DNA from: an uncultured bacterium
Lineage (GTDB): Bacteria; Vulcanimicrobiota; Vulcanimicrobiia; Vulcanimicrobiales; Vulcanimicrobiaceae
DNA length: 41,776 bases
Assembly: GCA_964568035.1 (NCBI GenBank)
Contig: CAZMPP010000001.1
Coordinates: forward strand, 1-41,776
Reading direction: 5' to 3'
The translations under genes were made by a program, and so were the position numbers. Below the pieces are notes generated by a model that did no database searches, had not been told where the DNA came from, and saw nothing but the letters and a program-made list of their open reading frames with translations. How positions within the stretch are numbered: the stretch's first letter is position 1; each line of letters starts with the position of its first letter. Below, piece after piece: positions 1-41,776 of this stretch.

Positions 1-1
1 G

Positions 2-3000
2 GCCTCTCGTCCCGCCTTTGCCGTACAGGTAACGCTCGCCAGCTTAGATGGCGTGCTTGTGGTCACGCTGACCCCGAGCCTGTCGACGGCTACGCTCAAC
101 ACCGTCGCCAAACCCGTTAAGAACATGCTGCTCTTCGACTACTCCGTTCAGCGTGGAACCGCATCCAACGGTCAGATGTCGGGCGCGCACCAGTATCCCG
201 GACCGACGTTGCAAGTCGAACCGGGTGAGACACTCATCGTTCACATTAACAACGAGTTGCGCAACCTGACCATCCCCGACTTTTACGATCCTAAGTACAC
301 GCCCAAGGACCAGACCGTACCACTGTATCCGGCGATGATGACATCTTCGCCGTTCAATCTTCACGTACACGGCGCGCACGTCAGCCCCCGCGGCAATGCC
401 GATAACGTACTGCTGCATATCGATGCCGGCATGTCGAATACGTATGTATACGATATTCCCAAAAATATGACACCGGGCACGTACTGGTATCACAGCCACC
501 TGCACACGTTGACCGCATCGCAGACGTACTACGGTCTCGCCGGCATGCTTCTGGTCGGGCGCGCCGACAGCGAGATTCCGCTCGTCACCCAAAACAAGGT
601 TCCGATCCGCACCATGTTGCTGCAATACAACACGGTGTTTGACCGCAAGGGCGGCCTGGCGCAGATGACCAATCCGAACTGGCCGCAATGGGTGAGTACC
701 CTGGCAACGCCCAAAGGCAACGCACTCGCCGACGGCACCTACCGCCCGTCGTTGGCGCCGGTAAACTTCTTGGACTCGAAGAAAGGCACGCAATGGGCCA
801 CCGTGTGGTATGCGGGGCCGCTATCGATCAACAATATGCGCGGGCGCCTACAGTTCGTGCCGACGAACTTGCAGAGTTTCACGGCGGGCGCGGGTTCAGG
901 CGGCGCCGACATGAGGGCCAATCCGTCGCTTCCCGACTACCAGCGAGACGTTCAGTTTACGGTCAACGGTCAGTTCGAGCCGGCCCTGAAGGTTAAGCCG
1001 GGTCAAACCGAGATTTGGGTGCTCGCCAATGTCAGCGACATTGCCTACATGAACGTTGAGCTCACCGAAACCGCTACGGGCTTCCATCCGAAGATCGCCA
1101 TCGTCGGGCAAGACGGCATCGCCTATGGCGAAGTGCACTATCCATACGAACAGGATGGAACGCAGTTGCTAATTCCGCCGGCGACCCGCTTTGCGATCGC
1201 CGTGACGATGCCCGCCAAAGGGTCGCTGCGCCTTTCACTACCGGGTCTTGGCTCGGGCGCCAGGACGCTCTCCGCGCCCGGCGTTCTCTATACCAACAAC
1301 GGCACGCAGAATCCGCCGGCTCGCTTGGGAACGCTCAGCGTCCTGCCTTCGGCGATCAGCTATGCCGATGGTTTCTTTATCTTCCCTTCGCAAACGCTGC
1401 TCGACGCCGATCCGGAAGATGGGCAAGGCGTTACCACGGCTTTTAATCCTGGCCAAAAACTCGACGCGCCGACACCGTTCCACGATCTGTCGCAACTCAA
1501 CCCCGACGTAACCCGCACGCTGCTTATCAACGGCGGATTTCTCAATAACCATGCCAGCAAGGCGGATCCGAAGGCGTTCGTGTACGCGTTCGACGGCAAC
1601 GCGTTTCCCAACGTTCCGTTGATCCAAGCGCGGCTCGGTTCGATTGAAGAATGGAATTTCGTCAACCACAATAATGACGCGCACCCGATTCACGTTCACG
1701 TTAACGATTTCCAAGTGACGAAATACTTCGATCCGACGACCGGATTGAAACTGGGACCGCAGATGTTTGGCGAAGACAACGCCAACGTCCCCGCGCCATC
1801 GCTTGGACCGCAAGAGGCGGTGATTCAAGCCGGCACGCTGACCATGCGCACGAGGTTCAATGATTACCTGGGCTTATACGTGCTGCATTGTCATCGGCTC
1901 AACCACGAGGACAATGGGTTAATGATGCTGATCAACGTCATTCCCGCCGTCTCCGACTATGCGGTAGCCGTTGCAGGTTCAGCGGGTCATCCTGCAACGG
2001 TAAGGGTGTTCGACGGTAACGGCGATCGCTTGATTTCGACCATCACGCCGTTCCCGGATTTCTACGGAACGCCGAGCGTGGCGATCGGCGACGTCGACGC
2101 CGATGGCATCTACGATCTTATCGTCGGTGCGGGCAAGGGACACTCGCCCGAAGTCGTCGCCTACTCGGGCGCGTCTAGCTCCGGCACGCCGTTCTCGACC
2201 GAGCTGGCGCGCTTCCAAGCGTTCGACGCGGGGCAAACGGGCGGCGTGAGCGTCGCGTCCACACAAATCGACGGCAGATCGGCCGACAACATCATCGTCG
2301 GCTCGGGCGCGGGCGCGACCGATCAGGTTCGTGTCTTCAGTAGCGAGCTTCCGGCGTTAGGCAGGGCGCCGGCGGCGTTCGCAACCTTCGCGCCGTACGG
2401 AAGCGATACGTCGGGCGTTAACCTCGCCGCAGGATTCGTCGACTTCCTCACCGGGCGCAATAGCATCGTAACCGCACCCGGAACGGGCGCGCAGGTCAAA
2501 GTGTTTTCGTACTCGCTGATGACGCCGATCGGTGCGCCGCCGGCGTGGCCGAACAATCCGGGCGACGCGCACATGGACGCTTCGTTTACGCCGTTCGGGG
2601 CGGGTTATCGGGGTTCGATGTCGATCGCCACGGGATGGTTGGCCGGCTCGTACGGGGGCGCCGAAACAATCGCTGCCGGTCAACTCGCCGGTGCGGGAAC
2701 CGTCAAGGTCTTTTCGACCGGAACGGCACTGCAGGGCAATCCGGCGATGTACTTGCGCAGCGCAATGATGCACGAAATGGCCTCCAACTTCAGTGAGATC
2801 GCGTCGTTCGAGCCGTTCGCCGGTTCGTCGGGAGTTCGCGTCGCGACGACGTCGACCACTATCGGCGCCGACTTGCTCGCCAGCGGTGCTCGCGGCGGCA
2901 CCGCTCAAATCGAGAAGTTCCGACTGACGCGTTCGACTCCGCAGGCACGGGCTCTCACCGCAAAAAGCGTTCACGCAGTCTGGTCGGGAGCCGGAACGGC

Positions 3001-3025
3001 TCCGATTGTGCTTGGCGGTGACTAG
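2..3025 (+). CDS. Multicopper oxidase (three cupredoxin domains) with a C-terminal FG-GAP/integrin-alpha-like beta-propeller; 5' end runs off the window
   Basis: The frame is open from nt 2, with no stop upstream of the GTG at 53 and no signal peptide after it, so the gene is 5'-partial. All four MCO copper motifs are present: HVHGAH, WYHSHLH, HPIHVHVNDF, HCHRLNHEDNGLMM. From about nt 1970 there are repeated FG-GAP-like units (GDVDADGIYDLIVGAG, DNIIVGSGAG..VRVF, ..VKVF, ..IEKF). Confidence 0.9.
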   Translation, partial: ASRPAFAVQVTLASLDGVLVVTLTPSLSTATLNTVAKPVKNMLLFDYSVQRGTASNGQMSGAHQYPGPTLQVEPGETLIVHINNELRNLTIPDFYDPKYTPKDQTVPLYPAMMTSSPFNLHVHGAHVSPRGNADNVLLHIDAGMSNTYVYDIPKNMTPGTYWYHSHLHTLTASQTYYGLAGMLLVGRADSEIPLVTQNKVPIRTMLLQYNTVFDRKGGLAQMTNPNWPQWVSTLATPKGNALADGTYRPSLAPVNFLDSKKGTQWATVWYAGPLSINNMRGRLQFVPTNLQSFTAGAGSGGADMRANPSLPDYQRDVQFTVNGQFEPALKVKPGQTEIWVLANVSDIAYMNVELTETATGFHPKIAIVGQDGIAYGEVHYPYEQDGTQLLIPPATRFAIAVTMPAKGSLRLSLPGLGSGARTLSAPGVLYTNNGTQNPPARLGTLSVLPSAISYADGFFIFPSQTLLDADPEDGQGVTTAFNPGQKLDAPTPFHDLSQLNPDVTRTLLINGGFLNNHASKADPKAFVYAFDGNAFPNVPLIQARLGSIEEWNFVNHNNDAHPIHVHVNDFQVTKYFDPTTGLKLGPQMFGEDNANVPAPSLGPQEAVIQAGTLTMRTRFNDYLGLYVLHCHRLNHEDNGLMMLINVIPAVSDYAVAVAGSAGHPATVRVFDGNGDRLISTITPFPDFYGTPSVAIGDVDADGIYDLIVGAGKGHSPEVVAYSGASSSGTPFSTELARFQAFDAGQTGGVSVASTQIDGRSADNIIVGSGAGATDQVRVFSSELPALGRAPAAFATFAPYGSDTSGVNLAAGFVDFLTGRNSIVTAPGTGAQVKVFSYSLMTPIGAPPAWPNNPGDAHMDASFTPFGAGYRGSMSIATGWLAGSYGGAETIAAGQLAGAGTVKVFSTGTALQGNPAMYLRSAMMHEMASNFSEIASFEPFAGSSGVRVATTSTTIGADLLASGARGGTAQIEKFRLTRSTPQARALTAKSVHAVWSGAGTAPIVLGGD

Positions 3026-3044
3026 CTCCGGTTCGGCAGGCGCA

Positions 3045-3845
3045 GTGATAAGACGAGCGCTCTTCGTCGCCATCGTGCTGGGCGTTGCAGCGTGCTCCGG
3101 CGGCAATGGGGCGTCATCCGCGGAGGGCTCTCGGCTCTATGATCCGGACGCGTTGCCGACCGGCCCAATTGGGCAGGCAATCCGCGATGGCTATGCGATT
3201 CTGAGCAATACGCCCACCGAAGCCGGAGGCTTTGTTCGGGCGGATATGTCGTGTACGGCGTGCCACATCGCCGGCGGCACGGTACCGCATGGCGGCAGCC
3301 TGTCCGGCACGCTTGCGAGCTACCCGCAGTGGAACGTTCGCGCCAAACGGGTCATCACGCTGGAAGACCGCATCGCGGAGTGCTTCCTCTACAGCATGAA
3401 CGGGCGCCCGCCAAAGTACGCGGGCAAACAGATGGTTTCGATCGTTGCCTATATCGCGTGGCTCTCGCGCGGGAGGGCCATTCTATCGGCCCAAAGCTCA
3501 CAAAGCGGTTTCGCGGTGGCGCTCCCGTCGGCCACACCCGACGTTGCTCGCGGCAAAGCGATCTATATCCAAAAATGCGCGGGCTGCCATCAGACCAACG
3601 GAGCCGGAATAAGCGGAACGTTTCCACCGCTGTGGGGTCCGAAATCGTTCAACGACGGGGCGGGAATGGCGCACCTCGAGGTCATCACCGGCTGGGTGAA
3701 GTTCAACATGCCCAGGGGCGCCGCCGGTTCGATCTCACTCGCCGAAGCCTACGACGTTTCGGCCTACGTGCTCTCCCACAACCGGCCCCGCTTTAACCGG
3801 AATGCTTTGGTGACGAATGAGTCGCTGCGCGCGGGCTATTATTAG
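3045..3845 (+). CDS. Dihaem c-type cytochrome lipoprotein, TsdA (thiosulfate dehydrogenase)-like
   Basis: An in-frame GTG at 3045 is preceded by GGCAGG; the ORF-track start at 3006 would overlap the upstream stop at 3025. Lipobox LGVAAC. Two haem-binding sites, CTACH and CAGCH. A Cys sits 39 residues after the first haem His (RIAECFLYSMNG), and the FPPLWG..NDGAGM block follows the second, as remembered for the TsdA family. Confidence 0.85.
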   Translation: MIRRALFVAIVLGVAACSGGNGASSAEGSRLYDPDALPTGPIGQAIRDGYAILSNTPTEAGGFVRADMSCTACHIAGGTVPHGGSLSGTLASYPQWNVRAKRVITLEDRIAECFLYSMNGRPPKYAGKQMVSIVAYIAWLSRGRAILSAQSSQSGFAVALPSATPDVARGKAIYIQKCAGCHQTNGAGISGTFPPLWGPKSFNDGAGMAHLEVITGWVKFNMPRGAAGSISLAEAYDVSAYVLSHNRPRFNRNALVTNESLRAGYY

Positions 3846-4985
3846 TTAGCATTTTGGAATCCAGCTGCCGGCCGGCGGCCGGTACGGATTCCTCGGGTCG
3901 TACATCAAGCGGTTAGGTTGAGTGCCGTCGACGCGCACGTAGTAAGTGGCTTCGCGTCCGCACCAGGCATTAAAATCGAACGTATCCCCCTGCGCGCTGA
4001 GCTTCGTTACGGTAAGCTTTGCGGAGACGAACGGCTGCCCTTGCTCGATCTGCCGCGCCGCGCCTCCGCGAATCAAGAACGCCGAGCCGCCCTTACCTTG
4101 CAGAAGCAGCGTACCGATACCGCGCTTATCGACGACGATCCCGCTAGCCTCATCAACGGCGACGCCAAGCACTAACTGCTTTTGGTTGCGAACCTTTCCT
4201 TCGGCGATCTGGCGAGCCATGAACACGGCGGTACGGCCGAAGCGGTTGCGCGTAACGAAGTGCTGGTCCGTAATGGCATCGGCGAGTGCGGAGAACTTAA
4301 GGAAGTGATACGTGAAGCTGATAATGCGCTCCCACGGATTCCGGACGGCATTGTCGGTCGTCGTATCGCGTTCTCCCTCGGCGACCGCATCGAAGACGTA
4401 CTTGCCCAAGATGGCCTCGCCGGCGCTGGTCCCGCCCACCACGCCGCCGCGTGCGTAGACGCCCTGTACCGCACTCTGAATCGGCGTATTCTTCCACACC
4501 ACATAATCGGCCTGATTTCCACCGGCAAAGAAGACGGCACCCGATCGTTGGATAACGTGAGCGGCGGCTTCGATCGTGGTGGAATCGGAGCATGTTGGAA
4601 TTAGTAACGTCCGCACCGAGTGAAAGGGGGCGAGACGATAGATGTACCGGTCGTAGTCGTTATTACCGGTGGCCCGTAAGACGACGAGATCGCCGCCGCG
4701 TTTTGCGGGATCGCCGACGATGGTGTCGTGGATCCAGACGAACTCCGCGTTCACGTCGGTACCGCCTCCGCCTAGGACCAACCCCGGACCGCGCAGTTTG
4801 GCGCGCTCGGGCCGCGGCGCACCTTGCGGGGAATAGAACTTTGGATGACACCCTCGCGATGGTGCGAGCGCGACGCGCGAAGCCGCTGGGGTCTCGATGC
4901 CGGTTCTTGCCGGCGGCCCACACGCCGTCACAGCGAGGGTTGCTAGCGCGAGAGCGATTCCGGCTAACCGCTTATTGTGCGGCAC
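3846..4985 (-). CDS. Peptidase S51 (cyanophycinase-like) lipoprotein
   Basis: S51 signature blocks FFAGGNQADY and GGTSAGEAILG. Lipobox LAVTAC. The longest ORF starts at 5033, but the GTG at 4985 gives MPHNKRLAGIALALATLAVTAC and reduces overlap with the next gene. The stop TAA at 3846-3848 abuts the TAG of the convergent cytochrome gene with zero spacer. Confidence 0.8.
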   Translation of the reverse strand: MPHNKRLAGIALALATLAVTACGPPARTGIETPAASRVALAPSRGCHPKFYSPQGAPRPERAKLRGPGLVLGGGGTDVNAEFVWIHDTIVGDPAKRGGDLVVLRATGNNDYDRYIYRLAPFHSVRTLLIPTCSDSTTIEAAAHVIQRSGAVFFAGGNQADYVVWKNTPIQSAVQGVYARGGVVGGTSAGEAILGKYVFDAVAEGERDTTTDNAVRNPWERIISFTYHFLKFSALADAITDQHFVTRNRFGRTAVFMARQIAEGKVRNQKQLVLGVAVDEASGIVVDKRGIGTLLLQGKGGSAFLIRGGAARQIEQGQPFVSAKLTVTKLSAQGDTFDFNAWCGREATYYVRVDGTQPNRLMYDPRNPYRPPAGSWIPKC

Positions 4986-5337
4986 GTTTGAGATCGGCGA
5001 CGAGCGCTTTCGAGGTGGGCTCAGGGACGCCAAGAGCGTGAAGAGTCGAGTCAGTAAACTTTCCGTTTGTTACCTTGACGATCGTCCAGCCACTCTTGCT
5101 CTTTTTCGTAAGCGCCTCGCCGGCGGCATAGTTCCGGCCCGCGCTCCAATATGCTATGGCATAGGGCTTTTCGCCCACCATTTTGACGTCGATGTCGGTG
5201 GCGTTGAGATGCTCCTGAACGATGCCGGATACGGCCACCGCATCGTCGGGACCTAGAATCTCCGCGGCGGCGGGTGCAATGCAGGCCATCAGCAGGGCAA
5301 CAAAAACAAATATTCGCATGCGGGTGCGCTTCATCAT
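4972..5337 (-). CDS. Small secreted protein of unknown function
   Basis: ATG at 5337 (MMKRTRMRIFVFVALLMACIAPAAA signal peptide) is preceded by a GGGGAGGG Shine-Dalgarno (complement of 5351-5358). I recognised no family. Confidence 0.65.
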   Translation of the reverse strand: MMKRTRMRIFVFVALLMACIAPAAAEILGPDDAVAVSGIVQEHLNATDIDVKMVGEKPYAIAYWSAGRNYAAGEALTKKSKSGWTIVKVTNGKFTDSTLHALGVPEPTSKALVADLKRAAQ

Positions 5338-5564
5338 CAGGTCCCGTCGCCCTCCCCTGAAGCCGATTCGATGACTCCCTTGAGGCGGTCGTGCCTCCGT
5401 AGCGGCACGATGCAATGTTCAACGACGTCTGGATGCGCGAAAATAATTTCGCGAAGGGCCAAACGCTAACCGCCATTCTTGGTAGTCGCTAGGCTTTCGC
5501 TGGCCTCCCTTGACCGGCTGCAGTCAAGCCGGGGGAAAATAGGCCGGCGCACGAACAGCTTTGC

Positions 5565-6349
5565 GTGCGAACCAAACCGCTAACGCCCGCGATTGGTGCG
5601 GTCGTCGAGGGCGTCGATCTGAGCGCGCGCTCAGCGAAGCCGGCGTGCGTGGCATCCGTTCGGAGCTCGAGGAGCATCTCGTCCTCTTCTTTGAGGATCA
5701 GTCGCTGACGCCCGTGCAACAGCGCGACTTCGCAGCGCGCGATGAGGCGCGCGAGGTCATGATCTTGGCGCACGACGAGACATATCGCGCCAACAGCGAT
5801 CGCTGGCATAACGACGTAACCTTCCTCGAAACGCCGCCGCAAGCGGCGGTGCTCTACGCCGAACAGATTCCCGAGGTGGGCGGCGACACGCTCTGGGCCA
5901 ACATGTATCTGGCTTACGAAGCGCTCTCCGAGCCGATCGAGACGCTCGTCGCGCAGTTGCGTGCGGTGCGCTCGTTCGCGAAGAACTTCACGCCCGAGCG
6001 ATTCAAGGCGTTAGGCATCGAAGACCAACGCGACCGCATGTGCGCCGAGCATCCGCCGGTCTCGCACCCCGTCGCGCGCACGAATCCGGCGACGGGGCGC
6101 CGGGCTCTGTTCGTCAACCGGGACTTTACGTCGCATATCGAGGGCCTCTCGGCGCGCGCGAGCGATGCGCTCTTACGTTTGCTCTTCGAGCACATGGAGA
6201 GGCCGGAGTTTCAAGTGCGCTGGCGCTGGAACGAAGGCACGGTCGCGTTTTGGGACAACCGCTGGCCGCAACGCTGCGCGCTCGCCGATTACTTTCCGAA
6301 TCGGCGCCACGTCCGGCGCGCGACGATCCTCGGCGAACGGCCGGTGTAG
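5565..6349 (+). pseudogene. tauD: TauD/TfdA-family Fe(II)/2-oxoglutarate dioxygenase, apparently inactivated
   Basis: The body (WHNDVTFLETPP, GGDTLWANM, PEFQVRWRWNEGTVAFWDNR, RATILGERP) aligns with E. coli TauD as I remember it. The N-terminal strand (VRTKPLTPAIGAVVEGVDLSAR, from GTG 5565) lies in a different frame from the rest, with the switch inside the GCGCGCGC run at 5623-5630. The third iron ligand His is Arg (WDNRWPQRCALADY, codon CGC at 6267-6269). About 13 residues appear to be missing before the EVMILAHD block. Confidence 0.7.
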
Positions 6350-7670
6350 CACGTTCGAGCGGCGCCTCAGCGCGTCCGACGTCGCGCTCATCGTGATAGG
6401 CAGTGTCGTCGGATCGGGAATCTTCCGCACGCCGTCGACCGTAGCGCAACGCCTTCACGCTCCGGTGTTGATTCTGTGCGCGTGGGCGGCGGGGGGAATC
6501 GTGGCTCTCTTCGGCGCCTTCATCCTCGGCGAGCTCGCCGCGCGCCGTCCGCAAGGGTGTGGAATCTACGCCTACCTGCACGATGCGTTTCACCCAGTTG
6601 TCGCGTTCGCTTACGGCTGGACATCGCTGCTCGCATCGTTCAGTGGTGGCCTCGCAGCGGCGGCCGTGCTCTTCGCGGGCTACTTCACGGTGCTGACCGG
6701 CTTTCACATCGCGTCGGGGCTGCTTGCGGCGATCGCACTCGCCGTGCTCGCGCTTGTGAACTGCCTTGGCGTTCGTCAAGGCAGCAACGTTCAGAATGGA
6801 TTAACCGTATTGAAGCTCGCCGCATTCGCGGCCATCATCGTGGCGGGCTTCGCGGCCCATCCGGCATTGTCGCCGGGTCCTCCGCTTTCCACGGCAACGC
6901 CAAGCACGCTCGCGGCATTCAGCTTTGCGATGATTCCGGTGCTCTTTACCTACAATGGCGCGATGGTCGCGAACTTCATGGCGACCGAAGTGAAACGCGC
7001 AACCATTGCCCTGCCGCTTGGCCTCTGGCTGGGAGTTTCGGGCGTGGCTGTCCTTTATCTCCTGGTCAACGCTGCGTGCATTCACGCGCTAGGCGTCGGC
7101 GGTTTGGGGGGCACCGACGTCCCCGCCTCCGCCGTGCTATTCGTTGCGGTGGGTTCGCCTGGAGCGCGCCTCGCATCGCTCGTGATCGCGGTGTCGACGC
7201 TTGGATTCATCGGCAATCGGATGTTGACGGTTCCACGCCTCTACCATGCCATGGCCCAGGACGGGCTGTTCTTTCGGAGCGTCGCGTCGATCGGTCCTCG
7301 AACGCGCGTACCGGTCGTCGCGATCGTGTTGCAAGCGATCGTTGCCATTGTCATTGCCCTCACCGGGAGCTTCGAGAATATTCTTAGCTACGTCGTTTCG
7401 ACGTTTTACGTCTTCAACGGCCTGTCGGCGCTGGCGCTCTTCGTCATTCGGGCGCGCGACCGGCGCGCCGGAAATGCACGGGCGGTCGATTTTCGCGTGC
7501 CATGGCACCCCGTATCGACGACGATCTACATATTCGCATCGTTTGGCGTCGCAATCGCTACGTATATCGCCTATCCTCGCGAGGCGTTCTTTGGGTTGCT
7601 AATTCTGCTGAGCGCGATTCCGGTCTACTTCGTATGGGTGCGCTCCTCGCCGTCGAAGCGTACGGCTTGA
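6165..7670 (+). CDS. APC-superfamily amino acid permease
   Basis: About 12 hydrophobic helices and the TM1 signature IGSVVGSGIFRTP. The start is uncertain. The only canonical start upstream of TM1 is ATG 6165, which overlaps the tauD relic by 185 nt. There is no ATG, GTG or TTG between 6168 and the GTG at 6393, which lies inside TM1. Confidence 0.8.
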   Translation: MRSYVCSSSTWRGRSFKCAGAGTKARSRFGTTAGRNAARSPITFRIGATSGARRSSANGRCSTFERRLSASDVALIVIGSVVGSGIFRTPSTVAQRLHAPVLILCAWAAGGIVALFGAFILGELAARRPQGCGIYAYLHDAFHPVVAFAYGWTSLLASFSGGLAAAAVLFAGYFTVLTGFHIASGLLAAIALAVLALVNCLGVRQGSNVQNGLTVLKLAAFAAIIVAGFAAHPALSPGPPLSTATPSTLAAFSFAMIPVLFTYNGAMVANFMATEVKRATIALPLGLWLGVSGVAVLYLLVNAACIHALGVGGLGGTDVPASAVLFVAVGSPGARLASLVIAVSTLGFIGNRMLTVPRLYHAMAQDGLFFRSVASIGPRTRVPVVAIVLQAIVAIVIALTGSFENILSYVVSTFYVFNGLSALALFVIRARDRRAGNARAVDFRVPWHPVSTTIYIFASFGVAIATYIAYPREAFFGLLILLSAIPVYFVWVRSSPSKRTA

Positions 7671-8815
7671 TGCTGCCTGTGTACTTGGAATGCTCGCTCG
7701 ACGCGACGCACCGCTGCTCGCCGGACGCGGTGGCGAACCTCTGTCCCACCGACTCTGCGCCGCTGCTCGCCCGCTACGGTGATGTTTCCCTCTCCCGACC
7801 GATCGATGCACGCTCATGGACGATGTGGCGGTATCGCGAGTTGCTCCCGATCGCCGAAGGAGAGACGCCGGTTTCGCTTGGCGAAGGCGGCACGCCGCTC
7901 ATTCCGCTCGCGCGATTGCAGAGCCGCTTGCGTTGCGAAGAAGTGTACGTGAAGGATGAAAGCCAGAATCCGACCGGTTCGTTCAAATCGCGCGGAATGT
8001 CCGCGGCGATCACGGTCGCGAAGCGCTTGGGCCTGACGGCGATGGTGGCGCCGAGCGCGGGAAATGCCGGCGGCGCGCTGGCAGCGTACGGAGCGCGCGC
8101 CGGTATCGGCGTGCGCGTCTACGTACCGCGCGATACGCCTCACCTGCTCGTCGAGGAGATGGAGAGCTACGCCGCCGAGGTGATTTTCGTAGACGGCCTT
8201 ATCGACGAAGCCGGGCGCATGGCGGCCGAGCACGCCCGTGCAACGGGGGCCTTTAACGTTGCGACGTTTCGCGAGCCTTATCGCGTCGAGGGGAAGAAGA
8301 CGATGGGCTTCGAGCTGGTCGAGCAACTCGGCGGCATTCCCGGCACGATTGTCTATCCGACCGGCGGCGGTACGGGCCTCGTCGCGATGTGGAAGGCGTT
8401 TGCCGAGTTGGAGCGGGTCGGCTGGATCGGTTCCGAGCGCCCCGTGATGGTCAGCGTCCAAGCCGAGGGCTGCGCGCCGATCGTTCGGGCGTTCCATCGC
8501 GGCGAAGAATCGGCCACTCGCGTAGATAACGCGTCGACAAAGATGTGGGGGTTGCGCGTTCCGGGCGGGATCGGCGATCGTCTCACGTTGCGTGCGCTTC
8601 GTGAATCGGGTGGACACGCCGTCGCCGTTTCCGACGAGAGCGCCGACGATGCGATGCGCGATCTCCATCGCGAGGAGGGAATCGATGCAACCGAAGAGGG
8701 GGGCGCAACGCTCGCGGCGCTACGCCAGTTGCTTGGCGACGGCGTTTTGCTCCCTTCGCCGATCGTACTCTTCAATACGGCCACGTCGTTGAAGTACGCG
8801 CCGCGTGGGGCCTAA
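7670..8815 (+). CDS. thrC: Threonine synthase family PLP enzyme
   Basis: ATG at 7670 shares one base with the permease TGA (TGATG). PLP-lysine motif ESQNPTGSFKSRG; glycine loop YPTGGGTG. The N terminus LECS..C..LCP..PLLARY is typical of short ThrC proteins. Confidence 0.8.
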   Translation: MLPVYLECSLDATHRCSPDAVANLCPTDSAPLLARYGDVSLSRPIDARSWTMWRYRELLPIAEGETPVSLGEGGTPLIPLARLQSRLRCEEVYVKDESQNPTGSFKSRGMSAAITVAKRLGLTAMVAPSAGNAGGALAAYGARAGIGVRVYVPRDTPHLLVEEMESYAAEVIFVDGLIDEAGRMAAEHARATGAFNVATFREPYRVEGKKTMGFELVEQLGGIPGTIVYPTGGGTGLVAMWKAFAELERVGWIGSERPVMVSVQAEGCAPIVRAFHRGEESATRVDNASTKMWGLRVPGGIGDRLTLRALRESGGHAVAVSDESADDAMRDLHREEGIDATEEGGATLAALRQLLGDGVLLPSPIVLFNTATSLKYAPRGA

Positions 8816-8949
8816 ACAAAGCTGGCAGATCTCTGAATACAGGAACGCGCGCGCGGCTGCCCAACAAATCAAGAGGACGTTGGCTTGCTTTGGTGTGGCC
8901 TAAAAGCAAGGGCAGCGAGCAACACGACGCTAGTTCTCGGAGATGGAGA

Positions 8950-10191
8950 ATGCGAATCGTTGATAATGCCAAGGGTCGGATGGTCAGCGCGCTGCTCGTT
9001 GCCGGTGGCGTCGCGGTGGCAGGTTGCTCCACGACCGGCAGCTCCTCGCTTGCGCCGCCGACTCGGACCGAGCCGGCTGTACGCCCCATTCTGCCAAGCG
9101 CGATGCGATCCGGCGTGCGAGGCCTGCAAGTAAGTGGTGCTCTACCCTGGGCCGGTCTCATAAGCATCGGGTCGCTGCTCTTCGGTACGACGCAACATGG
9201 TGGGTCGTCCGATAGAGGCGTCGTCTACAAAATCACCACCGGCGGCGTCGAAAAGCCCATTCACAAGTGTGCGGGTCCACCCGACGGCGAGTATCCCACT
9301 GGGCCAGTCCTCAGAGTCGTCACGTGCTCGTGCCTCTATGGCACTACGCAGGCAGGCGGCACGGGTAATCAGGGCACGATATTTGCAGCGAAGTTTTCGG
9401 GCGGCGATAACGTACTCCACAACTTTGTCGGTAGCGATGGTAGCGATCCGGAAGGCAGGTTGATCGAAGTGGGCCCGGCGGTGTACGGCACGACCTACGG
9501 CGGCGGGGCCAATGGGGTCGGAACCGTATTTAAGATCACGATCTCGGGGAGCGTCTTAACAACGCTCCACAACTTTGGAGCAACCCACACTGACGCAGGC
9601 TTTGCGTATGCGGGTTTGCTCCACGTCGGATCGTATCTTTATGGAACGACGGTTGGCGGTGGGACCAGCAGCCTCGGGACGGTCTTTAGAATCAAACCAA
9701 ACGGAACGAGTTATAGCGTGCTCCATAACTTCTCAGGCGGAGCGGACGGCGCAGCCCCCTACGGCAACTTGATTGTCGATGGTGGCGTGCTCTACGGAAC
9801 GACTAGCCAAGGAGGTGCAGCCAACGTCGGCACCGTCTTCAAGATTACGACCGGTGGGGTCGAGAACGTCGTGCACGCGTTTGGCGTAGCGTCCGATGGT
9901 ACCTATCCATTCGGGGCACTGATCAAAGTAAACGGTATCTACTATGGAACCACGGAGGCGGGAGGCTCGAGCGGTTTCGGCACCGTTTTCTCCGTAACGA
10001 GCGGTGGCAGCGAATCAGTGCTGCATAGCTTCACAGGTGCCCCCGGCGACGGCAGATTGGCTGCGTCTACGCTACACGAAATCGGTACTACCCTATACGG
10101 CACGACCGTTTACGGGGGAGCGAACGACCTCGGGACGGTCTTCAAATTCACGACGCCCAGCGGGCCTGAAGCTCCGATCTACAGTTTCTAG
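8950..10191 (+). CDS. GloVer-type tandem-repeat lipoprotein (choice-of-anchor tandem repeat family)
   Basis: ATG 8950 is preceded by GGAGATGGAGA. Lipobox VAVAGC. Eight units of about 48 aa follow the pattern LHNF.G..DG..P.G.L....G.LYGTT..GG....GTVFKIT. Confidence 0.85.
   Translation: MRIVDNAKGRMVSALLVAGGVAVAGCSTTGSSSLAPPTRTEPAVRPILPSAMRSGVRGLQVSGALPWAGLISIGSLLFGTTQHGGSSDRGVVYKITTGGVEKPIHKCAGPPDGEYPTGPVLRVVTCSCLYGTTQAGGTGNQGTIFAAKFSGGDNVLHNFVGSDGSDPEGRLIEVGPAVYGTTYGGGANGVGTVFKITISGSVLTTLHNFGATHTDAGFAYAGLLHVGSYLYGTTVGGGTSSLGTVFRIKPNGTSYSVLHNFSGGADGAAPYGNLIVDGGVLYGTTSQGGAANVGTVFKITTGGVENVVHAFGVASDGTYPFGALIKVNGIYYGTTEAGGSSGFGTVFSVTSGGSESVLHSFTGAPGDGRLAASTLHEIGTTLYGTTVYGGANDLGTVFKFTTPSGPEAPIYSF
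9142..10188 (+). repeat. Eight tandem coding repeats of about 144 nt (GloVer units) inside the 8950-10191 CDS
   Basis: The (F/Y)GTT..GG....GT(V/I)F motif recurs eight times at roughly 48-aa spacing in the translated ORF. Confidence 0.75.
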
Positions 10192-10302
10192 AGTTCAAGC
10201 ATAACCCGGCGCAACGGCGCATCTTGGGACTAACGTGAGACTTTGCCGCGAGGAGCACGTCCCGGTCAACGGAACTCGGATGGGAGAAGGAGGTCGCTTC
10301 GC

Positions 10303-11298
10303 ATGCGTCCGTCAGCATTCTTACTCGGCGCGGTTGCTATTGGAACCCTCGCCGCTTGTGCGGGGAACGGCATCTCGCCCAGTGCGTCGGCTTTCGCGCC
10401 GGAATATTAAAACGCCGGCGTGATCGCCGCGCTCGAAACGCCCGAGGCGGCTAAGGGTGGCTTATACGTTAGCCAGTTCAATAGCCCGAGCATTCTAGGC
10501 TACAAGAGCAACAACAAGAAGAACGGCGCGCCGACGTGCAGCATTCCCGGCGTGCAATATTTAAACGGTGTCGCTGTCGACGGTAAGGGCAACGTCATCG
10601 ATCCTGACGGCGGCAGCCGCTCGATCATTATTTTTAAGGGCCCCGACATGTGCGGGTCCAACGCCGCCTCCACGAGCGACTCGTTCGGACAACCGGTCGA
10701 TGCCGCAAGCAACAACGCGCTCAAGGATAAAATCGCCGTCGCCAACATGATGGACAACGGGAGCAAGCCCGGCAGCGTCTCGGTGTGCACGATGAAGGGT
10801 GGCTGCAAGACCAACCTCACGAACCCGGCCATTTTTCAAATGGTCGGCGTCGCGATGGACAAAAAGGGCAACTGCTGGGCTTCGGCCTATAACCGGCAGT
10901 TTTTCCCGGCCCTAGTCTATTTTGCGAAGTGTAAGGGCGCCGGCGTGAGTGCCACGGGTTATCAGAACACGAGCCCGGGCGGCCTCGACATCGATAACGC
11001 CGGTAACCTGGTCGCGATCGATACGTCCGCCAACAATATCGGAGCGCTCTGGGTCTATTCCGGATGCAAGCCGGATTGCACGCTCGTCGGCGGCCCATTC
11101 GCGCTGCACGGCGAAACCTTCTGGGGTCACCTGAACGAAAACTCGACCGCTTTTGCAACGGCGAACTATGTGGCCGGCGAGATTGATGTGTACAATTACA
11201 GCCCGGGCGCTCTGACGTTCCTTTACAGCTTTACCAATGGTCTGACGCCAAGCTACTCGGTGAAAGGAGCCGCCTACAACCCCCGTTCGAAAGAGTAA
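10303..11298 (+). pseudogene. Beta-propeller-like lipoprotein interrupted by an in-frame TAA (10408-10410)
   Basis: ATG 10303 follows a strong GAAGGAGG Shine-Dalgarno and encodes a lipoprotein signal peptide (MRPSAFLLGAVAIGTLAAC). A TAA then occurs in the same frame, three codons before the GTG that opens the 292-aa ORF at 10420-11298. That ORF has no signal peptide of its own. Confidence 0.7.
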
Positions 11299-11432
11299 CG
11301 CGGGCGAGTGAATTCAATACGTCGAGCGGGATGAACGCGTGATCTCGACATGTCCAATGGCGCCGCGTCTCCCTGATTGACAGCCGCGCAAGCGAGCAGG
11401 CTTCGGCGCGGGCGGTAAGCAAAACGCAACCG

Positions 11433-12392
11433 ATGAGACGGATTGCTTTGATCGCCGGCGCTTTGGTGGCTGCGGTCGCCGTTGCTGGGTGCAGTGGCGG
11501 GCCGCAAACACAGCCCACCGCGAACGCGCAGCTGCTTAGACGAGGCGCCTCGTGGATGGCTCCGGGCCTGGCCAAACGCGATCTCCTCTACCTTTCAGAC
11601 GACGGCAACGACAGCGTTTACGTGTATTCGTTTCCTGATGCAAAGCTCCAGGGGACGCTGACCGGCTTGAACGTCCCGGCGGGTGAATGCGTTGACAAAG
11701 CGGGTGACGTCTGGATCGTTGAAGAGGGGACCAACGACATCGTCGAGTACGCGCACGGCGGGACCGTTCCGATCGCCACCTTGACCGAAACCAACAACGC
11801 CCCGGAAGGCTGCTCGGTAGATCCGACAACGGGAAACCTCGCCGTTGCCAACGCCCAAACCTTGAGCGCCGGCGCCGGAAGTGTCGCCATATACGCACAC
11901 GCTCAGGGCACGCCGACGCTCTACACCGACAGCCAGATGAAGTTCGTTCTGTTCGTGACGTACGACGACAGAGGCAACCTCTACGCCGATGGAGTCGACT
12001 CCTCGCTTGCGTTCCGGCTGGCCGAGCTTCGCAAGAATGCCGGAGCGCTCATCCCAATCGCGTTCAGTCAGAGCATCGTCCAAGCCACCAATATTCAATG
12101 GCACCGCAAGTACTTAGCCATTGGAGACGGAGGCGGCATCATAGGGACGAGCCCCCCGGTAATCTATCACGTCAAAGTCACGCACTCCGCCGGCACGGTG
12201 GTCGGCGAGACTCCGCTCACCGGTACGACGGGCATCTTTCAGTTCTTCATCCAAGGCGACACCTTCATCGGGCCCAACCTCGGCAACGAGAACGTCCTGT
12301 TCTGGAAATACCCCGCCGGCGGTATGCCGACAAAAGCGATCGGCGGATTCAACGATCCGTTTGGCTCGGCGGTCAGCGAAGGTAAGAAATAG
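11433..12392 (+). CDS. Lipoprotein of unknown function, probable beta-propeller; paralog of 19946-20878
   Basis: Lipobox AVAGCSGG. It shares blocks with the 19946 gene: SWM.P, GEC, HGGT.PIAT, C.VDP.TGNLAV, YAH, GNL..DG, LAEL, and C-terminal FWKYPAGG.P.K.I.GGF. Confidence 0.8.
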   Translation: MRRIALIAGALVAAVAVAGCSGGPQTQPTANAQLLRRGASWMAPGLAKRDLLYLSDDGNDSVYVYSFPDAKLQGTLTGLNVPAGECVDKAGDVWIVEEGTNDIVEYAHGGTVPIATLTETNNAPEGCSVDPTTGNLAVANAQTLSAGAGSVAIYAHAQGTPTLYTDSQMKFVLFVTYDDRGNLYADGVDSSLAFRLAELRKNAGALIPIAFSQSIVQATNIQWHRKYLAIGDGGGIIGTSPPVIYHVKVTHSAGTVVGETPLTGTTGIFQFFIQGDTFIGPNLGNENVLFWKYPAGGMPTKAIGGFNDPFGSAVSEGKK

Positions 12393-12438
12393 GATGGTGA
12401 AGGGCGTGCAGCGCAGCGATGTATGGAAGCCAAGCTGC

Positions 12439-13284
12439 ATGGCGCGTCTTCTGCTGTCGTGCTTTTTTTTCGCATTGGTTCCAGTTGCGGCCCTTGGCGC
12501 AACCGGCGCGACACCCCTGAACCTCCCGCCAGGATGGATCGTTAATTCAGATCTCGCGAAGCTATCTCCGATCATATGGGCGAAATCGGGCTCATCAGGC
12601 GGCGAGACGCTGAGTGTGCTTGCGGTTCCCCCTAACGGTCTGCCGCCAAGTGTGGCAATGGCTCGCATTCGTGACCGGCTCGCGCCCCCAAACGCGCCGC
12701 TATGGAAGACCGAGGCGACATTGTGTGGTCACCCGGGCATCATTCTGTCTGGACAGTCATCGGGGTCTCTTCCCAATACGGAGTTCGTCATCGAACAGTC
12801 GGGCTCGACTCTCTATTTGTTTGTAAATTCCCGCGCCTCGGGAGTCGCGGTCGATCCACAGACCGAGGAGTTCCTCCGCACGGCTTGTCCCGCGTCAACC
12901 TCAACGCTGCCTTTGCTCAAGCCCCCTTCCGGATGGACGGCTAAAACGCTGATCGAAAATATCGGTGGGTGGCAGACGGAGAGCGGCGATAGCATTATCC
13001 TTGCCACGACGTCGCTCGAGGAGGGTGCTCGGCTGACGACTTCCCTGAACCTAGCGTCGAACTCCGAAGCTAAGCCGGAGACATTCGCTACGTGCTCGGG
13101 CACCGGCTTGCAATCGGACGAACAGGAACACGTCGGGTCTCAGTCTTTTGCCATGACCGTATTCGTGGTCACAACTCGTGAATCGGCATATATCATTTAC
13201 TATCGTCACGCGCGGCAGGCCGATCCCAGCGTCGTGGCCGCCATTCGAGCCTATTGTCCGGCGGGCGCCTCGAGCTTAGGTTAA
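12439..13284 (+). CDS. Secreted protein of unknown function with an internal two-fold domain duplication
   Basis: ATG 12439 gives the signal peptide MARLLLSCFFFALVPVAALGA. Each of the two halves (about 125 aa) opens with PPGW/PPSGW and ends with ..ACPA/..YCPA, and each carries one Cys pair. Confidence 0.7.
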   Translation: MARLLLSCFFFALVPVAALGATGATPLNLPPGWIVNSDLAKLSPIIWAKSGSSGGETLSVLAVPPNGLPPSVAMARIRDRLAPPNAPLWKTEATLCGHPGIILSGQSSGSLPNTEFVIEQSGSTLYLFVNSRASGVAVDPQTEEFLRTACPASTSTLPLLKPPSGWTAKTLIENIGGWQTESGDSIILATTSLEEGARLTTSLNLASNSEAKPETFATCSGTGLQSDEQEHVGSQSFAMTVFVVTTRESAYIIYYRHARQADPSVVAAIRAYCPAGASSLG

Positions 13285-13314
13285 CCGCGGCGCACCTTGC
13301 GACTACGAATACCC

Positions 13315-14154
13315 TTATGGCGTTTCGGCCGAATGAACGGCGTGAACGTGGACCGTATCGTCGTAGCCCTTGAGCAGGACTTTGCCAAGATCCCGAAACG
13401 CCAGGCTTTTCCCAACACACAATTCGGCGACTACGTTGGAGACAAGACTTTGCGTGGGTTGAGCGTGCGCACAAATCCTTGATGCCAATTGAACTGTCGA
13501 TCCGAAGAGGTCACTATTGCTTTCCACGGGCTCTCCCGCAGCGGCGCCGATCCGAACCTTGACTGATAAATCATCGTTCTGCCAAACATACTCAGATAGT
13601 GTTCGGTGAATCTGGATCGCGGATCGAACAGCTGCTGCTGCCGACACGAAGGAGATCATGATGCCATCTCCCGTGTGCTTGATTTCGCGACCGCCGAACG
13701 CTTGCAGAGCATTTCGCACGATCGTGTCGTGAACCTTAAGAAACGTCATGCTGGCTTCGTCCCCAAGGCGTTGCGTCATTGCCGTCGAGCCAACGATGTC
13801 GGTGAACATGACCGTCCGGATGCCGGGGTCGCGGTTATCTGCGGTGCCCCCGGGGAGAAGAACGGCCCCGGCAGAGTTCACTTCAGATCCGCCAAAAAAT
13901 CCCTCCGCGACCTCTGGAGCTACTTCGATAATTTTCTCTGCAACTAGGCCGTGTGCTTCGCGATGCACGTTCATGGCGGCCTCAGGGTTCGGGGCGCTGC
14001 AGAGACAGAACACTTTGCCTTGGATTTCATTCAGCCAATACTTGTGATACACGACGCCGTACTTGCCTTGAGTTTCTACGTCGGCCAAATGCGCGGCCGC
14101 AACCGCTTCCGCAGTGGCTCCCGGAATCTCGTGGATGTCCATGTAAGTTGGCAT
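13315..14154 (-). CDS. DUF4242-like N-terminal domain fused to a class III adenylate/guanylate cyclase catalytic domain
   Basis: The N terminus MPTYMDIHEIPG..KVFCLCSAPNPEAAMNVHREAHG matches the DUF4242 (SCO4226-like) pattern. The cyclase blocks are VMFTDIVGSTAM, IKHTGDGIMISF, VRIGAAAGEPV and FGSTVQLASRI. Confidence 0.85.
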   Translation of the reverse strand: MPTYMDIHEIPGATAEAVAAAHLADVETQGKYGVVYHKYWLNEIQGKVFCLCSAPNPEAAMNVHREAHGLVAEKIIEVAPEVAEGFFGGSEVNSAGAVLLPGGTADNRDPGIRTVMFTDIVGSTAMTQRLGDEASMTFLKVHDTIVRNALQAFGGREIKHTGDGIMISFVSAAAAVRSAIQIHRTLSEYVWQNDDLSVKVRIGAAAGEPVESNSDLFGSTVQLASRICAHAQPTQSLVSNVVAELCVGKSLAFRDLGKVLLKGYDDTVHVHAVHSAETP

Positions 14155-14163
14155 GAGGAAGTC

Positions 14164-14313
14164 CTAGCCTTTACGCCACAGTATTTTTGGAAACCAGCAT
14201 TGCCGCGGTTGCCGTAGCGTCTGATAGACGACGCAATAACGCTCACCCAAGCGAATTAGCGCGTTCAGCTGTGTCATCGGCGCTTGGGTAACGCGAAGCT
14301 CTTCAGAGTTCAT
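14164..14313 (-). CDS. Possible 49-aa ORF immediately upstream of the cyclase gene
   Basis: Hand translation gives MNSEELRVTQAPMTQLNALIRLGERYCVVYQTLRQPRQCWFPKILWRKG. A GGGGAA sits about 10 nt upstream of the ATG, and the stop is 9 nt before the cyclase ATG. It is below the ORF-track cutoff and I recognised no family. Confidence 0.2.
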   Translation of the reverse strand: MNSEELRVTQAPMTQLNALIRLGERYCVVYQTLRQPRQCWFPKILWRKG

Positions 14314-14503
14314 AGCAATATTCCCCGAGATTCTTCAGACGGCCGAGCATTTTCGCCACCAAATAATCGGGTCCCGCCCGGGGGGTCGCAGGGCGAAGTG
14401 CCGCAGGAGGCATGGCCGCCACCAAAACCCTTCATCGACTCGTTCCTCGCTCCGTGAACTCTCGAAAGGTCTATGGAGCGAAAGCCCGCATTAAAACACG
14501 CGC

Positions 14504-14590
14504 GGAGAGGTGGCAGAGCGGTTGAATGCGGCGGTCTTGAAAACCGCTGAACCTTTGCGGGTTCCGTGGGTTCGAATCCCACCCTCTCCT
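14504..14590 (+). tRNA. tRNA-Ser (anticodon UGA)
   Basis: The cloverleaf folds by hand: acceptor GGAGAGG/CCTCTCC, anticodon stem GCGGT/ACCGC with loop CTTGAAA, long variable arm GAACC-TTTGCG-GGTTC, T arm GTGGG-TTCGAAT-CCCAC. No CCA is encoded. Confidence 0.95.
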
Positions 14591-14601
14591 CGCTCTCGCG
14601 C

Positions 14602-15198
14602 TTACGTTCGGCGCGCGGCTCTCACGATGAAGTGGTAGGGAAAACGCGGGTCCCGGATATGTTCGATGCATCGCAAGCCGCTGCGATCGATGCGGCCCCA
14701 TCCCTCGTCGGGGCTATGAGCGTGCTCGGCCGGTGGGCCTGTTGGGCGATCGATGGTTGCATCCCAGTCGAAGATCAGGACGTCGCCTTGCGGCGCGAGC
14801 AGCGGCGCGAGGGAACGAAGCGTAGCGTCGTCGATTTCGTGGAGCACATTGAGTGCGAAGATGCGCTCGTACGGCGCTCTCGCCTGCGTCTCTTCCCAAC
14901 TTGCGGCGCTGAGGTTTTCGAGGCATAAGTCTGCGGTCCGGCGGCGGACGATGTCGAGCATCTCGGGCTGCACGTCATAAGCGACGACGCAGACGTCGGG
15001 GCGGGCTTGAGCAAATGCGACTCCATAGCGCCCCGTACCGGTGCCAAAATCGAGAACTCGCGAGCCCGAGGGAACGTCGAGCCGCTCTACAATCGCGGCC
15101 GTCGGAAGCCAGCTTTCTCGTTCAGGGTCGTCGAGCACGCCCGCGCGCTCGTGAGAAAATATGTAGGGCTGTTTAGCACCCTCTCCGGACCGACTCAA
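14602..15198 (-). CDS. Class I SAM-dependent methyltransferase
   Basis: Motif I VLDFGTGTGRYG, followed by acidic-loop and motif IV-like blocks (AYDVQPEM, FALNVLHEI). The TTG start overlaps the upstream TGA (TTGA). Confidence 0.8.
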   Translation of the reverse strand: MSRSGEGAKQPYIFSHERAGVLDDPERESWLPTAAIVERLDVPSGSRVLDFGTGTGRYGVAFAQARPDVCVVAYDVQPEMLDIVRRRTADLCLENLSAASWEETQARAPYERIFALNVLHEIDDATLRSLAPLLAPQGDVLIFDWDATIDRPTGPPAEHAHSPDEGWGRIDRSGLRCIEHIRDPRFPYHFIVRAARRT

Positions 15199-15470
15199 GC
15201 AGTGGCGCTTGCAGCCGCAGGGAGTCCCATCGAGCTTGCGGCGTCGATCGGAATGTATTCGTTTTTGCAGAACTTCCCGATGAGCGGCTCGAGAACGTCC
15301 CTAACGCTGTCGACGGTGGCGGCTTCCCATAAGCAGATCGCCGTCGAGCGGTCGTTGCTCGCGACGGTTTGGTGCAGCGTGACGCCTGCGGGGATGTCGT
15401 TCGCGGCGCTCGCCGCGGTGGCCCAAAACGCATCGGGATCACTGATCCTGTGAATAACCGAAATGAACAT
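15195..15470 (-). CDS. Small cytoplasmic protein of unknown function (possibly DUF3303-like)
   Basis: 91-aa ORF with ATG start, 4-nt overlap with the methyltransferase, and no signal peptide. The family guess rests only on size and the MFISVIHRI.. pattern. Confidence 0.55.
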   Translation of the reverse strand: MFISVIHRISDPDAFWATAASAANDIPAGVTLHQTVASNDRSTAICLWEAATVDSVRDVLEPLIGKFCKNEYIPIDAASSMGLPAAASATA

Positions 15471-15750
15471 AGCCCATCCTTCATGGTAATCGAGTGCGCC
15501 TTTCGGCGATCGGGGTTCCGTGAAGCAACCCCTGCACGTTCCTTGACTAGGCGATGCGCTCGTTCCTTGGACGCACTCTTCGCCGATCGTAGCCCGCCTT
15601 GAGCAGGGCGGTTACATTGCTGTTTTCGGATATCGAAGGCAGGCAACGGATAACGCAAACCCCGTGAAAACGAACGCCGTGATGCTTGTAGGAAGTGCCT
15701 TGTGACATGTTGCTGCCATCGTCAAGGCTGGGCAAGCGCCCACAGGAACG

Positions 15751-15786
15751 TGTGCGTAAATGATACGCTTGTCATTTTTACGCACA
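15751..15786. promoter_or_regulatory. 10-bp perfect inverted repeat TGTGCGTAAA / TTTACGCACA separated by 16 bp, spanning the ATG at 15760
   Basis: Read directly: 15751-15760 and 15777-15786 are reverse complements. An extra TGA/TCA pairing (15761-15763 with 15772-15774) would place the start codon in a stem if the element folds as RNA. Confidence 0.35.
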
Positions 15787-16467
15787 TCCGGTCTCATTGC
15801 GTTAGGGCTTGGCTCGCTAGCCGAGAATGTACGAGCCGACTCGGCTGGCGACATGATGCGGAATCGCAAGTACCGCAAGACGGTTGGTGTGCTTCTCGGA
15901 AGCTACAGCGTCCTTCTGGATTGGGCGGGGCCGGCCGAGGTTTTTTATTCGTCCGGGTACGACGGTAACTCTGATACCGATGAATTCCGCATCGTTACTA
16001 TCGGTAAGGCGTCAGGCAGCATTCCTTTGCAAGTACTGGGCGACTATACGCCGCAGTTCGCGGTGTCCAACGCGCCGCGATGCGATGTAGTCATCATCCC
16101 CGGCTCGTTTCCTAAGGATCTCGGCAGAGATTCCGCGACGATCGCTTGGGTCAAGAGTCAGCTTGCCGGCGGCGCGACAATTCTGACCGTGTGCACGGGC
16201 GCGCTTGTCGCGGCCGAGATGGGCATACTTGACGGCCGGCGCGTAACGACGTCGCACGGCGCGCTCAAGATGCTGAGCAAACGCGCACCAAACGCTCAGG
16301 TGGTCACGGATTCGCTTTTCGTGGACAGCGGAAATGTTGTGACGGCAGCCGGAACGAGCACCGGAATAGACGCGGCCCTTCACGTCATCGAACGAATGCT
16401 GGGCCCCAAAAGTGCTGCCGATGAGCGCGAGTATCTGGAATATAAATGGAGCCCGGCAGGCGCGTAA
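15760..16467 (+). CDS. DJ-1/PfpI family protein
   Basis: Nucleophile elbow TVCTGALVAAEMG, plus DVVIIPG and TAAGTSTGIDAALHVIE blocks. ATG 15760 has AGGAA upstream and gives a signal-peptide-like N terminus. The alternative ATG at 15853 would give a cytoplasmic form. Confidence 0.8.
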   Translation: MIRLSFLRTSGLIALGLGSLAENVRADSAGDMMRNRKYRKTVGVLLGSYSVLLDWAGPAEVFYSSGYDGNSDTDEFRIVTIGKASGSIPLQVLGDYTPQFAVSNAPRCDVVIIPGSFPKDLGRDSATIAWVKSQLAGGATILTVCTGALVAAEMGILDGRRVTTSHGALKMLSKRAPNAQVVTDSLFVDSGNVVTAAGTSTGIDAALHVIERMLGPKSAADEREYLEYKWSPAGA

Positions 16468-16521
16468 GAGCGGCGCTCTTAGTCGCGAGCGGCGAAGCCG
16501 AAAAAGCTGCGCTGTCCGCCG

Positions 16522-16875
16522 TTAAAAGCGCGGCATTGCCGGAACGAACGAGATAAGCGTTCCTCCGTGGGTCTGGATTACAATGTATCCCCCGGGGCAC
16601 GAGTACCGTACTGCCCCCGACGCGGCCATTCGACTGCACGATTTGGGCGCGTTGGCTTTATACCACTGATCGACGGTTTGCACCGAGTCGGTCGTGCTCT
16701 GCTGGTAAGGAACGCCTTGAGCTAGAGCATTCGATGGGATGTCAGACATGCCGGCAGCCGGGCTGCCATGGGGATAAAGTGGGAGTTGTCCGTCGTGACC
16801 CGCGGCGACGGCCGGGGGGCTTGACATCAGCGCCGTGATCCCGATCAAAGCGGCGGCGGTTAGAAGATTCTTCAT
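16522..16875 (-). CDS. Small secreted protein of unknown function
   Basis: MKNLLTAAALIGITALMSSPPAVAA signal peptide. The ATG at 16875 has GGTGA upstream; another ATG four codons earlier (16887) is also possible. Confidence 0.6.
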   Translation of the reverse strand: MKNLLTAAALIGITALMSSPPAVAAGHDGQLPLYPHGSPAAGMSDIPSNALAQGVPYQQSTTDSVQTVDQWYKANAPKSCSRMAASGAVRYSCPGGYIVIQTHGGTLISFVPAMPRF

Positions 16876-16921
16876 GGCGTTCACCATACCGCACTGGCGT
16901 GCGAGCGGCGTGCGGCGACTT

Positions 16922-18160
16922 TTAGGGGGAGGTGCTCGGCGGCGGAGTGGGCGTTAGCGGTGACACGACGTAGATTTGGTCGAGCACCTTCAACATGAGG
17001 GCGTTGGCAGTCGGGACTTGGTCGGGCGACACGGTCAAATTGGTCCAGACGATCAACGTCACCTTATTGGTGGGATCATAACCGATGAACGAATTGTAAC
17101 CGGCTGTCTCGCCGCCGTGATAGTACATGGCGTTGGAAGCCCAGCGCAGCAGTATGATGCCGTACCCGTACGCTTGACCGTCAGGCTTCTTCGGGTCCTC
17201 GGGCCGTAGGCTGTTAAGCCAAAGCTGTTGATACCCGGCATCGAACACGTGGCCGGAGACCAACGCTTGGATCCAGGTTGCGCAATCGTTGGCGTTAGAG
17301 ATGGCGCTCCCCGCCGCCCAAGCAAAGGAGTGGTTCAGCCCCGTATAGTCAGTGGGTTTAAGCGTCCCAGCGCGGGCCGCGGCCTTGACTGCGTCCGAAT
17401 AGGGCGGCTCTCCAACGAAAGCGACTGAGGCACTTCCGTACAGGTATCCGTGGGAGTAGGGTGCGGGGATTGCGTTTACGTCGCTGGCAGGCAATTCGGT
17501 GTGCTGCAAGCCGAGCGGTCCGAACAATCGATCCTGCATCGCCTGGGACAAGGTCTTGCGTTCGACCTTCTCGATGACGAGGCCGAGCAGTACGTAGTTG
17601 GTATTGCTATACTCGTACTCCGCATCGGGCGAGAAATTGGGCGGGTGCGCAAAAGCTATAGAAAGTAACTCGGCCGGAGACCAAACCCTGGTCATATCGT
17701 GGTCGGCGCTCTCCGAAAGCTCCGGAGCATTGAGGAAGTTGTAGAGACCACTGCGCATATCCAGCAGCTCCGCGATGGTGATGTGGTCGCCGTTAGGCAC
17801 GCCCGCAACATAATTTGAAACGGGGTCGCTGAACCGCAGCTTGCCTTCCTGGGCCAGTTGCACGATCACCGCGGCCGTCATCGTCTTGGTGTTCGAGGCA
17901 ATTCGGAAATAGGTGTCTGCGGTCGGCGGGTTCGTCGTGCCAAGCTTCGTGGTGCCGTAGGCGGCCACAAACTCGCCTTGCGGCGTGCGCAGTAGTACGA
18001 CAGCGCCTGGGATGAGGAGTTCTTTGGCCGTCGTTTCAACCATGGTTTGCAGCGCGGTCTGGCTGATTGGCTTGAGCGCTACGGTTGAGGTTGATGTTGC
18101 GCCTGTGCCCAGCAGGGCGACGCTTATTAGTAATAAAGTCGCGCGGCTGATTATTTCCAT
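16922..18160 (-). CDS. Serine hydrolase of the beta-lactamase/DD-peptidase (class C-like) family
   Basis: Signal peptide, S-x-x-K motif (IASNTKTMTA) and Y-x-N motif (YSNTNY). Confidence 0.85.
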   Translation of the reverse strand: MEIISRATLLLISVALLGTGATSTSTVALKPISQTALQTMVETTAKELLIPGAVVLLRTPQGEFVAAYGTTKLGTTNPPTADTYFRIASNTKTMTAAVIVQLAQEGKLRFSDPVSNYVAGVPNGDHITIAELLDMRSGLYNFLNAPELSESADHDMTRVWSPAELLSIAFAHPPNFSPDAEYEYSNTNYVLLGLVIEKVERKTLSQAMQDRLFGPLGLQHTELPASDVNAIPAPYSHGYLYGSASVAFVGEPPYSDAVKAAARAGTLKPTDYTGLNHSFAWAAGSAISNANDCATWIQALVSGHVFDAGYQQLWLNSLRPEDPKKPDGQAYGYGIILLRWASNAMYYHGGETAGYNSFIGYDPTNKVTLIVWTNLTVSPDQVPTANALMLKVLDQIYVVSPLTPTPPPSTSP

Positions 18161-18234
18161 AAGGCGGCCTTCTACGAACGACGACTCCCGTCCGTCATTT
18201 TTCGGAGTACTGCTACAAAATAACTCTTGGTTTG

Positions 18235-18375
18235 CTAGGGTTTTCCGTGCTTCTCGTCGCCTTCGTGGCGGCGCTCATCCTGAGATTCGTTGCGCTTACG
18301 TTCGCAATCTCTACACAGGCCGCTCTCCGGCACGTAATCGTCGGTCATTCGTCTGCAGCTGCTACACTCGTACAT
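18235..18375 (-). CDS. Possible 46-aa zinc-ribbon protein
   Basis: Hand translation gives MYECSSCRRMTDDYVPESGLCRDCERKRNESQDERRHEGDEKHGKP, with CxxC-13-CxxC and an acidic/basic tail. It fills the otherwise empty gap between two same-strand genes. The Shine-Dalgarno is weak and the ORF is below the track cutoff. Confidence 0.35.
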   Translation of the reverse strand: MYECSSCRRMTDDYVPESGLCRDCERKRNESQDERRHEGDEKHGKP

Positions 18376-18401
18376 GATGGTTATCCGTTCTTGTTATTAT
18401 T

Positions 18402-19817
18402 CTATGCTTTTACGCGAGCGTGGTGATCGTGTGAGGCGCCTTCCGTCGCGGTCATCGGTTTGGAAAGCGGATGCGTTTTGAAATACTCCAAAGAGCGCCG
18501 AATATCTTCGAGTAATGCGTCGGCGGAATCGAGGCTGAAGCCGTGCCGAATCAGAACGCGCATTACGGCCATGTCGGTGATGTTCGGGACCATCGTGTAT
18601 GCCGCGACCTGCCAGCCGCGCGCGCGCAGCCGGTCGGATAGATCGAACAGCGAATATCCCGCATTCGATCCCTCGCGCATCGTCCAGGAAACCGCAGGGA
18701 TACCACTGCTGCTATCGCCATCGAAAAGCACGTCGAATGGGCCAAGCGCGGCGATGCTGCGCGCAAAATGTTGCGCGACGTCGTAACAGCGTTGGTGGAT
18801 GCGCTGGTAGCCGTCCATCCCCAGGCGCAGCATCAAATAATACTGGCAGACGACCTGGCCGCCGGGCCGGGAAAAGTTGAGCGCGAACGTCGGCATATCT
18901 CCGCCCAGGTAGTTTACGTGGAAGATCAGCCCTTCGGGCAAATCGGCGGCCTCGCGCCAAATCACCCACCCAACGCCTAGCGGCGCCAATCCAAATTTAT
19001 GCCCCGACGCGTTGATCGAACGAACGCGCGGCAAGCGAAAATCCCATTTGATCTCCGGGTCGACGAACGGAGCGATGAATCCGCCCGACGCGCCGTCAAC
19101 GTGTATCGGGATATCGAGCCCGGTTTCGCGCTCAAGCGTATCGAGCGCCTCGGAAATCTCCGCCACCGGTTCGTATTGGCAGGTGAAGGTCACGCCGAAC
19201 GTCGGGACGACCCCGATCGTATTCTCGTCGACACGCTTGAGGGCTTCCTCCGGTGTCATGCCCAAACGATCGCGCTCTAGCGGAACCTCGCGTATTTCGA
19301 CGTCGAAATACCGAGCAAACTTGTGCCAGCAAACCTGCACCGGACCGGTAACGATGTTCGGGTTGTCGGCGGGTTTGCCAAGTTTAGCGCGACGTTCACG
19401 CCATTTCCATTTCAACGCGAGGCCGCCGAGCATCGCGGCCTCGCTCGAGCCGGTCGTCGAACATCCAATCGTCGTTCCTGCGGCCGGCGAATTCCACAGA
19501 TGCGCCAGCAAATGCACGCAGCGGCTCTCGATCTCGGCCGTTGCCGGGTACTCGTCCTTGTCGATCATGTTCTTGTCGAGGCTAAGATCCATAAGCTTGT
19601 GAATCCCGTCATCGAACCACGTCTGACAAAACGTCGCGAGATTCTGTCGGGCGTTGCCGTCGAGCATCAGCTCGTCGACGACAAGCTGCAAGGCCACGTC
19701 GGGGCGTAAGCCCTCGCGAGGCACGCGGTGTTTGGGGATCGTTGCGTCCATAGCCCGCGTCGCGTAGACGTCGGTTGTGGCTGAATCGCGCGGGTGCACT
19801 GGCCGATGCAGGGGCAT
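18402..19817 (-). CDS. gadB: Glutamate decarboxylase (PLP-dependent)
   Basis: Long identical blocks to E. coli GadB as remembered: [45 protein letters not shown] (PLP lysine). Confidence 0.9.
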
Positions 19818-19945
19818 CGCTTTACCGTCCGTTCTAAAAGCAGGTCGACGCGCCTTCGCGACCGCCGAGCGCGTTTACCTTTGCGCGCCTCTACGGCGGC
19901 GCGGAGGCGGAGGGTGCGGGTTTCCCTTTCGATAAGACCACGCCG

Positions 19946-20878
19946 ATGAGATTGAAGGCGTTATTCTACTTAATTACCGCGTCGGCTGCCGTCATGAGCG
20001 GCTGTTCCGCGAGTCAGCCGTCGACGACCGGCCCCGTTGGGATGCTTCCGCAACGGGCAGAGCGAGGGTACGCATCGTCTGCCCGGTCGTGGATGTCGCC
20101 GAATGCGAAGAAGAACAGCTTACTGTACGTCGCGAACTTCTACGGCAGCGAGGTGCTTTCGTACACGTACCCCTCCGGGCAGCTGGCCGGCACGATTACC
20201 GGCATCAACTCGGCGCAGGGCGAATGTACCTCTAAGAAGAGTCACGGCAACTGGTGGGTCGTTGCAACCGGATCGAATCAAGTCTTCGAGTTCGAACACG
20301 GCGGCACGACGCCGATCGCGACAGTCAATATCTCGGCCGGCGTTCCGGCGAGTTGTGCGGTGGATCCCAAAACGGGCAATCTAGCCGTGACGATGATCGA
20401 CAACGACAACGTCGTCGTGTATGCGCACGGCTCGGGCTCCGGTACCATCTACGCCGCGCCGTTCCAACCGTTTTTCTCGGGTTACGACCCGAAGGGCAAC
20501 CTCTTCGTCGACGGTAGCGGGCAGACGCCGCTTGCCGAGCTTCCCAAAGGCGGGAACGGCTTTATTCCCATCTCCACCAACCAGACGATTGTCTTTTCCG
20601 GGGGAGTTCAGTGGGATGGTCATTACCTCGCGGTCGGCGATCAAGAAACGTCCGACGTCTACCGCTTCACGGTTAGCGGCAGCAGCGCGACGCTGGCAGG
20701 CACGACGGCGCTCAACGGCGGAAGTGCCGGCGGATTCTGGATTCAGAAGAACCGCCTCATTACATCGCAGAGCGGCGACGTCGATTTCTGGAAGTATCCC
20801 GCTGGTGGGTTGCCGATTAAGCAAATTACCGGCGGCTTCTACGGTCCGCTCAACATGATGGTCAGCACCGCTAAGTAA
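19946..20878 (+). CDS. Lipoprotein of unknown function, paralog of 11433-12392
   Basis: Lipobox VMSGCSAS and the same conserved blocks as the 11433 gene, including the C-terminal FWKYPAGGLPIKQITGGF. Confidence 0.8.
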   Translation: MRLKALFYLITASAAVMSGCSASQPSTTGPVGMLPQRAERGYASSARSWMSPNAKKNSLLYVANFYGSEVLSYTYPSGQLAGTITGINSAQGECTSKKSHGNWWVVATGSNQVFEFEHGGTTPIATVNISAGVPASCAVDPKTGNLAVTMIDNDNVVVYAHGSGSGTIYAAPFQPFFSGYDPKGNLFVDGSGQTPLAELPKGGNGFIPISTNQTIVFSGGVQWDGHYLAVGDQETSDVYRFTVSGSSATLAGTTALNGGSAGGFWIQKNRLITSQSGDVDFWKYPAGGLPIKQITGGFYGPLNMMVSTAK

Positions 20879-20922
20879 ACTTTAGGCAGAATCCGAACCG
20901 CGCGGTACCTAAAGGAGAGACC

Positions 20923-21342
20923 ATGAAAACGTATGGCGTTTCCCGGTCGACGACGGCTTCACCCGAGCGGGTCTGGCGTGTCTGGAGCGACCCGAACAAT
21001 TGGAGCCGCTGGAACTCCGGCATCAAGGCGGCGCAGGTTGACGGACCGCTAGGCAACGGCGTTAAGGGAAAGATGACCACCAATCGCGACACGACGCACG
21101 ACGTTACGTTTTCCAACGTCGTCGAAGGGCGCGGATTTACCATGACGATGGACGGGCCACCCGGCGCCACCTTCGTCTTCACTTGCGAGATTACGCCCGA
21201 CGGCACCGGCAGCACCATCGCACATAACGTCGCCATCTCCGGGCCGATGGCCATTCTCCTCGGTCCGATGGCCAAGCAGATGTCCAAACACTTCATCCCC
21301 GTTCTCGACGATTTATCGCGTACGGCCGAAGCCGTTCCGTGA
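20923..21342 (+). CDS. SRPBCC (START/polyketide cyclase-like) family protein
   Basis: AGGAGAGA Shine-Dalgarno. The N terminus ..SPERVWRVWSDPNNWSRWNSGI.. is typical of SRPBCC proteins. Confidence 0.7.
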   Translation: MKTYGVSRSTTASPERVWRVWSDPNNWSRWNSGIKAAQVDGPLGNGVKGKMTTNRDTTHDVTFSNVVEGRGFTMTMDGPPGATFVFTCEITPDGTGSTIAHNVAISGPMAILLGPMAKQMSKHFIPVLDDLSRTAEAVP

Positions 21343-22724
21343 GAACCGGACTTATCTTTGCGCTTCTCATGCTCGCCGGCTGCGCGGGCTCTTCAACGAG
21401 CTTGCCGCCGTCGGCGCCGCGCGGCGGTGCTCCGCCGCAGACCTGGCTGCTGACCAGCGACGTGCACTTCAACCCGTTCGACGACGCGACGCTGGTCGAT
21501 CGGCTCATTGCATCGCCGGCCGGCCAGTGGCACTCGATTCTTTCCGAATCGACGAAGCCGCCCAGCCCATATTTCAGCGACACGAACTTCGCATTGCTCG
21601 AGTCCGCCCTGGCGGCGATGAAGAGCGTCCTGCCAGATCCGCCGGTCGTCGTCGTAGCCGGCGACTTCATGGCCCATCAGTTCCCCGATCGATTCGCGAA
21701 GGCCGACCCCAGCGCGCCTCCCGCCGCTTACGAAAAGTTCGTCGACAAGACCATGGTTTTTCTGGCGATGGAGTTTGGGGCGAGCTATCCGTCGGCTCAG
21801 TTCGTCGTTGCGCTCGGCAACAACGACGGCTATTGCGGCAACTACATGAGCACGCCCGCGAGTCCGTTTCTTTCCCATACGGCCATGGCGTGGCGCGCGC
21901 TGGTCAATCGCGGTAGGGCCGCTTCGAATTTCGTGCAGCAGTTCTCGAACGGCGGCTATTATACGATGCGCCTGCGGCCTTTTGGAGCGATGCCGGCGAT
22001 CGTTCTAAACAGCGTCTTCTGGTCGAGCTTCTACCAAAATAAGTGCGGGAAGCCCGGCTCCGACCCCGGCGCCGACGAACTGGACTGGTTGGCCTCGAGA
22101 GCCCCGGTGATTGGCGGGCATCCGTTGCTGATGACGCACATCCCTCCGGGCATCGACGAGTATGCCTCGATCAACAACAACGCCGCCACGCCACTCTATA
22201 AGGAAGCCTACACGCAGCGTTTACTGTCAATCCTCGCCGGGATGAGTCCCAGCGCGTTTCTTCTCGGCCACATTCACCATGCAACGTTCGAGATTGCACC
22301 GATAGCCGGCGGTCGGATCGGCACCCTCGGCATTCCTTCGATCAGCCCCAACCAAGGAAACAATCCCGCATTTATTGTCGCGCTGGTAAGCGCGACGTCA
22401 CCGATGCTAACCGATACGACGACCTACGCCTTGCCGCTCGACTCGCTCGAACCATGGTCGAAGCTCTATTCCTTCAATGCCGCATATGGCTTGCAGGCCT
22501 ATGATTCGACGAATCTCCTAAATCTGCAATCGTCAATGGCGAGCGATGCAACGGTGCGTAAAGCATTTTTTAACAACTACAACTCGGGAAGCACGACCGC
22601 CACGCCATCACCGGAGAAGTGGCGATGGTACTGGTGCGGGCACACCAACTTGACGCCCGCACCTTACAGCGATTGTGTGGATCAGCGGCGGCGGCCGCGC
22701 AGATCGGGGAGCGCGAAGACGTAA
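21339..22724 (+). CDS. Metallophosphoesterase lipoprotein (calcineurin-like, acid-sphingomyelinase-like layout)
   Basis: GTG start overlaps the upstream TGA (GTGA). Lipobox MLAGC. Phosphoesterase motifs SDVHFN, GDFMAH, GNNDGY, THIPPG, GHIHH. Confidence 0.75.
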   Translation: MRTGLIFALLMLAGCAGSSTSLPPSAPRGGAPPQTWLLTSDVHFNPFDDATLVDRLIASPAGQWHSILSESTKPPSPYFSDTNFALLESALAAMKSVLPDPPVVVVAGDFMAHQFPDRFAKADPSAPPAAYEKFVDKTMVFLAMEFGASYPSAQFVVALGNNDGYCGNYMSTPASPFLSHTAMAWRALVNRGRAASNFVQQFSNGGYYTMRLRPFGAMPAIVLNSVFWSSFYQNKCGKPGSDPGADELDWLASRAPVIGGHPLLMTHIPPGIDEYASINNNAATPLYKEAYTQRLLSILAGMSPSAFLLGHIHHATFEIAPIAGGRIGTLGIPSISPNQGNNPAFIVALVSATSPMLTDTTTYALPLDSLEPWSKLYSFNAAYGLQAYDSTNLLNLQSSMASDATVRKAFFNNYNSGSTTATPSPEKWRWYWCGHTNLTPAPYSDCVDQRRRPRRSGSAKT

Positions 22725-24064
22725 AGCCGCCCCGAGATCTCCGAGGGATAGGTATCGTCGGCGCTGCCGATATAGAGTTGGCCGTTGACGACCGTGGGTG
22801 ACGAGGTCACGATTTGCTCGTTGAATTCGCCGCTCCAGATGTTATCGCACGTCGATTCTCCGCATCCGGCCGCGGGCCACGCGAGAACTTCACCAGTGTT
22901 GCGTCCGGCGTAGACCACGCCGTTGGCGACCGTTGGTGAGGATGCGACGGCGGCCTGGCGGCCGACGCCGAAACCGCTCCAAATCGGCGGACAGGTCGAC
23001 TTGCCGCAGCCTTTAGCCTTGTAGACGTTGATGCCGTCTTCGACGCCGACGTAGACGCGGCCGTTTGCGATTGCCGGTGAGCCGTTGAAGAAGTCGTTGC
23101 TGTCGGAGGCTCGCCACAGCGGCGCGCACGTCGACTTGCCGCAACCCATTGCTTTGAAGGCCGCCACACCGTGCTGCGAACCGATGTAGACGATGCCTTT
23201 AACGACCGCCGGCGACGATTCGAAGACCGAATATCCTAGCGTTCCCGTCCACAACGGAGCGCAACTCGACGAACCGCAGCCCTTGGCCTTGAATGCATAG
23301 AGCTTGCCGTCGTCTGAGCCGATGTAGAGCACGCCGTTGGCGACCGTCGCCGTCGATTCGATCGATCCGCCGGTCATTCCGGTCCAGACCGGCTCGCAGG
23401 TGCTCTGCCCGCAGCCCGAAGCCTTGAAGGCATAGAGCTTGCCGTCATACGCGCCGACGTAAACCAATCCGCGCGCGACCGTAGGCGACGATTGCAGAAT
23501 GGCATCGGTTCCGGCGACGCCTTGCCAGAGTGGCGGGCAGAGCGATTGACCGCAGCCGGCGGCCGAGAAGACGTCAAGCTTTCCGGCGTTTGAGGAGAAC
23601 GACGTCTGCGAGCCAACGTAGACGAATCCGCCGGCGACCGTCGGCGAGTCCATCATTTGCGCGATCTGCGTCGACTGCCACATCGGCGAGCTGCACAGGC
23701 TCTGGCCACAACCGTTGGCCGAGTACGCCCACAAAACGCCGTCGCTCGATGCGAGGTAGGCTACGCCGTTGACGACGGCGGGCGACGAATAGTCGACCAA
23801 CTTGCCGAGTTGCCCTTGCCACAAAAGCTGTAGCTGCGGCGCGTTCGATTTGTTGAGAATTTTTTCGTGCGGATTAAAGCCGGTATGGTTGTCGTCGAAA
23901 CGGTATTGCGGCCAGTTGACAGTTTTTTCGCCGATCGCCGCCGGCCGTATAAAGGAGGCTTGATGCGTCATCGGGATCGCCGGGTTTCCCGCAGCGCCAC
24001 CTTGGCAGGCGACCATTGACGCGGCGGCCGCCATAACCGAGAGTCGGACTAGAACCTTTAACAC
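22682..24064 (-). CDS. PQQ-like (BamB-type) beta-propeller lipoprotein with a Cys pair in each blade linker
   Basis: GTG 24064 is preceded by GGAG. Lipobox SMVAC. Seven recurrences of A.GCG.S.C.P.W follow (V/L)Y(V/I)GS..G.(L/V).A(F/Y) strands. Confidence 0.85.
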   Translation of the reverse strand: MLKVLVRLSVMAAAASMVACQGGAAGNPAIPMTHQASFIRPAAIGEKTVNWPQYRFDDNHTGFNPHEKILNKSNAPQLQLLWQGQLGKLVDYSSPAVVNGVAYLASSDGVLWAYSANGCGQSLCSSPMWQSTQIAQMMDSPTVAGGFVYVGSQTSFSSNAGKLDVFSAAGCGQSLCPPLWQGVAGTDAILQSSPTVARGLVYVGAYDGKLYAFKASGCGQSTCEPVWTGMTGGSIESTATVANGVLYIGSDDGKLYAFKAKGCGSSSCAPLWTGTLGYSVFESSPAVVKGIVYIGSQHGVAAFKAMGCGKSTCAPLWRASDSNDFFNGSPAIANGRVYVGVEDGINVYKAKGCGKSTCPPIWSGFGVGRQAAVASSPTVANGVVYAGRNTGEVLAWPAAGCGESTCDNIWSGEFNEQIVTSSPTVVNGQLYIGSADDTYPSEISGRLYVFALPDLRGRRR

Positions 24065-24152
24065 CTTAGTCGCTCCATGAGGGGGTGAGAGTCACGCGAA
24101 GCAAGAGCCTACCCGCTACGGGTAAATAAACTCTGAAGCGCTAACTCTGCCG

Positions 24153-26030
24153 CTAGCCTCCGTTGACGTCGACGAAGAGCTCCGTGGCCATCGCAATCAA
24201 AAAGCCGGCGCACATCGTCGCCGTTACGAATGCCGTCAATCCCGTTCGCCGAAGCACGCTCCACAACTCTCCGATCACAAAAACGAGCGCCCCGATTGCG
24301 ATTGCGAGAAAGAACACAGACAGCACCGGCGAGTAGAAGCTGTAGCCTAAGATCGTACCGATGAAGGTCGGGCCGCCCGCGATCAGACCGGCGAGACCGA
24401 TCTGCGCCCAACTCGGAACGACGCGGCCAACGAGCGGCGCGGCGACGCCAAAGCCCTCCGTCGCATTATGCAGTCCAAAGCCGATGATCAACGCGACGGC
24501 CACAGCGGTCGCGCCCGATGCGGCCGACGCGCCGATGGCCAAGCCCTCACCAAAATTGTGGGCCCCGATTCCGATGGCGATGATTGCCGCCAGCACGACT
24601 GGATTGTCGGCGTGCGCAGCCGCTTGGCGCGTAAAATGGGTTGCGGCGCTCCCCAGCCCGACCAATCCGATCAGCAGACCGGCAACAAAAACAAGAATCA
24701 ATGCCGCCGGGAACCCGGCCGTTCCGGCATGCCAGGCGTTGACGCCGGTCGAGATCGGGAGAATCGCACTCTGCGCGATCTCCACGACGAGGTAGAGAAG
24801 AATCCCGATGGCAAGCGCGTTGAGCAGCGCGACGGTTTCCGCCGAAAGCCGCCGCGCGCGAGCGATCGGCAAGCCGAGGAAGATCGTGAAGCCGGCGATC
24901 GCACCCAGCAGTACGGTCATGCCAAAGCTGAGCGCCTTTTTGCTCGTATTCTGCATCGGCATCATCGCGCGGTACATCGACGCCATCACGTTGGGCGTTC
25001 CGACGTAGTGAATCGCGGTAATCAAGCCGTCTGGCATCCCGCTGGCATCTTGAATGTGATCGAGCACGTGACAGTGCACGAGCCAGGTGCCGGGCCGTGC
25101 GTTGGCATCGACGACTACGTCGACGCGCTGCCCCGGAGCGACCAGCACCGTATCCTGAATGTCGCGATAATCCACCGGCGCGGCGTCGCGGGCGACGACC
25201 TGCTGATAATGCCCGTGCGTGTGCATAGTGTGGAACTCTTCGCCCGAGATGTTGATCCAGCGAATTCTAAATCGTTCGCCTTTACGGACGTCGAGCTGGC
25301 GCGTCGCCGGGTATTCCTTGCCATTAAGGGTGAAGTGGTTCTCGGCGGTGCTTTGGATCATCCACGACGAGACGATCTCGAGAAAATCGTGCGCGAGACC
25401 GCGCTCCTCCGGCCTGGGCTGCGACGGTTCGACGATGATCGCACCGTAGAGTCCCGAGTCGACCATCTCTTCGTTATCGTGCGAATGATAGATCAACGTT
25501 CCCGGTTGGTTGGCGACGAATTTATAGACGAAGTGTCCGCCGATCGGCACCAGCGGCTGCGAGATGCCGCCGACGCCATCCATCGTGTCGGGAATATCGT
25601 GCACGCCGTGCAGGTGAACCGTGTCGGGAACGGGCCCGTCGTTGGTGTAGTCGATGACCACGGTGTCGCCTTGATGCACGACCATCGTAGGTCCAGGCAC
25701 GACGCCGTTATAAGTGTTGGCCATCACGGTCAACCCGGGTTGCAGCGTCCACGGCGCGGCGCGTTCGACTAAGTGGAATGTTTTGGTGCGCCCCTGCGCG
25801 CTCGGAATGGCTTGATAGGCGCCGTCGGGACGAAGGAACGACGCCGATTCACCCGGCGCCGGCGTCGCCGCCGGAACGGCCCCGCGGATCGGCTGCAATC
25901 CCGCGGACGTAGAAGCGGGTGCACCGCCCGGCTCGTCCGCGTCGGCCGAGACCACAATCGGGAAAGCGAAGGCCAGCAGCAGCGCCGAGACGGCGGCCGC
26001 ACTGACAAAGCGAGCGAACCGGGGATACAT
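24153..26030 (-). CDS. Fusion protein: secreted two-domain multicopper oxidase plus ZIP-family metal permease
   Basis: One uninterrupted 625-aa frame. Signal peptide MYPRFARFVSAAAVSALLLAFAFPIVVSADA. MCO motifs VHLHGVH, YHSHD, HTMHTHGH, HCHVLDHIQDASGM (residues about 85-341). About 8 TM helices follow, with the paired ZIP metal-site motifs GAHNFGEGLAIG and GLHNATEGFGVA (residues about 366-625). Confidence 0.85.
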   Translation of the reverse strand: MYPRFARFVSAAAVSALLLAFAFPIVVSADADEPGGAPASTSAGLQPIRGAVPAATPAPGESASFLRPDGAYQAIPSAQGRTKTFHLVERAAPWTLQPGLTVMANTYNGVVPGPTMVVHQGDTVVIDYTNDGPVPDTVHLHGVHDIPDTMDGVGGISQPLVPIGGHFVYKFVANQPGTLIYHSHDNEEMVDSGLYGAIIVEPSQPRPEERGLAHDFLEIVSSWMIQSTAENHFTLNGKEYPATRQLDVRKGERFRIRWINISGEEFHTMHTHGHYQQVVARDAAPVDYRDIQDTVLVAPGQRVDVVVDANARPGTWLVHCHVLDHIQDASGMPDGLITAIHYVGTPNVMASMYRAMMPMQNTSKKALSFGMTVLLGAIAGFTIFLGLPIARARRLSAETVALLNALAIGILLYLVVEIAQSAILPISTGVNAWHAGTAGFPAALILVFVAGLLIGLVGLGSAATHFTRQAAAHADNPVVLAAIIAIGIGAHNFGEGLAIGASAASGATAVAVALIIGFGLHNATEGFGVAAPLVGRVVPSWAQIGLAGLIAGGPTFIGTILGYSFYSPVLSVFFLAIAIGALVFVIGELWSVLRRTGLTAFVTATMCAGFLIAMATELFVDVNGG

Positions 26031-26032
26031 TT

Positions 26033-26065
26033 TAGGTATGCCTAATATTACTTATAGGTATGCCT
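26033..26065. promoter_or_regulatory. Two perfect 11-bp direct repeats TAGGTATGCCT (26033-26043 and 26055-26065), 22 bp start to start, directly upstream of the MCO-ZIP start codon
   Basis: Read directly from the sequence. The repeats lie in the most AT-rich stretch of the window, and the proximal repeat ends 3 nt from the ATG at 26030. Confidence 0.4.
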
Positions 26066-26120
26066 TCTCCTCGCAGTATCCGGCCGGTGGCCGTAATTCG
26101 CTTTTTTCAGAGATTCTTTA

Positions 26121-26132
26121 GCACTTAAGTGC
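26121..26132. promoter_or_regulatory. Perfect 12-bp palindrome GCACTTAAGTGC in the divergent intergenic region
   Basis: Read directly. It is self-complementary over all 12 positions and lies between the divergent 26030 and 26213 starts. Confidence 0.3.
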
Positions 26133-26212
26133 CTTATCAGGTCAAGCGGCCGGCTTGAGCCGCCGCTTTCCCATTGCACCGAACTCGAAGAGGAGTTGAA
26201 GAGGAGTTACTG

Positions 26213-26668
26213 ATGTTTCGATGGGTTAACCTAGCCGCGACCCTAGCGATGCTGTCTCTACTTGCCGCTTGCAGTTCAGGCCAACAGGCAGGACCGAGCG
26301 TTGTACCCGCCGCGGCCGGTACTGGATTCCACCACGCGATGTCGCCCGATAAAGACTGCGCCGGCGCGAACGGCGTTACCGTGGCACCGTGTCCCGTGCA
26401 TTTGACCAAGCACACCAGGTCGGGCGTCCTCGTGACCGTGGGCGGTCCCGGCGTCGTGAGTTCTTCTCTGGGCCACATCAGCGGATGCTTTAGCGGCCAC
26501 AAGTGTTATAACGCCAAGCGCGAAGGCGGCAGCCAAACGCAGTGGCGTATTACGTCAGGCAGGTCTTGTGGGTCCGCCGATGTCGAATTCGACGCCATGA
26601 ACGCGAGCGGCCAGCAGGTCGGATACTACTTCCTGAAGGTCTCGAATAGGTATTGCCGCCGGCACTAA
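26213..26668 (+). CDS. Cys-rich lipoprotein of unknown function
   Basis: ATG 26213 lies 6 nt after GAGGAG. Lipobox LLAACSSG. The mature part has several Cys residues and a HHAM motif. I recognised no family. Confidence 0.7.
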   Translation: MFRWVNLAATLAMLSLLAACSSGQQAGPSVVPAAAGTGFHHAMSPDKDCAGANGVTVAPCPVHLTKHTRSGVLVTVGGPGVVSSSLGHISGCFSGHKCYNAKREGGSQTQWRITSGRSCGSADVEFDAMNASGQQVGYYFLKVSNRYCRRH

Positions 26669-26690
26669 GCGCCCAGCCCGCTAAAACAAC

Positions 26691-26722
26691 AAAGGGGACC
26701 GGCTGTGGCCGCTCCCCTTTTT
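26691..26722 (+). terminator. Rho-independent terminator after the 26213-26668 gene
   Basis: AAAGGGGACCGGC-TGTG-GCCGCTCCCC followed by TTTTT: a 10-position GC-rich stem with one mismatch, 23 nt after the stop codon. Confidence 0.7.
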
Positions 26723-26792
26723 CGTTGGCGAATCGGGGTCTCGCAGCGGTGCGGCGAAGGGAGACCATACCCCGCTGTAAATAGGAGAGCGC

Positions 26793-27299
26793 GTGCCCGA
26801 GATACGACTTCAGCGACCGTTGCGCGTCCCGGCCGATTCGGCCGCCGAAGCGCTGGCAGAGCTGCTCAAAGCGATCGCCGATCAGCAAGGGATGTGGCGT
26901 GGTTTTGCGCTGCACGTTGGTTTGGGGGAGCTGCATCTGCCCGACGTGGGCTATGTCGCGGTACCGATCGACCTGACCGTCGCGCGACTCGACGAGCCGC
27001 CGCGGACCTTCGATATCAGCTTCGTCGCCACGGGTTTGCCCTCAGCCTTTCCCGCGTTCACCGGAAAAATGAGCGTCGAGACCGCCGGTATGGGTGAGTC
27101 GATGTTGTTTCTGACCGGCTCGTACGAGCTCCCGATGCAGTTTTTCGGACGGTTTCTCGACGCCGCTTTGATGCCACGTGTCGCGCAACGATCGTTGGAG
27201 AACTTCGTCGACGAGATTGCCGCTGCATGTGTCGCGCGGGTGGATAAGCGTGAGGCCGAGTTCGCGCGTTACCACTTTTATGCGCAGACGATGCGATGA
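26793..27299 (+). CDS. Hypothetical cytoplasmic protein, translationally coupled to the downstream flavoprotein
   Basis: GTG 26793 lies 5 nt after AGGAG. 168 aa with no signal peptide. Its stop overlaps the next ATG (ATGA). I recognised no family. Confidence 0.6.
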   Translation: MPEIRLQRPLRVPADSAAEALAELLKAIADQQGMWRGFALHVGLGELHLPDVGYVAVPIDLTVARLDEPPRTFDISFVATGLPSAFPAFTGKMSVETAGMGESMLFLTGSYELPMQFFGRFLDAALMPRVAQRSLENFVDEIAAACVARVDKREAEFARYHFYAQTMR

Positions 27300-28498
27300 G
27301 CGCGCCGGGAACGTGCTGCATAGTTGGCGGAGGGCCGGCCGGAATGATGGCCGGCCTGCTTTTGGCTCGAGCCGGCGTGCGGGTGGTGCTGCTCGAAAAG
27401 CACGCCGACTTTCTGCGCGATTTTCGCGGCGATACGATCCATCCGTCGACTCTCGAGGTGATGGCTGAGCTCGGGATACTCGAATCGTTTCTGCGGCGTC
27501 CACACCAAGAGGTGACGATGCTCTCGGGAAACGTCGGCGATACGCTGGTCAAGGTGGCCGATTTCACCCATCTGCCGACGCGCTGCAAGTTCTTGGCCTT
27601 CATGCCGCAGTGGGACTTCCTTAGTTTTCTGGCCCAAGAAGCGGCGCGTTTCCCGAACTTCGATCTGCGCATGCAGACCCGCGCCGAGGGGTTGATTTGG
27701 GAAGGCGATCGCGTCGTGGGCGTGAGCGCGAGAAATCCTGACGGACCGGTCGAGGTGCGAGCGGACCTCACGATTGCCGCCGATGGCCGGGAGTCGCGCA
27801 TTCGAATCGACGCCGGCCTCACGCCGCTGGAGCTGGGCGCGCCGATGGACGTGCTCTGGCTGCGGCTAACGAAGCACGAAAGCGATCCGCACGAAACTTT
27901 CGGTTACATTCGCGGCGGCCGCATCATGGCGCTGATCGATCGCGGCTCTTACTGGCAGTGTGCGTACGTTATTCCAAAGGACACCCTCGCCGAGCTGCGC
28001 GAGCGTGGATTGGAAGCCTTCCGCAGCGAGATTGCGGCGATCGTCCCGTTTCTCCACGATCGCGTCCACGAACTCGTAGGTTGGGACGACGTCAAGCTCC
28101 TGACCGTGCGGGTGAATCGCCTGCGGCAATGGTCTCGCCCCGGGCTGCTCTGCATCGGCGATGCCGCGCACGCCATGTCGCCGATCGGCGGCGTCGGCAT
28201 CAACCTGGCGATTCAAGATGCCGTGGCGGCGGCGAACATACTCGGGCCGAGGCTTCGCGCAGGCGGCGTTACGATCGACGAACTTCGCGCCGTGCAGCGC
28301 CGGCGCGAGCCCGCGGCGCGCCGCACGCAGGCGTTGCAGCTCTTCATTCAGCGACGGATTATCGGTCGCGTCCTGCACGAAGGGCGTGCGCCGTTTTTAG
28401 GCGGTTTGCCCCGGCTGATCCGCTGGCTGCCGTTTCTACCGCGTATTCCCGGACATTTGGTGGGACTCGGGTTCCAGCCCGAGCACATTACGACGTAA
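27296..28498 (+). CDS. FAD-dependent monooxygenase/oxidoreductase (UbiH/PHBH-like)
   Basis: Dinucleotide-binding fingerprint CCIVGGGPAGMMAGLLLARAGVRVVLLEK and the second FAD fingerprint CIGDAAHAMSPIGGVGINLAIQDA. Confidence 0.85.
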   Translation: MSAPGTCCIVGGGPAGMMAGLLLARAGVRVVLLEKHADFLRDFRGDTIHPSTLEVMAELGILESFLRRPHQEVTMLSGNVGDTLVKVADFTHLPTRCKFLAFMPQWDFLSFLAQEAARFPNFDLRMQTRAEGLIWEGDRVVGVSARNPDGPVEVRADLTIAADGRESRIRIDAGLTPLELGAPMDVLWLRLTKHESDPHETFGYIRGGRIMALIDRGSYWQCAYVIPKDTLAELRERGLEAFRSEIAAIVPFLHDRVHELVGWDDVKLLTVRVNRLRQWSRPGLLCIGDAAHAMSPIGGVGINLAIQDAVAAANILGPRLRAGGVTIDELRAVQRRREPAARRTQALQLFIQRRIIGRVLHEGRAPFLGGLPRLIRWLPFLPRIPGHLVGLGFQPEHITT

Positions 28499-28907
28499 AG
28501 ACGATCCCGGCGCGCTGCACTTCTTGGTAGGGCAGCAGCCATACCATGGATTCGTCGTGCAGATCGACCACTTGCACGCGGTTGCCGAACGGATCGATGA
28601 AATCGCACCGGAACGGCGGGGTGAGTTTGATGCCGTACTTGCCGGTCAGCCTCTCGCGCACTTCCTCGAGCTGCGCAGCGTCGCGAACGATCAGTCCGAA
28701 GTGCCGTACCCGGCTAAGGTGCGGCTGTTTTGCTTCAAACATGGCCAGAAACTGGTGTTCGCCGATTTTGAAAAAGGCGTCGCCTTCGCCCTCGTCGAGC
28801 TTCTCGAGATTAAACACGTCCTGATAAAAGGCGACCGCTTTCTCGACGTCGTCTACCTCGATGGCGATGTGATTGATGCCGCATACCTTGACGCTCATGC
28901 TCGTCAC
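28488..28907 (-). CDS. VOC (glyoxalase/bleomycin-resistance/dioxygenase) family protein
   Basis: INHIAIEVDDVEKAVAFYQDVF and HFGLIV blocks are typical of VOC folds. The GTG at 28907 shares one base with the kinase TAG; an ATG at 28898 is an alternative start. Confidence 0.75.
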   Translation of the reverse strand: MTSMSVKVCGINHIAIEVDDVEKAVAFYQDVFNLEKLDEGEGDAFFKIGEHQFLAMFEAKQPHLSRVRHFGLIVRDAAQLEEVRERLTGKYGIKLTPPFRCDFIDPFGNRVQVVDLHDESMVWLLPYQEVQRAGIVFTS

Positions 28908-30256
28908 TACCCGCGAGGCAGCGCGATGGTTACTTGCGTCCCGGCGCCGGGCCGGCTTACGAGGGCGATCGTCCCGCCGCTACGCTGGACGGCGCGTTGC
29001 GCGATGGCGAGTCCCAAGCCGCTCCCCTCCGTCGTGCTTTTCGAATCGCCGCGGTAGAAGCGGTCGAAGGCGTGCTCGACATCCTGCGGCTCCATGCCGG
29101 GCCCTTCGTCGGCGACCGTCACTCGCACGTTCGCGTCGTCGCCTCGGACATCGACGACAACCGGCGACTTCGGTGCGTAACGCACCGCGTTCTCGATCGC
29201 GTTGCGCAGCGCTTCGTAAAGCTCGGATTCTTCGGCGAGTACGGCGTGCGGCCGGCCGTCACCGGTTACGACGATGCGTTCGTCGCCGGCTAATGGCGCC
29301 AGCGACTGCGCCGCGCGGTGTGCCAGCGCCGTAACGTCGATTTGTTCGGTGCGCGGCGCGGCCGGGCGTTCTAGTCGTGCCAGCACGATCAACTTGTCGA
29401 TGACGCCGCGCATCCTGCGGCTCTCGGCGAGCATCGTCGCATAGATCTGCGCGACGCCGTCGGGATCCGAAACGACCCGTTGCTCCAAGACTTCGAGATA
29501 TCCCATCACGACCGTCAGCGGTGTGCGCAACTCGTGTCCCGCGTCGGCGACGAACTGGCGCATCTGCGATTCGTTACGGTCGCGTTGCGCGGTCGCCGTG
29601 GTCAAACGATGGGCCAACTCGTTGTATGCGGCGGTGAGATCGTGCAAGTCGCCGTCACCGGCCGGCAGCGGTTGCGGCGTGAAATCGCCGGCGCCGATGC
29701 GGCGCAGTGCGAACGCGACGCGCTGCAACGGCGCGATGGCTAAACGCGCGATTCGCCGCCCGGCCAGCCATGCAATCAGCACCGCGAGCATTCCGATCGG
29801 CAGCACGACCAAGAGATAGCGGCCCAGCAATCGGGTGAAGCCCTCCAGATCCGGAGCGATGACGATCGTGCCCCCGGGAACCGGGACGACGGCGGGACGC
29901 AGCCCGAAGACGGCCGCCACGGCTCCCGTGAAGCGGCCGTCGGACGCGTGGCGCCGCGTGCTCTCGGCGAGCAGACGGCGGTCGTCGTCGTACGCCAAGA
30001 TGTGGGCGCGTGCGCCGCCGATCTCGTTAACCAGCATTGCGGCGTATGACGTCAAAGGTAACCGTTCGCGCTGATAGACCGCGGAACGCGTGGCGGCCCG
30101 CTGTGCGTAAGCTGCCATCGCGTCGTCGAGTGCGCCGACGTAGAGAAGAAACGCGAGGACGCTGGTGGTCGTTACGACGAGCAGAATCAACGCCACGGCA
30201 AGAATCACGTATCCACGCGTGAGCCGCGCCGCGAACGGCGCGAACGGCTCACGCAC
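28907..30256 (-). CDS. Sensor histidine kinase (two TM helices, HAMP, HisKA, HATPase_c)
   Basis: H-box HELRTPLT, N-box NAIENAVRYAP, G-boxes DEGPGM and GSGLGLAIA. The GTG start overlaps the response-regulator stop by 8 nt. Confidence 0.9.
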   Translation of the reverse strand: MREPFAPFAARLTRGYVILAVALILLVVTTTSVLAFLLYVGALDDAMAAYAQRAATRSAVYQRERLPLTSYAAMLVNEIGGARAHILAYDDDRRLLAESTRRHASDGRFTGAVAAVFGLRPAVVPVPGGTIVIAPDLEGFTRLLGRYLLVVLPIGMLAVLIAWLAGRRIARLAIAPLQRVAFALRRIGAGDFTPQPLPAGDGDLHDLTAAYNELAHRLTTATAQRDRNESQMRQFVADAGHELRTPLTVVMGYLEVLEQRVVSDPDGVAQIYATMLAESRRMRGVIDKLIVLARLERPAAPRTEQIDVTALAHRAAQSLAPLAGDERIVVTGDGRPHAVLAEESELYEALRNAIENAVRYAPKSPVVVDVRGDDANVRVTVADEGPGMEPQDVEHAFDRFYRGDSKSTTEGSGLGLAIAQRAVQRSGGTIALVSRPGAGTQVTIALPRG

Positions 30257-30913
30257 GTATCGTGTACCCGGCGCCGCGCACCGTTTGAATGAGCGGCCGG
30301 TCGAAGCCGTCGTCGACCTTTCCGCGCAGGTACGAAATGTAACGTTCGACGGCGCCGGTTCCGACGTCGGAATCGCCCCAAACTTCGTCGAGGAGCTCTT
30401 CGCGGGTAAAGACGCGCCGCGGACGGCGCATCAGCGTTACGAGCAGTGCGTACTCGAGCGGTGAAAGATCGAGGCGCCGGCCGTCGCGCTCGACGACGTG
30501 CTCTTCGAGATCGACGCTGAGCCCTTCGTACTCGAGCGCGGCCCGCTTCTCGAGATGCGGGCGGCGAAGCTTGGCGTCGACGTGCGCGAGCAGCTCGGAG
30601 ATCTCGAACGGCTTACTGATATAGTCGTCGGCGCCGTGGGCGAGGCTCTCGACTCTGTCCTCGAGCTCGCCGCGGGCGCTGAGCATTACGATCGGCGCAT
30701 CGGTGATCCGTCGCAGCGACGGTAAGAGCTCGATACCGCTCGCCTTGGGCATCATCACGTCGAGGACGATCAGATCGGGCGACCATTCGCGAACGAGCTC
30801 CAACGCCTCGGTGCCGTCGGCGGCGCAGCGAACCGCGAAACCGCGATGACCCAGCGCCAGCGAGAGTAATTCGCGAATATGCGGTTCGTCGTCGACGACG
30901 GCGATGCGATGGG

Positions 30914-30917
<4 letters not shown>
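30249..30917 (-). CDS. OmpR/PhoB-family response regulator
   Basis: The GTG at 30917 overlaps the permease TGA (GTGA) and gives MTHRIAVVDDEPHIRELL. Receiver Asp in LIVLDVMMP; winged-helix C terminus (YISYLRGKV, TVRGAGYTI). The upstream extension to 31061 lies inside the permease gene. Confidence 0.9.
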
Positions 30918-32127
<1,210 letters not shown>

Positions 32128-32131
<4 letters not shown>

Positions 32132-32829
32132 GCCGCCCGCCTTTCGTTGAGCACGTCGCCGGTGATGAGCCCGTCGCGGAACGTGACGATCCGCCGCGCA
32201 TAGGCGGCGACTTCGGGCTCGTGGGTGACCAGCATCACGGTCATACCCTGCTCCTCATTGAGCCGGGTGAAGAGACGCATGATATCCTGCGAGCTTTTTG
32301 TATCGAGCGCGCCGGTCGGCTCGTCGGCGAGGATGAGTCCCGGATCGTTGACCAGTGAGCGCGCGATCGCGACGCGCTGCTGTTGACCGCCCGACATCTG
32401 GTTCGAATTATGCGCCGCGAGTTGCGGTATGCCGACGAGGTCTAACTTCTCGAGCGCGATGCGCCGGCGTTCCGTTTCGTGGACGCCCGCATAGACCATC
32501 GGCAGCTCGACGTTATCGAGCGCGGTCGTGCGCGGCAACAGATTGTAGGCTTGGAAGACAAAACCCAAGCGGCGTCCGCGAATATCGGCGCGCGCGTCGG
32601 AGCTGAGGTGCGAAACGTCGCTGCCTTCGAAGGCGTAAATGCCCGCCGACGGCGTGTCGAGCAGGCCGACGATATGCATGAACGTCGACTTACCCGAACC
32701 CGATGGGCCCATGACGGCGACGAACTCGCCCGGCTGCAGCGTTAAGTCCACGCCGCGCAGCGCCTCCACGCGGCCTTCTCCCAATACGTACGTCTTGCAC
32801 AGAGCGGAGACTTGGACGACCGGCGTCAT
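32128..32829 (-). CDS. ABC transporter ATP-binding protein (MacB/LolD type)
   Basis: Walker A GPSGSGKST, signature MSGGQQQR, Walker B LILADEPT, H-loop VTHE. Its ATG directly abuts the upstream TAA. Confidence 0.9.
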
Positions 32830-34338
32830 TTAATGAATCCCCCGCATCGCTCCACCCGCGGGCGCGGCGCTCATCGGCGACCGCGTCGAACTCGCCGGAC
32901 GCGAACCGTTCTTGCGCGTGGATCCGATGACGACCGCATCGCCCGCGGACAGCGCGTTCCCGTCGAGCGGCTGTACTGCCGCCAACGTTCCGCTGGTAAG
33001 GGTTACGCGGACGCGGACCGGCGTGGGCTTGCCGTCGCGAGCGACGACGAGCCGTGCCTCGGAGCCCGCGGTGATTGCGCCGCCGCTTCCGGTGCTGACG
33101 TTACCCCATGGCGTCGTGGCCGGCGTCGAGGTATGCAGCGCGGCAATCGGTACGGTGAGCGCGTTAGTCGCACTGGCCACGGCGATCGTTGCATTGGCGG
33201 TCATGCCGGGCAAGAGTTTCCCCCCGCTGTTGGGGGCGTAGACGACCACGTCATAGGTCACGACGTTGTTGAGCGTCTGCGGATTGATACGAACCTGCGC
33301 TACCGTCCCGTGGAAGATTTCGTTGGGATGCGCCAGCACAGAAAACGATACGTCGTTCCCCGGCTTGACGTTGCCGATATCTGGCTCGCCGACGTTGATG
33401 TCGACTTCCATCTTGGAGAGGTTTTGCGCGATCGAGAACAGGGTCGGCGTCTGCAGCGAAGCGGCGACCGTCTGTCCCACCGAGACGTCGCGCGCCACGA
33501 CGGTACCGTCGACCGGTGAGGTGATCACCGTGTGCTCGACGTTGAGCTCGTCTTGACGCACCACCGCTTGGGCGGCGATGACGTTGGCCTGCGCCGCTTG
33601 GGTGCCGGCGGCCTGGCTCTGCGCCGTGGCCGAATCTTGGCTTATGGTTGCGTTGCCGGCGACGTTTTGCGCCTGGGCTTGAGCCACGGCGGCCTGCGCC
33701 GACGCGACGTCGCTTTCGTCTTGTGCGACGTTGGCGCGATCGGTGTCGACGGTGCTCTGCGCGACATAGCCCTGCGAAAGCAGTGCGGAGTCTCGCCCCG
33801 CGGTGGTGCGCGCGAGATTGAGAGCGGCTTGCGTCTTGGCGACATTGGCTTTGGCGGCCTCGATGGCGGCGGATTCGGCGGCGGCGTTCGCGCTGGCGAC
33901 GCCGATTACCGACACGGCGCTGTTGGCGCTCGCCGCGGCCTGCGCTACTTGAGCCTGCGCTTGCGCGAGCGCGGCTTGCGCTTGCGCCAGCTGCGCCTCA
34001 AACGAGCTGGGATCCAAGCGCGCCAGCACTTGTCCTTTACGGACCTTACTGTTGAAGTCGACGTTGATCGAAGAGATAGTGCCGGATACTTGCGTTCCGA
34101 CCGAGATTAGATTCTGCGGGTTGACGATTCCCGACGCCGTTACTGAGGCAACCAGCGTCTGCTGTGCGACCGGCACTGTCTCCAGCGGCGTTGCCGAACG
34201 CGCGTGCGCGACAACTCCGAGGACCATCGCGGCGCTCAGCAACAGGGCGGCTGCCACCCATCCCCATCGCGGAACCTTAGCCCAAAACGTTCCTAGGCCG
34301 GTGAGTCCCTTTGCGTTCGGTATCGTAATTGTTGACAT
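32830..34338 (-). CDS. Periplasmic adaptor / membrane fusion protein (HlyD/MacA family)
   Basis: N-terminal anchor helix, a long Ala/Gln coiled coil (AQLAQAQAALAQAQAQVAQ..), and barrel-sandwich and beta-barrel segments. It is the first gene of the efflux operon. Confidence 0.85.
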   Translation of the reverse strand: MSTITIPNAKGLTGLGTFWAKVPRWGWVAAALLLSAAMVLGVVAHARSATPLETVPVAQQTLVASVTASGIVNPQNLISVGTQVSGTISSINVDFNSKVRKGQVLARLDPSSFEAQLAQAQAALAQAQAQVAQAAASANSAVSVIGVASANAAAESAAIEAAKANVAKTQAALNLARTTAGRDSALLSQGYVAQSTVDTDRANVAQDESDVASAQAAVAQAQAQNVAGNATISQDSATAQSQAAGTQAAQANVIAAQAVVRQDELNVEHTVITSPVDGTVVARDVSVGQTVAASLQTPTLFSIAQNLSKMEVDINVGEPDIGNVKPGNDVSFSVLAHPNEIFHGTVAQVRINPQTLNNVVTYDVVVYAPNSGGKLLPGMTANATIAVASATNALTVPIAALHTSTPATTPWGNVSTGSGGAITAGSEARLVVARDGKPTPVRVRVTLTSGTLAAVQPLDGNALSAGDAVVIGSTRKNGSRPASSTRSPMSAAPAGGAMRGIH

Positions 34339-34427
34339 GGCTATCTCACCGTAGCCGCTTCACCTGATAACCAGTGGAGATTTTAGCCGCGCTGGTTAAT
34401 GCCGGGTTAGGGTAGAAGCAGGCTGAT

Positions 34428-34943
34428 ATGATTCGCGGAATTCTCATCGGAATCGTCGGGACGCTCGTCGTACTTGCGCTCGGCCTTTATAGCGGCATCA
34501 GAATGGGACTCATGCCGGCGAATGCCGACGCGCGGCCTTCGTCGATGGAGCGGTGGGCCGCCAGAACGTCGCTTCACGCGACGCTGGCGCGGGAACAGCC
34601 GACCGGGCCGGTGCCGATCCCGCTCACCGACGACAACCTGATCGCGGGTATCAAGCTCTACGCCGCGAACTGCGCGGTCTGCCACGGCGGCGCCGACGCC
34701 GCGCGTACGAAGATCGCGCGCGGCCTCTATCAGAAGCCGCCGCAACTCGGCAAAGATGGCGTCGAAGACGATCCGGAGGGAGAGACCTACTGGAAAGTGC
34801 AGCACGGCATCCGCCTTACGGGGATGCCGGCCTTTGGTGAGACGCTCGATGACGACCAGTTATGGCAGGTGACGCTTTTCCTCAAACATATGGACTCGCT
34901 GCCGCCTGCCGCCGAGCGCGCGTGGAAGGCGGTCAAAACCTAG
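34428..34943 (+). CDS. Membrane-anchored monohaem cytochrome c
   Basis: N-terminal TM helix (ILIGIVGTLVVLALGLY), one CAVCH haem site and a distal TGMPAF methionine. Confidence 0.8.
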   Translation: MIRGILIGIVGTLVVLALGLYSGIRMGLMPANADARPSSMERWAARTSLHATLAREQPTGPVPIPLTDDNLIAGIKLYAANCAVCHGGADAARTKIARGLYQKPPQLGKDGVEDDPEGETYWKVQHGIRLTGMPAFGETLDDDQLWQVTLFLKHMDSLPPAAERAWKAVKT

Positions 34944-34944
34944 C

Positions 34945-35472
34945 TTACGGGTTAGGCGTCGGCTCGATCTCGGTGGTTGGCTTGGCTGCGAAGATGTACT
35001 GATCGTTGGACGTTCCGTTGAAGGGTGCGGGGCTGGCTTGCAGATTCTGCATCGCAACGCCTGAGAGCACCGATGCCGTCTGAGGATAGACTTGTCCGCG
35101 GAAGGAGCCATCGGTATTCATCGTCGCCACGACGTGAAGCTTGCCTTCGGGGCCGGCGCCAATCCCGAGGTCGACGCTCGACGGACCGATATCAAACCAG
35201 ATGTAGTCGCCGTCGCGTCCGCCGACGACGTCGATAAAGAGCTTGTTGTACGACGTGTGATAGTAGCCGCGCAGATTGCCTGCCGGAAATATCTGAATGT
35301 CGAGCCTTCCCGTAATCGGATACGGGGACCCGTATGCCGACGTAATCGCGGTTTCGAACCGCAGATCTGTCGGTTGCGGCTGCTGAGCTGCCGCGCCGCG
35401 CGGTAACGTGACGAGTGCCGTACATGCGAGCGCAACACCGCTGAAGAACCGCAGAACCCTGGACCTTACCAT
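34945..35472 (-). CDS. Secreted protein of unknown function
   Basis: ATG 35472 is preceded by a GAGAGGAG Shine-Dalgarno. Signal peptide ..ALACTALVTLPRGAAAQ. I recognised no family. Confidence 0.7.
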   Translation of the reverse strand: MVRSRVLRFFSGVALACTALVTLPRGAAAQQPQPTDLRFETAITSAYGSPYPITGRLDIQIFPAGNLRGYYHTSYNKLFIDVVGGRDGDYIWFDIGPSSVDLGIGAGPEGKLHVVATMNTDGSFRGQVYPQTASVLSGVAMQNLQASPAPFNGTSNDQYIFAAKPTTEIEPTPNP

Positions 35473-35529
35473 GCTGACTCCTCTCGATTGACCTTTCTCA
35501 GGGAGTAGAGCGCTCGGGTTGGCGAGAAC

Positions 35530-36477
35530 GTGACCGGAGTGGTACAGCCTGCCGAAATAGACTTACGAGGGCTGCCCGCCTGGGAACGCCCCGATCTCGT
35601 CCGTAAAGCACTCGATCGTCTTCCCTCGGGCGCCTCGTTAACCCTCATCACCGAAAACGAGCCCCGTGCGCTCTCCCAACGCATCACCCAGGACCGAACC
35701 GACCGATTCGTGGTCGAGACCCGGCGGATCGCCAGCCGGGTTTGGCAGCTGCGGCTGACCCCTCGGTCGGGCGAGGCAATGGAGCGAAGCTCCTCGCAGC
35801 AGCACATCAGCCGTTGCCCTCCCTTTGCCGCTCTCGACGCCGGCGTGCGCGAGGAGCTGTCGGCCGCCGCGCTCTGGCAGACCGGTCGCCGCGGCCAAAC
35901 GCTCGTCGCCGACAACGTCGACTGGCCCTTTATCGGAATGGTCACGGAAGGGGTAGTGGCGCGCGCCAACGGCGGCGGTCGCGAGCGCGAGCGCATCCTT
36001 TATGAAATCTTTCCCTACGAGCTCTTCGGCGTTGCGGAGTATTTCGATCGCGGGCTCAAGATGGCGCGCATCGCGGTCTTCTCCAAGACCGCGCGCATTC
36101 TCAAGGTTCCGTGGGATGTCGTGTCCCGCATTGCGGCCCGCAATCCCGAGTTGACCCACGCGCTGGGCGTCGTTATGGCGCAACGCGTGCGTCTGCTCGC
36201 CGACGCACTTAGCGTTCAGGGCTCGCTGCCTATCCTCGGCCGCATCGCCCGCGTCTTGCTGCCCTACGCGATGCCCGATCGCGGACTCGTCCAGGCAGCC
36301 GCCGCGCTGTCGACGATAACGCAGTCGCAAATCGCTGCTGCGGGAGGCACGGTAAAGGAAGTCGCCGCGCGGGCAATCGCCGAGCTGGAATCGCGCAAAG
36401 CGTTACGGCGCGAGCACGGGCACATCCGGTATCTCGACCGCGAAGTGCTGCTCGAGCTCATCCAAGACGTTTCGTAA
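35530..36477 (+). CDS. DUF2249-like N-terminal domain fused to a Crp/FNR-family transcription regulator
   Basis: The N terminus IDLRGLPAWERPDLVRKALDRLPSGASLTLITENEPRAL fits the DUF2249 pattern. A cNMP-binding-type barrel (CPPFAALD..GMVTEGVV) and a C-terminal HTH (ITQSQIAAAGGTVKEVAARAIAELE) follow. Confidence 0.75.
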   Translation: MTGVVQPAEIDLRGLPAWERPDLVRKALDRLPSGASLTLITENEPRALSQRITQDRTDRFVVETRRIASRVWQLRLTPRSGEAMERSSSQQHISRCPPFAALDAGVREELSAAALWQTGRRGQTLVADNVDWPFIGMVTEGVVARANGGGRERERILYEIFPYELFGVAEYFDRGLKMARIAVFSKTARILKVPWDVVSRIAARNPELTHALGVVMAQRVRLLADALSVQGSLPILGRIARVLLPYAMPDRGLVQAAAALSTITQSQIAAAGGTVKEVAARAIAELESRKALRREHGHIRYLDREVLLELIQDVS

Positions 36478-37753
36478 TCCGATCGAAACCGGCAAACGGA
36501 ACCAGCGCCGGCGGTAGGACGATCGTACCGTCGGCTTGTTGACCGTTCTCCAATAACGCGATCAGCGTGCGTCCCACCGCTAGTCCCGAGCCGTTGAGCG
36601 TATGGACGAGTTCGGGCTTGGCATCCGCGTCGCGACGGAAACGAATTGCGGCGCGGCGCGCCTGGAAATCGGTGCAGTTGGAACAGGAACTGATCTCTCG
36701 GTAGGAGTCGCTGCTCGGGACCCAGACTTCGATGTCGTACGTTTTGGCTGCATTGAAACCAATGTCGCCGGCACAGAGCGCGACCACACGATGCGGCAAC
36801 TCCAGCTCTTGCAGCAGCGATTCGGCGTCGCTCGTTAGAGTTTCGAGGGCCTCGAAAGACTCGTCGGGTTTGCTCAGCCAGACCAACTCGACTTTTTCGA
36901 ACTGGTGCTGGCGCATCAGACCGCGCGTATCTTTTCCAGCCGCCCCGGCTTCCTTGCGAAAGCACGGCGTACCGGCGGCGTATTTCTGCGGGAGCTCGCC
37001 GGCTTCAAGAATTTCGCCGCTGCGCAGCGCGGTGAGCGGTACCTCGCCGGTAGGTATCAGGAAGAGGCCGGCATCGAGGTCGGAAAACATCGCGTCGGCA
37101 AATTTGCTGAGTTGTCCGGTCGACCACATCGTCGCCCGCGAAACCAGCAACGGCGGCGCGATTTCAAGGTAGCCGCGCCGCTGGGCGCGATCGAAGAAGA
37201 AGGCTTCCAGTGCGCGCGATAGGCGGGCGCCCTCACCGGAGAGGATGGCGAAACGGCTTCCCGAGAGCTTCGCGGCGCGACCGAAATCGAGGATGCCGAG
37301 CTGCTCGCCAAGCTCCCAGTGCGGCCGAACCGGAAAGTCGAAAGCGCGCGGCTCTCCCCAGCGGCGCACCTCCACGTTGGAACCTTCGTCGGATCCGTCG
37401 GGAACCGAGTCGTCGACGAGGTTCGGCGTGTTGTCGAGCAGCGCGCGCAACGGCGAGTCTTCGTTGGTTACGGCGAGCCCGCCGGCACGCGCCTCGGCGC
37501 TGGCGATTTCCGACGAGAGGGCCTCGATCTTCGGCCGCAGCTCGCGCGCGGCGGCCGCTTTGTCGGAAGCCTTGCCGATCTCGGCGGAGAGGCGATTCTT
37601 CTCAGCCTTGGCACGCTCGGCGACGGTCAGCGCGGAGCGGTACTCCTCGTCATAGCGCAGAAGCTCGTCGACCGTCGACGGATCGAGACCGCGGCGACGC
37701 AACGCGCGCCGCACGCGTTCGGGATCGCGCCGAACGAGAGAAATATCCAACAT
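36458..37753 (-). CDS. serS: Seryl-tRNA synthetase
   Basis: MLDISLVRRDPE.. N terminus, coiled-coil arm, and class II motifs (FRKEAGAAGKDTRGL, GSGLAVGRTLIALLEN). An ATG five codons upstream (37768) is also possible. Confidence 0.95.
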   Translation of the reverse strand: MLDISLVRRDPERVRRALRRRGLDPSTVDELLRYDEEYRSALTVAERAKAEKNRLSAEIGKASDKAAAARELRPKIEALSSEIASAEARAGGLAVTNEDSPLRALLDNTPNLVDDSVPDGSDEGSNVEVRRWGEPRAFDFPVRPHWELGEQLGILDFGRAAKLSGSRFAILSGEGARLSRALEAFFFDRAQRRGYLEIAPPLLVSRATMWSTGQLSKFADAMFSDLDAGLFLIPTGEVPLTALRSGEILEAGELPQKYAAGTPCFRKEAGAAGKDTRGLMRQHQFEKVELVWLSKPDESFEALETLTSDAESLLQELELPHRVVALCAGDIGFNAAKTYDIEVWVPSSDSYREISSCSNCTDFQARRAAIRFRRDADAKPELVHTLNGSGLAVGRTLIALLENGQQADGTIVLPPALVPFAGFDRITKRLG

Positions 37754-37769
37754 GGAGAAGCGCGCCATT

Positions 37770-39020
37770 ATGCAGCCCGGAAATCCAGTCCTACCAGGGC
37801 GTGGGTTCGTGGCCGAAAGACTCCTCGCGCCCCGTCAAGCGATGGTGGCGTTTTTCGCGCGCGTCGAACTCGCCGTGCCGCAGACCGAACGAACGCCGCT
37901 GGCACACGCGTTAGGACGAATTTTGGCCGAGGACATCTGCGCCGACGAAGACTATCCGCGCGCGCCGCGCTCGGTCATGGACGGTTTTGCGATTGCCGCC
38001 GCCGACGTTCCCGGCGAACTTCCGATCGTGGGTGACGTTCGCATGGGTGAAGGGGCCGGTTCGGTGCTGCGCCGCGGAGCGGCGATGCGCATTCCCACCG
38101 GGGGAACGCTGCCGCCCGGAGCCGACGCGGTCGTACCCATCGAAGACGTGCGTCTCGAAGGTGAAGGGATCGTCGTTGGCGCGCCGGTTGCGATCGGCGA
38201 AAACGTGATCGAAACGGGCGCCGACATGCGCCGCGGCGAGACGGTCTTGTCGCCGGGGCGTCGCTTGCACGCGCCGGAGATCGGCGTGCTTGCGACGCTG
38301 GGTGTGACCAACGTTCCCGTTTACCGGCGTCCGGTCATCGCCGTGCTCTCGAGCGGCGACGAGCTCGTCGCTCCCCATCGGCGTCCGGTCGGGGGACAGA
38401 TCCGCGACTCCAACCGCTATGCCGTAGCGGCATCGCTCGAGCTTATGGGCGCGCAGCCGCGTCATTATCCGACGCTGCGCGATGAAGCCGACGAGTTTGA
38501 AGCGGCTCTCGATCGCGCCATCGACGAGTGCGACGCGGTCGTCGTAACGGGCGGCTCGTCGGTCGGCGAGCGCGATCGTCTTCCGCGTGCCGTCGAGGCC
38601 ATCGCGCGACCCGGCGTCGTGGTACACGGCCTGCGTCTCAAGCCGGGAAAGCCGACGCTCTTCGGCGCGCACGGCGCTAAGCCGATCGTCGGTTTGCCGG
38701 GGAATCCGACGTCGGCGCTGATGGTTCTCGAAGCGGTTGCGGCGCCGGTTATTGCGGCGCTGACCGGCGCGCCGATCGAGCCGGCGACGGTGAACGCGCA
38801 CTTGGCACAGCCGGCGCTCAGCCGCATCGGCTGGACTTGGTATATTCCCGTAGCGGTCCACGAAGATGGCGGACGGCTGCTCGCGGACCCATTGGCCCTG
38901 CGCTCCTTCTCGGTAAGCCTGACGGCGCGGGCCAACGGCTACGTCGTGATGGGCGAAGCGGAGGAAGAGTGGCCGGCCGCAACGCTCGTCACGGTTCACC
39001 GTTTCTTAGGAGGCTCATGA
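37770..39020 (+). CDS. moeA: Molybdopterin molybdenumtransferase MoeA
   Basis: ALGRILAEDI, MDGFA, IPTGG.LP.GADAVV, GGSSVGERD, PGKP and GLPGNP blocks. ATG 37770 lies 10 nt after GGAGAAG. ATG 37752 and GTG 37809 are alternatives. Confidence 0.9.
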   Translation: MQPGNPVLPGRGFVAERLLAPRQAMVAFFARVELAVPQTERTPLAHALGRILAEDICADEDYPRAPRSVMDGFAIAAADVPGELPIVGDVRMGEGAGSVLRRGAAMRIPTGGTLPPGADAVVPIEDVRLEGEGIVVGAPVAIGENVIETGADMRRGETVLSPGRRLHAPEIGVLATLGVTNVPVYRRPVIAVLSSGDELVAPHRRPVGGQIRDSNRYAVAASLELMGAQPRHYPTLRDEADEFEAALDRAIDECDAVVVTGGSSVGERDRLPRAVEAIARPGVVVHGLRLKPGKPTLFGAHGAKPIVGLPGNPTSALMVLEAVAAPVIAALTGAPIEPATVNAHLAQPALSRIGWTWYIPVAVHEDGGRLLADPLALRSFSVSLTARANGYVVMGEAEEEWPAATLVTVHRFLGGS

Positions 39021-40114
39021 TTCGTCCGACTCGCGCCGTCGAAGCGATACCTGAGATGACGCCGTTCGTCGGGCCGGAGCAGCTCATGCGCGAGCACGGT
39101 TTGCGCGAGCTGGTGCGGCTCGGCGCCAACGAGAGCGCCTTCGGTCCGTCGCCCAAAGCGATGCGCGCCATGAGCGACGAGCTGGAGCGCTTGGCTTGGT
39201 ACGGCGACCCCGAATCGCTCGATTTGCGCGATGCGCTCGCCGAGAAGCACGCTTGTCGCGCCGAGCAGATCGTGGTCGGCGCCGGCATCGACGATCTCAT
39301 GGGTTTGGCGGTGCGAGCTTTCGTTGGGCCCGGTGCGCCCGCGTTGACGACGCGCGGCACCTATCCCACGTTGATCTATCACGTCCTTGGATATGGTGGA
39401 ACGCCGGTCGAGGCACCCTATCGCGACGACGGTACGCCCGACTGCGACGCGCTGCTTTCGCTGGCGCGATCGCAGCCTACGCCGATCGTTTACCTGGCCA
39501 ATCCCGACAATCCGAGCGGGCGTTTTATTCCGCGGGACGACGTTGCGCGTTTCTATGAATCGCTGCCCGCCGGCACGCTGCTGCTCTTAGACGAAGCCTA
39601 CGCGGATTTCGTCGACGAGTCCGAGCTTTTACCGGCCGATTTTTCCGACCGCTTGATCCGGTTGCGCACCTTCTCCAAAGCCTACGGGATGGCCGGTGCG
39701 CGGATTGGTTACGCGTTGACGAGCGAGCGGAACGTGCGCGTCTTTCAAAAGATCCGGCTGCACTATGGGATAAACCGCAACGCGCAGGTCGGAGCGCTGT
39801 CGTCGCTCGAGGACGACGAGTTCCGGCAGTACGTCGTGGAGCAGACGGCTCGGGCGCGCGATGACTACTATCGCATCGCGCGCGAATTAAGCTGCCGTTA
39901 CGTCGAGTCGGCGACCAACTTCGTCTGCATCGACTTCGAAACGCGCGAGCGCGCCGTGCGGGTGATGAACGAGCTCCTTCGCCGAGGGGTTTGGGTACGC
40001 AAGCCCGGCGCGCCGCCGCTCGACTCGTGCATTCGCGTGAGCGCGGGAACCGAGCCGATGCGCCGTGCTTTCGAATCGGCGTTGCGCGCCGTGCTCGAGG
40101 AGGCCGCGGCTTAG
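39017..40114 (+). CDS. hisC: Histidinol-phosphate aminotransferase family (class II PLP aminotransferase)
   Basis: ATG overlaps the moeA TGA (ATGA) and follows AGGAGG. LDEAYADF and the PLP-lysine block TFSKAYGMAGARIGYA. Confidence 0.8.
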   Translation: MIRPTRAVEAIPEMTPFVGPEQLMREHGLRELVRLGANESAFGPSPKAMRAMSDELERLAWYGDPESLDLRDALAEKHACRAEQIVVGAGIDDLMGLAVRAFVGPGAPALTTRGTYPTLIYHVLGYGGTPVEAPYRDDGTPDCDALLSLARSQPTPIVYLANPDNPSGRFIPRDDVARFYESLPAGTLLLLDEAYADFVDESELLPADFSDRLIRLRTFSKAYGMAGARIGYALTSERNVRVFQKIRLHYGINRNAQVGALSSLEDDEFRQYVVEQTARARDDYYRIARELSCRYVESATNFVCIDFETRERAVRVMNELLRRGVWVRKPGAPPLDSCIRVSAGTEPMRRAFESALRAVLEEAAA

Positions 40115-40118
40115 GCCG

Positions 40119-40844
40119 ATGCGCTACGCGATCTTCTCCGACGTCCACGGAAATCTGGAGTCGCTCGAACGCGCGCTGGCGCTGACGGCGGAAGGCGACG
40201 CTATCGTTTCGCTTGGCGACGTCGTCGGTTACGGGCCGAATCCGAACGAGTGCGTGGCGACGCTGGCGACTCGCTCCAGCCACGCCGTTTTGGGCAATCA
40301 CGACTTGGCCGCAGTTGAGAATTTCGGGGTCGAGCACTTTAATCGTGCCGCTCGCACGGCGATCGGATGGACGCAGGGCGTGCTCGACGAGAGCAGCCGG
40401 CAGTGGCTGAATGCGCTGCCGTACGAACTGCGGTTTCCCGATTTTCTGCTGGTGCACGGAGCCCCGGTGAACTATTTTGAATATATCCTCGACAAAGCTA
40501 CCGCGGCGAGCGCCTTCGACCGTACCGACGCTGCGATTGTCTTCGTCGGCCACACGCACATCGCGGAGTACTGGACGCGCGACGCGGACGGGGCGATCGG
40601 ACACAAGCATATGCAGCACGGTGGTTCCCTGCAGCTGGAGCCGGATAAGCGCTACATCATCGACGTGGGCAGCGTCGGACAGCCGCGCGATCTCAACCCC
40701 TTGGCCTCGTTCGTGCTCTACGATGCCGACCAACGCAGCGTGGAGTGGATCCGCTACGAGTATCCGATCGAAACGGTGCAGAAAAAGATGCGCGAGGCGG
40801 GCCTGCCGGCCTATCTCGTCGACCGCCTGAGCGCGGGACGATGA
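40119..40844 (+). CDS. Metallophosphoesterase (YfcE/MJ0936-like)
   Basis: MRYAIFSDVHGN, GDVVGYGP, GNHD, LVHG and GHTH motifs. The ATG lies 4 nt after the upstream TAG. Confidence 0.85.
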   Translation: MRYAIFSDVHGNLESLERALALTAEGDAIVSLGDVVGYGPNPNECVATLATRSSHAVLGNHDLAAVENFGVEHFNRAARTAIGWTQGVLDESSRQWLNALPYELRFPDFLLVHGAPVNYFEYILDKATAASAFDRTDAAIVFVGHTHIAEYWTRDADGAIGHKHMQHGGSLQLEPDKRYIIDVGSVGQPRDLNPLASFVLYDADQRSVEWIRYEYPIETVQKKMREAGLPAYLVDRLSAGR

Positions 40845-41287
40845 GCGACGTACCCTTTGACGATGGAAACTGTTTTGCATGCGGTCCAACCAATCCGATC
40901 GGCATGCATATTCACTTCGACCGGAACCCCGATGCGGACGGCGTCCGGGCGCGGGTTACGTTGGCCCCGGAGTATCAAGGGTGGCGCGGCATCGCGCACG
41001 GCGGCATCGTGATGGCCCTCTTAGACGAAGCGATGGCCCACGCTGCGGGTTTTGCCGGGCATCGCGGCGTCACCGCCTCGGTGAACGTGCGCTTCCGCAA
41101 GCCCGTTCCGCTCGAAGTACCGGTCGACGTGCTCGGCAACGTAACGTGGCAGCGGCGCAACGTGCTCGGCGTAAACGCGCGCATCGTGGACGGCGCCGGC
41201 ACGTTGCTGGCACAGGCCGAGGGCAGCTTCGTTTCGCGCGGCCGCCTCGATGCAGTTGACGACCGCCGGAATCCGAACGCTCGATGA
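40841..41287 (+). CDS. PaaI-family hotdog-fold thioesterase
   Basis: ATGA overlap with the upstream gene. CFACGP..NP.G and HGGIVMALLDEAM blocks. Confidence 0.8.
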   Translation: MSDVPFDDGNCFACGPTNPIGMHIHFDRNPDADGVRARVTLAPEYQGWRGIAHGGIVMALLDEAMAHAAGFAGHRGVTASVNVRFRKPVPLEVPVDVLGNVTWQRRNVLGVNARIVDGAGTLLAQAEGSFVSRGRLDAVDDRRNPNAR

Positions 41288-41721
41288 CCGTTATCGACAA
41301 CCGCCGCGCGCGTTTTGAGTACGAGATCCTCGAATCGGTCGAAGCGGGTTTAGTGCTCACCGGCACCGAGGTCAAAGCGGTTCGCGGCGGCGGGGCGAGT
41401 TTGAGTGAAGCCTATGCGCGCATTCGTGACGGCGAAGCGTGGCTCGTCGGCATGCACATCCCGCCGTACCAGCAGGGCAGCTTCTCGAACTCCGAGCCGC
41501 GCCGTCCGCGCAAACTTTTACTCCATAAGGAAGAGATCACGCGTCTGCAGAGCCGCGTTGCCGAGAAAGGGCTGACCATCGTACCGCTGCGCCTTTACTT
41601 CACGCGCGGCATCGCCAAGGTGCAACTCGGCGTAGCGCGCGGGAAAAAACTCTGGGACAAGCGCGCCGCCGACGCCGAGCGCGACGTCGAGCGCGAGATC
41701 GCGGCGCACGTGCGCCGGTGA
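41284..41721 (+). CDS. smpB: SsrA-binding protein SmpB
   Basis: ATGA overlap with the upstream gene. NRRARFEYEI, GTEVKA.R, and RRPRKLLLHKEEI..L followed by a basic tail. Confidence 0.95.
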   Translation: MTVIDNRRARFEYEILESVEAGLVLTGTEVKAVRGGGASLSEAYARIRDGEAWLVGMHIPPYQQGSFSNSEPRRPRKLLLHKEEITRLQSRVAEKGLTIVPLRLYFTRGIAKVQLGVARGKKLWDKRAADAERDVEREIAAHVRR

Positions 41722-41776
41722 GAGGCGCGCGGCCCGAACGCGAGATCGAACGGGCCATCGAAACCGGCGGCATCAT

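Follow-up and report, generated by a model that had tools for sequence, protein, structure and literature searches.

A multicopper oxidase fused to a ZIP permease in Eremiobacterota: a candidate redox-coupled metal importer

Why would a bacterium join a secreted oxidase to a metal permease in one protein? The question is raised by a gene in a stretch of 41,776 nucleotides (hereafter the window) from an uncultured soil bacterium of the Vulcanimicrobiaceae, in the phylum Eremiobacterota. An uninterrupted reading frame of 625 codons with an ATG start (24153..26030) encodes four parts in a single chain: a Sec signal peptide, a two-domain multicopper oxidase (MCO), a Met-rich linker and an eight-helix ZIP permease (Table 1). 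A preliminary description of the window had claimed this single frame, and both the frame and every motif it quoted were found in the translation. It left the strand unstated; the gene lies on the minus strand. The gene downstream is common only to the three closest relatives, and the MCO-ZIP gene of the window is therefore probably monocistronic.

Table 1. Coordinates of the MCO-ZIP gene features and flanking signals in the window.
Feature	Position	Strand	Basis
Distal operator copy, AAGGCATACCTA, half-degenerate TTAGG-N4-CCTAA, in 22-nt register with the proximal copy	26055..26066	-	sequence
-10-like hexamer TAATAT, between the operator copies	26045..26050	-	inferred; CAATCT in most relatives
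Proximal operator, TTAGGCATACCTAA (TTAGG-N4-CCTAA), ends 2 nt before ATG	26032..26045	-	motif scans
Sec-type signal peptide, aa 1-29 (MYPRFARFVSAAAVSALLLAFAFPIVVSA / DADE)	25944..26030	-	translation; cleavage site inferred by eye
Pro/Ala-rich N-terminal segment of the mature protein, aa 30-78	25797..25943	-	translation, alignment
MCO cupredoxin domain 1, aa 79-211; L1 H139-L-H141, L2 Y-H182-S-H184	25398..25796	-	Cu-oxidase_3
MCO cupredoxin domain 2, aa 212-346	24993..25397	-	Cu-oxidase_2
Met-rich connector, aa 347-365, PNVMASMYRAMMPMQNTSK	24936..24992	-	translation, model
ZIP permease domain, aa 366-625, eight TM helices, both termini outside	24156..24935	-	profile, fold, motifs
TM4 metal motif H491-N-F-G-E495-G-L-A	24537..24560	-	aligns with BbZIP HNLPEGMAIG
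TM5 metal motif H521-N-A-T-E525-G-F-G	24447..24470	-	aligns with BbZIP QDVPEGLAVA
Terminator-like hairpin, 27 nt after the stop codon	24108..24126	-	8-pair stem, weak T tract

At least 147 species-level genomes, almost all from Eremiobacterota, encode full-length relatives of the protein, which fall into three clades that reach down to about 45% identity. That two ordinary genes were joined here by a missed stop, a frameshift or a chimeric contig is a negligible possibility, since the junction is kept in frame in all relatives, the same uninterrupted frame recurs across these genomes from many projects and assemblers, 'chromosome: 1' records included (OY970335.1, OY969421.1, OY970243.1, OY969933.1), and the ZIP identity is confirmed by profile and fold, leaving a sub-threshold Pfam Zip score in the window as the one point in its favor. 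Such a join, which the preliminary description had wished to see examined at the level of reads, is thus excluded by the conserved junction instead. The fusion is real and old. The same description knew of no characterized MCO-ZIP fusion; the protein is indeed uncharacterized, but it is common in public databases, with 809 and 625 relatives of this architecture carrying names such as 'multicopper oxidase domain-containing protein' or 'ZIP family zinc transporter'.

The N-terminal region contains the signal peptide and Pro/Ala-rich segment that had been proposed, both of them seen in translation, alignment and model. In the translation the signal peptide has neither a twin arginine nor a lipobox, and in the alignment of clade 1 the sequence A(D/R)ADE/Q follows its hydrophobic core. 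The Pro/Ala-rich segment contains a clade-conserved block, GLQPxxGxxPxATPAPGES. A structure model of the full protein places a helix at residues 3-22 and gives a pLDDT below 50 for residues 23-61.

The oxidase half matched both Cu-oxidase_3 (residues 96-204, E 1.8e-30, 105.9 bits, cut-off 21) and Cu-oxidase_2 (residues 230-328, E 1.1e-24, 87.2 bits, cut-off 20.4) above the curated cut-offs. It is a two-cupredoxin MCO with the full ligand set, as had been supposed: HLH (139-141) and HSH (182-184) are followed in domain 2 by L3, HTMHTH (267-272; H267-TM-H270-T-H272-G-H274), and L4, HCHVLDH (319-325; H319-C320-H321-VLD-H325). In an alignment of 36 sequences (42-87% identity) H139/H141, H182/H184, H267/H270/H272/H274 and H319/C320/H321/H325 were all invariant. 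M332, at the axial Met position (H+7), was not, and is replaced by Gly in clade 2; the T1 loop is Met-rich in clades 2 and 3 (DHMMNGxVM).

Best matches by both sequence and fold were to the two-domain MCO group, which shares the two-cupredoxin fold and the four copper motifs (mgLAC, 2zwn; Nitrosomonas europaea blue copper oxidase, 3g5w; SLAC type). With the full model, Foldseek ranked 2zwn, 3g5w and 3gdc at the top, the match to 2zwn having an E value of 1e-20 and a TM(target) of 0.71 with an oxidase half modeled at moderate confidence only. Fet3p (1zpu) was also among the matches for the oxidase half, at rank 14. When aligned to 2zwn, domain 1 lacks a Cys where type-C two-domain MCOs have their T1 Cys: the query reads iyHSHdn opposite wyHCHvn, and the relatives have Ser or Thr at this position, unlike the nearest solved MCOs. 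The HCH motif lies in domain 2 and so does the T1 copper site, a type-B pattern that the SLAC-type enzymes share. The oxidase presumably assembles as a trimer, by analogy with other two-domain MCOs. It differs from the solved ones in having a Sec rather than a Tat signal and in being tethered to the membrane through a transporter.

The C-terminal half proved to be a ZIP permease, although the Pfam family that the preliminary description named for this purpose did not itself establish it: Zip PF02535 aligned to residues 474-583 (E 3.6e-7) with 30.2 bits, below the gathering score of 35.1. Members of the same ZIP subfamily score between 25 and 49 bits, with P0126, P0234, P0251 and P0190 above the cut-off and P0138 below it. 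The ZIP identity comes instead from a profile of 29 ZIP halves that matched BbZIP (E 2e-11, positions 8-253 of 260 against chain residues 60-306), from a full-length match to NCBIfam ZupT (PRK04201, E 1.4e-9) and from the fold. An AlphaFold2 model of this half (pLDDT 93.7, pTM 0.89) has eight TM helices, and its ten best Foldseek matches were all BbZIP (E 3.6e-6 to 4.4e-4, TM 0.5-0.63), the only significant ones, with the next match at E 0.1. Assignment as a ZupT orthologue was rejected; the 37.6 bits obtained are far below the equivalog cut-off of 252, and the domain is ZupT-like only.

Together, the model and the BbZIP alignment confirm the claimed eight helices with paired HNxxEG motifs. 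H491-N492-F493-x-E495-G496 and H521-N522-x-T524-E525-G526 were invariant in the 36-sequence alignment, and the TM4 and TM5 metal motifs were invariant in three separate alignments. The eight-TM fold and the two metal motifs are shared with BbZIP and ZupT. Identity to BbZIP is about 25%, and the TM5 motif begins with HN where BbZIP has QD; in the alignment T555 stands opposite a TM6 glutamate of BbZIP, which we take to be E240, and G-E588 opposite the H-E pair of TM7. Unlike BbZIP and ZupT, this ZIP also carries an N-terminal extracytoplasmic oxidase of 360 residues. Arg-rich loops after TM1, TM3 and TM7 agree with the proposed topology, in which the ZIP N terminus is outside. The protein is a single-chain membrane machine, with the oxidase placed on the extracytoplasmic side by the Sec signal. 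The predicted direction of transport is import, as judged from the behavior of the family and from the repressor-type operator described below.

Between the two halves lies the Met-rich connector noticed earlier, whose core (MASMYRAMMPMQ, residues 350-361, nucleotides 24948-24983) falls within the approximate range then given and which is modeled as a short helix at residues 349-356. The linker is short, conserved and directly after the T1-bearing domain, and it is rich in Met, His or both in all three clades (SMYRAMM; SMAAQDAMAMAPS; GMESAMGGASHGSH). The corresponding linker of P0121 reads MGGMPGM.

The ZIP subfamily to which this permease belongs was also found in other fusions, in which it is 39-61% identical to the ZIP half of the window. 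These include ZIP-MCO proteins in the reverse order (P0126, P0131), ZIP fused to blue-copper cupredoxins (P0190, P0203, P0216, P0234, P0248) and ZIP fused to a c-type cytochrome (P0177). All of the partners are extracytoplasmic one-electron redox domains. The subfamily has been fused independently to MCOs in either order as well as to cupredoxins and cytochrome c, and this recurrence suggests that redox coupling of the ZIP is under selection.

The promoter region provides a second line of evidence. The proximal operator is the only occurrence of TAGGN4CCTA in the 41.8-kb window (0.08 expected), and TTAGG-N4-CCTAA stands at the start of 77 of the 80 related clade-1 genes. When up to one mismatch was allowed, 80 of the 85 occurrences in 1.26 Mb were at an MCO-ZIP promoter, and in these scans the palindrome is thus specific to that promoter. 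The distal copy is conserved among clade-1 loci (alignment columns 7-17, with G8, C15 and T16 invariant). A strict sigma-70 scan called no promoter at the -10-like hexamer of the window; locus L069, laid out in the same way, shows a clear TTGACA separated from TAGTAT by a 17-nt spacer. The same palindrome occurs in clade 3 (L096) and upstream of clade-2 operons (L094, L097). It also precedes a standalone ZIP gene (L083/L084) and a ZIP-MCO gene (L081), and thus accompanies the ZIP subfamily in several lineages; a variant, TTAGC-N4-GCTAA, is found in L082 and L086.

TTAGG-N4-CCTAA is contained in the published IdeR box consensus, TTAGGTTAGGCTAACCTAA, which the proximal 19-mer of the window matches at 14 of 19 positions. 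The half-sites TTAGG and CCTAA are those of the IdeR/DtxR iron-box regulons of Actinobacteria, although the actinobacterial box is a single 19-bp unit, whereas the unit here is a 14-bp palindrome in two copies 22 nt apart. By this similarity, the two copies are predicted to be IdeR/DtxR-type operators that overlap the promoter. The proximal box ends so close to the ATG that there is no room for a promoter downstream of it; this argues for repression and hence for a role in uptake.

Clade 2 links such a regulator directly to the fusion. In L094/L095, L097/L098 and L085 the MCO-ZIP gene is preceded by a DtxR-family gene, at a distance of 8 nt or with a 4-nt overlap, and the best solved relative of the DtxR-family product is Mycobacterium tuberculosis IdeR (E 1.5e-26). 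The regulator has the IdeR fold and retains Met10, Cys102, Glu105 and His106, the primary Fe(II) site of IdeR, while the ancillary metal site is not conserved (H79Q, H98Y). It differs from actinobacterial IdeR at this site and in the DNA-reading residues, and the phylum here is Eremiobacterota. In the regulator adjoining a ZIP-cupredoxin gene (L082), Asp and His replace Met10 and Cys102, so the metal sensed may differ between lineages. Neither the window nor the 8-kb surroundings of the clade-1 genes contained a regulator gene, and the repressor of the window gene is probably encoded elsewhere in the genome. Taken together, the operators and the co-operonic IdeR-like regulator point to import under limitation of a metal, probably iron, and not to export.

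An iron context is suggested by L069/L064, where the same operator precedes a cyc2-like gene, yceI and MCO-ZIP. The Cyc2 signature (Keffer 2021) comprises a signal peptide, AXPXFAR[QK][TY], a single CXXCH, PXL 4 aa further on and a length of 365 aa or more. The first gene at L069/L064 nearly fits it, with AIPLFAHQY (His for Arg), CEKCH 3 residues after the motif (5 in the paper), PHL after 3 intervening residues and 371 aa; it had no Pfam or PDB match. Baltobacteraceae were previously predicted to be iron oxidizers.

These observations strengthen the earlier, hedged suggestion of an oxidase-coupled transporter resembling Fet3p/Ftr1p, through the recurrent redox fusions, the IdeR/DtxR-type operators and the co-operonic IdeR-like regulator. 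The likeliest explanation in our judgment, although it falls slightly short of an even chance, is that the protein is an importer induced by metal starvation, most likely for iron, in which the oxidase is coupled to transport as in Fet3p/Ftr1p and a ZIP serves as the permease. Following export of the two-domain MCO through its Sec signal, the short Met-rich linker would tether the oxidase to the outward N terminus of the ZIP. In metal-replete cells a metal-loaded DtxR-family repressor would occupy the two palindromes and keep the gene off, and in iron starvation the protein would be made. Fe(II), which is stable in acidic peat and soils such as these bacteria inhabit, would be captured near the T1 site and linker, oxidized with O2 as the electron sink, and the oxidized iron handed directly to the ZIP pore. 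Such a hand-over would confer iron specificity on an otherwise promiscuous divalent-metal permease.

The resemblance to Fet3p/Ftr1p of yeast lies in an external MCO paired with a metal permease, where oxidation gives specificity and the metal is handed to the pore, and in an expression predicted here to occur under iron limitation. However, Fet3p has three domains and its own C-terminal anchor whereas the MCO here has two and is presumably trimeric, Ftr1 has REXLE motifs where the ZIP has HNxxE, Fet3p and Ftr1p are two polypeptides instead of one, the regulator here is of bacterial IdeR type, and the ferroxidase activity is predicted only. Membership of the Fet3p/Ftr1p family was rejected because the membrane half is a ZIP and not Ftr1/EfeU; the protein is a possible functional analogue only. 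In the EfeUOB, FtrABCD and FetMP systems an inner-membrane iron permease is likewise coupled to a periplasmic partner that is of cupredoxin type or binds copper, as the ZIP would be in the ZIP-cupredoxin and MCO-ZIP proteins, but these systems use an Ftr1/EfeU permease and separate polypeptides and are usually Fur-regulated. Systems of this type operate at acidic pH, where Fe(II) is stable.

A split version is already described in the literature: MCO1 with an adjacent ZIP is a recognized genomic feature of ammonia-oxidizing archaea (Kerou 2016; Reyes 2020; Daebeler 2018; Herbold 2017). There, too, the gene of a two-domain MCO lies next to that of a ZIP ('zinc/iron permease'), and a model along the lines of Fet3/Ftr1 has been put forward. 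Unlike in the fusion, the archaeal MCO1 and ZIP are encoded separately, copper is the substrate proposed for them (or MCO1 is a candidate for hydroxylamine oxidation), and no iron box is reported in the literature. By analogy, the protein of the window looks like a fused, Rosetta-stone form of this archaeal pair.

The main rival to iron import is copper uptake, which we rate as unlikely: the oxidase would convert linker-bound Cu(I) to Cu(II) for import by the ZIP or, in a variant, the copper handled by the ZIP would be the metal required by its own partner, an oxidase or cupredoxin exported through Sec. Against iron stands that known ZIPs import divalent cations and that Fe(III), which a ferroxidase would yield, is to our knowledge no substrate of theirs; residues specific to ferroxidases were not identified in the MCO half. 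Cu(I) sites, more typically than others, have Met-rich linkers and T1 loops, and the linkers of every clade and of P0121, together with the T1 loops of clades 2 and 3, therefore speak for copper, as do the many cuproproteins among the partner domains. The clade-2 operon also contains a redoxin of the TlpA-like type, which serves in the maturation of copper sites. For MCO and ZIP pairs the literature is confined to that of the ammonia-oxidizing archaea, for which it describes mild induction by copper limitation and proposes Cu uptake; the archaeal pair is compared here through its published description. Copper is harder to reconcile with the IdeR/DtxR-type boxes and the linked regulator with its Fe-type site, as we know of no copper-sensing member of the DtxR family. 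In addition, the cytochrome c partner requires no copper, and no CopZ, CsoR or CopA genes were present in the inspected neighborhoods.

It is also improbable, in our view, that there is no coupling at all and that the ZIP is an ordinary DtxR-family-controlled importer of Fe(II), Mn(II) or Zn(II) to which the oxidase is merely tethered. The oxidase might then act on phenolic or humic iron ligands or clear excess periplasmic Fe(II) or Cu(I), and manganese might alternatively be the relevant metal. Thousands of standalone members of the same subfamily occur without redox neighbors, some standalone ZIPs have the same operator, the regulator site at L082 is of a non-Fe type, a ZnuA-type ABC system lies near the clade-3 locus, and the closest solved oxidases are laccase-type two-domain MCOs. 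Nevertheless, redox domains of four kinds or orders have been joined to the subfamily, the fusion persists even in the most divergent relatives and its linker is conserved, and anchoring alone is hard to accept as an explanation of all three.

Efflux or detoxification, in which the ZIP would release Fe(II) or Cu(I) and the oxidase would make a less toxic or less re-importable form, has a precedent described in animals (compare ferroportin with ceruloplasmin) and another in the pairing of CopA with CueO in E. coli, but it is very unlikely here, given that the ZIPs characterized so far import metal and that the operator lies across the -10-like box and right up against the ATG, where a metal-loaded DtxR-type repressor would turn the gene off at high metal, the opposite of what efflux needs.

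The split MCO1 and ZIP pair and the database entries were known already; the present analysis adds the range of redox domains to which this ZIP subfamily is fused, the operator and, in clade 2, the link to a regulator. More broadly, and a shade more tentatively than for iron import itself, one prokaryotic ZIP subfamily may constitute an unrecognized class of redox-coupled metal importers, controlled by DtxR/IdeR through TTAGG-N4-CCTAA, in which the ZIP is covalently joined at either extracytoplasmic terminus to an MCO, a cupredoxin or a c-type cytochrome. The selectivity and directionality of ZIPs are still debated, and they have so far been viewed as stand-alone divalent-cation carriers. That a ZIP has repeatedly been welded to electron-transfer domains and placed under a repressor of iron type suggests that ZIP function can include redox chemistry at the mouth of the pore, for which the MCO-ZIP fusion offers a compact, single-gene test system. 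If such a class of redox-coupled importers exists, the fusion of Eremiobacterota would be a third independent ferroxidase-permease route of iron uptake, after Fet3/Ftr1 and EfeUOB/FtrABCD, and either the ZIP would accept the product of the oxidase or redox chemistry would gate its selectivity. The fusion is also evidence for the long-standing idea that archaeal MCO1 and ZIP act together. The name Candidatus Baltobacteraceae resolves to the NCBI family Vulcanimicrobiaceae, which includes Vulcanimicrobium, a genus described as having a cultivated species, and experiments are therefore feasible. Eremiobacterota are abundant in peat, tundra and mine tailings and are predicted to oxidize iron, and among them MCO-ZIP represents a route of metal acquisition that spans the phylum and is probably important.

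The fusion protein, MCO-ZIP, is encoded in the window by one 625-codon open reading frame (24153..26030, reverse strand). When 5.8 billion proteins were searched for the same architecture, 809 relatives emerged. The top 120 are 599-625 amino acids long and 77-97% identical; MCO domains are seen in all of them and Zip is listed in most. With each species represented by one genome, full-length relatives were identified in 147 genomes, nearly all from Eremiobacterota (= Vulcanimicrobiota; Cybelea, Tumulicola, Tyrphobacter, Baltobacteraceae); four of the records are titled 'chromosome: 1'. One locus, L001, is 97% identical to the window and is probably from the same species. Two more full-length representatives (65% and 47% identity) were found among 50%-identity cluster representatives, and the latter led to 625 further proteins, likewise from Eremiobacterota. 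The MCO/ZIP junction is in frame throughout 36 aligned sequences from three clades (42-87% identical to the window protein, which belongs to clade 1). The single-frame fusion proposed in the preliminary description is therefore real, and we give the idea that it is an artefact practically no weight. The fused protein has many database entries, whose annotation reflects one half or the other: 'multicopper oxidase domain-containing protein' at NCBI, 'ZIP family zinc transporter' at JGI. As for split versions, no partner lay next door at three standalone ZIP loci or two standalone MCO loci, and the neighbours of one representative protein (P0138) are unrelated genes.

The oxidase half is, as first described, a two-cupredoxin MCO. 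Pfam matches Cu-oxidase_3 (residues 96-204, E 1.8e-30) and Cu-oxidase_2 (residues 230-328, E 1.1e-24), the nearest solved proteins are the two-domain MCOs 2zwn (E 9e-49) and 3g5w (E 1.5e-42), and the copper ligands are invariant in the 36 sequences (H139/H141, H182/H184, H267/H270/H272/H274, H319/C320/H321/H325). Assignment of the other half to the ZIP family holds, though not by Pfam alone: the Pfam Zip match (residues 474-583, E 3.6e-7) scored 30.2 bits, below the gathering score of 35.1, whereas a profile from 29 related ZIP halves matched the solved prokaryotic BbZIP at E 2e-11 across profile positions 8-253 of 260. Searched alone against the PDB, the ZIP half matched BbZIP only, end to end and weakly for a single sequence, with HNFGEGLAIG aligned to HNLPEGMAIG of TM4 and HNATEGFGVA to QDVPEGLAVA of TM5. 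NCBIfam ZupT also matched over the full length, with a score far under its equivalog cut-off. The AlphaFold2 model of this half has eight helices (pLDDT 93.7, pTM 0.89), and its ten best Foldseek matches were BbZIP, all others being at E 0.1 or worse; confidence is lower for the full-length model (pLDDT 70.6), whose best fold matches are two-domain MCOs. Across the 36 sequences, invariant ZIP residues comprise H491-N-F-x-E495-G, H521-N-x-T-E525-G and E588. The linker from the oxidase to TM1 is variable in sequence and Met- and/or His-rich in every case.

The N terminus, MYPRFARFVSAAAVSALLLAFAFPIVVSA followed by DADE, lacks a twin arginine and is a signal of the Sec type. The loops after TM1, TM3 and TM7 are rich in Arg and would put the ZIP N terminus outside, in agreement with an exported oxidase. 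The segment after the signal peptide (residues 30-78) is modelled as disordered yet is conserved in clade 1, with a mature N terminus DADE/ADADQ and a block GLQPxxGxxPxATPAPGES; it could bind a metal or a partner. Judged by the motifs, domain 2 holds the T1 blue copper site, a SLAC-like (type B) pattern. Across the 36 sequences, H182 and H184 flank Ser or Thr, never Cys; in the window protein the intervening residue is Ser, and HCH is found in domain 2. In 2zwn and 3g5w the T1 Cys sits instead in domain 1, at the equivalent residue; the site thus appears to have changed domain among close sequence relatives. Two MCO-only relatives of the oxidase half, P0123 (392 aa, ending in a single hydrophobic anchor) and P0125 (405 aa), are 57-59% identical and have degenerate copper ligands, for example ETMETMRIHGH for HTMHTHGH and VESDVLAH for HCHVLDH in P0123. 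From their sequences, these may be paralogues that have lost activity or copies in decay.

Both halves were mapped onto the 150 best representatives, which were also scanned with Pfam. The ZIP subfamily shows 39-61% identity to the window ZIP half, and standalone forms make up thousands of clusters. Other members carry a redox domain at the ZIP C terminus: a two-domain MCO in reverse order (P0126, P0131), a cupredoxin (P0190, P0203, P0216, P0234, P0248) or a c-type cytochrome (P0177). In P0216, a blue-copper site is indicated by a C-terminal Cys/His/Met stretch, and the plastocyanin/azurin Copper-bind model also gives a match. In P0131, Gln replaces the first His of HCH; P0234 and P0251 (593 aa) have an extra C-terminal region of about 250 residues without a Pfam match; and P0251 and two of the numbered loci, L081 and L082, also belong to this redox-fused set. 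With both ZIP termini facing outward, the partners are all one-electron redox domains on the extracytoplasmic side. That such fusions have arisen repeatedly and independently is good evidence for joint action of the ZIP and its redox partner.

Within clade 1, the sole conserved neighbours of MCO-ZIP are a divergently transcribed pair, present at 47-49 of 80 loci, whose 168-aa product has a weak Polyketide_cyc2/SRPBCC match (E 0.01, under the Pfam cut-off). We rejected these as conserved operon partners and treat them as plain synteny. No metal chaperone or regulator was found among clade-1 neighbours. Downstream genes differ among clade-1 loci and a terminator-like hairpin lies beyond the stop codon, so MCO-ZIP looks monocistronic in the window. 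The beta-propeller encoded downstream was likewise rejected as a partner, being common to the three closest relatives only; it contains seven G-C-G-x-S-x-C-x-P-x-W repeats, one per blade, with a Cys pair in each. The convergent 461-aa lipoprotein gene overlaps it by 43 nt at its 3' end, gave no Pfam match at E 0.001, and shows calcineurin-like phosphoesterase motifs (DVHFNPF, GDFMAH, GNNDG, GHIHH).

Coordinates of MCO-ZIP features, window neighbours and related operons
Feature	Location	Strand	Remark
461-aa lipoprotein	window 21339-22724	+	LAGC lipobox
PQQ/BamB-like beta-propeller	window 22682-24064	-	secreted, 460 aa; directly downstream of MCO-ZIP
Residues 182-184 of MCO-ZIP	window 25479-25487	-	Ser in domain 1
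Residues 30-78 of MCO-ZIP	window 25797-25943	-	follows signal peptide
Proximal palindrome	window 26032..26045
-10-like hexamer	window 26045..26050	-
Distal palindrome	window 26055..26066
164-aa lipoprotein gene	window 26174-26668		inserted between divergent pair and MCO-ZIP promoter
168-aa protein and FAD-binding monooxygenase	window 26793-28498	+	divergent pair
IdeR-like regulator, then MCO-ZIP	L094 4246-9313		clade-2 operon
IdeR-like regulator, then MCO-ZIP	L095		clade-2 operon
IdeR-like regulator, then MCO-ZIP	L097 4306-6866		clade-2 operon
Cyc2-like, YceI-like, MCO-ZIP	L069 6190-9806		operon
Cyc2-like, YceI-like, MCO-ZIP	L064 3-1543		contig starts inside first gene
MCO-ZIP, ECF sigma factor cluster and ZnuA/ABC-3 type importer	L096 2805-4961 and 9241-11748		clade 3

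Alignment of upstream regions revealed a strongly conserved element abutting the MCO-ZIP start codon, 5'-gaggagaAGGCATACCTAtaagtaatatTAGGCATACCTAaaATG, which consists of two copies of a palindrome (consensus TTAGG-N4-CCTAA) 22 nt apart with a -10-like TAATAT between them, the proximal copy ending 2 nt before the ATG. The palindrome is present at 77 of 80 related loci; the clade-1 loci without a strict match near the gene are L064, L067 and L069. The strict form occurs once in the 41.8-kb window (0.08 expected), and 80 of the 85 occurrences with at most one mismatch in 1.26 Mb lie at an MCO-ZIP promoter. A strict sigma-70 scan called no promoter at MCO-ZIP. The two copies might also form an RNA hairpin or structured ribosome-binding site, and 86.8% of cells do pair, as expected from two copies of the same palindrome; covariation is weak (reached by 9 of 500 shuffles), central pairs are often broken, a single copy lies 34 nt before a normal Shine-Dalgarno of a standalone ZIP in an unrelated assembly (L083/L084), and the motif also precedes the first genes of other operons. 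On these grounds we disfavour the RNA structure and favour a putative DNA operator. The palindrome also lies upstream of a clade-3 MCO-ZIP (L096), the first gene of clade-2 operons (L094, L097) and a reverse-order ZIP-MCO (L081), and a variant, TTAGC-N4-GCTAA, precedes a ZIP-cupredoxin and another standalone ZIP (L082, L086), indicating that the element goes with the ZIP subfamily independently of the fusion partner. Positions 6-19 of the published IdeR iron box, TTAGGTTAGGCTAACCTAA, correspond to TTAGG-N4-CCTAA, and the proximal 19-mer of the window agrees with the box at 14 of 19 positions.

In clade 2 a DtxR-family gene precedes MCO-ZIP, with an 8-nt gap in L094/L095 and L085 and a 4-nt overlap in the 65%-divergent L097/L098; another is the divergent neighbour of the ZIP-cupredoxin at L082. 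By tblastn with three DtxR-family queries, no such gene was found in the window or L001-L080. The clade-2 regulator has Fe_dep_repress, Fe_dep_repr_C and FeoA domains, and its best solved relative is M. tuberculosis IdeR (E 1.5e-26). It retains Met10, Cys102, Glu105 and His106, which form the primary Fe(II) site of IdeR; the ancillary site is not retained (H79Q, H98Y). At L082 the regulator replaces Met10 with Asp and Cys102 with His, and different lineages may accordingly sense different metals. At L094/L095, MCO-ZIP is followed by an AhpC/TSA-redoxin (TlpA-like, 173 aa), which could have a role in maturing Sec-exported copper sites, and a Peptidase_M48 (630 aa).

At L069, the palindrome, preceded by a -35-like TTGACA box, lies upstream of a three-gene operon in which MCO-ZIP follows a Cyc2-like cytochrome-porin and a YceI-like protein; at L064 the same two genes are upstream. 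The first gene of L069 (371 aa) nearly matches the published Cyc2 signature (AIPLFAHQY, CEKCH, PHL). By sequence, this operon appears to link MCO-ZIP to an outer-membrane Fe(II) oxidase type. The clade-3 MCO-ZIP at L096 is separated by only 40 nt from a divergent cluster of an ECF sigma factor, a 173-aa protein and a MucB/RseB-like protein, with a ZnuA/ABC-3 type metal ABC importer 2.4 kb downstream.

The principle of oxidase plus permease, both protein families and the split MCO1+ZIP pair are already known. We found no literature description of an MCO-ZIP or ZIP-cupredoxin fusion or of MCOs in Eremiobacterota, no paper describing a ZIP-cytochrome fusion or linked iron-box control, and none describing or testing the fused MCO-ZIP protein. 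Together, the Fe-type regulator site, the likeness to the iron box, a Cyc2-like partner found in two genomes, and the acidic, Fe(II)-rich habitats of these bacteria point to iron as the metal. Copper uptake seems unlikely to us, although Cu(I) is suggested by the Met-rich linkers and T1 loops, and copper uptake has been proposed for ammonia-oxidising archaea, whose neighbouring MCO1 and ZIP genes are the subject of the only literature found on an MCO+ZIP pair. As to a direct sequence link with this archaeal pair, no archaeal MCO1 or ZIP sequences were among the matches listed. We are similarly doubtful of an uncoupled arrangement or of another metal.

Oxidase coupling to either import or export was initially considered. 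The proximal box, 2 nt from the ATG, leaves no room for a promoter downstream, so a metal-loaded DtxR-type protein bound there should repress, with expression predicted when the sensed metal is scarce. This placement favours import and argues against efflux, which we consider very improbable. A weakness of the iron reading is that ZIP substrates, to our knowledge, are divalent ions, not Fe(III). With somewhat less than even confidence, we propose that MCO-ZIP may be an iron-starvation-induced, oxidase-coupled iron importer: a metal-loaded DtxR-type protein on the proximal box would repress the gene, scarcity of the sensed metal would allow its expression, and the protein would then work like Fet3p/Ftr1p, but with a ZIP as permease.
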